Shown here: positions 1-64,000 of the stretch, one piece after another
Layout: every line of letters begins with the position of its first letter
Numbering within the stretch: the first letter of the stretch is position 1
NCBI GenBank assembly: GCA_964247055.1
Contig: OZ176060.1
Coordinates: forward strand, 868,001-932,000
Direction: 5' to 3'
DNA from: Paragordius varius
Taxonomy: Eukaryota > Animalia > Nematomorpha
DNA length: 64,000 bases
Program-made: the position numbers and the translations under genes
The notes under the pieces: generated by a model
What the model was told of the DNA's origin: nothing
What the model saw: only the letters and a program-made list of their open reading frames with translations
Databases searched by the model: none

Positions 1-430
1 TTTTTTATTTTTATATAATATATAAATATTATAAGTTTTAATATTTAATTTTAATGAGTTTATATATATCATGAACATATGATTATGTGTACGTATGTAT
101 GCCATTAATAAATAACATTTATTAATTTATTTGCTTTAATAATTTTTATTAAAAAAAATAAAATTATTAATTTGAAATTTTTAAATAATTATTTTTATTA
201 TCCAGAAAAAATTTAATTTTATAATTATATAATTTTGTTTTAAAACTATTTTTTAACATTAAAAGTTTTTTCATATAATATTAAATAAATTTATTGTAAA
301 AAATAATTTAATTAAATATAATAATGAAAGTTTTAATTTTAAAATTTCAAATAAATAGTTTTATATTGATTTTTTTTAAATTATAAAATTTTTATTTAAA
401 TTTTAAAAACACGAAGTCTTAATTATAATA
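1..430 (+). repeat. AT-rich spacer (family E/F-like); third copy of the segment that follows the eIF1-derived blocks
   Basis: ATGAACATATGATTATGTGTACGTATGTATGCCATTAATAAATAA (~70-115) matches ~33630-33675 and ~39535-39575. It enters family A through the same AAATAAATTATTTTAAGTAAAATAGAAAATTACTAAATAAT junction as at ~35795. Confidence 0.8.
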
Positions 431-3400
431 AATAAATAAATTATTTTAAGTAAAATAGAAAATTACTAAATAATCTAATATTTTCAAAAATATTTAATAC
501 ATTTTTTAAATTTAAAAGAAGAATTATCTAAAACAAAGAGGTCTCAAAAACTAAAATCAATTCTTGTTGAATAAATTATAAATGAATATTTCTTTTAAAA
601 ATAAAATATTTAAATTTAAAAGAATAATTATCTAAAACTAAGAGATCTCGAAAATTTAAATCAATTCTTGTTGAAAAAATAATTTTTTTAAAAAAATTCA
701 AAAATGCAAAACGTTTTGATTGATTGGGAAAAGGTTTTTATTAATTGGAAAATTACCAAATAATAGCTAATATGAAATTTCATAAATATTTATTCCATCT
801 TTAAGAATTATTTATAAAACTCGAAAATAAAAATCTATTTCTTGTTAAATAAATAAATATTTTTTAAAAAATTCAAAAAAATCTATATATTATTAAATAA
901 AAGCATTTTTATGACTAGACAATTACCAAATAATAGTTATTTTACAAAATATGAAAAATAAATTCCATCTTTAAGAAGAATTATTTTTTAAACTCAAAAA
1001 TAAAAAAGTTTTTTTTAAATTCAAAATTACCAAATAATAATTAATATGAAATTTCATAATTTTTCAAAATAAATTCCATTTTTAAGAAGAATTATTTATA
1101 AAACTCGAAAATTAAAAAGTTTTTTTGACTGAAAATTACCAAATAATAGTTAATATGAAATTTCATAATTTTCAAAATAAATTCCATTTTTAAGAAGAAT
1201 TATTTATAAAACTCGAAAATTAAAAAGGTTTTTTTGATTAATGAAAATTACCAAATAATAGTTAATATGAAATCTCACAAATTTTCAAAAATATTAATTC
1301 CATCTTTTAAATTTAAAAGAAGAATTATTTATAAAACTGAAAATAAAAAAGTTTTTTTGATTGGAAAATTACCAAATAATAGTTAATATGAAATTTTATA
1401 AACTTTTAAAAATATTTATTCCATCTTTTAAATTTAAAAGAAGAATTATTTAAAACAAAGAAATTTCAAAAACTAAAATCAATTCTTGTTAAATTAATAA
1501 TTTTTTCAAAAATAAATTTTTCTTTTAATAAATCTCAGAAGAATTATTTAAAATAAAGAGGTCTCGAAAACTAAAATCATTTTTTGTTAAATGAATATAT
1601 TTTTCTTTTAAAAATGCTCTTTTAAATGCAAAACGTTTTGATTGATTGGGAAAAAGTTTTTTTTTTGATTGGAAAATAATTAAATAATAGATATTTTTAA
1701 AATTTTTAAAATAAATTCCATTTTTAAGAATTATTTATAAAACTCGAAAATAAAAAGGTTTTTTTTAACTGGAAAATTACCAAATAATAGATATTTTACA
1801 AAATTTTAAAAATATTCCATCTTTAAGAAGAATTATTTAAAACAAAGAATTTCTAAAAATTAAAATCAATTCTTGTTAAATTCTTGTTAAATCAATAAAT
1901 TTTTTTAAAAAATCCAAAAATATTCTTTATAATGGTTAATAAAAGGTTTTTTTTAATAATAAAAAAAGTTTTTTTGACTGAAAAATTACCAAATAATAAC
2001 TAATATAAAATCTCATAAATTTTCAAAAATATTTAATTCCATCTTTTAAATTTAAAAGAAGAATTATCTAAAATAAAAAAATTAAGATCATTTCTTGTTA
2101 ATTTTTTGTTAAATAAATAAATTTTTCTTTTAAAAATGCTCTTTTAAATGCAAAACGTTTTGATTGATTGGGAAAAGCGTTTTTTTTGACTGAAAAATTA
2201 CTAAATAATAGATATTTTACAAAATTTCAAAAATAAATTCCATCTTTAAGAAGAATTATTTATAAAATGCAAAAATAAAAATTATTTCTTATTAAACGAA
2301 TAAATATTTCTTATAAATAAATCCAAAAATAATCTTTATAATAGTTAATAAAAAAATTTTTTGACTGGAAAATTACCAAATAATAGATATTTACAAAATT
2401 TTCAAAAATATTCATTCCATCTTTAAGAAGAATTATTTATAAAACTCAAAAATAAAAAAGTTTTTTTAACTCGAAATTCTACCAATTAATAGATATTTTT
2501 CAAAATTTCAAAAATAATTTCCATCTTTAAGAAGAATTATTTATAAAACTCAAAAACTAAAATCATTTCTTGTAAAATTAATAATTTTTTTCTTTCAAAA
2601 ATGACTTTTAAATGCAAAAAGTTTCGATTTATTAAAAAAAGTTTTTTTTTGATTGATGAAAATTACCAAATAATAGCTAATATGAAATCTCATAAATTTA
2701 TTCAAAAATAATTCCATCTTTTAAATTTAAAAGAAGAATTATCTAAAACAAAGAAATATTTTAGAAAATTTAATCATTTCTTAAATAAATTTTTGTTTTA
2801 AAAATAAATTTTTCTTTTAAAATCTCTCTAATGATTAATAAAAAAAGTTTTTTTGACTGGAATATTACCAAATAATAGATATTTTACAAAATTTCAAAAA
2901 TATTCATTCCATCTTTAAGAAGAATTATTTATAAAACTCGAAAATAAAAAGTTTTTTTGATTGATGAAAATTACTAAATAGATATATGTCAAAATTTTAA
3001 AAAACTTTTAAAAATATTTATTCATCTTTTAATAAATCTAAGAAGAATTATCTAAAATAAAAATAATATTTTTCTTTAAAAAAACTCAAAAATAAAATGT
3101 TTTTATTAATAAAAAGTTTATTTTTAAATGATGAAAATAACCAAATAATAGATATTTTACAAACTTTACCAAAAATATTACACCTTTTAAATCTAAGAAA
3201 AATTATTTATAAAACTCAAAAATATAAGTTTTTTTTTGATTGATGAAAAATTACCAAATAATAGATTTGAAATCTCATAACTTTTACAAAAATATTTATT
3301 CCATCTTTTAAATTTAAAAAAAGAATTATTTAAAAAACTCAAAAATAAAAAGGTTTTTTGATCTAAAATCATTTCTTGTTAAATTAAAATCAATTTTTGT

Positions 3401-6400
3401 TAAATGAATAATTTTTTCTTAAAAATGCCTTTTTAAATGCAAAAATTTTGATTTATTAATAAAAAGTTTTGTTATTGATGAAAATTACCACTAATAGCTA
3501 ATATGAAATTTTATAAACTTTCAAAAATATTTAAATTTTAAAGAAGAATTATCTAAAATAAAGAGGTCTTTAAAAATTAAAATCAATTCAGGTTAAATTA
3601 AGAATAAATTTTCAAAAATAAATAATTTTTTTAAAAAAAGCCTTTTTAAATGCAAAATGTTTCAATTGAAAAACGATTTTGACTGAAAAATTACCAAATA
3701 ATAACTATTATGAAATTTCATAAACTTTCAAAAATATTTATTCCATCTTTTAAATCTAAAAGAAGAATTATCTAAAACAAAGAGGTCTCGAAAATTAAAA
3801 TTATTTCTTGTAAAATGAATAAATTTTTAAAAAATTCAAAAATAATCTTTATAATAGTTAATAAAAGTTTTTTTGACTGAAAAATTACCAAATAATAGAT
3901 ATTTTAAGAAGAATTATTTATAAAACTCGAAAATAAAAAGGTTTTTTGATTGATGGAAATTACCAAATAATAGCTAATATGAAATTTCAGAAATTTCAAA
4001 AATAATTCCATCTTTTTAATTTAAAAGAAGAATTTTTTAAAACAAAAAGAGGTTTCGAGAACTAAAATCATTTCTTGTTAAATGAATAAATTTTTCTTTT
4101 AAAAATGCTGTTTTAAATGCAAAATGTTTTAATTGATTGGGAAAAATAGTTTTTTTTGATTAGAAAATTACCAAATAATAGTAAATATGAAATTTCATAA
4201 TTTTCAAAAATATTTATTCCATCTTTTAAATTTAAGAGAAGAATTATCTAAAACAAAGAATATTTAAAAATTAAAATTATTTCTTGTCAAATTAATGAAT
4301 TTTTCTTTAAAAATAAATAATTTTTTCAAAAAATATGAAAACGTTTTTTGATTAATGAAAATTACCAAATAATAGCTAATATGAAATCTTATAATTTTCA
4401 AAAATATTTATTCCATCTTTTAAATCTAAATGAAGAATTATCTAAAACAAAGAATTTTTATAAATTAAAATCAATTCTTGTAAAATAAATGATTTTTCTT
4501 TTAAAAATGCTCTTTTAAATTTAAAAATGTATTATCTAAAACAAAAAGGTCTAGAAATTTAAAATAATTTTTGTTAAATTAATTATTTTTAAAAAATTTA
4601 AAAATTCAAATTTATTATTAAAAAGGTTTTTTTAATTGAAATGGAAAATTACCAAATAATAGCTAATATGAAATTTTATAAACTTTTAAAAATATTTATT
4701 CCATCTTTTAAATTTTCAAGAAGAATTATCTAAAACAAAGAGGTCTCGAAAATTAAAATCATTTCTTGTTAAATTAATAAATTTTTTTAAAAATGCTCTT
4801 TTAAATAATGTTAAAATTTGTTAATAAAAAAGTTTTTTTGATTGATGAAAATTACCAAATAATAGCTAATATGAAATTTTATAAACTTTAAAACATTCCA
4901 TCTTTTAAATCTAAAAGAAGACTTATCTAAAACAAAGAAATCTCTAAAACTAAAATCATTTTTTGTTAAATTAATAATTTATTTAAAAAAATCCAAAAAT
5001 AATCTTTATAATAGTTAATAAAAAGGTTTTATTGACTGAAAAATTACTAAATAATAGCTAATATGAAATCTTACAAAATTTCAAAAATATTCATTCCATC
5101 TTTTAATAAATCTAAGAAGAAATATTTAAAACTAAGAAATATTCTAGAAAACTAAAATCATTTCTTGTTAAATAAATAAATTTTTTAAAAAAAATCCAAA
5201 AATAATCTTTATAATAGTTAATAAAAAGGTTTTTTTTTATTAAAAAAAAATGTTTTTTTTAACTTGAAAATTACCAAATAATAGCTAATATAAAATCTCA
5301 TAAACCTTTAAAAATATTTATTCCATCTTTTAAATTTAAGATGAATTATTTAATTCAAAGAAATACTCTAGAAAATTAAATCATTTCTTGTTAAATTAAT
5401 ATATTTTCTTTTAAAAATGCTCTTTTAAATGCAAAAGTTTCGATTGATTGGATAGTTTTTTTTTAAATGAAAATTACCAAATAATAGCTAATATGAAATC
5501 TCACAAATTTTCAAAATAAATTCCATCTTTTAATAAATCTCAAGAAGAATTATTTAAAACTAAAATCAATTCTTGTTGAATAAATAAAATCAATTCTTGT
5601 TAAATAAATAAATTTCTTTAAAAAAATCCAAAAATAAACGTTTTTTTTTATTAATAAAAAGTTTTTTTGAATGGAAAATTACCAAATAATAAATATTTTA
5701 CAAAATTTCAAAAATAAATTCCATCTTTAAGAAGAATTATTTATAAAACTCAAAAATAAAAGGTTTTTTTAATTGATGAAAAATACCAAATAATATCTAA
5801 TATGAAATCTCATAATTTTCAAAAATATTTATTCCATCTTTTAAAAAATCTAAGAAGAATTATTTAAAATACTCAAAAAATAAAAAGGTTTTTTTAGATT
5901 GATGAAAATTACTAAATAATAGCTAATATGAAATTTCATAAATTTTAAAATATTCCATCTTTAAAAAGATCTAAGAAGAAATATCTAAAACAAAGAGGTC
6001 TCGAAAACTAAAATCAATTTTTGTTAAATGAATAATTTTCTTAAAAAAATTCAAAAATAATCTTTATAATAGTTAATAAAAAGTTTTTTTGATTGATGAA
6101 AATTACCAAATAATAGCTAATATGAAATCTTATAAATTTTCAAAAATATTTATTCCATCTTTTTAAATTTAAAAGAAGAATTATTTAAAACTAAGAAATA
6201 CTCTAGAAAATTAAATCATTTCTTGTTAAATGAATAAATCTAAAAAAATTCAAAACGTTTTGATTGATTGGGAAAAAAGATTTTTTTTTGATTGGAAAAT
6301 TACCAAATAATAGATATTTTACAAAATTTCAAAAATAAATTCCATCTTTAAGAAGAATTATTTAAAACTAAAATCAATTCTTGTTAAATTAATAAAATTT

Positions 6401-7800
6401 TATTTTGAAAATGCTCTTTTAAATGCAAAACGCTTTGATTTATTAATAAAAAGTTTTTTTTTGATTGGAAAATTACCAAATAATAGCTAATATGAAATTT
6501 CAAAACTTTCAAAAATATTTATTCAAGAATTATTTATAAAACTCAAAAATAAAAAGGTTTTTTTGATTGATGAAAATTACCAAATAATAGATATTTTACA
6601 AAATTTCAAAAATATTTATTCCATTTTTAAATTTAAAAGAAGAATTATTTATAAAACTCAAAAATAAACGGTTTTTTAACTGGAAAATTACCAGAAATAG
6701 CTAATATAAAATCTTACAAAATTCAAAAATATTCCATCTTTTAAATCTAAGAGTAATCTATAATAAAAACTCTAGAAAATTAAAATTATTTTTTGTTAAA
6801 AGAATAATTTTTTTTCAAAAATATTTATTCCATCTTTTAAATTTAAGAAGAATTATCTAAAACAAAGAGATTTCAAAAACTAAAATCAATTCTGATTTTT
6901 TTTAAAATAAATTTTACAAAATTTCAAAAATAAATTCCATTTTTTAAATTTAAAAGAAGAATTATCTAAAACAAAGAGGTTTTGAAAATTAAAATCATTT
7001 CTTGTTTAATTTAAATTTTTATTTAAAAAAATCTAAAAATAATCTTTATAATAGTTAATAAAAAATTTTTTTGATTGGAAAATAACCAATTAATAGCTAA
7101 TATGAAATCTCATAAATTTTTATATTTTATCTTTTATAAAATTAAGAATAATTATTTAAATCAAATTTATTAATAAAACTTTTTTTTGACTGGAAAATTA
7201 CCAAATAATAGCTAATATTAAATTTTATAAATTTTAAAATATTCCATCTTTAAGAAGAATTATTTATAAAACTCAAAAATAAAATTCATTTCTTGTTAAA
7301 TAAATGATTTTTTTTAAAAATGCTCTCTCTATTTATCTGGAAAATTCAAAATGTATCAATTTATTATAAAAAGTTTTTTTAAAAATATATTCCATCTTTT
7401 AAAAAGAATTATTTATAAAATCCAAAAATGATCTTTATAAAACTTGAAAATAAAGTAATTCTTGTTAAAAAAATAATTCTTTTAAAAAAATGCAATGATT
7501 ATAAAAAAGTTTTATATTGACTTAAAAATTACCAAATAATAGATATTTTACAAAATTTTCAAAAATATTTTCCATCTTTAAGAAGAATTATTTATAAAAC
7601 TCAAAAATAAAAAAGTTTATTTTGACTGGAAAATTACGAAATAATAGCTAATATGAAATCTTAGAAACTTTCAAAAAAATATTCCATCTTTTAAATTTAA
7701 AAGGAGAATAATTTATAAAATTCAAAAATAAAAGTTTTTTTGACTGAAAAATTACCAAATAATATGAAAAATAAATTCCTTTTAAGAAAAATTATTTATA
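430..7800 (+). repeat. Complex satellite family A, block 1
   Basis: Dozens of co-oriented copies of GAAAATTACCAAATAATAG, ATTCCATCTTT, AAGAAGAATTAT and AAATCA(A/T)TTCTTGTTAAA. Short (~95 bp) and long (~190 bp) units alternate irregularly. Confidence 0.95.
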
Positions 7801-10800
7801 AAACTCGAAAAAAATAAGTAAAAGGAAATAATCTAGAAATTGAAATTGATAATAAAAAATAATATTATTCTCTGAAACAAAACACTTTTTTTCTTAATAA
7901 ATCTCTTTTACTTAAAAGCTTCTTAATATTAAAGCGAGTATATACTACATTACTCAGGTAATTTCAAATATAACTCGAAAAAAAGAAGTAAAATGAAACA
8001 ATTTAGAAAATTGAAATTGTTGATAATATTATATTCTTTGAAATAGATTTTTTATGAATAAATCTCTGTTTTAAAAGCTTATTAATATTACAGCGAGTAT
8101 ATACTTGATTACTCAAGTTTTTTAAGAAATAATTCGATGAAAAAATAAGTAAAAGGAAAGATTCTAATTAAAATTGATAATAATAATAATAATAAAATAA
8201 ATGTTTCAGCGAGTATATACTACATTACTCAAAGATTTTAAAAGCAAGGTTTTTTTATTACTAAATATTCATCTGGCTTTCTTGTTCAAAAGAAGGCAAA
8301 AAATAGAAATTTCAATAAAAAACTCGAAAAAAATAAGTAAAAGGAAACAATCTAGAAATTGAAATTGATAATTATAATATTAATATTATTCTCTAAAATA
8401 AAGACTTATTTCTTAATAAATCTCTTTAGATAGAAATTTCAAACTATAAAACTCGAAAAAAATAAGTAAAAGGAAATAATCTAGAAAAAATTGTTAATTA
8501 TAAAAATAATATTATTCTCTAAAACAAAACGCTTTTTTTCTGGATAAATCTCTCTTTTACTTAAAAGCTTCTTAATATTACAGCGAGTATATACTAAATT
8601 ACTCAAGTATTTTAAAAGCAAAGACTTTTATTCTAATAAAAATTTTAAGAAAACTTGAAAAAAATAAGTAAAATAAAACAAATAATTTAAATAAAATTTA
8701 TTACTAATAAAAATATTCTTTAAAATAAACACTTTTTTCTAATAAATCTCTATAGATAGAAATTTCAAATTATAATTCTTGAAAAAATTAAGTAAAAGGA
8801 AACAATTAATTAAAATTGTTAATTATAATATTAATAATATTATTATTCTTTAAAACAAAACACTTTTTTTCTTTATAAATTCTCTTTTACTTAAAAGCTT
8901 CTTAATATTACAGCGAGTCTAAACCTAACTCAGGTATTTTAAAAGCAAGGTTTTTTGAATTTCAATTATTTCTGTGGCTTACTTGTTCGAGTAAGGGCGA
9001 ATATATTAAAATTATAAAACTCAAAAAAAATAAGTAAAAGGAAATAATCTAGAAATTAAAATTGTTAATAAAAATAATATTATTATTCTCTGAAACAAAA
9101 CACTTTTTTTCTTAATAAATCTTTTTTTGTCTTTAAAATCTTATTAATATTACAGTGAGTATATACTACATTACTCAAGTATTTAAAGGCAAAGACTTTT
9201 ATTCTAATAGAAATTCAAAAAAAAATCAAAAAACAAGTAAAAGGAAACAATCTAAAAATTGAATTTGATAATTAAAATAATATTATTTTTCTCTATAATA
9301 AACACTTTTTTTCTTGATAAATCTCTTTTTAAGGCTTTCAATATTAAAGCGAGTATATACTACATTACTCAAGTATTTAAGGCAGAAACTCGAAAAAAAT
9401 AAGTAAAAGGAAACAATCTAATTAAAATTAATTATAAATATAATATTATTCTTTAAACTAAGCACTTTATTTTTTAAAAAATCTCTTTTACTTAAAACTT
9501 CTTAATATTAAGAGTATATACTTAATTACTTAAATGTTTTAAAAACAAAGACTTTTATTCTAATAGATATTCAAAAAAAATCAAAAAATAAGTTAAAAGA
9601 AATAATATTAAAATTGTTAATAAAAATAATATAATTCTCTATAATATAAATACTTTTTCTTAATAAATCTCTTTTACTTAAAAGCTTAACAATATTAAAG
9701 CGAGTATATTCTACATTACTCAAATATTAAGCAAGGTTTTTTGAATTTAAAATATTCCTGTGGATTTCCTTTAAAATTTCAAGTAAAAACTCGAAAAAAT
9801 AAGTAAAAGGAAATAATCTAGAAATCGAAATAAAAATAATATTATTCTCTAAAATAAAGACTTTTTCTCTTGATAAATCTCTATAGATATAAATTCCAAA
9901 GTATAAACTCGAAAAAAATAAGTAAAAGGAAATAATCTAGAAATTGAAATTTATAATAATCTGATTAAAATTGTTAGTAAAAACTTTTTTCTTGATAAAT
10001 CTCTATAGATAGAAATTTCAAAAATTATAAAACTCGACAAAAATAAGTTAAAGGAAATAATCTAGTAATTGAAATTTATAATAAAAATAATAATATTATT
10101 ATTCTTTAAAATAAACACTTTTTTCTTGATAAATCTCTTTTACTTAAAAGCTTATCAATATTACAGCGAGTATATACTTAATTACTCAAGTAAAAGCAAG
10201 TTTTTTATTCTAATAGAAATTCAAAAAAACTCGAAAAAAATAGGTAAATATTTAAATACTGATAATAAATATAATATTATTCTCTAAAACAAAACACTTT
10301 TTTCTTAATAAATTAAAATTGATAATAAATATAATATTATTCTCTAAAATAAAACACTTTTTTCTTAATAAATTGCTTTTACTAAAACGCTTCTTAATAT
10401 TACAGCGAGTATATACTACATTACTCAAGTATTTTAAAAGCAAGATCTTTTTATCTAAAATATTCATATAGTTTCCTTGCTCGAGTCAGAACGAGAAATA
10501 AAAATTTCAAGTAAAAACTCGAAAAAAATAAGTAAAAGGAAACAATTTAGAAATTGAAATTTTAATAAAATTATTATTCTTTGAAACAAATCACTTTCTT
10601 AATAAATTTCTTTTACTTAAAAGCTTATCAATATTACAGCGAGTATAAACTTAATTACTCAGGTATTTTAAGACAAAAACTCGAAAAAATAAAAAAAGGA
10701 AATAATCTAGAAATTGAAATTAATAATAATATTATTATTCTTTGAAATAAAGATTTTTTTTAATAAATTTCTTTTACTTAAAAATTTCAAAAAAAAAAGA

Positions 10801-10843
10801 TAAAAATAAGTAAAAGGAAACAATCTAATTGAAATTGATTATA

Positions 10844-11170
10844 CAGTAAAAAATTCTACGGAAAAAAAACGTAAAAATATAAAAACAAATATTTATCTAA
10901 AAGACAACCATACTTTTAAAATTTATATATATATATATATACCATTTATAATTCAAATTAACCCTTAAACAATTCAAATTTACCCTCAAATAAAATATAT
11001 GTTTTTTCAAAAGATAAAAAAATACCTATATTTTAATATATTTTTATAAAATAAAAATTTTGTTTTAAATAAAAATAAACTATATGCCATACAGATATAT
11101 TTCATATAAAATTAATAAGTTATATTTGTTTCTAAAACAACTTAATTTCTTTTTAGGGTGAATTTTAATT
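10844..11170. mobile_element. C-MITE, right-truncated copy with inverted centre
   Basis: TA|CAGTAAA...TCTACGG left end at 10842-10860. 10985-11165 is the reverse complement of the centre of the standard copies (AAACTATATGCCATACAGATATATTTCATAT vs ATATGAAATATATCTGTATGGCATAGTTT). No right end. Confidence 0.7.
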
Positions 11171-11900
11171 TCTTTTTACTCAAGTATTTTAAAAGCAAGA
11201 CTTTTATTCTAATAGAAATTCAAAAAAAAAACTCGAAAAAAAGAAATAAAAAAGCAATTTAATTGAAATTTTAATAAAAATATTATTCTTTAAAACAACA
11301 TACTTTTTTCTTTATAAATATCTTTTACTTAAAAGCTTCTTTATATTACAGCGAGTATATACTACATTACTCAAGTATTCTAAGACAAAAATTCGAAAAA
11401 AAGTAGTAAAAGGAAAGAATCTAATTAAAATTGATAATAATATTATAATTCTCTGAAATAAACATTTTTTTTCTGGATAAATCTCGCTTTTACTTAAAAG
11501 CTTAACAATATTAAAGCGAGTATATACTACATTACTCAAATATTTTAAAAGAATGGTTTTTAAATTTCAATTACGAGTGAGAACATGAAATAGTAATTTC
11601 AAGTAAAAACTCGAAAAAAATAAGTAAAAGTAAATAATCTAGAAATTAAAATTGATAATATAATATTATTCTATAAAACAAAACACTTTTTTTCTTAATA
11701 AATCTCTTTAAGTAAAAGCTTATTTATATTACAGCGAGTATATACTACATTACTCAAGTATTTTAAAAACAAAGACTTTTATTCTAAAATATTCCTGTGG
11801 CTTCCTTGCTCGAATGAGGGCAAAATAAAAATTTCAAGTAAAAACTCGAAAAAAATAAGTAAAAGGAAATAATCTAGAAATTGAAATTGTTGATAATATA

Positions 11901-12647
11901 CAGTATAAATTTAAATTCTACGGAAAAAAACTTAAAAATATAAAAAAAAAATTATTTTTATCTAAAAGACAACCATACTTTAAAAATTTTTATATTTTTA
12001 TATATATACCATTTACAGTTCAAATTCACCCTTGAACAATTTAAATTTACCCTAAAAAGAAATTATGTTGTTTTAGAAACAAATATAACTTATTAATTAT
12101 ATGAAATAATATCTTTATGGCATAGTTTATTAATTTTATTTGAAACAAAATTTTTATTTTTTAAAAATATATTAATATATAGGTAATTTTTTATCTTAAT
12201 AAACATATATTTTATTTGAGGATGAATTTGAATTGTTCAAGGGTAAATTTGAATTGTAATGATATATAAAATATATTAAAATATAGAAATTTTTATTTTT
12301 TTAAAATTTTTTATCTTAAAAAACATATTTTTTATATTTAAGGGTGAATTTGAATTGTTTAAGGGTAAATTTGAATTGTAATGGTATATAAAAATTTTTT
12401 AGTTAATATATATTAAAATATAGGTAATTTTTTATTTTCAAAATCATATATTTTATTTGAGGAAATTTGAATTGAAATTATATATAAATCAAGTATTATA
12501 AAGAAATTTTTATTGGTAAATCAATCAAATATGATTTTTACATTGTAATTAAATTTTTTTTATAAAAGAAATAAAAAAAGTATGGTTGTTTTTTGAAATA
12601 AAAATAATTTTTTACATTTTGTCCGTATAAATTCACAGTTTTCACTG
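11901..12647. mobile_element. C-MITE (Tc1/mariner/pogo-like non-autonomous element), 747 bp
   Basis: TA|CAGT ... ACTG|TA. Long imperfect inverted arms (AGACAACCATACTTT / AAAGTATGGTTGT; TTCAAATTCACCCTTGAACAATT / AATTGTTCAAGGGTAAATTTGAA). No ORF. Confidence 0.8.
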
Positions 12648-13074
12648 TATTGGTTCTAAAACAAAACACTTTTTTTCTAGATAAATCTCTAAAGATAGAA
12701 ATTTTAAATTATAAAAACTCGAAAAAAATAAGTAAAAGGAAATAATCTAGAAATTAAAATTGATAATAATAATAATATTATTCTCTAAAACAAAACACTT
12801 TTTTCTTAATAAATCTCTATAGATAGAAATTTCAAATTATAATACTCGAAAATAAAAAAGTAAAAGAAAACAATTTAGAAATTAAGATAATAAATATAAT
12901 ATTATTCTCTAAAATAAAAACTTTTTTTTGATAAATCGCTTTTACTTAAAAGCTTCATAATATTACAGCGAGTATATACTACATTACTCGAGATTTTAAA
13001 AGCAAGATCTTTTTAATCTAAAATATTCATCTGGCTACCTTGTTTGAGTGAGAACGAGGAATAAAAATTTAAGA

Positions 13075-13717
13075 AATCGAAAATAAAGTAATTCTTGTTG
13101 AAAAAATAAATTCTTAAAAAAAATGTAATTAATAAAAAGGGTTTTTTGACTGGAAAATTACCAAATAATAGACAATATTAAATATCACAAATTTTCAAAA
13201 ATAATTCTATCTTTTAAATTTCAAAAATAATTATCTAAAACAAAGAGTTCTCAAAACCAAAATTATTTGTTATATTAATAATTTTTTTTTATAAATTTAA
13301 AAGAAGAATTATTTAAAACAAAGAAATACTCTAGAAAATTAAAATCATTTCTTGTTAAATAAATAATTTTTTTTAAAAAAAATGCTCTTTTAAATGAAAA
13401 ACGTTTTATTTGATTGGGAAAAAGATTTTTTTTTGACTGAAAATTACCAAATAATAGATATTTTACAATTTCAAAAATAAATTCCATCTTTAAGAAGAAT
13501 TATTTATAAAATGCAAAAATTTATAAAAAGTTTTTTTGATTGATAAAATTTACCATAGATATTTTTCAAAATTTCAAAAATAAATTCCATCTTTAAGAAG
13601 AATTATTTATAAAACTCGAAAATAAAAAAGTATTGAATGGAAAATTACCAAATAATAGATATTTTTTTACAAAATTTCAAAAATATTTATTCCATCTTTT
13701 AAACCTAAAAAGAATTA
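13075..13717 (+). repeat. Satellite family A, block 2
   Basis: Same A modules as 430-7800. Confidence 0.9.
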
Positions 13718-14375
13718 GATCACCTGATTTTTTGCTTTACGGATATGCCTGTTATAGAATTGTGATTAAAACTAGTTTATAAAAATTATTATTGTCGCAT
13801 TTATTTAGATTTTTTTAATAAGAAAACACATGTTTTATTCTTATTATTATACATTCATTCATTGATCACCTGATTTTTTGTTTTAACGGATGTGCCTGTT
13901 ATAGAAGTGTGATTGAAAAATCACCCCTTTAATTATTATTGTCGCATTTATTTTGATTTTTTAATGGGAAAAATGCTTTATTCTTTTATTCTCATACATT
14001 CATTCATTGATCACCTGTCTTCTTTTTACGATCATCTGATTTTTTAGGACCTACTTGAGTTACTCTTTATATTATACATTCAAATGTTTAAAAATACCTG
14101 ATTTATATATTTTTAAGAATTCGCAGATACTAAGTTTAATTATTTTATCAGATATATCGAATTTAGATATGTAAAATTTTATATAAATATAGTTTTTTAT
14201 TTTTTAGTTTAATACATACATTCATTCATTAATCACCTGATTTTTTGCTTTAACGGATGTGCCTATTATAGAATAGTGATTAAAACTAGCATATAAAAAT
14301 TATTATTGTCGCATTTATTATAATTTTTTTTAATAAAAAAATGTTTTATTCATTCATTGATCACCTGATTTTTTA
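13718..14375 (+). repeat. Family D block 1: decayed eIF1 exon-start / 3'-UTR-derived repeats
   Basis: About six CATTCATTCATTRATCACCTGATTTTT motifs. Three are followed by GGAT(A/G)TGCCT(G/A)TTATAGAA..GTGATT (~13741, ~13888, ~14255), a diverged form of GGAATTTGCCTGTAATGGAACTGTGATT (eIF1 EFACNGTVI). Confidence 0.75.
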
Positions 14376-14745
14376 TTCACATTTTGCGGTTTTTAACAAA
14401 AATATTTTATATCCGCAAATAATTTTAAACTAAGATATATTTTAATTATCAAAAATATCCTAATAAATTTTGAGTTTTTATTTATAAAAAATATTTTATA
14501 ATTAAAAAATTCAAAAAAACATATAATAATAATTTATTTTAAAATTATCCAATTAATAAATATTTTATTTTTTATTAAAAAACAATTTTAATTTAAATAC
14601 GAAATAATATTCAGAAAAAATAATAAATTATATTAAAATGATATATTTCATATTAATAATAATATTAATAATAATATAGAGTTTTATTATTTTAATTTCA
14701 AAAAACATAATAATAATTTATTTTAAATTATCCAATTAATATATA

Positions 14746-17700
14746 TTTTTTTATGACTAGACAATTACCAAATGATAGATATTTTACAAAATTTCAAAAT
14801 AAATTCCATCTTTAAGAAGAATTATTTATAAAACTCAAAAATAAAAAAGTTTTTATGACTGGAAAATTACCAAATAATAGCTATTTTACAAAATTTCAAA
14901 AATAAATTCCATCTTTTAGAAGAATTATTTATAATAGTTAATAAAAGGTTTTTTTGACTGGAAAATTACCAAATAATAGCTAATATGAAATTTCATAAAT
15001 TTAATAATAAATTCCATCTTTTAAATTTAAAAGAAGAATTATTTATAAAACTCGAAAATTTAAAATCAATTCTTGTTAAATAAATAAATTTCTTCAAAAA
15101 AAATCAAAAAATAAACATTTTGATTTATTAATAAAAAGGTTTTTTTAGATGATAAAAATTACCAAATAATAGCTAATATGAAATCTCACAAAATTTTCAA
15201 TAATATTCATTCCATCTTTTAAATTTAAAAAGAATTATCTAAAACAAAGAAATACTCTAGAAAATATAATTATTTCTTGTTAAATAAATGATTTTCTTTT
15301 AAAAATACTCCATCTTTTAAATCTTAGAAGAATTATTTAAAACTAAAAGAAATCTAAAATCATATGTTAAATTAATCATTTTTTGTTAAATAAATAAATT
15401 TCTTTAAAAAAAATCAAAAAATAAACGTTTTGATTTATTAATAAAAAGTTTTTTTGACTGAAAAATTACCAAATAATAATTAATAAAAAATAAAATCTAA
15501 CAAATTTTTAAAAATAAATTCCATCTTTAAGAAGAATTATTTATAAAACTCGAAATTAAAAAGTTTTTTTTTGAATAAATAAATTTTTTTTTAAAAGATT
15601 TATTTAAAAAAATCCAAAAATAAGCGTTTTGATTGATTGGGAAAAAGTTTTTTTGATTGATGAAAATTCCCAAATAATAGATATACAAAAATTTCAAAAA
15701 TATTCATTCCATCTTTAAGAAGAATTATTTATAAAACTCAAAAATAAAAAAGTTTTTTTGAAATGGAAAATTACCAAATAATAGCTAATATGAAATTTTA
15801 TAAACTTTCAAAATAAATTTTTCTTTAAGAAGAATTATTTAAAAAACTAAAAAATAAAAGGTTTTCAAAACTAAAATCATTTCTTGTTAAATGAATAAAT
15901 TTTTCTTTTAAAAATGCTCTTTTAAATGCAAAACGTTTTAATTTTTTAATAAAAAGGTTTTTTTTGATTGGAAAATAACAAATAATAGCTAATATGAAAT
16001 CTTATAAACTTTCAAAAATATTCATTTTATCTTTTAAATTTAAAAGAATTATCTAAAACAAAAAACTCTAGAAAATTAAAATCAATTCTTTTTAAATTAA
16101 TAATTTTTTTTAAAAATCCAAAAATAATCTTTATAATAGTTAATAAAAGGTTTTTTTATGAATTAAAAAGGTTATTTTAACTGGAAAATTACCAAATAAT
16201 AGTTAATAAGAAATCTCATAATAAAAATAAATTCAATCTTTTAAATTTAAAGAATTATTTAAAACAAAAAAATCTCGAAAACTAAAATCATTTCTTGTTA
16301 AATGAATATATAAATTATTCTTTTAAAAATGCTCTTTTAAATGCAAAACGTTTTGATTTTTAAATAAAAAGGTTTTTTTGATTGATGAAAATTACCAAAT
16401 AATAGATATTTTACAAAATTTCAAAAATATTCCATCTTTAAGAAGAATTATTTATAAAACTCGAAAATAAAAGGTTTTTTTTGATTAGAAAATTACCAAA
16501 TAATAGTTAATATGAAATCTCATAATTTTCCAAAATATTTATTCCATCTTTTAATAAATCTAAGAAGAATTATCTAAAACAAAGAGGTCTCAAAAACTAA
16601 AATCAATTCTTGTTAAATAAAAATTTCTTTTAAAAAAAATCAAAAAATTCAAAAATAATTTCCATCTTTAAGAAAATTATTTATAAAACTCGAAAATAAA
16701 AAAATTTTTTTGATTGATGAAAATTACCAAATAATAGATATTTTACAAATTTTCAAAAATATTTATTCCATTTTTAAATTTAAAATAAGAAATTTTTATA
16801 AAACTCAAAAATAAAAATTTTTTTTACTGGAAAATTACCAATTAATATGAAATGTCATAAACTTTTAAAAATAAATTCCATCTTTTAAATTTAAAAAGAA
16901 TTATCTAAAACAAAGAGGTCTCAAAAACTAAAATCATTTCTTGTTGAAAGAATAAATTTTTTCAAAATAAATTTTGTTTAAAAATGGAAAATTACCAAAT
17001 AATCTCATAATTTTCAAAAATATTTATTCCATCTTTTAATAAATCTTAGAAGAATTATTTAAAACAAAAAACTCTAGAAATTAAAATTTGTTAAATTAAA
17101 AGGTTTTTTTTTTAAAATAAAAAATTTTTTTAAAAAAAATTTAAAAAAATGCAAAACGTTTCGATTGATTGGGAAAAGGTTTATTGGAAAATTACCAAAT
17201 AATAGATATTTTACAAAATTTTAAAAATAAATTCTATCTTTAAGAAGAATTAAAAAATTTAAAATTGCAAATTTTTCTTTAAGGAAAATTACTAAATAAT
17301 AGATATATTACAAAATTTTAAAAATAAATTCCATCTTTAAGTAAGAATTATTTATAAAACTCAAAAATAAAAGAGGTTTTTTTGAATGTAAAATTACCAA
17401 ATAATAGATATTTTACAAAATTTTAAAATTCAAAAATATTTGAAATAAATTCCATCTTTTAAATTTATAAGAAGAATTATTTATAAAATTCAAAAATAAA
17501 AGGTTTTTTAGATTATTGAAAATTACCAAATAATAGCTAATATGAAATCTCACAAATTTTCAAAAATATTCCTTCCATTTCGAAAAACTAAATCAATTCT
17601 TGAGAATAAATTTTTATTTTAAAAAAATCCAAAAATACAAAACGTTTTGATTTTTTAAAAAAAAAGTTTTTTTAACTGAAAAATTACTAAATAATAGCTA

Positions 17701-20090
17701 ATATATAAAATTTCAAAAATATTCATTCCATCTTTAAAAAGAATTATTTATAAAACTCAAAAATAAAAAGGTTTTTTTTGACTGGTAAATTACCAAATAA
17801 TAGATATTTTACAAAATTTCAAAAATATTTATTCTATCTTTAAGAAGAATTATTTATAAAACTCGAAAATAAAAAGTTTTTTTGATTGATAAAAATTGCC
17901 AAATAATAGCTAATATAAAATCTCACAAATTTTCAAAAATATTCATTCCATCTTTCAAATTTAAAAGAAGAATTATCTAATACAAAGAAATATTCTAGAA
18001 AATTAAAATCATTTCTTGTTAAATTAAGAATAAATTTTTCTTTTAAAAAGGCTCTTTTAAATGCAAAATGTTTTGATTTTTTAATAAAAAGGTTTTTTTG
18101 ATTGGAAAATTACCAAATAATAGATATTTTACAAAATTTCAAAAATTAATTCCATCTTTAAGAAGAATTAGTTATAAAACTCGAAAATAAAAAAGTTTTT
18201 TTTGATTGATGAAAATTACCAAATAATAATTAATGTGAAATCTCATAATTTTAATAATAAATTCCATTTTTTAAATCTAAAAGAAAAATTATCTAAAACA
18301 AAGAAATACTCTAGAAAATTAAATCAATTCTTGTTAAATGAATAAATAATTTTTTTAAAAAATATGAAAACGCTTTGATTTATTAATAATAAGTTTTTTT
18401 TGACTGGAAAATCTACCAAATAATAGTTTATATGAAATCTCATAATTTTTAAAATATTTATTCCATCTTTTATATTTAAAAGAAGAATTATCTAAAACAA
18501 AAAGGTCTTCAAAAATTAAAATCAATTCTTGTTAAATGAATAATTTTTTTAAAAATGCTCTTTTAAATGCAAAACGTTTTGATTGATTGGGAAAAAGTTT
18601 TTTTTGATTGGAAAATTACTAAATAATAGATATTTTACAAAATTTCAAAAATAAATTCCATCTTTAAGAAGAATTATTTATAAAACTCGAAAAAAAAAAG
18701 TTTTTTGACTGGAAAATTACCAAATAATAGCTAATATGAAATCTTATACAACTTTCAAAATATGCCCTCTTTTAAAATTAAAAGAATTATTCTTATCTAA
18801 AACAAAAAGTCTAGAAAATTAAAATCTATTCTTTTTAGATGAATATTTCTTTTTAAATGCTCTAATGATTAATAAAAAGTTTTTTGATTAAAAAAAATTT
18901 TTTTTGACTGGAAAATTACCAAATAATAGATATTTTACAAAATTTTAAAAATAAATTCCATCTTTAAGAAGAATTATTTATAAAATCCAAAAATAAAAAT
19001 TATTCTGATCTAAATCATTTCTTGTTGAAAAAAATAATTTTTTTTTTAAAATTTCAAAAATAAATTTCATCTTTTAAATTTTCAAAAATATTAATTAAAG
19101 ATTTCAAAACTAAAATCAATTCTTGTTAAATCATTTCTTGTTGAATAAATAAATTTTTTTAAAATTGCTCTCTTAAATGCAAAACGTTTTGATTGATTGG
19201 GAAAAGGTTTAGTTTTTTTGATTGATGAAAATCTACCAAATAATAGATATTTTAAGAAATTTCAAAAATATCTAAAAATTTAGAAGTATCTATAATAAAA
19301 ATCTAGAAAATTATTTCATTACTTGTTAAATTAATAATTTATATAAAAAAATTCAAAAATAATCTTTTAAAACTCGAAAATAAAAAGGTCTACTCTAAAA
19401 CTAAAATCATTTTTTGCTTTTAATAAATATTTCTTTTAAAAATGCTCTTTTAAATGCAAAACGTTTTGATTGATTGGGAAAAAAGATTTTTTTTTGATTG
19501 GAAAATTTCCAAATAATAGATATTTTACAAAATTTCAAAATAAATTCTATCTTTAAGAAAGAACTCTCATAAACTAAAATCATTTCTTGTTAAACTAATA
19601 ATTTTTCTTTTAAAAATGATTTTTTAAATGCAAAACGTTTTGATTTATTAATAAAAAGGATTTTGACTAGAAAATTACCAAATAATAGTTAATATGAAAT
19701 CTCAAAATTTTGAAAAATATTTATTCCATCTTTTAAATTTAAAAGAAGAATTATCTAAAACAAAAAGGTCTCGAAAACTAAAATCAATTTTTGTTAAATA
19801 AATAATTTTTTTTTAAAAATGCTCTTTTAAATGAAAATTACTAAATAATAGATATTTTACAAAATTTCAAAAATTAGTTCCATCTTTTAAATTTAAAAGA
19901 ACAATTATCTAAAACAAAAAGGTTTTTTAAATATTAAAATCATTTCTTGTTAAATAAATAAATAAATATATCTTTTAAGATTTTTTTTAAAATCAAAACG
20001 TTTTGATTGATTGGGAAAAATTGTTTTTTTTTGACTGTAAAATTACCAAATAATAGCTAATATAAAATCTCATAATTTTCAAAATAATAT
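14746..20090 (+). repeat. Satellite family A, block 3
   Basis: Same A modules, same orientation. Confidence 0.95.
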
Positions 20091-20871
20091 TCTAATTTTT
20101 TATCTTAAAAAACCTATATTATATTTGAGGGTAAATTTGAATTGTTTAAGGGTAAATTTAAATTCTAATGGTATATAAATCAAGTATATAGAAATTTTTA
20201 TTTTTTAAAAATATATTAAAATATAGGTAATTTTTTATCTTAAAAAACATATTTTTTATATTTGAGGGTGAATTTGAATTGTTTAAGGGTGAATTTGAAT
20301 TGTAATGGTATATAAATTAAGTATATAGAAATTTTTATTTTATAAAATATATTAAAATATAGGTAATTTTTAATCTTAAAAAACATATATTTTATTTGAG
20401 GGTGAATTTGAATTGTTCAAGGGTAATTTTGAATTGTAATGGTATATAAATCAAGTAAATAGAAATTTTTATTTATAAAAATATATTAAAATATAGGTAA
20501 TTTTTTATCTTAAAAAACATATTTTTTATATTTGAGGGTAAATTTGAATTGTAATGGCATATTTTATTATTTTTTCAGTATTCAAAATTTTTATTTTTAT
20601 AAAAATATATTAAAATATAGGTATTTTTTTCATCTTAAAAAACATATATTTTATTTGAGGGTGAATTTGAATTGTTTAAGGGTGAATTTGAATTGTAATG
20701 GTATATAAATCAAGTATATAGAAATTTTTATTTATAAAAATATATTCTAAAATATATTAAAATATAGGTAATTTTTTATCTTAAAAAACATATATTTTAT
20801 TTGAGGGTGAATTTGAACTCTAATGGTATATAAATTTTTATTTAAAACAAAATTTTTATTTATAAAAATAT

Positions 20872-23409
20872 CACTAGACAACAAATTTTTTGGCCAAATG
20901 AGATTATTTTCGTTTTAGTTAGCTAATAGTATACTTATACCAAAAATTTAAAAAAAAATGGGCTACTTGAAAGGATTTTTCAAAAAATAAATTTTTCTGT
21001 TTTTTGAAAAAACGGTAATTTAACAAGTTAATCAAAGATATCAACTACAAAACTGCTTTATATGTAGACAGATTATATATCAATCGATAGAGAGTAATCG
21101 ATTATATATAAAAAATATAAAGATAAATGATTTTAATTAATATGCTTATAAAATTTCAATTTAAAATAGCAAAAATTAACGTTTTTTTGTGAGCGAAAAT
21201 CTTAAACTGTAAAGTTTGCTAAAAAATTACGGTAAATAACAATTTTTAACTAATAAACATTGCTCTTTCAGAATAAAGAAATATTTTTTCTGTATAAAAA
21301 GTTTTTGTCGCTTTTATGAGGTGATTTTCATTTGCAGTGATGTGTTAAATTTTATTAAAATATATACAAAAATACTTTCCTAGTGCATTAATGTATAAGT
21401 TTTTAAATCAAATCGTTGATACGAGCGAGATCCCGCAAGCAGGTATTTATCCTTATAATATAGAACGCAACTGCAAAAATGATCCGAACAATTTTTGTAT
21501 GTGCTGCGGAAGAACAATATTAATGGTTTAATGGAAGAAATTAACATAAATTATAATCCCGAGGACTGGGCATTATTATAAGATTCCAACATGGTTAAAA
21601 AAATATTCATAATATTAGGTAAGCTTGAAATTCATATTGGTGAATATACAGGATAACAAGTATCTTTTAATAATTGGGTATGCCAGGGCTGCCAAAGAAT
21701 CATATGAAATTTTCAAAAAAATTATAGAGTGTGTGAATTATACAAGGGATAATTGGAACGTTATTGGTGACTTTAAAGTAGCTAAAAATTAACATTTAGG
21801 TTTTATTGATGATTGCCGGCTTGCAGGGTGGGTTACCTAAGTACCACTGTATATTTTGTCTGTGGAACAGCAGGGAGCGTGACTTACACTATCGAACGAA
21901 AGACTGGGGTTCCAGAGTCTTCACAATTGGATTGCATAATTGTGTGAGGGAACCCCTCATTGATATAAAGAAAGTGTACATCCCCTGCCTACATATAGCA
22001 CTGGGACTCTTTTCAATATTTATTAAAAACTTGGATAAAACATCCAAATCGTTTATTTATTTTCAATCTAAACATAAACTCACCAAGGCTAAGGCAGAGG
22101 CCGGAGTGGTGACGGGGCCGGTGATGAAAAAAATATTTACAGATACATATTTTTTTGAACTACTTAATGAGAAAAATAGGCTAGCATTTGATGCTATGCA
22201 AAAATTTGATTCTGGGTTCTTAGGTTTGTATATTATAATATGTATAGGATCTTACAAATCGCCACGATATCTAGAGTTGGCAGAAAATTTAATAAGAAGT
22301 TTTCAGGATATGGGTAACTCAATATAGGTTGTCAAATGTCCATGAAAATGCACATGGTGGATGAGCACCTCAAGAATTTTCCCTTTAACAATATATCTGA
22401 CCAAATCGGGGAAAGAATGCATCAGGACCTGAAGATATTTGAAAAAAGATATAATAATAAAAATACTATTAATATGATATCTGATTTTATTTGGAATCAT
22501 ACATAATTTTTATATATTTATATGCCACCTATATGTATTTACAATAAATAAATGTATTGAAATTGTATTTATTTTGAAATCGATTTATTTAGCGTAAATA
22601 AATTGCTCTGTACAATATGTGATAAAAATCTTAATAATATGTTTCTCTGTTTAGTTTATTGAATATAATCTATAGATATCCATCAATTTATTTGAACAAT
22701 AAATAGGTTTGAGTTTTCAGATTTGTGTAAATTAAAAATTTCTTCACATAAATAGGATACCATAATCAATAAGTTTACGTAATATATGTGATTAATCCAT
22801 TTTCTATGATAATTACTCGGCCTATATATAAATGTTAATTTTACCATATCCATCTCGTTCAAATTTAAAAAAATATAAATATACACAAGGAAAATAGATT
22901 TTGCATAAAATTGGATTGGGTTCTCCGTTACTGATGTACTTAAATTGGTTCATAACTTTAAGTTAAAATTAAAATTGAACAAAAAAATATATATATTCTA
23001 AAAGCTGATGCTTTAATCTATAAATTAAATACGTTATCATTACACTGAGACATATTTACAAACGTTTGTGATGAGCTTGTAAAAAAGCAAAAAATTTAAC
23101 TATTATTCTCTTAATTCAAGATTTTTAATAAAGGCTTTCATAATATATTTATATGTAAAAGATAGAGTTTTTTATGCTTTATTTAATGATATAAGTTTCA
23201 TATTTTTTAATATTTTTCTCTCTAATAAAATATTTTATAAAGCGTCCGATTTATTGATTATTTTAAAATTTACAAAATATTAATTTTCTCAAAATCTATG
23301 CAAGCCAGGTCAAAAATTTTTTCGGATTCGGATTCTGAACAGTATACTTGATTAAATTTCCGATTTTTACAAATGGCTGTTAAAAAAAGTCAAAATTTGT
23401 TGTCTAGTG
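20872..23409 (+). mobile_element. CMC superfamily (Chapaev-3-like) DNA transposon, internally deleted, 2538 bp
   Basis: Perfect 18-bp TIRs CACTAGACAACAAATTTT (20872-20889) / AAAATTTGTTGTCTAGTG (23392-23409). TAT on both flanks (20869-20871, 23410-23412; candidate 3-bp TSD in an AT-rich context). Subterminal palindrome AGTATACT at both ends (20928-20935, 23341-23348). Contains a DDE transposase remnant. CAC...GTG termini are typical of Chapaev/CACTA. Confidence 0.9.
21391..22506 (+). pseudogene. Chapaev-3-type DDE transposase, spliced, defective
   Basis: Predicted exons 21391-21442, 21464-21593, 21619-21777, 21800-22223, 22248-22313, 22328-22506. Motifs: N-terminal CKNDPNNFCMCCG; GLMEE..YNPEDWALL*DS (D1 21582); WNVIGDFK (D2 21769); GLQGG.PKY.C.FC.W.SR; P.LHIALGL; MGCQMSMKMH; SDQIGERMHQD (E 22411); end ISDFIWNHT*. 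Lesions are a frameshifting deletion junction at ~21512 and an in-frame TAA at 21579-21581. Confidence 0.88.
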
Positions 23410-23656
23410 TATTTAAATATAGTAATTTTTTATCTTTTGAAAAAACATATATTTTATTTTAGGGTGAATTTGAATTGTTCAAGGGTGAATTTAAATTAAG
23501 TATATATAGAAATTTTTATTTGTAAATCAATCAAATATGATTTTTACATTGTAATCAAAATGTTTTTTATAAAAGAAATAAAAAAACTATGGTTGTTTTT
23601 CGAAAAAAAAATATATTTTTACATTTTGTCCGTATAAATTCGCAGTTTTCACTGTA

Positions 23657-25195
23657 TTTGTTTTCTAAAACAAAACACTTTATTCTTGATAAATCTCTAT
23701 AGATAGAAATTTCAAATTTCAAGTAAAAACTCGAAAAAAATAAGTAAAAGGAAATAATCTAATTAAAATTGATAATAAAAAATAATATTATTCTCTAAAA
23801 AAACACATTTTTTTGGATAAATCTCTTTTACTTAAAAGCTTAACAATATTAAAGTGAGTATATACTTAATTACTCGAGATTTTAATAGAGAAAGGTTTTT
23901 TAATCTAAAATATTCCTGTCCTTTGAAATTCCAAATGAAAACTCAAAAATTTATAAATAAGTAAAAGGAAACAATATAATTGAAATTGATTATACAGTAA
24001 AAATTTAAATTCTACGGAAAAAAAACATAAAAAATATAAAAACAAATATTTTATTCAAAAGACAACCATACTTTTAAAATTTTTATTTTTATATATATAT
24101 ATATACCATTTACAGTTCAAATTCACCCTTGAACAATTAAAATTTACCCTAAAAAGAAATTATGTGTTTTAGAAATAAATATAACTTATTAATTATATAT
24201 GAAATATATCTTTATGGCGCATAGTTTATTATTTTTTCAGTATTATATTATATTTTTTAAAAATATATATTAAAATATAGGTAATTTTTTATCTTAAAAA
24301 CAAATATTTTATTTGAGGATGAATTTGAATTGTTCAAGGGTGAATTTGAATTGTAATGGTATATAAATCAATTATATAGAAATTTTTATTGATAAATTAT
24401 TCAAATAAGTATTTTACATTGTAATCAAATGTTTTTTATAGAAGAAATTAAAAAAGTATGGTTGTTTTTTAAAAAAATATATTTTTTACATTTTGTCCGT
24501 ATAAATTCACAGTTTTCACTGTATTGGTTTTTTAAAACAAAACACTTTTTTTTTCTTAATAAATCTCTATAGATAGAATTTTCAAATTATAAAACTCGAA
24601 AAAATTGAGTAAAAGGAAATAATCTAGAAATTAAAATTGTTAATAATAATATTCTTTTTTAAAATAAAGTTTTTTTTTATAAATATTCTTTTACTTAAAA
24701 GCTTATTTATATTAAAGCGAGTATATACTTAATTACTCAAGTATTTTAAAAGCAAGGTTTTTTTAATTATTCATCTGGCTACCTTGCTCGAGTTAAAGCG
24801 AGATATAGTAATTTCAAGTAAAAACTCGAAAAAATAAAAAAATCTAATTAAAATTCATAATAATAATAATATTATTCTTTAAAATAAACACTTTATTTTT
24901 TAAAATAAGCACTTTATTTTTTAAAAAATCTCTTTTACTTAAAAGCTTCTTAATATTAAAGCGAGTATATTCTAAAATGTGTTTTAAAAAAAAGAAAAAG
25001 GTTTTTTACCTCTAAAAGCTTATTAAATTACAGCGAAATATATTTCAAATAAAAAACTCGAAAATAAAAAGAGTAAAATAAAATAATCTAATTAAAATTG
25101 ATAATAAAAATAATATTATACTTTAAATAAAGTTTTTTTTTATAAATTTTCTTATACCTAAAAGCTTTTTAATATTACAGCGAGTATATACTCTA
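23657..25195 (+). repeat. Satellite family B block (contains C-MITE 23995-24521)
   Basis: B modules as above. Confidence 0.9.
23995..24521. mobile_element. C-MITE, 527 bp
   Basis: TA|CAGTAAAAATTTAAATTCTACGG ... GTCCGTATAAATTCACAGTTTTCACTG|TA. Confidence 0.8.
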
Positions 25196-27480
25196 TTTTA
25201 CAAAATTTCAAAAATAAATTCCATCTTTTAAATTTAAGAAGAATTATCTAAAATAAAGAGGTTTTCAAAACTAAAATCATTTCTTGTTAAATTAATAAAT
25301 TTTTCTTTTAAAAAAATCTAAAAATAATCTTTATAATAGTTAATAAAAAGTTTTTTTTGATTGATGAAAATTACCAAATAATAGCTAATATGAAATTTAA
25401 TAATTTTCAAAATAAATTCCATCTATTAAATTTAAAAGAAGAATTATTTATAAAACTCAAAAATAAAAGGTTTTTTTGATTGGAAAATTACCAAATAATA
25501 GCTAATATGAAATTTTATAATTTTCTTTTAATAATGCTCCATCTTTTAAATTTTAAAGAAGAATTATCTAAAACAAAGAAATACTCTCGAAAACTAAAAT
25601 CAATTCTTGTTAAATGAATAAATTTTTCTTTTAAAAATGCTCTTTTAAATGCAAAATGTTTTAATTGATTGGGAAAAAGATTTTTTTTGAAATAGATATT
25701 TTACAAAATTTTTAAAACTAAATTCCATCTTTAAGAAGAATTATCTAAAATTAAAATCATTTCTTGTTAAATAAATAAATTTTTCTTTTAAAAATGCTCT
25801 TTTAAATGCAAAACGCTTTATAATAGTTAATAAAAGGTTTTTTTTGACTGAAAAATTACCAAATAATAGATATTTTACAAAATTTCAAAAAATATAAATT
25901 CCATCTTTTAAATTTAAAAAAGAATTATTTATAAAACTCAAAAAAAAAAGTTTTTTTGACTGGAAAATTACCAAATAATAGCTAATATGAAATTTCATAA
26001 TTTTCAAATATATTTATTCCATCTTTTAAATTTAAAAGAAAAATTATCTAAAACAAAGAAATACTCTAGAAAATTAAAATCATTTCTTGTTAAATTAATG
26101 TTAAATAAATAAATATATTTAAAAAATGATCTTTTAAATGCAAAATGTTTTGATTGATTGGGAAAAAGAATTTTAGAAAATTACCAAATAATAGATATTT
26201 TACAAAATTTTCAAAAATATTTTCCATCTTTTAAATTTAAGAAGAAATATCTAAAATAAAGAGGTCTAAAAAATAAAATCATTTCTTGTTAAATGAAATT
26301 TTTTTTAAAATATGCAAAATTTTCAATTTATTAATAAAAATCCAAAAATAATCTTTATAATAGTTAATAAAAAGTTTTTTTGTTTGATGAAAATTATTAA
26401 ATAATAGATATTTTACAAAAATTTCAAAAATAAATTCCATCTTTAAGAAGAATTATTTATAAAACTCAAAAATAAAAAGATTTTTTTTGACTGGAAAATT
26501 ACCAAATAATAGTTATGTCACAAATTTTCAAAAATATTTCTTTATAATCTCAAAAGAATTATCTAAAACAAAGAGGTCTTCAAAAATTCAAATTAAAATC
26601 ATTTCTTGTTAAATTCTTGTTGAATTAATAAATTTTTTTAAAAAAATTCAAAAATAAAAGTTTTGATTAATAAAAAGGTTTTTTTGATTAATGAAAATTA
26701 CCAAATAATAGCTAATATGAAATTTTATAAACTTTCAAAATAAATTCCATCTTTTAAATTTAAAAGAAGAATTATTTATAAAACTCAAAAAAAAAGGTTT
26801 TTTTGAATGGAAAATTACCAAATAATATGAAATTAATAAATTTTTCTATTAATCTTAAAAGAAGACTTATCTAAAACAAAAAGGTTTTATAATCTAAAAT
26901 CATTTCTTGTTAAATGAATAAATTTTTCTTTTAAAAATGCAATAAATTATAAAAAAAGGTTTTTTTGATTGATGAAAATTACCAAATAATAGTTAATATG
27001 AAATCTCATAATTTCAAAAATAAATTCCATCTTTTAAATTTGAATATTTCTGGTTAAATTAATAAATTTCTTTAAAAAATTGAAAAATAAAAAAGTTCTT
27101 ATTGATTAATAAAAAGATTTTATAAACTGGAAAATTACCAAATAATAGATATATCATAATTTAAATAAATTCCATCTTTAAGAAGAATTATTTATAAAAC
27201 ACAAGAAATAAAATCATTTCTTGTTAAATAAATAAATTTTCTTTTAAGTAAATTGAAAAATAACCTAGAAATCTCATAATTTTCAAAAATATTCCATCTT
27301 TTAAATCTAATTTAAAACGAAAAACTCTAGAAAATTAAATCTATTCTTGTTTAATGAATAAATTTTTCTTTTAAAAATGCTCTTTTAAATGAAAAATGTT
27401 TCGATTGATTGGGAAAAAGGTTTTAACTGGAAAATACCAAATAATAGATATGTCATAATTTTCAAAATAAATTCCATCTT
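25196..27480 (+). repeat. Satellite family A, block 4
   Basis: A modules. Confidence 0.92.
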
Positions 27481-27930
27481 TGATAATAAAAATAATATTA
27501 TTCTTTAAATAAAGATTTTTTTTTATAAATTTTCTTTTACTTAAAAGATTATCAATATTACAGCGAGTATTTACTACATTACTCAAGTATTTTAAGACAA
27601 AAATTTGAAAAAAAGTAGTAAAAGGAAAGATCTAATTAAAATTGATAATAATAATAATAATAAAAATAAAATCTATGTTACAGTGAGTATATTAATTAAT
27701 GAAGTATTTTAAAAAAGGTTTTTTTTTCATAAAATATTCCTGTGGGTTTCCTTTGAAATTAAAATTTCAAGTAAAAACTCGAAAAAATAAGTAAAAGGAA
27801 ACAATTTAGAAATTTAATATGCAAATTTTAATAATAATAATTTATTCTCTAAAACAAAACACTTTTTTTATAAATCTCTTTTACTTAAAAGCTTCTTAAT
27901 ATTACAGCGAGTATATACTTAATTATTTTT
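27481..27930 (+). repeat. Satellite family B, short block
   Basis: Three CAG(C/T)GAGTAT cores with AAGTAAAAGGAAA modules. Confidence 0.88.
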
Positions 27931-27934
27931 AAAA

Positions 27935-28690
27935 TCAAGAAATTTTTCAATTCCACAAAAAACAGAAAATCATATAAAAGTTTCAAGAAATTTAATTCCA
28001 CAAAAAAACATAAAATTATTTAAAAGTTTCCAAGAAATTTTTTAATTTCACAAAAAAACATAAAATTATTTAAAAGTTTCCAAGAAATTTTTTAATTCCA
28101 CAAAAAAACAGAAAATTATTTAAAAGTTTGCAAGAAATTTTTAAATTCCACAAAAAAAAATTCGTAAATTTTGACTAGAAATAAATTTTTGTCCATATAA
28201 TTTTTTAAACTTATGGAGCATATATTATGTATAAAACGTAATATATTTTTAAGGTAATAATATACATAAAATTATTTAAATATTTATACATAAAATTATT
28301 TAAATATTTATACATAAAATTATTTAAAAGTTTATCAAAAAATTTTTAATTCCACAAAAAAACAGAAAATTCGTAAATTTTATGACTAAAAATAAATTTT
28401 TGTCCATATGATTTTAAACTTGATCTAACCCGATAAAACTTTTTTATATATTATTATATATGAAAACTAATATATTTTTAAGGTAAAAATATACATAAAA
28501 TTAGTTAAAAGTTTGTTTTTACGAAAAAAAAGAAATTCGTAAATTTTATGACATTGTCGAAATATGTTATTAAAAAAGTATTATTAAAAAATTATTATTA
28601 AAAAATTATTATTAAAAAATTATTATAAAAAATTATTATAAAAAATTATTATAAAAAAATTAAATATTATTATTATAAGAATTTCTAAAA
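27935..28690 (+). repeat. Local minisatellite cluster (family I)
   Basis: ~50-bp unit AATTCCACAAAAAAACA(T/G)AAAATTATTTAAAAGTTTCCAAGAAATTTTT x5 (27935-28160); ~27-bp TATACATAAAATTATTTAAATATTTA x3 (~28260-28330); ~13-bp ATTAT(T)AAAAAATT run (~28566-28660). Confidence 0.8.
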
Positions 28691-28699
28691 AAAATTTTT

Positions 28700-29460
28700 T
28701 AAAGCGGCGTGTTTTTAATACAATGTTTTCTTTATAGCTTTTTTAAAAAATTAAATGAATTTTTGATATAAAAACTATAAAAATTATACGTTTTTAAAAA
28801 ATTTTAAGAAAATATTTTTGATTATAATTGTTGGAATTTAAAATAAAAAATATAAAATATTAAAAATTTGAAAAATATACGTTTTTCGAAATGTTTTAAG
28901 AAAATCATGATTATAAATGTTGGTATTTTAAAAAAAGATTTAAAATATAAAACATCATTTAAAGTTATACGTTTTTTAAAATGTTTTAAGAAAATCTTGA
29001 TTAAAATTGTTGGAATTTTAAAAAAAATTTAAAACATAAAATTCAAAATGTTTAAGAATATCTTGATTATAATTGTTGGAATTTTTAAAAAAAAAGGTTT
29101 AAAATATAAAATTCAAAATGTTTTAAGAAAATCTTGATTATAATTGTTGAAATTTTAAAAAAAGATTTAAAAATATAAAACTAGAAAAATTATACGTTTT
29201 TAAAATGTTTTAAGAAAATCTTGATTATAATTGTTGGAAAATTTAAAAAATAATCTATAAAAAATAAAATATCCCTTTAAAGTTTAGTTTAAGAAGCTTG
29301 TTGTGATTTGATTTGATCTTTGAAAACTTTTTTTCAAGAACTCAAAACTAAAAATTTTTTTAAAATTTAAAAGAAAAATACAAAATACTTATAAACTTTT
29401 TTTAAAAGCTTTTTCGCTTCTTTAAGAGAACACTAATGAAAGAAAATGAAAATTCTAAAA
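28700..29460 (+). repeat. Family H block 1 (70-90-bp units), leading into family A
   Basis: About six TTTTAAGAAAATCTTGATTATAATTGTTGGAATTTT units, then AAGTTTAGTTTAAGAAGCTTGTT...GCTTTTTCGCTTCTTTAAGAGAA. Homologous to 43530-44100. Confidence 0.82.
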
Positions 29461-31170
29461 AATTAAATCATTTCCTGTTAAATAAATAATTTTTTTTTTA
29501 AAAAACGTTTCGATTGATTGGGAAAAAAAATTTTTTTTACTCGAAAATTCCAAATAATAGCTAATATGAAATTTTATAAACTTTCAAAAATAAATTCCAT
29601 CTTAAATTTAAAAAAAGAATTATCTAAAACAAAGAAATACTCCAGAAACTAAAATCATTTCTTGTTAAATTAATAATTTTTTCAAAATTTTTAAATTATT
29701 CTTTAAAATAGTTAATAAAAAGTTTTTTATGACTGGAAAAATTACCAAATAATAGATATTTTACAAAATTTCAAAAATAAATTTATTCCATTTTTAAGAA
29801 GAATTATTTATAAAAACTCAAAAATAAAAATTATTTCTTGTTAAATTCTTGTTAAATGAATAAATTTTTTAAAAATGCTCTTTTAAATGCAAAATGTTTC
29901 GATTTATTAATAAAAAAGTTTTTTTGATTGGAAAATTACCAAATAATAGCTAATATGAAATTTTACAAAATTTCAAAAATATTTATTCCATCTTTTAAAT
30001 TTAAAAGAAGAATTATTTAAAACAAAGAGATTTTAAAAATTAAAATTCTTTCTTGTTAAATGAATAAAATTTCTTTTAAAATAAATGTAAAAAGTTTTAA
30101 TTTTTAATAAAAAATTTTTTTTGAGTTAAAAATTACCAAATTATATAAAATTTTAAACGAAAAATTATATAAAACAAAGAATTTTTAAAAATTAAAATCA
30201 TTTCTTGTTAAATTAATAAATTTTTTTTTAAAAAAAAATTTTTTTATCTTAAAAAAATGCAATTTTTAATAAAAAGGTTTTTTTTGATAGGAAAATTACT
30301 AAATAATAGATATTTTACAAAATTTCAAAAATATTTATTCCATCTTTAAAAAGAATTATTTATAAAACTCGAAAATAAAAAGGTTTTTTTGATTGAATTA
30401 CCAAATAGATATGAAATCTCACAAATTTTCAAATATAAATTCCATCTTTTAATAAATCTAAGAATTATTTATAAAACTCAAAAATAAAATCAATTTTTTT
30501 TGAATGAATAATTTTTTCCTTAAATTTTTTTTTAAAAAAATCCAAAAATAATCTTTATAATAGTTAATAAAAAGGTTTTTTTGATTGATGAAAATTACCA
30601 AATAATAGCTAATATGAAATCTTATAAACTTAATAAATTCCATCTTTTAAATTTAAAAGAAGAATTATCTAAAATAAAGAAATATTCTAGAAAATTTAAA
30701 TCAATTTTTATTTAATGATCAATAAATTTTTTTAATAAAAATGCTTTTTTCAAAAATGTAATGTTTAATAAAAAGGTTTTTTTGACTGAAAAATTATTAA
30801 TTAATAGATATTTAACAAAATTTCAAAAATTTTCTAAAAATATTTTAAATTTAGAAGTATCTATAATATAAACTCTAGAAAATTAAATTATTTTTTGTTG
30901 AAAGAATAATTTTTTTTTAAAAAACATTTATTTCATCTTTTAAATCTAAGAAGAATTAATAAAATAAAAAGGTCTCGAAAACTAAAATAAATCTATTTTT
31001 GTTAAATGAATAAATTTTTTTAAAAAATGCTTTTTTAAATGCAAAAGATTTAATTTTTAAATAAGAGGATTTTTTTGACGGAAAATTACCAAATAATAGT
31101 TAATATGAAATTTCATTTTGAAAAATATTTATTCCTTCTTTTAAATCTAAGAAGAATTATCTAAAATAAA
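29461..31170 (+). repeat. Satellite family A, block 5
   Basis: A modules. Confidence 0.92.
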
Positions 31171-33202
31171 TCATAATCACTTGATTTTATACATTCATTC
31201 ATTGATCACCTGATTTTTTACATGTATTATTTAGGAATTTGCCTGCAATGGAATGATTGAAAAAACAACCCCTTAATTTTTGAATAAAATTTTAAATGAA
31301 ATATATTTTTAAAAGACATATTTGTGGTAATTTTTTCATTATAAAATTCATTCATTGATCACCTGATTTTTTCTAGGAATTTGCCTGTAATGGAACTGTG
31401 AATAAACATTCCTTAGTGTTTCAATAAAATTTTAAATAAAATATAATTTTTAAGGACTTATTTTTGATATTTTTTACCTTTGTTTCATTCATTCATTGAT
31501 CACCTGATTTTTGTTGAAATATCTAGGAATTTGCCTGTAATGGTGATTGAACACCCCTTAGTTTTGGAATAAAATTTTAAAAATATGTTAAGACATATTT
31601 GTGGTAATCTTTTTATCATTCATTCATTGATCACCTGATTTTTTTAGGAATTTGCCTGTAATGGAACTGTGATTGAAATCATTACTAAATTATATAAATT
31701 AAAGATTGTCGCATTTATATTGGCTCTAAAAAAATAGTTTTAGGAAAATTCTAATTTTGGGTTTTTTTCACGATCACATGATTTTATACATTCATTCATT
31801 AATCACCTGATTTTTTAGGAATTTGCCTGTAATGGAACTGTGATTGAACACCCCGAATTCGGGGAAGTCCTTCAACTCCAAGGCGATCAACGAAAGAATG
31901 TCAGCGGTTTCTTGGTTAAATCGGGAATAGCTAAACAGGAAGCACTTAAAATACACGGGTTTTAGCACACATTCATTAATCACCTGATTACCAACAGCTG
32001 TTTTATACACCTCTTTTTTTCAGCAAAACTTTTGTAAACTTGCTTCTTTTTTGGGATTAATCGGGAAATGCTAAGCCAGAAGTACTTAAAATACATGAAG
32101 TACACATTCATTAATCACCTGATTACCAACAGCTGTTCTTACACGTATTTATGTTCAACTATAGTTTTGTAAAACTCCCTTTCGGGATTAATCGGGAATA
32201 GCTAAGCAAGAAGTACTTGAAATATTCGTTTTTAGTTAATGTTCATTCATTCACACACTCAAGATCACCTGATTTTACTTTTTTGCAATTATTTAAAATT
32301 TCGCATAAACTTTTAAAGCTATAATATACATAAGTTTAAATGCAGATATTTACAAACTTAGGATCACCTGATTATTAATAGCAGCAGCTGTTTTTAACTA
32401 AAATCCAAAATTTATACCTACATAAATTCAAATTTTAAACACAAATCTCCGTTAAATCAAATTGCTATCTACGCATTCATTCACTGAATAACTCAAGATC
32501 ACCTGATTCTTTTTTCAATACTTTGTGTTTAAATTTTATCCTCTTTGGATCAAATATTTATTTTCGTTAACCACTAATCTATTATATAAGTTTTTGCGCA
32601 CTACATTCAATCTCACAATCATAAAATCACCTGGTTTTATAAAACTTAGTTTTAAAACATTAATTAAGATTGCGCACATTCATTCATTAAACACCTGTTT
32701 TACCTTTCCCTCATATAATAACCATGTTAGCGCTTATTTATTCAGTCGAATTATAAAACATATAATTAATGATAACTTTAATACATTCATTCATTAAACA
32801 CCTGTTTTACTAATTTATATGATAACCATGTTAACGCTCATTCATTCAGTCAGATGATAAAACATATGATTAATGATAACTTTTATAAATTCATTCATAA
32901 AACACCTGTTTTACCTTTACCTTATATAAAAACCATGTTAGCGCTCATTCATTCAGTCAGATGATAAAATATATGATTAATGATAACCTTATATATGATA
33001 TACTAATCTGGGCCCGCACTAATTCACGATAATAACTTGATAAAATCTTAGGTTAATTTCTAAAAAAAATATAATTTTTATATTATTTTTTTATTTTTAT
33101 ATTTTCTTTTAATATTTATATATTATATTTTACCTTAATGTTAAATTTTTTGGTTAATTACTTAAATTTGGTGTTTATCGCACATTCATTGATCAGCTGT
33201 TT
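31171..33202 (+). repeat. Family D block 2: eIF1-exon-derived tandem array
   Basis: Four partial copies of acceptor plus exon start (AG|GAATTTGCCTGYAATGG at 31235, 31377, 31527, 31648), the full exon at 31819, two copies of the exon 3' half (~32053, ~32184), then increasingly diverged CATTCATT...TCACCTG...CAGCTGTT derivatives. Confidence 0.88.
31819..31965 (+). pseudogene. EIF1: Isolated terminal coding exon of translation initiation factor eIF1 (SUI1), open and intact, 48 aa plus stop
   Basis: TTTTTTAG| acceptor (AG at 31817-18), then EFACNGTVIEHPEFGEVLQLQGDQRKNVSGFLVKSGIAKQEALKIHGF-TAG. Colinear with the animal eIF1 C-terminus (human KFACNGTVIEHPEYGEVIQLQGDQRKNICQFLVEIGLAKDDQLKVHGF*). I saw no upstream eIF1 exons in the window. 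Missed by the ORF track (no ATG, <60 aa). Confidence 0.95.
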
Positions 33203-33276
33203 AAAAATTATATTTTTTCATTCATTGTCTTTTTAAAAATTACAAAAAATTAACTTTTACACCTTTTACGAAACAA

Positions 33277-33395
33277 CAGTAGCGTATGGCAAAAAACAAA
33301 AAATGGTTTAAATTAAACAATATATTCCCAATGTTTTACCATACATATTTGTTTTTTAATTGTAGACAAAGTTTTTTTATACTTATACGCCACTG
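33277..33395. mobile_element. Small foldback/MITE-like element, 119 bp
   Basis: Termini CAGTAGCGTAT / ATACGCCACTG (10/11 inverted match), plus inner inverted AAAAAACAAAAAATGGT / ACCATACATATTTGTTTTTT. No clear TSD. Confidence 0.5.
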
Positions 33396-33559
33396 TAAAT
33401 TTTTTTGAATAATTAATAACTAACTTTTGCCATTAAAGTACACACATATATATATTTTTTAATGCTATATTGTACTTTTATTGATTTTTTTCTTTTATAA
33501 ATACTATTTTGTATCTTAATTGACTCACTCGCATTATTATTTCTTATATGTAAATGGAA

Positions 33560-34890
33560 TTTTAATTTTTATAAAATATATAAATATATTATAAGTTTTA
33601 AAAATTAATTTTAATGATTTTATATATATGAGTGAACATATGATTATGTGTATGTATGTATGCCATTAATAAATAATATTTATTAATTTATTTGCTCTAA
33701 TAATTTTTAGTAAAAAAAATTAAAATTATTATTTTGAAATTTTATTTAATTTTTATTCAGAAAATATATATTTTTTTATATAATTAATTTTAAAATAAAT
33801 AATTTTATATAAAAATAAATTTTTATTAATTTTTATATAAAAAATTAAAATTTTTATTTAATTTTAAATAATTTTTATTATATAGAAGAAATATATATTT
33901 ATATAATTTTGTTTAAAAATAAATAATTTTATGTAAAAATATATTTCTTATATAATTTTTATTAAAAAAACTTAAAATTTTTTTTTTAAAAATTTTAAAT
34001 TTTATTATCCAGAAAATATATATATTTATATAATTTTGTTTTAAAAATAAATAATTTTATATAAATATATATTTCTTATAGAATTTTATGAAAATTATTT
34101 ATATGAAATTTTTAAATTTTAATATCCAGAAAATAAATATATTTATTTTATAATTATATAATTTTGTTTAAAATAAATAATTTTTATTAATTTATTTGCT
34201 CTAATAATTTTTATTAAAAAAAAAATAAAAAATATTATTTTGAAATTTTTATATAAATATATTTCTCTAGAATAATAAATTTCTATTTATATGATTTTGT
34301 TTTAAAAATAAATAATTTTATGTAAAAATATATTTCTTATATTATTTTTAAAAAAAATTAAATTTTTTATTTAATTTGATATTTTTAAATAATTATTAAT
34401 CTAGAATATAAATATATTTTATAATTAATTTTAAAACAATTTTATGTAAAAAATATATTTCTTATATTATTTTTATTAAAAAATATAAAATTATTATTTT
34501 GAAATTTTTATATAATTTTTATTATCCAGAACATATATATTTTATAATTTTGTTATAAAAATAAATAATTTTATGTAAAAATATATTTCTTATAGAATTT
34601 TTATTAAATAAATTAAAATTATTATTATTTTTATTATCCAGAAAATATATATATTTATATTAATATAATTTTGTTTTAAAAATAAATATTATATAAAAAT
34701 ATATTTCTCATAGAATTTTAATAAAAAAATTAATATTATTATTTTGAAATTTTTAAATAATTTTTATTATCTAGAAAAAATATATTTATTTTATAATTAA
34801 TTTTATAATCAATTTTTTAACATTGAAATGCTTATAATATTAAATAAATTTATTTTAAAAAATAATTTAATTTATAAAAATAAAGGTTAG
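33560..34890 (+). repeat. Family E, very AT-rich ~120-135-bp degenerate repeats
   Basis: Recurring TTATTATCCAGAAAATATATAT and ATAATTTTGTTTTAAAAATAAATAATTTTATGTAAAAATATATTTCTTAT. Confidence 0.75.
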
Positions 34891-35760
34891 TAAAAAATAT
34901 TTTTTTTAATTTTAATTTTAATTTTTTTTATTTAAAATGTGAATAATTTGAATAAATAAGAATTTTATATTTTTAATTTTATAGATATATTTTATAACAA
35001 CAAATAATTTATATTATAATAAATATTTATTTTTTTAATTTTAATTTTTTTATTTAAAATGTGAATAATTTGAATAAATAAGAATTTTATATTTAATTTT
35101 TTAGATATTTATTATAACAACAAATAATTTATGTTATAAAAAATATTTATTTTTTTTTCAATTTTAATTTTTTTATTTAAAATGTGAATAATTTTAATAA
35201 TAATAAGAATTTAATATTTAATTTTATAGAAATATTTTATAACAAACAAATAATTTATGTTATAAAAAATATTTTTTTTTAATTTTAATTTTTTTTTATT
35301 TAAAATGTGAATAATTTGAATAAAAAAGAATTTTATATTTAATTTTTTAGATATATTATAACAACAAATAATTTATGTTATAAAAAATATTTTTTTTTTA
35401 ATTTTAATTTAAATTTATTTAAAATTTGAATAATTTAAATAATAATAAGAATTTTATATTTAATTTTTTTGAAATATAATATTATAAAAACAAATTTTAT
35501 GTTATAAAAATATTTATTTTTTTTAATTTTAATTTTAATTTTTTTAAAATTTGAATAATTTGAATAAATAAGAATTTTATATTTAATTTTATAGAAATAT
35601 TTTATAACAACAAATAATTTATGTTATAAATATTTATTTTTTTTCAATTTTAATTTTTTTTTTATTTAAAATGTGAATAATTTGAATAATAATAAGAATT
35701 TTATATTTAATTTTATAGAAATATAAACAACAAATAATTTATGTTATAAAAAATATTTTT
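34890..35760 (+). repeat. Family F, ~122-bp tandem repeat x7
   Basis: AAAATGTGAATAATTTGAATAAATAAGAATTTTATATTTAATTTTATAGA...ATAACAACAAATAATTTATGTTATAAAAA. Confidence 0.9.
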
Positions 35761-36580
35761 ATCTTTAAGAAAAATTATTTAAAAACTCGAAAATAAATAA
35801 ATTATTTTAAGTAAAATAGAAAATTACTAAATAATAGCTAATATGAAATCTCATAAATTTCAAAAATATTCCATCTTTTAAATTTAAAAGAAGAATTATT
35901 TAAAACAAAGAAATACTCTAGAAAATTTAAACATTTCTTGTTTAATGAATAAATTTTTTTTTAAATTTAAAAGAAGAATTATTTTTAAAACTCAAAAATA
36001 AAAAGTTTTTTTGACTGAAAAATTACTAAATAATAGATATTTTACTAATTTTCAAAAATATAAATTTCATCTTTAAGAAGAATTATTTATAAAAAAAGAA
36101 TTATTTAAAAAAACTCGAAAACTAAAATCAATTCTTGTTGAAACAATAAATTTTTCTTTTAAAAATGCTTTTTTAAATGGAAAACGTTTTAATTCTTAAT
36201 TAAAAAGGATTTTTTTGTCTAGAAAATTACCAAATAATAGATATTTAACAAAATTTCAAAAATATTAAATTTTTCTTTTAAAATAATTCCATCTTTTAAA
36301 TTTAAAAGAAGAATTATCTAAAACAAAAAGAGTTCTCGAAAACTAAAATCATTTCTTGTTAAATCAATAAATTTTTTTTTAAAAAATAAATTAATTTTTC
36401 TTTTAAAAATTTAAAAAATTCAAAACGTTTTGATTGATTGGGAAAAAGGTTTTTTTTGATTGATAAAAATTACCAAATAATAGCTAATATGAAATTCTCA
36501 TAATTTTAAAAATAAATTCCATTTATTAAATCTAAAAGAAGAATTATTTATAAAACTCGAAAATAAAAAGGTTTTTAGAT
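35761..36580 (+). repeat. Satellite family A, block 6
   Basis: A modules. Confidence 0.9.
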
Positions 36581-37734
36581 CTAAAATATTCCTGTGGCTT
36601 TTAAATGTAAAACTCGAAAAAATTGAGTAAAAGGAAATAATCTAGAAATTGAAATTGATAATAAATATAATATTTTTCTTTAAAATAAAGACTTTTTTCT
36701 TAAAAATCTCTTTTACTTAAAAGCTTCTTATTATTACAGCGAGTATATACTACATTACTCAAATATTTTAAGAAAAAGAAAGAAAGAAATATGATTTTAA
36801 TCAAAAATATTCATGTGGCTTACTTGTTCGAGTTAGGGCGAAAAATAAAAATTTCAACTAAAAACTCGAAAAAAGTAAGTAAAAGGAAATAATCTAGAAA
36901 TTGAAATTTATAATAAAAATTATATTATTCTTTAATATAAAAACTTTTTTCTTGATAAATCTCTTTTTTAGAAGCTAATCATTATTACAGCGAGTATATA
37001 CTACATTTCTCAAGAATTTTAAGACAAAAATTCGAAAAAAAGTAGTAAAAGGAAAGAATCTAATTAAAATTGATAATAATAATAATAAAAAAATCAATAT
37101 TAAAGCGAGTATATACTACATTAATCAAGTATTTTAAAAGCAAGGTTTTTTTTTAATCTAAAATATTCATCTGGCTTACTTGCTCGAGTCAGAACGAGAA
37201 ATAAAGTTTTTTCTTAATAAAACTCGAAAAAATTAAGTAAAAGCAAAAAATCTAATTGAAATTGTTAATAATAATATTATTATTCTCTAAAACAAAACAC
37301 TTTTTTTCTTGATAAATCTCTTTTTAAAAGCTTATATTATTACAGCGAGTCTAAACCTAACTCAAGTATTTTAAAAACAAAGACTTTTATTCTAATAGAA
37401 ATTTTAAAATTAAAAAGTAAAAGGAAACAATCTAGAAATTGAAATTGATAATAATGATATAATTCTCTAAAACAAAAACTAATTCTTAATAAATCTCTTT
37501 TACTTAAAAGCTTCTTAATATTAAAGCGAGTATATACTACATTACTCAAGTATTTTAAGACAAAAACTCGAAAAAAAGAAGTAAAAGAATAATCTAATTA
37601 AAATTGTTAATTATAATATTATTCTCTGAAATAAACACTTTTTTATTAATAAATCTCTTTTACTTAAAAGCTTAATATTACAGCGAGTATTTACTACATT
37701 ACTCAAGTATTTTAAGAGAAAAAATTAATAAGGT
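36581..37734 (+). repeat. Satellite family B block
   Basis: B modules. Ends abruptly at the eIF1 fragment. Confidence 0.9.
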
Positions 37735-39125
37735 ACCCCGAATTCGGGGAAGTCCTTCAACTCCAAGGCGATCAACGAAAGAATGTCAGCGGTTTTCTGG
37801 TTAAATCGGGAATAGCTAAACAGGAAGCACTTAAAATACACGGCTTTTAGCACACATTCATTAATCACCTCATTTCAAACAGCTGTTATTACCTCTTTTT
37901 TTCAACAAACTCTTGTAAAACTTACTTTTTGGTTAAATCGGGAATAGCTAAACAGGAAGCACTTAAAATACACGGCTTTTAGCACACATTCATTAATCAC
38001 CTGATCACTAACAGCTGTTATTACCTATTTACCAATTCAACTAACTTTTGTAAAACCTACTTTTTGGGATTATTCGGGAATTGCTAAACAGGAAGGACTT
38101 AAAATACACGGGTTTTAGCACACATTCATTAATCACCTGATTTCAAACAGCTGTTATTACCTCTTTTTTTCAACAAACTCTTGTAAAACTTACTTTTTGG
38201 TTAAATCTGGAATAGCTAAACAGGAAGCACTTAAAATACACGGGTTTAAGCACACATACATTAATCACCTGATTATCAACAGCTGTTATTACCTCTTTTT
38301 TTCAACTAAAACTTTTGTAAAACTTACTTTTTGGGATTAATCGGAAATAGATAAACCAGAAATACTTAAAATGCACGAGTTTTAGCACACATTATTTTAT
38401 AAACTCAAGATCATCTGATTTAACTTAATTGCAATTATTTAAAATCCTAAATCTTAAAATACATGGGTGGGTTTAAAATGCACATATTTACAAACTTAAG
38501 ATCACTTGATTATTAATAGCAGCAGCTGTTTTAACTCAATAATCAAATATTCAAAACTCCTTATCTTTCCTACATAAATTCAAATTTTAAACACAATTCT
38601 CCTTTAAACTCAAATTGCTTTTTACGCATTCATTCATTGAATAACTCAAGATCACCTGATTTTTTTATAACCTTTTTCTCTGTTTAAATTTTTATCTTCT
38701 TTGGATAAAATTTTAATTTTCGTTAACCAGTAATCTATTATATAAGTTTTTGCGCACTACATTCAAACTCATAATCATAAAATCACCTGGTTTTATAAAA
38801 CTTTGTTTTTAAACATAAATTATGAAAGCGCACATTCATTCATAAAACACCTGTTTTACCTTTACTTATATAATAACCTCAAGTTTGCGCTCATTCATTC
38901 AGTCAGATGATAAAACAATGATTAATGATAACTTTTAAACATAAGATATACTAATCTAGCACGCATTAATTCACTAACTTGATAAATTGATAAATTAGGT
39001 TAATTTCCAAAAAAAATTTATTATTATTTATTGTTTTTATTATTTTTCATTTTACCTTAATGTTTAAATTTTTTGGTTAATTACTTAAATTTTGTGTTTA
39101 TCGCACATTCATTGATCAGCTGTTT
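37735..39125 (+). repeat. Family D block 3: ~134-bp repeats of the eIF1 exon 3' half plus 3' UTR, then diverged derivatives
   Basis: (GGTTAAA/GGGATTAA)TCGGGAATAGCTAAACAGGAAGCACTTAAAATACACGGSTTTTAGCACACATTCATTAATCACCTGA-type units at ~37931, 38066, 38199, 38333. 38400-39125 is colinear with 32250-33202. Confidence 0.88.
37737..37850 (+). pseudogene. EIF1: 5'-truncated second copy of the eIF1 terminal exon
   Basis: PEFGEVLQLQGDQRKNVSGFLVKSGIAKQEALKIHGF-TAG, the same peptide as 31852-31965. Joined directly to B satellite at ~37735. Confidence 0.93.
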
Positions 39126-39212
39126 AAAAACTATATATTTTTCAATAATTATTGTCTTTTTGAAAAAATTACAAAAAATTAACTTTTATAAAACATATCT
39201 TTTACGAAACAA

Positions 39213-39328
39213 CAGTAGCGTATGGCAAAAAACAAAAAATGGTGTAAATTAAACAATATATTCCCAATGTTTTACCATAATTTGCTTATTTAATTGAGAT
39301 CAAAGTTTTATATACTTATACGCCACTG
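39213..39328. mobile_element. Second copy of the small CAGTRGCGTAT foldback element, 116 bp
   Basis: Same termini as 33277-33395, in the same context. Confidence 0.5.
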
Positions 39329-39479
39329 TATAATAAAATTTTTTTTTGAAATTAAAGTACCCACATATATATTTTTTAATGCTATATTGTACTTTAAATG
39401 ATTTTTTTTTTATAAATACTATTTTGCATCTTAATTGACACACTCGCATTATTATTTCTTATATGTAACTGGAATTCTA

Positions 39480-41170
39480 ATTTTTATAAAATATATAAAT
39501 ATTATAAGTTTTAATAATTAATTTTAATGAGTTTATGAACATATGATTATGTGTATGTATGTATGCCATTAATAAATAATATTTATTAATTTATTTGCTC
39601 TAATAATTTTTTATTAAAAAAATTGAAATATTATTTTGAAATTTTTATATAATTTTCAGAAAATATATATATTTATATAATTTTGTTTTAAAAATAAATA
39701 ATTTTATGTAAAAATATATTTCTTATATTATTTTTTATTTAAAAAAATATTATTTAATTTTGAAATTTTTAAATAATTATTTTTTTATCTAAAAAAAATA
39801 TATATATTTAATAATTTTGTTTTAAAACTATTTTTTAACATTAAAAAATAAATTAAAAATAATTTAATTAAATTAAATATATAAAAATAAAGGCTTTAAT
39901 TTTATTTTTTTATTTATAATGTGAATAATTTGAATAAATAAGAATTTTAATTTAATTTATTAGATAATTATAACAACAAATAATTTATTTTATAAAAAAT
40001 ATTTATTTTTTTTTAATTTTTATTTTTTTATTTAAAATTTGAATAATTTGAATAATAATTAAGAATTTTATATTTAATTTTTTAGATATATTATAACAAC
40101 AAATAATTTATGTTATAAAAAATATTTATTTTTTTTAATTTTTAATATTTTTATTTAAAATGTGAATAATTTGAATAATAATAATTTAATATTTTTAATT
40201 TTATAGATATATTATAACAACAAATAATTTATGTTATAAAAAATATTTTTTTTTAATTTTAATTTTTTTATCTAAAATGTGAATAATTTGAATAAATAAG
40301 AATTTTATATTTAATTTTTTAGATATATAACAACAAATAATTTATGTTATAAAAAATATTTTTTTTTTTAATTTTAATTTTTTAATTTAAAAAGTGAATA
40401 TTTTGAATAAATAAGAATTTTATATATAATTTTCTAGATATAATATTATAAAAAATAATTTATTTTATAAAAATATTTATTTTTAAATTTTAATTTTTTA
40501 TTTAAAAAGTGAATAATTTGAATAAATAAGAATTTTATATTTAATTTTATAGAAATATTTTATAACAACAAATAATTTATGTTATAAAAAATTTTTTTAA
40601 TTTTTTTAATTTTAATTTTTTTATTTAAAATGTGAATAATTTGAATAATAAATAAGAATTTTATATTTAATTTTATAGATATATATTATAACAACAAATA
40701 ATTTATATTATAAAAAATATTTATTTTTTTTTAATTTTAATTTTTTATTTAAAATGTGAATAATTTGAATAATAAATAAGAATTTTATATTTAATTTTAT
40801 AGATATATTTTATAACAACAAATAATTTATATTATAAAAAATATTTTTATTTTTTATAATTTTAATTTTTTATTAAAAATTTGAATAATTTGAATAAATA
40901 AAAATTTTATATTTAATTTTATAGATATATATTATAACAACAAATTTATGTTATAAAAAATATTTATTTTTTTTTAATTTTAATTTTTTTATTTAAAATT
41001 TGAATAATTTGAATAAATAAGAATTTTATATTTAATTTTATAGATATATATTATAACAATAAATAATTTATGTTATAAAAAATAATTATTTTTTCAATTT
41101 TAATTTTTTTATTTAAAATATGAATAATTTGAATAAATAAGAATTTTATATTTAATTTTCTAGATATAAT
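39480..41170 (+). repeat. Family E (39480-39890) and family F ~120-bp repeat x~11 (39890-41170)
   Basis: Same units as 33560-35760, with different copy numbers. Confidence 0.88.
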
Positions 41171-41561
41171 TTATTAAAAAATTTTTTATTAAAATTTATT
41201 TTTTAAAAATTTCAATCTTTGAGAAATCATATAAGATTTTTATTATTTTTTTATTATTTTTAATATTTATAATATTGTAACACGAAATTAAAAAATAAAG
41301 TTTTATAAGTTATTATATATTTTTTTTTAAAAAACATTTTAAAAATAATAGTTTGAAACAAAAAGTGGTTTTTTAATAAAAAAATTTATTTTTAAATGAA
41401 TAAAAATATAATAAATAAAAATAAAAAATAAATAAATAAAAAATGCAAAAATTATGATTAAATCAAAATTTATAAATTTTAAGGACCAACTTAAACTGTT
41501 CAAGAACATACTTGGAGTGCAAATGGTATATATAAATTTATTTATTAAAATTTTTTTTAAA

Positions 41562-41566
<5 letters not shown>

Positions 41567-41618
<52 letters not shown>
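41567..41618. repeat. (AT)26 microsatellite
   Basis: Uninterrupted AT dinucleotide run. Confidence 0.95.
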
Positions 41619-41621
<3 letters not shown>

Positions 41622-41971
41622 TATATATAAAGCTTATTATTTTAGAGTTTTTTAAATTCTACAGAAAGAAATCATTGAAACAATCAGTTTATTTATATAT
41701 AATAATAATATATTTTGAAAATATTTACTGTTTTAAAAGCTTTTTTTTATAAAAATGAATTTTTTAACCACAAAATTTATAGATTATGCTAAATTATTAT
41801 AAAAATCAAATTTTATTAAAAATTTTATTACTTAGAAAATTTTGGTCTTAATTTATCTTTCGGGGTAATTTTTTACCCCAGAGAACTCAATATTAAATAT
41901 TTTTATATATATTTAAAATTTATTTATATATATATATATATTTATTTATTTAGAAAACGCTTATATTTTTA

Positions 41972-42800
41972 CAGTTTTTTTTAAATTCTACAGAAAAAAA
42001 AATCATTGAAATAATCAGTTTATTTAAAGAATATAATAATAAATTTTAAAAATATTTATAATGTTAAAATCAAAAATTTATATATACCATTTACAGTTTA
42101 AATTTACCCCCTTAAATAATTCAAATTCACCCTATAAAGACAATTATATGTTTTTTAATCATAAAAATTCCAAATATTTGAATATATATTTGATAAAAAA
42201 TATAAATACTTTGTTTTAAATTAAAATAATATTGAATAAAATAATTAATTATGCCATAAAAATATATATTATATTAATAATAAGTATTTATTCAAAAATA
42301 CATAATTTATTTTTAGGGTGAATTTGAATTGTTTAAAGGTGAATTTGAATTGTTCAAGGGTGAATTATAAAATATTGGTAAAATATAAGTAATTTTTAAT
42401 TTTAAAGGAAATTTTATTTTTAAAAATATATATTAAAATATAGGTAATTTTTAATAATTTTAAACGATATTTTATTTTTTAAAAATATATATTAAAATAA
42501 GGTAATTTTTAATAATTTTAAACGAAATTTTATTTTTTAAAAATATATATTAAAATATAGGTAATTTTTAATAATTTTAAACGAAATTTTATTTTTGAAA
42601 AATATACATATTAAATATAGGTTGGTAGTTTTCAATTTTAAAATCAATAAATTTGTTTTAGGATGAATTTGAATTAATTTTAAATTGTTTAAAGGTGAAT
42701 TTATTTAAATTTTATTCATTTAAAAATTAATTATTATAAACGAATTTAAAAAAAAATAAAAAAAGTTTAAAATGATGATTTTTTACATTTTTTACACGTT
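41972..42800. mobile_element. Old, degenerate relative of the C-MITE
   Basis: TA|CAGTTTTTTTTAAATTCTACAGAAAAAA at 41970; ATATATACCATTTACAG...TTCAAATTCACCCT (~42080-42135); AGGGTGAATTTGAATTGTT repeats (~42315-42365); TTAAAATATAGGTAATTTTT repeats. Right end not clearly recognisable. Confidence 0.55.
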
Positions 42801-43118
42801 ATTTAAGAAAATATAAATATTTTTATTTTATACTTTAAATTTTACTTTATATTTTAAGTTTTATTTTAAAGTTTGACAAAAAATTACTTGTTATAATTGA
42901 AAATTCATATTATAAATTTATATAATTTTAGGTGAATTATAATTTTTAAGAAAAAATTAAAATTCTTCTAAAATAAATACTAAAAAATTGTTTAAATTTA
43001 GACTGATTAATATCTTGAAAACATACTTTTTAAGATATTTTAATTATAAATTTATATGAATATAAAAATAAAAGACTTATTTAATTTTAAGTTAAAATCT
43101 TATATTATATTTGAAATA

Positions 43119-43126
43119 TAATAATA

Positions 43127-43157
<31 letters not shown>

Positions 43158-43158
43158 T
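43119..43158. repeat. (AAT)n microsatellite
   Basis: Run of AAT with one G interruption. Confidence 0.85.
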
Positions 43159-43529
43159 TATTTAAATTTGTATTATTATTTATTCAATAAAAAAATCGTC
43201 TCTATATTTTTAGACTTTAAGGGTCTATAATAATCAGAACAGCTCTAAGAAAGATTTAAAAAAATTCTAATTTTTCTATTTTTTGATAAATAAAAAATGC
43301 CTTTTAAATGATATTTTTAAAATTTTAACATTCAGATAATATTAAACCTATTTAAAAACTGATAATAAAATATTTAAAAAAATGTTGTTTTAAATGGTAT
43401 TTTTTAAATTTTAAATGGTATTTTTTATTAATCAATCAGATTAAAAAACATAAAATACACATTATTTGCCTCTTTTAGTATCAAAAAATTACAAAAAGAT
43501 GGCATATTATTATAAAAATTTTACGTATT

Positions 43530-44100
43530 CGACGTATTATTAATGCAATATTTTCTTTTTTATAGCTTTTTTAAAAACTAAATTAATTTTTATATAATAC
43601 ACAAATCATAAGTTTTTCAAAATTTTTTTAGAAATTCTTGATTATAATTGTTGAAATTTAAAAAAGATTTAAAATATAAAATTATAAAAATCATACGCGT
43701 TTTCAAAATGTTTTAAGAAAATCTTGATTATAATTGTTGGAATTTTTAAAAAAATGATTTAAAATATAAAACATACCTTTAAAAGTTTAGTTTTTTTTAT
43801 AGTTGTTTTAAAAAACTAAATGAATTTTTAATATAAAACTAAAAAAATCATACGTTTTTAAAATGTTTTAAGAAAATCTTAATTATAATTGTTGGAATTT
43901 TTTTTTTAAAAAAAAATTAAAAATATAAAAAACATACCTTTAAGTTTAGTTTAAGAAGCTTGTTAGTATTTGATTATTGAAAACTTTTTTTCAAGAACTA
44001 AAAATATTAAAATTTAAAAAAAAATTTGTTTGAATTTTTTTTCAATGTAATTTGCTTTTCGCTTCTTTAGAGAAAACCAATGAAAGAAAATAAAAACTCA
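43530..44100 (+). repeat. Family H block 2, leading into family A
   Basis: Homologous to 28700-29460, with three core units. Confidence 0.82.
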
Positions 44101-47100
44101 AGAAAATTAAATAAATTCTTGTTAAATTAATCTTTTCTTTTAAAAAGGTTTTTTTGATTGATGAAAATTACCAAATAATAGCTAATATGAAATCTCATAA
44201 ATTTTCAAAAATATTTATTCCATCTTTTAAATTTAAAAGAAGAAATATCTAAAATAAAGAGGTCTCTAAAAACTAAAATCATTTTTTGTTAAATTAATAA
44301 ATAATTTCTTTTAAATCAATAATTTTTTTTAAAAATTCAAAAATAATCTTTATAATAGTTAATAAAAAATTTTTTTTATTGGAAAATTTCCAAATAATAG
44401 ATATTTTACAAAATTTTTAAAATAAATTCCATCTTTAAGAAGAATTATTTATAAAACTCAAAAATTAATCATTTTTTGTTGAATAAATAAATTTTTCTTT
44501 AAAAATGCTTTTAAATGCAAAATGTTACAATTTATTTATAAAAAGGTTTTTTTGATTGATGAAAATTACTAAATAATAGTTAATATGAAATCTCATAATT
44601 TTTAAAAATATTTATTCCATCTTTTAAATTTAAAAGAAGAATTATTTAAAACTAATAAGTTTTTAAAAACTAAAATCAATTCTTGTTAAATGAATTAATT
44701 TTTCTTTTAAAATGCCTTTTTAAATGAAAAACGTTTAAATTTATTTATAAAACTCGAAAATAAAAAAGTTTTTTAAATGAAAATTACTAAATAGCTAATA
44801 TGAAATTATATATACTTTCAAAAATATTTATTTCTTTTAAATGTAAGAAGAATTATCTAAAACAAGAGATCTCAAAAATCATTTTTTGTTAAATTCTTGT
44901 TAAATCAATAAATTTTTTTAAATAATCCAAAAATAATCTTTATAATAGTTAATAAAAGGTTTTTTTTATTAAAAAAAAGGTTTTTTTAATTGGAAAATTA
45001 CCAAATAATAGCTAATATGAAATCTTTCAAAATTCAAAAATATTCCATCTTTTAAAAAATCTAAGAAGAATTATCTAAAACAAAGAGTTTTCAAAAACTA
45101 AAATCATTTCTTGTTAAATGAATAATTTTTTTTAAAAAAATTCAAATATAATCTTTATAATAGTTAATAAAAAGGTTTTTTTCGATTGATAAAAATTACA
45201 CCAAATAATATCTAATATGAAATCTCATAATTTTCAAAAATAAAATCCATCTTTTAAATTTAAAAGAAGAATTATTTAAAACAAAAAACTCTAGAAAATT
45301 AAAATCATTTCTTGTTGAATAAATAAATTTTTTTTAAAAAAATCCAAAAATAATCTTTATAATAGTTAATAAAAGGATTTTTTTTGATTGATGATGATGA
45401 AAATTACCAAATAATAGATATTTTACAAAAATTTCAAAAATAAATTCCATCCTTTAAATCAAAACGTTTTAATTTATAAAAAAAAGGTTTTTTTTTTTAG
45501 ATTAATGAAAATTACCAAATAATAGCAAATATGAAATCTCATAAATTTCAAAAATATTCATTCCATCTTTTAAATTTAAAAGAAGAATTATCTAAAACAA
45601 AGAGATCTTCAAAAATTAAAATCATTTCTTGTTGAATTAATAAATTTTTCATTTAAAAATGCTTTTTTAAATAACGTTTTAATTTTTAAATAAAAAGTTT
45701 TTTTAGATTGATGAAAATTACCAAATAATAGTTAATATGAAATCTCACAAATTTTCAAAAATATTCCATCTTTTAATAAATCTAAGAAGAATTATTTATA
45801 AAAGTCGAAAATTAAAATCATTTCTTGTTAAATGAATAAATTTTTTAAAAAAATCCAATAATAATTATCTAAACAAAAAAATAAAAAGTTTTTTTGACTG
45901 GAAAATTACCAAATAATAGATATTAAAAATTTCAAAATAAATTCCATCTTTTAAATCTAAGAAGAATTATTTATAAAACTCGAAAATAAAAAGGTTTTTT
46001 TGAATGATGAAAATTACCAAATAATAGCTAATAAAATTTTATAAACTTTCAAAAAATATTAAGTCTATCTTTTAAATTTAAAAGAAGAATTATTTAAAAC
46101 AACTCTAGAAAATTTTAATTCTTGTTTAATGAATAAATTTTTCTTTTAAATAAATAAATTTTTATTTTAAAAAAAACCAAAAATAAAAAAGTTTCAATTT
46201 ATTAATAAAAAAGTTTTTTTGATTGATGACTACCAAATAATAGCTAATATGAAATCTTACAATTTTCAAAAATATTTATTCCATCTTTTAAAAGAATTAT
46301 TAATAAAACTCAAAAATAAAATTTTTATTAATTGGAAAATTACCAAATAATAGTTAATATGAAATTTCACAAATTTTCAAAAATATTTATTCCATCTGTT
46401 AAATTTAAAAGAAGAAATATTTAAAACTAAAAGAAACTTAATTAAAATCAATTCTTGTTAAATTAATAAATTTTTTTAAAAAAATCCAAAAATAATCTTT
46501 ATAATAGTTAATAAAAGGTTTTTTTTTGATTAGAAAATTACCAAATAATAGCTAATATGAAATTTCATAAACTTTCAAAAATATTTATTCCATCTGTTAA
46601 ATTTAAAAGAAGAAATATTTAAAACTAAAAGAAAATTAATTAAAATCAATTCTTGTTAAATTAATAAATTTTTTTAAAAAAATCCAAAAATAATCTTTAT
46701 AATAGTTAATAAAAGGTTTTTTTTTGATTAGAAAATTACCAAATAATAGCTAATATGAAATTTGAATAAACTTTTAAAAAATAAATTCCATCTTTTAAAT
46801 TTAAAAGAAGAATTATCTAAAACAAAGAGATTTTTAAAACTAAAATCATTTCTTGTTAAATTAATAAATGAATAAATATCTTTTAAAAAAGGTTTTTTTG
46901 ATTGATGAAAATTTCCAAAAAATAAATTCCATCTTTAAGAAAAATTATTTATAAAACTCTTAATAAAAAAGTTTTTTTGAATGGAAAATTACCAAAAAAT
47001 AGACTAAAACCTCACAAATTTTAAAAATAAATTCTATCTTTAAGAAGAATTATTTATAAAACTCGAAAATAAAAAATTTTTTTTGATTGTTGAAAATTAC

Positions 47101-47365
47101 CAAAAAATAGATATTTTACAAAATTTTTAAAAAAAATTCCATCTTTAAGAAGAATTATTTATAAAACTCGAAAATTAAAATCATTTCTTGTTAAATAAAT
47201 AAATTTTCTTTTAAGATTTTTTTTTAAATGCAAAACTTTTGATTTATTAATAAAAAGGTTTTTTTTGAAGAAAAATTACCAAATATTAGATATTTTATAA
47301 ACTTTAAAAAATATTTATTCCATCTTATAAATTTAAAAGAAAAATTATTTAAAACAAAGAGTTTT
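44100..47365 (+). repeat. Satellite family A, block 7
   Basis: A modules. Includes a near-perfect 198-bp tandem duplication (diagnostic CCATCTGTT at 46392 and 46590). Confidence 0.93.
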
Positions 47366-47730
47366 TTTAATCATAAAAATTCCTGTGGCTTCCTTGCTCG
47401 AGTGAAGGCGAAAAATAAAAATTTCAAGTAAAAACTCGAAAAAAATAAGTAAAAGGAAATAATTTAGAAATTGAAATTGATAATAAAAATAATATTATTC
47501 TCTAGAACAACACACTTTTTTCTTTATAAATTTCTCTTTTACTTAAAAGCTTCTTAATATTATAGCGAGTATATACTACATTACTCAAGTTAAAGTAAGG
47601 TTTTAAATCTAAAATATTTTTATGGCGTTCTTACTAGAGTTAGAACGAGATATAGTAATTTCAAGTAAAAACTCGAAAAAAACAAGTAAAAGGAAATAAT
47701 CTAAAAATTGAAATTGTTGATAATAAAATA

Positions 47731-48570
47731 CAGTAAAAAATTAAATTCTACGAAAAAAAACGTAAAAATATAAAAACAAATATTTTATCTAAAAGACAAC
47801 CATACTTTAAAAATATTTTTTTTTATATATATATACCATTTACAGTTATTCACCCTTGAACAATTCAAATTCACCCTTGAACAATTCAAATTTACCCTAA
47901 AAAAAGAAATTATGTGTTTTAGAAACAAATATAACTTATTAATTTTATATAAAATATATCTTTATGGCGCATAGTTTATTATTTTTATTTAATACAAAAT
48001 TTTTATTTATAAATATATATTAAAATATAGGTTATTTTTTATCTTAAAAAACCCTATATTTTATATTTATGGGTGAATTTGAATTGTTTAAGGGTGAATT
48101 TTAATTGTAATGGTATATAAATCAAGTATATAGAAATTTTTATTTATAAAAATATATATTAAAATATAGGTATTTTTTTATCTTAAAAAACATATATTTT
48201 ATTTGAGGGTGAATTTGAATTATCCAAGGGTGAATTTGAATTCTAATGGTATATAAAAAATTTTTTACATTTTTATTTATAAAATATATATTAAAATATA
48301 GATAATTTTTATCTTTAAAAATTACCTTTATTTTATTTGAGGATGAATTTGAATTGTCCAAGGGTGAATTTGAATTCTATTGGTATATAACTCATTGTTT
48401 TAAAAACTATAAAATATTATATAGAAATTTTTATTGGTAAATCAATCAAGTATGTATTTTTACGTTTTAATCAAATTTTTTATATGAGAAATTAAGGTTT
48501 TAAAAGTATGGTTTTTTGAAAAATAAATATATTTTTACATTTTGTCCGTATAAATTCACAGTTTTCACTG
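47731..48570. mobile_element. C-MITE, 840 bp
   Basis: TA|CAGT ... TTTTCACTG|TA. Confidence 0.8.
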
Positions 48571-50261
48571 TATTGGTTCTCTAAAACTAAACACTTTTTT
48601 TCTTGATAAATCTCTATAGATAGAAATTTCAAATTAAAAACTCGAAAATAAAAAATAAATAAGAAACAATTTAGAAATTAAAATTGATAATATATATAAT
48701 ATTATTCTCTAAATAAACACTTTTTTTGATAAAATCTCTTTTAGTAAAAGCTTATTAATATTAAAGCGAGTATATACTACATTACTCAAGATTTTAAAAG
48801 CAAGGTTTTTTAATCTAATAGAATTTCAAATAAAAAACTCCAAAAAATAAGTAAAAGGAAACAATTTAGAAATTGAAATGATAATAAAAATATTATTATT
48901 CTTTAAAACAACATATTTTTTTTTATAAATTTTCTTTTACTTAAAAGCTTCTTAATATTACAGCGAGTATATACTTAATTACTCAAGTATTTTAAACTAA
49001 AAAACTCGATAAAAAAGAAGTAAAAGGAAATAATCTAATTAAAATTAATAATAATAATAATATTATTCTTTAAAATATAGACTTTTTTTAAAATAAATCT
49101 ATTTAGAAGCTAATCATTACAGCGAGTATTAATTATAAAGTATTTGAAAAGCAAGGTTTTTATAATCTAAAATATTCCTTGTTCGAGTTAGATCGAGAAA
49201 TAAAAATTTCAAGTAAAAACTCAAAAATAAAAAAATAATCTAATTCGAAATTCATAATATTTTTATTCTCTAAAACAAAACACTTTTTTTTGATAAATCT
49301 CTTTTACTTAAAAGCTTTATAATATTACAGCGAGTATATACTAAATTACTCAAGTATTTTAAGACAAAAATACGAAAAAAAGTAGTAAAAGGAAATAATC
49401 TAATTAAAATTGAGAAAAAAAATAATAATAAAATCTATGTTTCAGCGAGTATATACTTATTACTCAAGTATTTTAAAGGCAAGGTTTTTTGAATTTCAAT
49501 TATTCGTGTGGCTTTCTGCACGAGTTAAAACGAGAAATAAAAATTTCAAGTAAAAACTCGAATAAAATAAGTAAAAGGAAACAATCTCGAAAAATTGTTA
49601 ATTCTAATAATAATATTTATGAAATAAACACTTTTTTTAATAAATCTCTTTTAAAAGCTTTCAAACAGCGAGTATATACTTAAATACTCAAGTAAGAGCA
49701 AGGTTTTTTTCAATTCTTGTGTCTTTCTTGCTCGAGTGAGGGTGGAAAATAGAATTTAAATAAAAACTCGAAAATAAGTAAAAGGAAATAAAAGGAAACA
49801 ATCTAATTGAAATTGATAATGATAATATTATTATTATTCTTTAAATAAAGATTTTTTTTATAAATTTTCTTTTACTTAAAAGCTTCTTAATATTAAAGCG
49901 AGTATAAACTTAATTACTCAAGTAAAAGCAAAGTTTTTTGAATCTCAATTATTACTGTGGATATTCTTTGAAATTCCAAAAGAAAAACTTTTAAAATTAC
50001 AAAAGTAAAATGAAATAATCTAAAAATTGAAAATAAATATAATATTAATGTCTGAAATAACATTTTTTTTATAAATCTCTTTTACTTAAAAGCTTCTTAA
50101 TATTACAGCGAGTATATACTACATTACTCAAGTATTTTAAGACAAAAAGAAAAAGGTTTTTTGAATCTAAAATATTCCTGTGGAATCCCTTTGAAATTCA
50201 AATGAAAACTCGAAAAAAATAAGTAAAAGGAAACAATTTAGAAATTGAAATTGATAATATA

Positions 50262-50970
50262 CGGTAAAAATTTAAATTCTACGGAAAAAACGTAAAAATA
50301 TAAAGACAAATATTTTAATCTAAAATACAACCATACTTTTAAAACTTTTATTTATATATATATATACCATTTACAGTTCAAATTCACCCTTGAACAATTC
50401 AAATTTTACCCTAAAAAGAATTTAAAATTTACCCTAAAAAGAAATTATGTGTTTTAGAAACAAATATAACTTAATAATTTTATATGAAATATATCTGTAT
50501 GGCATAGTTTATTATTTTTTCAGTATAAAACAAAATTTTTATTTATAAAAATATTTTAAAATATAGGTAATTTTTTATCTTAAAAAACATATATATTTGA
50601 TTAGAGGGTAAATATGAATTGTTCAAGGGTAAATTTGAATTCTAATGATATATAAAATTTTTTCAGTATTAAAAATTTTTATTTTTAAAAATATATTAAA
50701 ATATAGGTAATTTTTTAATCTTAAAAAACATATTTTTTATATTTGAGGGTGAATTTGAATTGTTCAAGGGTAAATTTGAATTTAAGGGTGAATTTGAATT
50801 GTAATGGTATATAAATATAAGTATATAGAAATTTTTATTGGTAAATCAATCAAATATATATTTTTACATTGTAATCAAATTTTTATAGGAAAAATTTAAA
50901 AAGTATGGTTGTTTTTTGAAAAAAAAATATATTTTTACATTTTGTCCGTATAAATTCACAGTTTTTACTG
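50262..50970. mobile_element. C-MITE, 709 bp
   Basis: TA|CGGTAAAAATTTAAATTCTACGG ... GTTTTTACTG|TA. Confidence 0.8.
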
Positions 50971-53771
50971 TATTGGTTCTCTAAAACAAAAGACTTTTTT
51001 TCTTGATAAATATCTTTAGATAAAATTTTAAATTATAAAACTTAAAAAAAACTTTCAAAATAAAAAAAATAAAAGGAAATCTAAAAATTTAAATTGTTAA
51101 TTATAATAAAATATTATTCTCTAAAATAAAACACTTTTTTTCTTGATAAATCTCTATAGATAGAAATTTCAAGTAAAAACTCGAAAAAATTGAGTAAAAG
51201 GAAATAATCTAGAAATTGAAATTGTAAATTTTAATAATAATAATTTATTCTATAAAATAAACACTTTATTCTGGATAAATCTCTTTTACTTAAAAGCTTC
51301 TTAATATTACAGCGAGTATATATACATTACTCAAGTATTTTAAGACAAAAACTCGAAAAAAACAAGTAAAAGGAAACAATTTAGAAATTGAAATTGATAA
51401 TAAAAATAATATTATTCTCTAAGATTAAACACTTTTTTTTAATTAATCTCTTTTACTTAAAAGCTTATCAATATTAAAGCGAGTATATACTACATTACTC
51501 AAGTATTTTAAGAGAAAAATAAAAAAAAGAAGTAAAAGGAAATATAAAAATTGAAATGTTGATAAAAATAATATTATTCTTTAAAATAAAGTTTTTTTTT
51601 ATAAATTTTCTTTTACTTAAAAGCTTCTTAATATTACAGCGAGTATTTACTACATTACTCAAGTATTTTAAAAGCAAACTTTTATTCTAATAGAATTTCA
51701 AATAAAAAACTCGTAAAAAATAAAAAAAGGAAACAATCTAATTAAAATTGAAATTTATATAATAATATAATATTATTCTCTAAAACAAAATACTTTTTTC
51801 TTGATAAATGTCTATAGATAGAAATTTCAAATTATAAAACTCGAAAAAAATAAGTAAAAGGAAACAATCTAGAAATTGAAATTGATAATAAAAATAATAT
51901 TATTCTCTAAAACAAAATACTTTTTTCTGGATAAATCTCGTTTTTACTTAAAAGCTTCTTAATATTACAGCGAGTATATACTACATTACTCAAGTTTTTT
52001 TAAAAAAAAAGATAAGTTTTTTAACTCTAAATATTTATCTGGCTACCTTGCTCGAGTTAGAACGAGAAATGAAAATTTCAAATAAAAACTTGAAATAAAA
52101 AAGTAAAAGGAAATAATATATAAATTTAATATGTAAATTTTAATAAAAATAATATTATTATTCTCTGAAATAATCACTTTTTTCTTTATAAATCCCTTTT
52201 ACTTAGAAGCTTTTTAATATTACAGCGAGTATATACTACATTACTCAAGTATTTTATAAAAAAAAGATAGTTTTTTTAATCTAAAATATTTCTGTGAATT
52301 CTTTTCAAAATTCCAAATGAAAACTAAAATAAATAAATAAGTAAAAGGAATCAATCTAGAAATTGAAATTGATAATTAAAATAATATTATTCTTTAAAAT
52401 AAAAACTATTTCTTGATAAATCTCTGTAGATGGAAATTTTAAATGAAAACTCGAAAATATAAGTAAAAGGAAACAATCTAATTAAAATCGTTAATTTTAG
52501 TATTATTCTTTAAAATAAACACTTTTTTATAATAAATTTCTTTTACTCAAAAGCTTCTTTATATTACAGCGAGTATATACTTAATTACTCAAAAAAGCAA
52601 CATTTTTAATCTAAAATATTCCTGTGGTTTCTTTGCTTGAGTTAGAACGAGAAACGAAAATTTAAATATAAAACTCGAAAAAAATAAGTAAAAGGAAACA
52701 ATCTAGAAATTGAAATTGTTAATTATAATAATAATAATAATATTTGTTCTCTGAAACAAAAACTTTTTTTCTTAATAAATCTCTTTTACTTAAAAGCCTA
52801 ACAATATTACAGCGAGTATATACTACATTACTCAAGTATTTTAAAAACAAAGACTTTTATTCTAATAAAAATTTCTAATATAAAACTCAAAAAAAGTAAA
52901 AGAAAACAATCTAATTAAAATTGATAATAATATTATTCTTTAAAATAGGAACTTTTTTTTTATAAACTCTTTTACTTAAAAGCTTATTAATAAGCGATTA
53001 TATACTTCATTACTCAAGTATTGAAAAAGCAAGGTTTTTTGTATTTAAAATATTTCTGTGGATTCCTTGTTTGAGTGAGAGCGAGAAATAGTAATTTCAA
53101 GTAAAAACTCGAAAAAAATAAGTAAAAGGAAACAATCTTAAAATTGAAATTGTTGATAAAAAATATAATATTATTATCTAGAACAAAACACTTTTTTCTT
53201 AATAAATCTCTTTTACTTAATAGCTTCTTAATATTACAGCGAGTATATACTACATTACTCAAGATTTTTTTAAAAAAAGATAGGTTTTTTAATCTAAAAT
53301 ATTCCTTTCCAAAAGAAAATCTTTTAAAATCAAAAAGTAAAAGGAAATAATCTAGAAAGTGAAACAATCTAATTAAAATTAATAATAATTATATATATAT
53401 TCTATAAAATAAAGACTTTTTCTAAATAAATCTATCTTTTTTAAGGCTAATTATTACAACGAGTATATACTACATTACTCAAATATTTTAAGAGAAAGAA
53501 AGAAATAGGTATTTAATCTAAAATATTCCTGTGGCTTCCTTGTTAGAGTAAGAAACGATAAATGAAAATTTTAAGTAAAAACTTGAAAAAAATAAGTAAA
53601 AGGAAATAATCTAGAAATTAAAATATTATTATAAATATAATATTATTCTTTAAAACAAAACACTTTTTTTAAAAAATCTCTTTTACTCAAAAGCTTATTT
53701 ATATTACAGCGAGTATATACTTAATTACTATAGATTTTAAAAGCAAGGTTTTTTAATATTTCAAACTATTT

Positions 53772-54112
53772 AAAACCCCTTGAACAATTTAAATTCACCC
53801 CTAACAATTTAAATCACCTTCAAATAATTTTAATTCACCTTAAATAAATTCACATTCATCCTTAAACAATTTAAATTCATCCTTGAACAATTCAAATTTA
53901 CTCTTGAATATTTCAAATTCACCCTTGAACAATTCAAATACACCCTCGAACAATATAAAAATACATTAAAAGAAATTCAAAAATAAAATTACCTGTAAAA
54001 TATTTATAATACTGAAAAAATAATAAACTATGCCATATGAATATGATGAGTTATATTAACCCCAAAACACATAATTTATTTTTAGGGTGAATTTGAATTG
54101 TAAATGGTATAT
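53772..54112. repeat. C-MITE internal fragment in inverted orientation with expanded 21-bp sub-repeat
   Basis: About nine degenerate CCCTTGAACAATTCAAATTCA units, then AATAAACTATGCCATA...CACATAATTTATTTTTAGGGTGAATTTGAATTGTAAATGGTAT (reverse complement of the usual left arm/centre). Confidence 0.7.
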
Positions 54113-54476
54113 TTTAAGAGAAAGAAATTTTTATATCTAAAATATTCTTGTGGTTTACCTTTGAAATTCTAAATTAAAACGAAAATAAAAAAAGTTAAAG
54201 GAAATAATCTAATAAAATTGATAATAAAAAATATAATTCTCTAAAACAACATACTTTTTTCTTTATTAATCTATCTTTTTAGGGTCAATTTTACAGCGAG
54301 TTTATACTTAAACCAAGTACTTTATTCAAATATTTTAAAAGATAAAGGAAAAGGAATTCTAAATATTCATCTGGTTTCCTTGTTCGAGTTAAAACGAGAA
54401 ATAATTTCAAGTAAAAACTCGAAAAAAATAAGTAAAAGGAAATAATCTAGAAATTAAAATTGTTGATAATATTATA

Positions 54477-55808
54477 CAGTAAGAATTTAAATTCTACAGA
54501 AAAAACGTAAAAATATAAAAACAAATATTTTATCTAAAAGACAACCATACTTTTAAACCTTTTATATTTTTATATAAATACCATTTACAGTTATTGACCC
54601 TTAAACAATTCAAATTAACCCTTAAACAATTAAAATTTACCCTAAAAAGAATTATGTGTTTTAGAAACAAATATAACTTATTAATTTTATATGAAATATA
54701 TCTTTATGGCATAGTTTATTATTTTTATTTTAAACAAAATTTTTATTTTTTTAAAAAATATTAAAATATAGTAATTTTTTTTATCTTAAAAAACATATAT
54801 TTTATTTGAGGATAAATTTGAATTGTTCAAGGGTAATTTGAATTGTTCAAGGGTAAATTTTTATTTTCTAAAATATATTAAAATATAGGTAATTTTTTAT
54901 CTTTTAAAAAAACATATATTTTATTTGAGGGTGAATTTGAATTGTTCAAGGGTAAATTTGAAATTTTTTCAGTTACATTTTTATTTATAAAAAATATATT
55001 AAAATATAGGTAATTTTTTATCTTTTGAAAAAACATATATTTTATTTTTGAGGGTGAATTTGAATTGTTCAAGGGTAAATTTGAATTGTAATGGTATATT
55101 AAAATTTTTCAGTTAAATTTTTATTTTTTAAAAATATATTAAAATATAGGTAATTTTTTAAATTTTGAAAAAAACATATATTTTATTTGAGGATGAATTT
55201 GAATTGTTTAAGGGTCAATTTGAATCGTAATGGTATATAAATTTTATTTAAAACAAAATTTTTATTTATAAAAATATATAAAAATATAGGTAATTTTTTA
55301 TCTTAAAAAACATATTTTTTATTTGAGGGTGAATTTGAATTCTAATGGTATATAAGAAATTTTTATTGGTAAATTATTCAAATATAGTTAATTCTTAAAA
55401 ATATATTAAAATATAGGTAATTTTTTATCTTAAAAAACATATTTTTTATATTTGAGGGTGAATTTGAATTGTTTAAGGGTGAATTTGAATTGTAATGGTA
55501 TATAAAATTTTTATTAAAAACAAAATTTTTATTTTTAAAAATATATTAAAATTGAGGTAATTTTTTATCTTTTGAAAAAACATATATTTTATTTGAGGAT
55601 GAATTTAAGTTGTTTAAGGGTGAATTTGAATTGTAATGGTATATAAATCAAGTATTATATAGAAATTTTTATTGGTAAATCAATCAAATATGATTTTTAC
55701 CTTTGTAATTAAATGTATTTTATAAAAGAAATAAAAAAAGTATGGTTGTCTTTTGAAAAAAAAATATATTTTTAACATTTTGTCCGTATAAATTCACAGT
55801 TTTCACTG
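54477..55808. mobile_element. C-MITE, 1332 bp (internal ~120-bp unit expanded)
   Basis: TA|CAGT ... TTTTCACTG|TA, with roughly eight internal units. Confidence 0.8.
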
Positions 55809-55839
55809 TATTTGTTTTCTAAAACAAAACAAAATATTT

Positions 55840-58710
55840 ATTCCACCTTTTAAATTTAAGAATTATCTAAAACAAAGAAATACTCCAGAAAACTAAAATC
55901 ATTTCTTGTTAAATGAATTAAAAATAAATTTTTCTTTAAAAGGTTTTTTTTGATTGATGAAAATTACCAAATAATAGCTAATATGAAATCTAACAAATTT
56001 TTAAAAATATTCATTCCATCTTTTAAATCTCAGAAGAATTATTTAAAAACCAATTCTTGTTATATTAATAAATTTTTATAAAAATGCAAAAATTAATGAT
56101 TAATTAAAAGGTTTTTTTGACTGGAAATAATAATTAATATGAAATCAAACAAATTTCAAAAATAAATTCCATCTTTAAGAAGAATTATTTATAATACAAA
56201 GAAATCTCGAAAATTAAAATCAATTTTTGTTGAATAAATAAATTTGTCTTTTAAAAACGCTCTTTTAAATGCAAAACGTTTTGATTGATTGGGAAAAAAA
56301 AAGTTTTTTTGACTGGAAAATTACCAAATAATAGCTAATATGAAATTTTTTAAATTTTCAAAAATATTCATTCCATCTTAAATTTTAAAAAAAATTATCT
56401 AAAACTAAGAAGTTTCAATTTAAAATCATTTCTTGTTGAATAAATAAATTTTTCTTTTAAGATTTTTTTTTAAATCTAAACGTTTTGATTTTTAAATAAA
56501 GAGGTTTTTTTTAACTAGAAAATCTACCAAATTATAGTTTACAAAATTTCAAAAATAAATTCCATCTTTAAGAAGAATTATTTATAAAACTCGAAAATAA
56601 AAAGGTTTTTTTGATTGTTGAAAATTACCAAATAATAGTTAATATGAAATTTCACAAATTTTCAAAAATAAATTCCATCTTTTAAATTTAAAAGAAAAAT
56701 TATTTAAAACAAAGAGGTTTTTTTGACTGGAAAATTACCAAATAATAGATATTTTACAAAATTTCAAAAATATTCATTCTATTATTTAAATTTAAAAGAT
56801 AAGAATTATTTAAAAAACTCGAAATAAAAATTATTTCTTGTAAAAACTCATAATTTTCAAAAATATTCATTCCATCTTTTAAATTTAAAAAAAAGAATTA
56901 TCTAAAACAAAGATTTCTCGAAAACTAAAATCATTTCTTGTTGAATGAATAATAATTTTTTTGAAAATATTCATTCCATCTTTAAGAAGAATTATTTATA
57001 AAACTCAAAAATAAAAAAGTTTTTTTGACTGGAAACCAAATATATATCATATTTTAAATAAATTCCATCATTTAAATTTAAAAGGAGAATTATTTATAAA
57101 ACTCAAAAATTTATAAAAAAGGTTTTTTTGATTGATGAAAATTACCAAATAATAGCTAATATGAAATTTCATAATTTTAAAAAATATTTATTTCATTATT
57201 TAAATTTAAAAGAAAAATTATCTAAAACAAAAAACTCTAGAAAATTAAAATCATTTCTTGTTGAAACAAAAAAAATTTCTTTTAAAAAATATTTATTCCA
57301 TCTTTTAAATCTAAGAAGAATTATCTAAAACAAAAAGAAATCTAAAATAATTTCTTGTTAAATTAATAATTTATTTAAAAAAATCCAAAAATAATCTTTA
57401 TAGTTAATAAAAGTTTTTTTGACTGCAAAATTATTAAATAATAGATGTTTTACAAAATTTCAAAAATATTCCATCTTATATATTAAAAGAATTTATAAAA
57501 CTCGAAAATAAAAAAGTTTTTTTGAATGGAAAATTACCAAATAATAGATATTTTACAAAATTTCATGATTTTCAAAAATATTTATTCCATCTTTTAAATC
57601 TAAGAGAAGAATTATCTAAAACAAAGAAATCTAGAAAATTTAAAATCAATTCTTGTTAAATTAATAAATTTTTCTTTTAAAAATGCTGTTTTAAATCTTA
57701 GAAGAATTATTTAAAATTAAAATCATATCTTGTTAAATAAATAAATTTTTCTTTTAAAAATGCTTTTAAATGCAAAACGTTTTGATTTATTAATAAAAAA
57801 GTTTCCTTTAAAAATACTCTTTTAAATGAAAATTACCAAATAATAGCTAATATGAAATCTAACAAATTTTTCAAAATAAATTCCATCTTTTAAATTTAAA
57901 AGAAGAATTATCTAAAACAAAGACGTCTTCAAAAATTTAAAATCATTTCTTGTTAAAAAATAATTAACAAAAAAAAATCCAAAAAAAAAATTTAGATTAA
58001 TTAATAAAAAGGTTTTTTTTATTAATAAAAAAGTTTTTTAATTGAAAAATACCAAATAATAGATATTTTTCAAAATTTCAAAAATAAATTCCATCTTTAA
58101 GAAGAATTATTTATAAAACTCGAAAATTAAAAAACTTTTTTTGACTGGAAAATTACCAAATAATAGATATTTTACAAAATTTCAAATTTTTAAATAAATT
58201 CCATCTTTTAAATCTAAAAGAAGAATTATCTAAAAATAAAGAGGTTTTTTTTATCTAAAATCATTTCTTGTTAAATAAATAAATTTTTTTTAAAAAAATA
58301 TAAATTCCATCTTTTAAATTTTCAGAAGAATTATTTAAAACAAAAAGGTCTCGAAAATTAAAATCAATTGTTGTTAAATATAAATTTTTCTTTTAAAAAT
58401 AAAAAAGTTTTTTTAAATGAAAATTACCAAATAATATGAAATTTCATAATTTTCAAAAATATTTATTCCATCTTTAAGAAGAATTATTTATAAAACTCGA
58501 AAAGGTCTTCAAAAATTAAAAATGATTTTTTGATAAATTAATAAATTTTTTTTAAAAAAATCCAAAAATAATCTTTATAATAGTTAATAAAGCTTTAATT
58601 TATTAAAAAAAAGGTTTTTTTTGATTGGAAAATCTACCAAATAATAGATATTTTACAAAATTTCAAAAATAAATTCCATCTTTAAGAAGAATTATCTAAA
58701 ACATAGAGAT
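55840..58710 (+). repeat. Satellite family A, block 8
   Basis: A modules. Confidence 0.93.
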
Positions 58711-59841
58711 TTTATAATCCATAATATTCCTGTGGCTTTCAAATGAAAAACTCGAAAAAAATAAGTAAAAGGAAATAATCAAGAAATTGAAATTGTTAAT
58801 TTTAATAAAAATATTATTTTCTAAAATAAAAATTTTTTCTTAAAAAATCTCTTTTACTTAAAAGTTATTAATATTACAGCGAGTATATACTACATTACTC
58901 AAGTATTTAAAAACAAACTTTTATTCTAATAGAAATTCAAATTAAAAACTCGAAAAAAATAAGTAAAAGGAAACAATCTTATTAAAATTTTTAACAATAT
59001 AATTGAAATTGTTATTAAACACTTTTTTCTTTATAAATCTCTCTTTTTAAGCCTTTCAATATTACAGCGAGTATATACTACATTACTCAAGTATTTTAAG
59101 ACAAAGACTTTTATTCTAATAAATTATTTAAAGTAAAAACTCGAAAATAAAAAAGAAGTAAAAGGAAATAATCTAGAAATTAAATAAATTAAAATTGTTA
59201 ATTATAATTTTAATAATAATAATAATATTATTGTTTTCTAAAACAAAACACTTTTTTTCTTGATAAATCTCTGTAGATAGAAATTCAAATTAAAAAAACT
59301 CGAAAAAAATAAGTAAAAGGAAACATCTAATTAAAATTTTTAACAATCTAATTGAAATTGTTATTAAACACTTTTTTCTTTATAAATCTCTCTTTTTAAG
59401 CCTTTCAATATTACAGCGAGTATATACTACATTACTCAAGTATTTTAAGACAAAGACTTTTATTCTAATAAATTATTTAAAGTATACACTCGAAAATAGA
59501 AAAGAAGTAAAAGGAAATAATCTAGAAATTAAATAAATTAAAATTGTTAATTATAATTTTAATAATAATAATATTATTGTTTTCTAAAACAAAACACTTT
59601 TTTTCTTGATTAATCTCTATAGATAGAAATTTCAAATGAAAAAACTCGAAAAGAAAAACTCGAAAATATAAAAAGGAAATAATCTAGAAATTAAAATTGA
59701 TAATAATAATAATAATATTATTCTCTAAAACAAAACACTTTTTTCTTAATAAATCTCTGTAGATAGAAATTCAAGTAAAAACTCGAAAAAAAAATAGTAA
59801 AAGGAAATAATCTAATTAAAACTAAAATTGTTGATAATTTA

Positions 59842-60527
59842 CGGTAAAAATTTAAATTTACGGAAAAAAACGTAAAAATATAAAAACCAATATTTTATTC
59901 AAAAGACAACCATACTTTTAAAATCTTTATATTTTTATATATATATACCATTTACAGTTCAAATTCACCCTAAACAATTAAAATTTACCCTAAAAAGAAA
60001 TTATGTGTTTTAGAAACAAATATAACTTATTAATTTTATATGAAATATATCTGTATGGCATAGTTTTTAATTTTTCAGTATATTTAAAAAACAAAATTTT
60101 TATTTTATTTTTTAAAAATATATTAAAATATAGGTAATTTTTTATCTTAAAAAACATATTTTTTATATTTGAGGGTGAATATGAATTGTTTAAGGGTGAA
60201 ATTTGAATTCTAATGGTATATAAAATTTTTATTTAATACAAATTTAATTTTTAAAAAATATATTTAAATATAGGTAATTTTTTATCTTTTGAAAAAACAT
60301 ATATTTTATTTGAGGGTGAATTTAAATTGTTCAAGGGTAAATTTGAATTGTAATGGTATATAAATCAAGTATTATATGGAAATTTTTATTGGTAAATCAA
60401 TCAAATAAGTATTTTTCATAATCAAATGTTTTTTATAGAAGAAATTAAGGTTTAAAAAGTATGGTTGTTTTTTGAAAAAAAAATATATTTTTAACATTTT
60501 GTCCGTATAAATTCACAGTTTTCACTG
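59842..60527. mobile_element. C-MITE, 686 bp
   Basis: TA|CGGT ... TTTTCACTG|TA. Confidence 0.8.
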
Positions 60528-62384
60528 TATTGGTTCTAAAACAAAATACTTTTTTTTTTCTTGATAAATCTCTATAGATAGAAATTTCAAATGAAAAACT
60601 CGAAAAAAATAAGTAATCTAATTAAAATTTATAATAATATTATTCTTTGAAACAAAACACTTTTTTTCTTAATAAATCTCTTTTACTTAAAAGCTTCAAT
60701 ATTAAAGCGAGTATATACTACATTACTCAAGTATTTTAAGACAAAAACTCGAAAAAATTAAGTAAAGGAAATAATCTAATTAAAATTTATAATAAAAATA
60801 ATATTATTCTCTAAAATAAAAACTTTTTTCTTGATAAATCGCTGTTTTAAAGCTTTCAATATTACAGCGAGTATATACTATATTACTCAAGTATTTTAAA
60901 AGCAAGGTTTTATCAATTATTCTGTGGATTTCCTTTGAAATTCCTTTGAAATTTCAAATAAAAAACTCGAAAATAAAAAAAAGAAGTAAAAGTAAATAAT
61001 CTAGAAATTGAAATTGTTAATATGATTTAATCTCTAAAACAACACACTTTTTTTCTTGAAAAATTGCTTTTTCTTAAAAGCTTAACAATATTAAAGCGAG
61101 TATATACTTAATTACACAAGTTTTTTTAAAAAACAAAGACTCTTATTCTAATAGAAATTTCAAGTAAAAACTCGAAAATTAAAAAAATAAAAGGAAATAT
61201 CTAGAAATTAAAATTGATAATAAAAATAATTTATTCTCTAAAACAAAACACTTTTTTTCTAATTAATCCCTTTTACTTAAAAGCTTCTTAATATTACAGC
61301 GAGTATAAACTTAATTACTCAAGTATTTAAAAAACAAAGACTTATTCTAAAATATTCATCTGGCTACCTTGTTTGGGTGAGAATAAGAAATTAAAATTTC
61401 AAATAAAAGACTCGAAAATACAAAAATAGAAGTAAAAGGAAATAATCTAGAAATCGAAATTGTCAATTATAATAATAATAATAATATTATTATTTGTTCT
61501 CTGAAACAACTTTTTTTTAATAATTCTCTTTTACTTAAAAGCTTAACAATATTAAAGCGAGTATATACTACATTACTCAAGTATTTTAAGAAAAGAGATT
61601 TTTTTAATATAAAATATTACTGTGGATATCCTTTGAAATGCCAAATGAAAAACATAGTAAAAAAAGTAAAAGGAAATAATCTAATAAAATTGATAATAAA
61701 TATTATTATTCTTTAAAATAAAGTTTTTTTAATAAGTTTTCTTTTACTTAAAAGCTTGTTAATATTACAGCGAGTATATACTACATTACTCAAGTATTTT
61801 AAGACAATACTTGAATAAAATAAAATAAAAGGAATTAATCTAGAAATTGAAATTGTTGATAATAAAAAAGGAAACAATTCAGAAATTGAAATTGTTTATA
61901 ATAATATTATTATCTATAATAAACACTTCTTAATAAATCTCTATAGATAGAAATTTAAAATTATAATTCTCGAAAAAATTAAGTAAAAGCAAATAATCTA
62001 ATTAAAATTTATAATAATCTAATTGAAATTGTTAATAAACATATTTTTTCTTGATAAATTTTTTTTACTTAAAAGCTTCTTAATATTACAGCGAGTATAT
62101 ACTACATTACTCAAGTATTTTAAAATGAAAACTCGAAAAAAATAAGTAAAAGGAAATAATATAATTAAAATTGATTATAATATTTATAATTCTCTAAAAT
62201 AAAGATTTTTTTAATCTCTCTTTTAAAGCTTTTATTATTACAGCGAGTATATACTTAATTATTCAAATATTTATAAAACAAAGACTTTATTTCTAATAGA
62301 AATTTCAAATATAAACTCGAAAATAAAAAAATAAGTAAAAAGAAAGTTAATTAAAACTAAAATTGAATTGTTTATAATTCTATA

Positions 62385-62923
62385 CAGTAAAAATTTAAAT
62401 TCTACGGAAAAAACGTAAAATATAAAAACCAATTATTTTTATCTAAAAGACAACCATACTTTTAAAATTTATATTTTTATATATATACCATTTACAGTTC
62501 AAATTCACCCTTGAACAATTCAAATTCACCCTTAAACAATTCAAATTTACCCTAAAAAGAAATTATGTTGTTTTAGAAACAATTATAACTTATTAATTAT
62601 ATGAAATATATCTTTATTGCATAGTTTATTATTTTTATTTAAAACAAAATTTATATTTTTAAAATATATATTAAAATATAGGTAATTTTTTATTTTAAAA
62701 TCACACATAAATTTTATTAGAGGGTGAATTTGAATTATTTAAGGGTAAATTTAAATTGTAATGGTATATAAATCAATATAGAAATTTTATTGTTAACTCA
62801 ACAAATATGATTTTTACATTGTAATCAAATGTTTTTTATAGAAGAAATTTAAAAAGTATGGTTGTCTTTTGAATAAAACATATATTTTTACATTTTGTCC
62901 GTATAAATTCACAGTTTTCACTG
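62385..62923. mobile_element. C-MITE, 539 bp
   Basis: TA|CAGT ... TTTTCACTG|TA. Confidence 0.8.
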
Positions 62924-64000
62924 TATTTGTTATAAAATAAAACACTTTTTTTCTTGATAAATTTCTGTAGATAGAAATTTCTTATTATAAAACTGGAAAA
63001 AAATAAGTAAAAGCAAAAAATCAAATTAATATTTATAATAATCTAATTAAAATTGTTAATAAAGACTTTTTTTTCTTGATAAATCTCTATAGATAGAAAT
63101 TTAAAATTATAAAACTCGAAAAAAAACAAGTAAAAGGAAATAATCTACAAATTGAAATTGTCAATTATAATAATAATAATAATATTCTTTATATAAACAC
63201 TTTTTTTTGATAAATCTTTTTTTTACTTAAAAGCTTCTTAATATTACAGCGAGTATTTACTACATTACTCAGTATTTTAAGAGCAAGGTGATATAAATCT
63301 AAAATATTCATGTCCTTGTTTAGAACAAGAAATAAATATTTTAAATTATAAACTCGAAAAAAATAAGTAAAAGGAAATAATATATAATTAAAATTTATAA
63401 TAATAATAATATTAGTCTATAAAATAAAGTTTTTTCTTAATAAATCTCTTTAGATAGAAATTTCAAATTAAAAAACTCGAAAATAAAATAAAATAATCTA
63501 GAAATTGAAATTGTTAATAATAATAATATTATTTGTTCTCTAAATTAAACACTTTTTTCTTAATAAATCTCTTTTACTTAAAAGCTTATTAATATTGCAG
63601 CGAGTATATACTTAATTACTCGAGTATTTTAAGAGAGAAAGGTTTTTTTAATCTAAAATATTCTTCTGGCTTCCTTGCTCGAATGAGGGCGAAAAATAAT
63701 TTCAAAAAAAACTCGAAAAAAATAAGTAAAAGGAAATAATCTAGAAAAATTGATAATAAATATAATATTTTTCTTTAAAATAAACACTTTTTTTCTTAAT
63801 AAAACTCTTTTACTTAAAGCTTAACAATATTAAAGCGAGTATATACTACATTACTCAAGTATTTTAAGAGAAAAAGGTTTTTAAATTTCAATTACGAGTG
63901 AGAACAAGAAATGAAAATTTCAAGTAAAAACTCGAAAAAAATAAGTAAAAGGAAACAATCTAATTTAATTTGTTGTTAATATTCTTTAAAAATTCAAATA

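Follow-up and report, generated by a model that had tools for sequence, protein, structure and literature searches.

The window analysed here, a 64,000-nt stretch of horsehair-worm DNA, carries a copy of a transposon whose transposase reading frame is broken by GT..AG segments that are strongly supported as tiny introns of a once-active element. Taken as a whole, the reading that we consider highly probable is that this is a Chapaev3-type transposase descended from an active ancestor with tiny introns, that the window holds a dead copy of it, and that introns 1, 2 and 4 were most likely gained. The intron reading draws on colinearity with related transposases, the GT-AG ends of the segments, the fact that length variation among copies falls only within the segments, and the mark of purifying selection in the surrounding exons. 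A sequence-only reading had described a Chapaev-type transposase gene split by introns of 21–25 nt and had listed segments at 21443–21463, 21594–21618, 21778–21799 and 22224–22247; the coordinates, lengths, GT..AG ends and 5′ hexamers that it gave for these four all proved accurate. Its word ‘gene’ is to be corrected, as the window copy is internally deleted, nonsense-bearing and dead.

The element occupies positions 20872–23409 of the window (2,538 bp, forward strand, internally deleted), as delimited by its terminal inverted repeats and target-site duplication, and its ends were located by anchoring an inverted-repeat search on CAC/GTG. The 5′ terminal inverted repeat, CACTAGACAACAAATTTT (20872–20889, forward strand), starts with CAC and is complementary at 18 of 18 bases to the 3′ repeat (23392–23409, reverse strand), its exact complement, whose last bases are GTG. 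Identical TAT trinucleotides lie immediately outside, on the left at 20869–20871 with an A before and on the right at 23410–23412 with a T after, giving the layout A-TAT, element, TAT-T, that is, a 3-bp duplication between A and T. The surrounding region is filled by a short repeat family, one unit of which received the insertion; empty sites with a single TAT are present in paralogous repeat units (e.g. at 50530 and 55253). The 64-kb window is 17% G+C overall and 23% G+C in the two 2-kb bins over 20001–24000. No second copy of the element was found inside the window by blastn. Host coding in the 64 kb is represented only by the last exon of eIF1, in two copies; neither upstream eIF1 exons nor a multi-exon host gene were found there.

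Published hallmarks of Chapaev and Chapaev3 elements are 5′-CAC...GTG-3′ ends, a 3–4-bp duplication, the protein motifs C(2)C, LH and H(4)H, and a transposase of about 556 aa that is usually encoded in one exon; in Chapaev3 the duplication is TWA between A and T, and two families have two exons (PMC4079192). The window element resembles Chapaev3 elements such as Garfield, Merrow and Conan (PMC4079192) in its CAC...GTG ends and its 3-bp duplication between A and T, in its motifs (C(2)C in HCIFC, 21848–21859; LH, 21989–21994; H(4)H in HMVDEH, 22351–22368) set around a DDE triad (D at 21582–21584, D at 21769–21771, E at 22411–22413), in the length of the transposase, which is ∼550 aa in relatives, and possibly in an N-terminal zinc-finger domain akin to the RAG1 N-terminus. 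Ends, 3-bp duplication and motif set bear out the Chapaev-type assignment of the sequence-only reading, and classification as a Chapaev3-type cut-and-paste transposon is supported. The differences are that the duplication here is TAT, neither the TAA nor the TTA of the TWA consensus, which as a single insertion says little on the preference of the family; that the window copy is internally deleted; and that, unlike published Chapaev3 elements, which are mostly single-exon, its catalytic half appears to be split by at least four introns of 22–25 nt.

A profile of the relatives' N-termini matches the RAG1 N-terminal chain 21wb_A (E 0.011), the window copy keeping only the first CxxC of that domain (profile positions 4–20), and clusters with RAG1 domains occur among distant look-alikes in a protein atlas. 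Both observations fit the published link between the Chapa domain and the RAG1 N-terminus, from work in which Chapaev is placed near or inside Transib in one classification (PMC4411706). The likeness to RAG1 and Transib (PMC4411706) is distant, consisting of the putative Chapa domain and the layout D...D...C(2)C...H(4)H...E; the element is not Transib or RAG1 proper, its relatives lack a detected Pfam RAG1 domain, and its target-site duplication is 3 bp. Identification as Transib rather than Chapaev, raised by the RAG1-like atlas matches, was considered and rejected, as the motif set, the 3-bp duplication and the CAC...GTG ends are those of Chapaev3. Pfam searches with four ORF pieces of the window returned nothing useful, and with the full-length relatives returned a weak zf-AD alone.

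In three-frame translation the transposase-like frame shifts several times. A search of a representative protein library with a 173-aa ORF (21806–22324) as query yielded 1,121 relatives at E ≤ 0.001, the best 43% identical and many of them 500–620 aa long. When 13 full-length relatives were aligned back to the window by tblastn, the matches formed five colinear blocks spread over three frames, with boundaries that coincide with 21594–21618, 21778–21799, 22224–22247 and 22314–22327 (hereafter introns 1 to 4; these and the coding features below are on the forward strand). The last of these segments, like the ends of the transposon, had no place in the sequence-only reading.

Putative intron 1 (21594–21618, 25 nt, phase 0, GTTAAA...TTAG) separates the exon NNINGLMEE...DSNM (21513–21593), which holds the first catalytic D, from the exon VSLKF...GDFK (21619–21777), which holds the second and matches profile positions 261–313 on its own (E 7e-16); with the segment removed the fit is gapless (EDWALL*DSNM|VSLKFILV against DEWRLFIDSSMSSLKAILL). 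Removal of putative intron 2 (21778–21799, 22 nt, phase 0, GTAGCT...TTAG) likewise joins DFK|VLLMIAG colinearly with 13 of 13 relatives, without a gap (GDFK|VLLMIAGLQ against ADFKVIGLLTGMQ), and leads into the exon at 21800–22223, which contains the C(2)C and LH motifs (profile positions 314–479, E 3e-46). The repair of two frameshifts claimed for these segments is thus upheld by all 13 relatives. Putative intron 3 (22224–22247, 24 nt, GTTTGT...ATAG) lies in phase 1 in the Gly codon of FLG and is in frame; its translation, LYIIICIG, which had been called a non-homologous insert, falls exactly opposite an 8-residue gap in 13 of 13 relatives (FLG|SYKSPRY against FLGNTKSADY). It is followed by the exon SYKSPRYLELAENLIRSFQDM(G) (22248–22313), placed by the relatives' alignments and the profile, and by the 14-nt segment GTAACTCAATATAG (22314–22327, phase 1), a putative remnant of intron 4, whose removal repairs the last frameshift and joins QDMG|CQMSMKMH (against AIGARMSLKIH). 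The last exon (22328–22506; profile positions 476–537, E 5e-20) carries the H(4)H motif and the catalytic E and ends in the stop TAA at 22504–22506.

Upstream of these blocks, a first coding stretch (21391–21512) runs from an ATG into the N-terminal zinc-finger (Chapa) domain, of which it reaches the first CxxC (NCKNDPNNFCMCCGR, profile positions 4–20), and its product matches the N-termini of three relatives (P0064, P0082 and P0112) by tblastn. A further candidate intron of 21 nt (21443–21463, GTATTT...ATAG) is in frame and lies within an unconserved N-terminal extension without counterpart in relatives. For the catalytic half as a whole, we built a profile from 25 relatives and queried it with the product of the four removals, an X standing at the stop: the 302-codon product matches as a single domain over profile positions 233–537 (E 6.7e-105) and is gapless at each junction, and its score of 337.8 bits compares with a total of 284 bits for the separate pieces.

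The ends of the segments are difficult to ascribe to chance. In a simulation that placed random pieces of the element's own non-coding DNA at random points of the joined coding sequence, only 0.14–0.32% of trials gave an insert that admits a GT..AG reading (about 0.002 per segment); if each junction is granted ∼20 alternative placements at the protein level, this becomes roughly 0.04 per junction and about 3e-6 for four. Four of four segments are GT..AG, and chance is therefore not the explanation. Beyond these ends the segments share little: the 5′ sites have only GT in common and a polypyrimidine tract is absent. The sequence-only reading had also pointed to a branch-like TAA(T/C)A motif shortly before a terminal TAG, and both are indeed present in the four segments that it listed (21443–21463 and introns 1 to 3). 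However, among GT..AG segments of such size in the window, TAA(T/C)A occurs by chance in 14% and a TAG ending in 20%, and neither feature is seen in the variants of the segments that other copies carry (described below), so that we regard them as weak evidence.

The window copy itself is dead and unable to make transposase, given the loss of about 212 residues, a stop next to the first catalytic D, and a truncated intron 4. At an internal deletion junction (21511–21513) profile coverage jumps from position 20 to position 233; the codons for positions 21–232, about 212 in number, would have encoded most of the N-terminal zinc-finger domain. In the alignment, the in-frame TAA (21579–21581) stands opposite the I of the conserved LFIDSS, immediately ahead of the first catalytic D. 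Neither this stop nor the loss of positions 21–232 had been seen in the sequence-only reading. As its ends are perfect, an intact copy elsewhere could at most move the window copy in trans.

Other copies of the family were sought in public reads by aligning assembly contigs to 20950–22950; these came from three DNA runs, each labelled as a different organism, and one run of guessed RNA type (X11) gave 0 contigs on this interval. The comparison reaches down to 80% likeness, the contigs are short, the variants are unphased, and 40 of 178 variants were listed. A single DNA run (X1) supplied 135 contigs with likenesses of 80–100%, ranging from 99+% to below 90%, which indicates that the family is multi-copy and of mixed age. 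In one X1 contig the match stops at 21511 and unlike sequence (AAATGGATATTTT) follows; such divergence exactly at the deletion junction shows that longer copies exist. Further deletion derivatives are seen as joints, e.g. 21288 to 22158.

The segments recur in these copies, and they vary in ways that introns would be expected to tolerate. Intron 1 is 24 nt long, with one A fewer, in two X1 contigs that cover it (depth 1080/1268) and in the sole contig that covers it in a second run (X5, depth 9.2/9.2). The exons beside the 24-nt form align without indels, and the form itself, if read through, meets an in-frame TAA and TAG; a one-base length change would be harmless here only if the segment is removed, which fits the intron reading. 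Intron 2 is kept in an X1 contig over 21421–21801. At the intron 3 site a paralogous contig reads TTT TTA G|GTATGTATATTTTTATTATAAG, which would be a 22-nt segment if its last AG is the acceptor; the contig stops there. At intron 4, one X1 contig (depth 800/2358) has ATTAAATTA after 22320, giving the 23-nt form GTAACTCATTAAATTAAATATAG, and the 14-nt segment of the window copy is thus what a 9-nt deletion left of the 23-nt form, rather than an intron of record shortness. GT...AG ends are found in all four segments and in the 23-nt and 24-nt variant forms, and the start of the variant intron 3 also fits.

Among the variants listed, the only length change that is not a multiple of three lies inside a segment (25 versus 24 nt). 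The 19 exonic differences listed include none at codon position 2 and 12 at position 3, and 11 of them (58%) are synonymous, compared with an expected synonymous share of 19% (P 2e-4). Such avoidance of position 2 and excess of synonymous change, over exons that lie in three genomic frames, suggests that the copies diversified under selection on the protein while carrying the segments. A precise joined form that lacks the segments, which the sequence-only reading had named as evidence against itself, occurs in no DNA contig aligned at 80% likeness, and accordingly nothing in these contigs points to intronless copies or to excision at the DNA level.

It is in the light of these copies that other explanations of the segments are best weighed. 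That the element is a plain decayed pseudogene, into which random small insertions brought GT and AG ends by chance and whose family never needed splicing, would agree with a window copy that is certainly dead through deletion and stop, with the AT-rich region, and with 5′ sites that share GT alone. We nevertheless consider it very improbable, since a chance fit of 0.14–0.32% per insert stands against a fit in all four segments, since the segments are common to other copies and to runs labelled as other organisms and are flanked by exons under purifying selection, and since all of them belong to a narrow size class of 22–25 nt. Less far-fetched, though still improbable, is the proposal that the segments are real insertions retained in RNA, and that the family spread as non-autonomous dead copies through a different, intronless master element: several deletion derivatives exist, and an intact copy was not seen among the DNA contigs aligned. 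Here the pattern of copy differences, with its avoidance of codon position 2 and its 58% synonymous share across exons in three genomic frames, speaks against dead copies, while no segment-less contig that would represent the master was found at 80% likeness. Excision of the segments from DNA in the manner of internal eliminated sequences, or their skipping during translation, has nothing positive in its favour and seems to us scarcely credible: GT..AG ends are a spliceosomal signature, the joined form is in no DNA contig, and one relative (L009, see below) has an ordinary 57-nt intron with TACTAAT at the place of intron 3.

We thus favour the reading of the segments as spliceosomal introns, in which the transposase gene of the active ancestor would have been split by U2-type GT-AG introns of about 22–25 nt, presumably removed by the host spliceosome to yield the DDE enzyme. 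The element would then have inserted, with a 3-bp duplication, into a short-repeat unit of this AT-rich region. Introns 1, 2 and 4 would have arisen after the family entered the lineage, and intron 3 may either predate that entry or have been gained in parallel.

The relatives that bear on the origin of the introns are metagenome or read assemblies. At the DNA level, one ORF runs unbroken through all four junctions in L001 (P0064), L002–L004 (P0003) and L011 (P0106), and L007, L008 and L009 are uninterrupted at the sites of introns 1 and 2. In a quick maximum-likelihood tree, whose branches are long in this part, the window sequence groups with P0069 and P0106 (SH-aLRT 97). As its nearest relatives are single uninterrupted ORFs, the gain of introns 1, 2 and 4 in the lineage of the window element is most likely, a conclusion that we hold provisionally. 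Intron 3 may have had a different history. L009 has a 57-nt GT..AG intron, with a branch-like TACTAAT site, that splits this Gly codon in an identical phase, and the shared site strengthens the intron reading of the in-frame 24-nt segment; L009 is not the sister of the window sequence, and its own sister, P0048, is without the intron and spans the site ungapped. Intron 3 could therefore be an old intron with losses, or a parallel gain at the same site. We also considered whether a widespread intron lies behind the many relatives that end at FLG(N), and rejected this: L007 and L008 have in-frame stops there, and L009 alone has an intron. Separately, a check for protosplice sites in one intronless sequence (L001) found AAG|GT at the intron 2 site only.

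Alternatively, the segments may be genuine introns that were inherited at ordinary size and shrank in the host, rather than being newly gained. The 57-nt intron of L009, at the exact position and phase of intron 3, and the two published two-exon Chapaev3 families (PMC4079192) lend some weight to this. We think it unlikely, given that neither P0106 and P0069 nor any other relative read as DNA shows an interruption at introns 1 and 2, that most are continuous at introns 3 and 4 as well, and that P0048 crosses the intron 3 site without a gap. The sequence-only reading had left gain and shrinkage side by side; for introns 1, 2 and 4 the intronless nearest relatives now favour gain, while for intron 3 L009 keeps both readings in play. 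More specifically, introns 1, 2 and 4 may have been created de novo inside the resident transposase in the horsehair-worm lineage, a proposal that we advance tentatively and rate at somewhat under even probability.

Among animals, introns of <30 nt have been published for two groups only, dicyemids and myxobolid myxozoans, both with compact genomes, and are interpreted there as ancestral introns that shrank (PMC13644364). The segments described here are like those introns (PMC13644364) in their GT-AG ends, their length of about 22–27 nt, their weak splice-site motifs, their A-richness and their lack of a polypyrimidine tract. They differ in setting and in the kind of evidence: dicyemid and myxobolid genomes are compact and mostly poor in transposable elements, whereas here the candidate introns lie in a transposon in a repeat-rich genome; and dicyemid and myxobolid introns have been shown with RNA, whereas those here are candidates read from DNA sequence. 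The genome of another horsehair worm, Gordionus, has 26.9% G+C and 63.8% repeats, mainly DNA transposons (Gordionus genome paper); in a term search, neither this paper nor a second one on horsehair-worm genomes has the word ‘intron’.

A micro-introned transposase set against uninterrupted relatives suggests that introns were recently gained in a genome rich in repeats, and the many dated copies of such a family allow the birth, length drift and decay of micro-introns to be measured. There is also a practical consequence, as ORF-based, standard repeat or gene annotation will score such elements as broken though some copies may be intact, and annotation of the host genome needs a minimum intron length of 10–15 nt. 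If de novo creation is true, then this genome makes new introns of ∼23 nt and does not merely shrink old ones, and series of transposon copies of differing age could date and follow the birth of ultra-short introns. Chapaev3-type transposons are otherwise known for horizontal spread; under de novo creation, micro-introns would confine the element to hosts that can splice them and would restrict such spread.

The position of the 24-nt intron 3 of the window transposase (22224-22247) is shared with a Chapaev3-like element from an unrelated metagenome assembly, in which a 57-nt GT..AG intron (L009:2054-2110) with a TACTAAT branch-like site interrupts the identical glycine codon in the identical phase. 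The sister of this element in the tree, library protein P0048, is without the 57-nt intron. Next to this same site, two further relatives, L007 (approximately 1576-1578, after FLGN) and L008 (approximately 1638-1640, after VLGTR), have an in-frame stop codon no more than two or three codons past the conserved LG, which accounts for the termination of several library proteins there. Two copies out of one long-read assembly, L005 and L006, are missing profile positions 218-311, both catalytic aspartates included. The right breakpoint of this loss (L005:2993-2995; L006:2975-2977) coincides precisely with K311|V312, the boundary that intron 2 (21778-21799) occupies in the window. This match may be coincidence, or the missing stretch may be a former exon that was lost.

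The segment at 22314-22327 might, at 14 nt, have been taken for an intron shorter than any known, a reading ruled out by contig comparison with another copy of the element from read run X1, which carries 23 nt at this site (GTAACTC+ATTAAATTA+AATATAG); the window segment owes its length to a 9-nt deletion.

The transposon is hosted by one unit of a short pervasive repeat (…TTTATAAAAATAT|TTAAATATAGGTAATTTTTTATC…GAGGGTGAATTTGAA), which forms its flanks at 20700-20871 and 23410-23600, and other units of this repeat, at window positions 50530, 55253, 55520, 60238 and 62644, provide paralogous empty sites in which TAT stands only once. Elsewhere in the window, the last exon of eIF1/SUI1 occurs in two copies (…GTVIEHPEFGEVLQLQGDQRKNVSGFLVKSGIAKQEALKIHGF*; 31819-31962 and 37716-37847), with decayed partial copies in the vicinity; no upstream eIF1 exons were found within the 64,000 nt.

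Pieces 99-100% identical to the element (window 20950-22950) are present in X1, X5, X7 and other runs, which come from six studies and bear six different organism labels. The X1, X5 and X7 contigs skip 83 nt of the 5′ non-coding part (20992-21074) and have ATA there instead, such that either the window copy carries an extra piece or the other copies have a deletion in common. The near-identity across six organism labels may reflect sibling species, samples of a host that contain DNA of its parasite, or recent horizontal transfer.

What the first reader, a model, noticed from the sequence alone, without database searches (positions are those of the whole stretch)
31171..33202. A satellite born from a captured eIF1/SUI1 last exon, with a visible divergence gradient
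Seen: one intact eIF1 terminal exon (31819-31965) with its splice acceptor and stop. Upstream are four tandem copies of [3'-UTR motif CATTCATTRATCACCTGATT + acceptor + EFACNG(TVIE)]. Downstream are copies of [KSGIAKQEALKIHGF* + 3' UTR] that decay progressively, until only CACATTCATT..TCA(C/G)CTG remains at ~33190. The conserved D motif is simply the first ~25 nt after the eIF1 stop codon. Known: the peptide matches the C-terminus of animal eIF1. Inference: a housekeeping-gene fragment was captured into a mobile or amplifying repeat unit and became the seed of a new tandem-repeat family. I am not aware of a described eIF1-derived satellite but cannot search.
Basis: partly seen in the sequence, partly recalled or inferred. 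Interest (0 to 1): 0.88.

Follow-up and report, generated by a model that had tools for sequence, protein, structure and literature searches.

The report
Tandem copies of eIF1's last exon
One intact copy of the last exon of the translation factor eIF1 sits among about thirty decaying tandem copies of itself and its edges, most likely made by repeated local duplication and sequence exchange, not by capture into a mobile element.

Summary
An intact eIF1/SUI1 terminal exon lies at 31819-31965. Four upstream units carry [D motif + T-tract + AG + first 25-40 nt of the exon]. Downstream units carry [last ~50 nt of the exon + stop + D + 60 nt] and decay until only D is left at 33202.

The same family recurs at 37725-39125, with an exon truncated at a 14-nt palindrome, and in older form at 13712-14373. 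All copies are on the + strand. The ancestral unit was probably the whole exon plus a ~30-nt spacer (about 177 bp), which would explain why D lies both after the stop and before the acceptor.

I found no transposon hallmarks. The truncated second exon copy is 97% identical to the intact one, with 3 of 3 differences synonymous, inside flanks that are only 81% identical. This points to sequence exchange with a functional eIF1 exon, so intactness alone does not show that the exon is used.

No upstream eIF1 exons lie in the 31.8 kb before the exon. No RNA support was found.

The scan has found this before on other DNA of the same genome: "exon echoes" in other genes, and further eIF1 copies, including a gene just before this window. 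I read this as a striking new case of that phenomenon, not a captured, mobile satellite.

The parts
13712..14373 (+). Old, diverged cluster of about 5 whole-exon-type units (D at 13719 as a half motif, then 13856, 14001, 14223, 14351). The acceptor AG is lost.
   Evidence: nhmmer hits. Units are homologous to A4 over their whole length, z 13-17. Sequence.
31177..31190 (+). Probable remnant of a decayed exon end at the left edge of the array, abutting the ~110-bp satellite.
   Evidence: The same 14-nt element precedes D at 31774-31787 and aligns with the exon end plus stop. This is inference.
31192..31616 (+). Units A1-A3: D + T-tract + AG + first ~25-40 nt of the exon + an AT-rich tail of about 80 nt. 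Homology to the exon ends at CACCCC, the left edge of the palindrome.
31617..31788 (+). Unit A4. Its first 61 nt are 97% identical to the intact unit. Its 110-nt tail is probably a decayed copy of the exon body.
   Evidence: The tail aligns collinearly with the exon body, z 2.4, reached by 10 of 500 shuffles. Unit length is 172 nt against 177.
31789..31818 (+). D motif followed by the T-tract and AG acceptor. The CTGAT inside D fits a branch-point consensus (inference).
31819..31965 (+). Intact eIF1/SUI1 terminal exon: 48 codons plus TAG, GC 44%.
31851..31864 (.). Perfect 14-nt palindrome CCCCGAATTCGGGG inside the exon. Two independent rearrangement breakpoints lie at its left edge.
   Evidence: Breakpoints seen.
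31966..32049 (+). 3' flank: D (31966-31989) followed by 60 nt carrying CAGCTG.
32050..32330 (+). Units B1 and B2: last ~50 nt of the exon + stop region + D + ~60 nt. They are 83% and 76% identical to the exon-proximal unit.
32331..32675 (+). Further decayed units in which only split D motifs are still recognisable.
   Evidence: They are orthologous to 38395-38831 at 82%.
32676..32995 (+). 107-bp sub-array (3 copies) built from D variants, including an inverted D-like piece.
   Evidence: TRF. Inverted matches I1, I16 and I17.
33179..33202 (+). Last D-like motif, carrying CAGCTG in place of CACCTG.
37736..37850 (+). Second exon copy, truncated on its 5' side exactly at the palindrome and joined to another satellite. 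It is 112/115 identical to the intact exon, and all 3 differences are synonymous.
37851..38470 (+). Second 3' array: the exon-proximal unit b0 is completed here by its D and 60 nt (37851-37926); young units b1-b3 follow, and b0-b3 are 88-95% alike and 91-95% identical to the first array's proximal unit. The older unit b4 follows.
   Evidence: B2 and b4 pair on the tree with 100/100 support.
38471..39125 (+). Decayed units, one 107-bp unit and a terminal D-like motif, collinear with 32331-33202.

Best explanation
This is an "exon echo" locus: a module made of the eIF1 terminal exon and tandem copies of that exon and its edges. It was produced in place by repeated short tandem duplication (replication slippage or unequal exchange).

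**How it arose**
- The ancestral unit was probably the whole exon plus a ~30-nt spacer. The spacer is the first 24 nt of the 3' flank (D) fused to the T-tract and AG of the next copy. That explains why D flanks the exon on both sides.
- Internal deletions, some starting at the 14-nt palindrome in the exon, produced the 5'-type and 3'-type units.
- New units arise next to the intact exon and older ones are pushed outward and decay towards AT. This gives the gradient.
- The module was then copied by larger segmental duplications: about 6 kb downstream, and an older copy 17.5 kb upstream.

**Why the copies stay fresh**
The exon-derived parts are kept fresh by sequence exchange (gene conversion) with a functional eIF1 exon.

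**Status of the intact exon**
- Orphan duplicate of the 3' end of the nearby eIF1 gene: about 0.55.
- Exon that the gene actually uses: about 0.3.

**Shown and inferred**
- Shown: the anatomy, the homology, the uniform strand, the gradient and the synonymous-only differences.
- Inferred: the duplication mechanism, the gene conversion and the orphan status.
For: **Anatomy and homology**
- All 16 nhmmer copies are on the + strand and head-to-tail.
- A4 and the 13.7-kb units share a full-length tail. That tail aligns collinearly with the exon body, and the unit length matches (172 nt against 177).

**Gradient and unit ages**
- The first array runs 100, 83, 76% and then background.
- B2 and b4 are orthologous, so they predate the block duplication. 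Units b0-b3 are young.

**Freshness of the exon parts**
- The exon part of the two blocks is 97.4% identical, with 3 of 3 differences synonymous. The flanks are 81-82% identical.
- Two further variants seen in contigs (31893, 31959) are also synonymous.
- The truncated copy cannot be a working exon yet is equally fresh.

**Copy number and unit variation in reads**
- Contig joints run from D to D: 31212 to 31786, and 31512 to 31810.
- Summed contig depth over the exon is about 9-16 times the single-copy depth.

**No transposon signal, and rarity elsewhere**
- No terminal inverted repeats around the arrays; the nearby transposon's ends are unrelated.
- Among 81 loci with the homologous exon from other eukaryotes, only one has any same-strand junction copies.

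**Against current use as an exon**
- No N-terminal eIF1 exons in the window.
- Runs labelled RNA? hold none of the sampled words.
Against: - The exon is perfectly intact, with a good acceptor and GC of 44% in DNA of 17-26% GC. It is flanked by arrays just as real exons of this genome are said to be, so it may be functional.
- Support for the tail being a decayed exon body is only moderate: 10 of 500 and 124 of 2000 shuffles reach the observed score.
- Gene conversion is inferred from a mosaic of identities. No donor was seen.
- The position and structure of the parent gene rest on untested first-reader notes.
- eIF1 copies on other pieces of the assembly (notes) could mean some form of mobility.
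Confidence: 0.55

Rival explanations
1. It is the terminal exon that an eIF1 gene really uses. The upstream exons lie before the window, which would need an intron of at least 34 kb filled with satellites, old echo clusters and a transposon. The arrays would then be echoes inside that intron and the 3' flank.
For: - The reading frame, T-tract and AG are intact, and GC is 44%.
- All differences from other copies are synonymous.
- The old cluster at 13.7 kb lies on the same strand, as an old intronic echo array would.
- Notes of the scan report kb-scale, repeat-filled introns and an eIF1 gene just upstream.
Against: - No upstream exon lies within 31.8 kb.
- Neighbouring notes speak of that gene's own 3' flank.
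- RNA? runs with the same species label hold none of the words.
- No protein with this C-terminus is in a 5.8-billion-protein collection.
- Four perfect decoy acceptors lie directly upstream.
- A truncated copy is equally fresh, so freshness does not show use.
Confidence: 0.3
2. A mobile element (Helitron-like, or circular-DNA reinsertion) captured the exon and spread it.
For: - Copies occur at three places in the window.
- According to notes, copies also lie on other pieces of the assembly.
- D is conserved at every unit boundary.
Against: - No terminal inverted repeats and no transposase are linked to the arrays. The only nearby transposon has unrelated ends.
- All copies are tandem and co-oriented.
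- The copies in the window share their flanking satellite context, as segmental duplicates do.
- D is explained by the unit structure.
Confidence: 0.08
3. The arrays are functional. They would act as decoy splice acceptors, or as repeated D sites (CACCTG and CAGCTG E-box-like motifs) that serve as protein- or RNA-binding platforms regulating eIF1.
For: - D is far better kept than the rest of the decayed units, and it is strictly strand-specific.
- AATAAA is absent from 1.4 kb downstream of the stop in both arrays.
Against: - The AATAAA deficit is weak (P about 0.03-0.06), and the two arrays are homologous, so they are not independent.
- Old units lose the AG and decay.
- Unit number varies between samples.
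- No RNA family matches.
Confidence: 0.07

Closest known systems
"Exon echoes" noted earlier by this scan in the same genome (s1-243080 with follow-up, s1-252944, s1-243176, s1-290667, and eIF1 notes s1-252891, s1-273714, s1-253021, s1-253157)
   Same: Tandem, same-strand copies of an exon edge with its splice signal lie next to the source exon. They decay with distance and appear to exchange sequence with the real exon.
   Different: Here the unit appears to have begun as the whole terminal exon. The module is itself duplicated three times in 26 kb, and no upstream exons accompany it.
Tandem genomic duplication across an exon-intron boundary, the duplication model of intron gain (PMC3265369, PMC2891723, PMC4974935)
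   Same: A short tandem duplication that includes a splice site leaves a duplicated junction. One copy becomes non-coding without harming the mRNA.
   Different: Those are single events that create an intron. Here there are dozens of units at both ends of one exon, and no new intron is shown.
Satellite DNAs seeded by genic sequence, such as 5S rDNA- or tRNA-derived satellites and Stellate/Su(Ste) of Drosophila (from my own knowledge, not checked here)
   Same: A gene fragment becomes the monomer of a tandem array.
   Different: The monomer here is a protein-coding terminal exon with its acceptor. Copy number is in the tens, not thousands, and the arrays adjoin an intact exon.
Gene-fragment capture by transposons such as Helitrons and Pack-MULEs (from my own knowledge)
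   Same: Orphan exon fragments lie away from the parent gene.
   Different: No element ends, inverted repeats or target duplications were found. The copies are tandem, not dispersed as single insertions.
eIF1 gene on metagenome contig L001, an unrelated eukaryote of ordinary GC content
   Same: The same intron (between ...KK and EFACNG...) carries three tandem copies of the acceptor plus 43 nt of exon, an older copy upstream, and one copy of the donor junction.
   Different: There are only 2-3 copies and no 3' array. The organism is unknown.

Membership tests
eIF1/SUI1 (Pfam PF01253) coding sequence | Significant match to the SUI1 domain, above the curated cut-off | tested here: met
   38.1 bits against a cut-off of 25.5, profile positions 41-76 of 77.
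eIF1/SUI1 (Pfam PF01253) coding sequence | Collinear with the C-terminus of solved eIF1, up to the stop | tested here: met
   Residues 1-48 align with 66-113 of human eIF1, E = 1e-20.
eIF1/SUI1 (Pfam PF01253) coding sequence | A complete gene: N-terminal exons upstream on the same strand | tested here: not met
   No N-terminal match anywhere in the window. Notes place an eIF1 gene before the window start; I did not test this.
Expressed terminal exon | RNA reads spliced into 31819 | tested here: inconclusive
   The four runs laid were DNA contigs.
Exon-junction echo array | Copies hold the exon edge plus its splice or stop signal, on the same strand, next to the source exon | tested here: met
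Exon-junction echo array | Divergence rises with distance from the exon | tested here: met
   Downstream identity runs 100, 83, 76% and then background. Upstream it is 97% for A4 and 75-92% for A1-A3, which is not strictly monotonic.
Satellite DNA | Head-to-tail arrays of a defined monomer | tested here: met
   TRF periods of 140, 135 and 107.
Satellite DNA | High copy number and long homogeneous arrays | tested here: not met
   About 30 heterogeneous units in three clusters in the window. Contig depth suggests about 9-16 genome copies of the exon pieces.
Transposon-captured gene fragment | Element termini (inverted repeats, hairpin, target duplication) bounding the fragment | tested here: not met
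   No bounding inverted repeats. The nearby transposon's terminal repeats are unrelated to D.
Known structured RNA | Match to an Rfam family | tested here: not met
   No match at gathering scores in 12000-42000.

The most novel reading that the evidence does not exclude
In this lineage a directed process keeps budding copies of the edges of functional exons into the flanking DNA and exchanges sequence back with them. Breaks at the exon's palindrome and pairing at the D motif would drive it. Introns and 3' flanks would then grow from their own exons, and the arrays would hold a dated fossil series of the exon, visible as synonymous-only differences even in dead copies.
Probability: 0.15. Interest if true: 0.85.

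Novelty: new variant of a known kind. Interest (0 to 1): 0.6.

Why it matters
If exon-edge arrays are as common in this genome as the scan's notes say, they point to a little-described way for introns and gene flanks to grow: from the exons themselves, not from transposons.

This locus is a good test case for four reasons:
- It shows both ends of one exon.
- It has three copies of different age.
- It has rearrangement breakpoints at a palindrome.
- It includes a dead copy kept 97% identical with only silent differences, which gives a direct handle on gene conversion between a gene and its debris.

It also raises a splicing question. How is the right acceptor chosen when four perfect decoys sit just upstream?

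Tried and rejected
**Searching for this organism's own eIF1 protein**
- Three searches found nothing above 77% identity: the whole representative library, the 5.8-billion collection with the exon alone, and that collection with a carrier alignment that admits full-length proteins. The parent mRNA and its 3' UTR could not be fetched.
- An end-to-end alignment meant to give a profile built only from this exon failed, because MAFFT aligned the rows globally.
- A metagenome scan gave 80 loci, none closer than 75%. I used them as a control instead.

**RNA evidence**
- All four runs laid were DNA contigs.

**Reaching the DNA before the window**
- ORFs in the first 13 kb were too poor to use as handles.

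**Homology tests that failed**
- The tails of A1-A3, and the 60-nt piece of the 3' units, show no significant similarity to the exon.
- I rejected the idea that the ~110-bp flanking satellite derives from eIF1. Only non-significant lysine-rich matches appeared.

**Other checks**
- The absence of AATAAA downstream of the stop is not significant.
- P0004, with 12 matched stretches, is a bacterial TPR protein and a spurious hit.
- The satellite review (PMC5615363) has nothing on exon-derived satellites.

Full report
**Setting**

The window has 16.9% GC and is almost entirely tandem repeats. Earlier notes of the scan call the genome that of an AT-rich animal related to horsehair worms, with 21-31-nt introns. 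I did not test this. One published horsehair-worm genome has 26.9% GC (10.1101/2023.06.26.546503), which is compatible.

- 31819-31965 is an open 48-codon stretch ending HGF and TAG, preceded by a T-tract and AG.
- It passes Pfam SUI1 (38.1 bits, cut-off 25.5) and aligns end to end with residues 66-113 of human eIF1.
- Its GC is 44%, against 23-26% in the arrays and 14% in the satellite upstream.
- The 20-nt D motif occurs 19 times at 2 or fewer mismatches, always on the + strand, where shuffles give none.
- CACCTG occurs 25 times on + and never on -.
- A profile of 31770-32050 finds 15 further + strand copies in three clusters: 13.7-14.4 kb, 31.2-32.3 kb and 37.7-38.4 kb.
- Contigs of independent DNA runs reproduce the unit junctions exactly.

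**Anatomy**

- *Upstream units.* A1-A4 (31192-31788) each carry D, a T-tract, AG and the first 25-40 nt of the exon.
- *Downstream units.* These carry the last ~50 nt of the exon, the stop, D and about 60 nt. Identity to the exon-proximal unit falls from 83% to 76%. After that only D is recognisable, ending in a 107-bp sub-array of D variants and a last D-like motif at 33183-33202.
- *Second block.* 37725-39125 is collinear with 31851-33202. Its exon copy starts exactly at the palindrome CCCCGAATTCGGGG and is joined on the left to a different satellite.
- *Old cluster.* The units at 13712-14373 have lost the AG.

**Why D lies on both sides of the exon**

- Unit A4 is 172 nt long; the intact unit, measured from D to D, is 177 nt.
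- The first 61 nt of A4 are 97% identical to the intact unit.
- Its tail aligns collinearly with the exon body, with z 2.4, reached by 10 of 500 shuffles.
- The 14 nt before the next D resemble the exon end plus stop.
- The 13.7-kb units are homologous to A4 over their full length, with z 13-17.
- A consensus of these tails that favours G and C matches 30 of 37 positions of the exon segment around "...GTCAGCGG...TTAAATCGGGAA". The support is modest: 124 of 2000 shuffles reach it.

I conclude, with moderate support, that the founding unit was the whole exon plus a ~30-nt spacer. The spacer is the first 24 nt of the 3' flank joined to the T-tract and AG of the next copy. The 5'-type and 3'-type units are deletion derivatives. 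It precedes the acceptor because decayed exon copies lie upstream of the intact exon.

**Breakpoints**

Homology of the A/C family to the exon stops at CACCCC, and the second block's exon copy begins at CCCC. Both points are the left edge of the 14-nt perfect palindrome. This is the only GC-containing palindrome of that length in the window. Two independent events at one point suggest breakage at a hairpin. This is inference.

**Ages and exchange**

- The two blocks are 81-82% identical in non-coding parts. Their exon parts are 112/115 identical, and all three differences are synonymous. About 22 differences would be expected at the flank rate, and only 22% of random changes would be synonymous.
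- Two more variants seen in contigs from elsewhere in the genome, at 31893 and 31959, are also synonymous.
- On a tree of the 3' units, B2 and b4 pair with full support. They are therefore older than the block duplication. Units b0-b3 of the second block are young, and as close to the first block's exon-proximal unit as to each other.
- The second copy lacks its acceptor and its first 32 nt. It cannot serve as an eIF1 exon, yet it is as fresh as the intact one.

The best account is repeated sequence exchange with a functional eIF1 exon that itself changes only silently. The consequence is that the intactness of 31819-31965 does not prove that it is used.

**Is it used?**

- I found no N-terminal eIF1 coding sequence anywhere in the window.
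- Notes place an eIF1 gene 2.1-5.6 kb before the window start and mention that gene's own 3' flank.
- Runs labelled RNA? with the same species label hold none of the sampled words of the exon and its flank.
- No protein with this C-terminus is in the large collections.

All of this is weak negative evidence. I put use as a real terminal exon at about 0.3.

**Not a mobile element**

- No inverted repeats bound the arrays.
- The transposon at about 20.1-24.4 kb has unrelated subterminal repeats.
- No Rfam family matches.
- The clusters at 13.7 kb and 31.2 kb both abut the same ~110-bp satellite at nearly the same point of its unit, as segmental duplicates would.

**Dynamics**

- Contig joints run from one D to another: 31212 to 31786, and 31512 to 31810. 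These are unit-number variants or paralogous arrays.
- Summed contig depth over the exon is 9-16 times the single-copy depth of about 210 in run X2. So more copies exist outside the window, in line with notes of eIF1 remnants on other pieces.

**How unusual**

Among 81 loci from other eukaryotes that hold the homologous exon, with 221 kb of flanks in total, only L001 shows same-strand junction copies. The control is limited, because many of these loci are short or are transcripts.

**Verdict**

The sequence facts are right and striking. The reading as a captured, mobile satellite is not supported. This is a strong instance of the exon-echo phenomenon that the scan has already met in this genome. 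It adds evidence for a whole-exon founding unit, for breakpoints at a palindrome, and for sequence exchange with a functional exon.

Noticed in passing
window 31851-31864 and 37736-37749: The perfect palindrome CCCCGAATTCGGGG encodes P-E-F-G. The Phe replaces a Tyr present in 78 of 80 homologous loci and in 230 of 294 motif matches among the fetched proteins (L in 60, mostly plant-type), and TAC to TTC is what makes the palindrome perfect. Coding palindromes are known in horsehair-worm mitochondrial genes (PMC6649704).
   Followed up: partly
L001:1040-1120 and L001:4735-5190: In an unrelated eukaryote on a metagenome contig, the same eIF1 intron has a duplicated donor junction and three tandem copies of the acceptor plus 43 nt of exon, with an older copy 300 nt upstream. 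A tRNA-like element lies between them.
   Followed up: partly
window 31966-33400 and 37851-39300: There is no AATAAA on the + strand in 1.4 kb after the stop in either array, against 8.3 per kb in the window as a whole. Local shuffles expect only about 3 (P 0.03-0.06), and the two arrays are homologous.
   Followed up: yes
window 33700-35800 and 39500-41400: Blocks of 7-8% GC satellite (periods about 123-128 bp) follow each eIF1-derived array and form part of the ~6-kb duplicated block.
   Followed up: no
window 20100-24360: A transposon-like segment (GC 23%) has repeated subterminal inverted motifs GAGGGTGAATTTGAATTGT on both sides of the transposase region that another note reports.
   Followed up: partly
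window 32676-32995: The 107-bp units hold two forward D variants and one inverted D-like piece, so each unit could fold back on itself.
   Followed up: no
window 37927-38470: The 3' units alternate between two start variants, GGTTAAATC (as in the exon) and GGGATTAATC (as in the older units). This hints at a two-unit higher-order repeat or patchy conversion.
   Followed up: no
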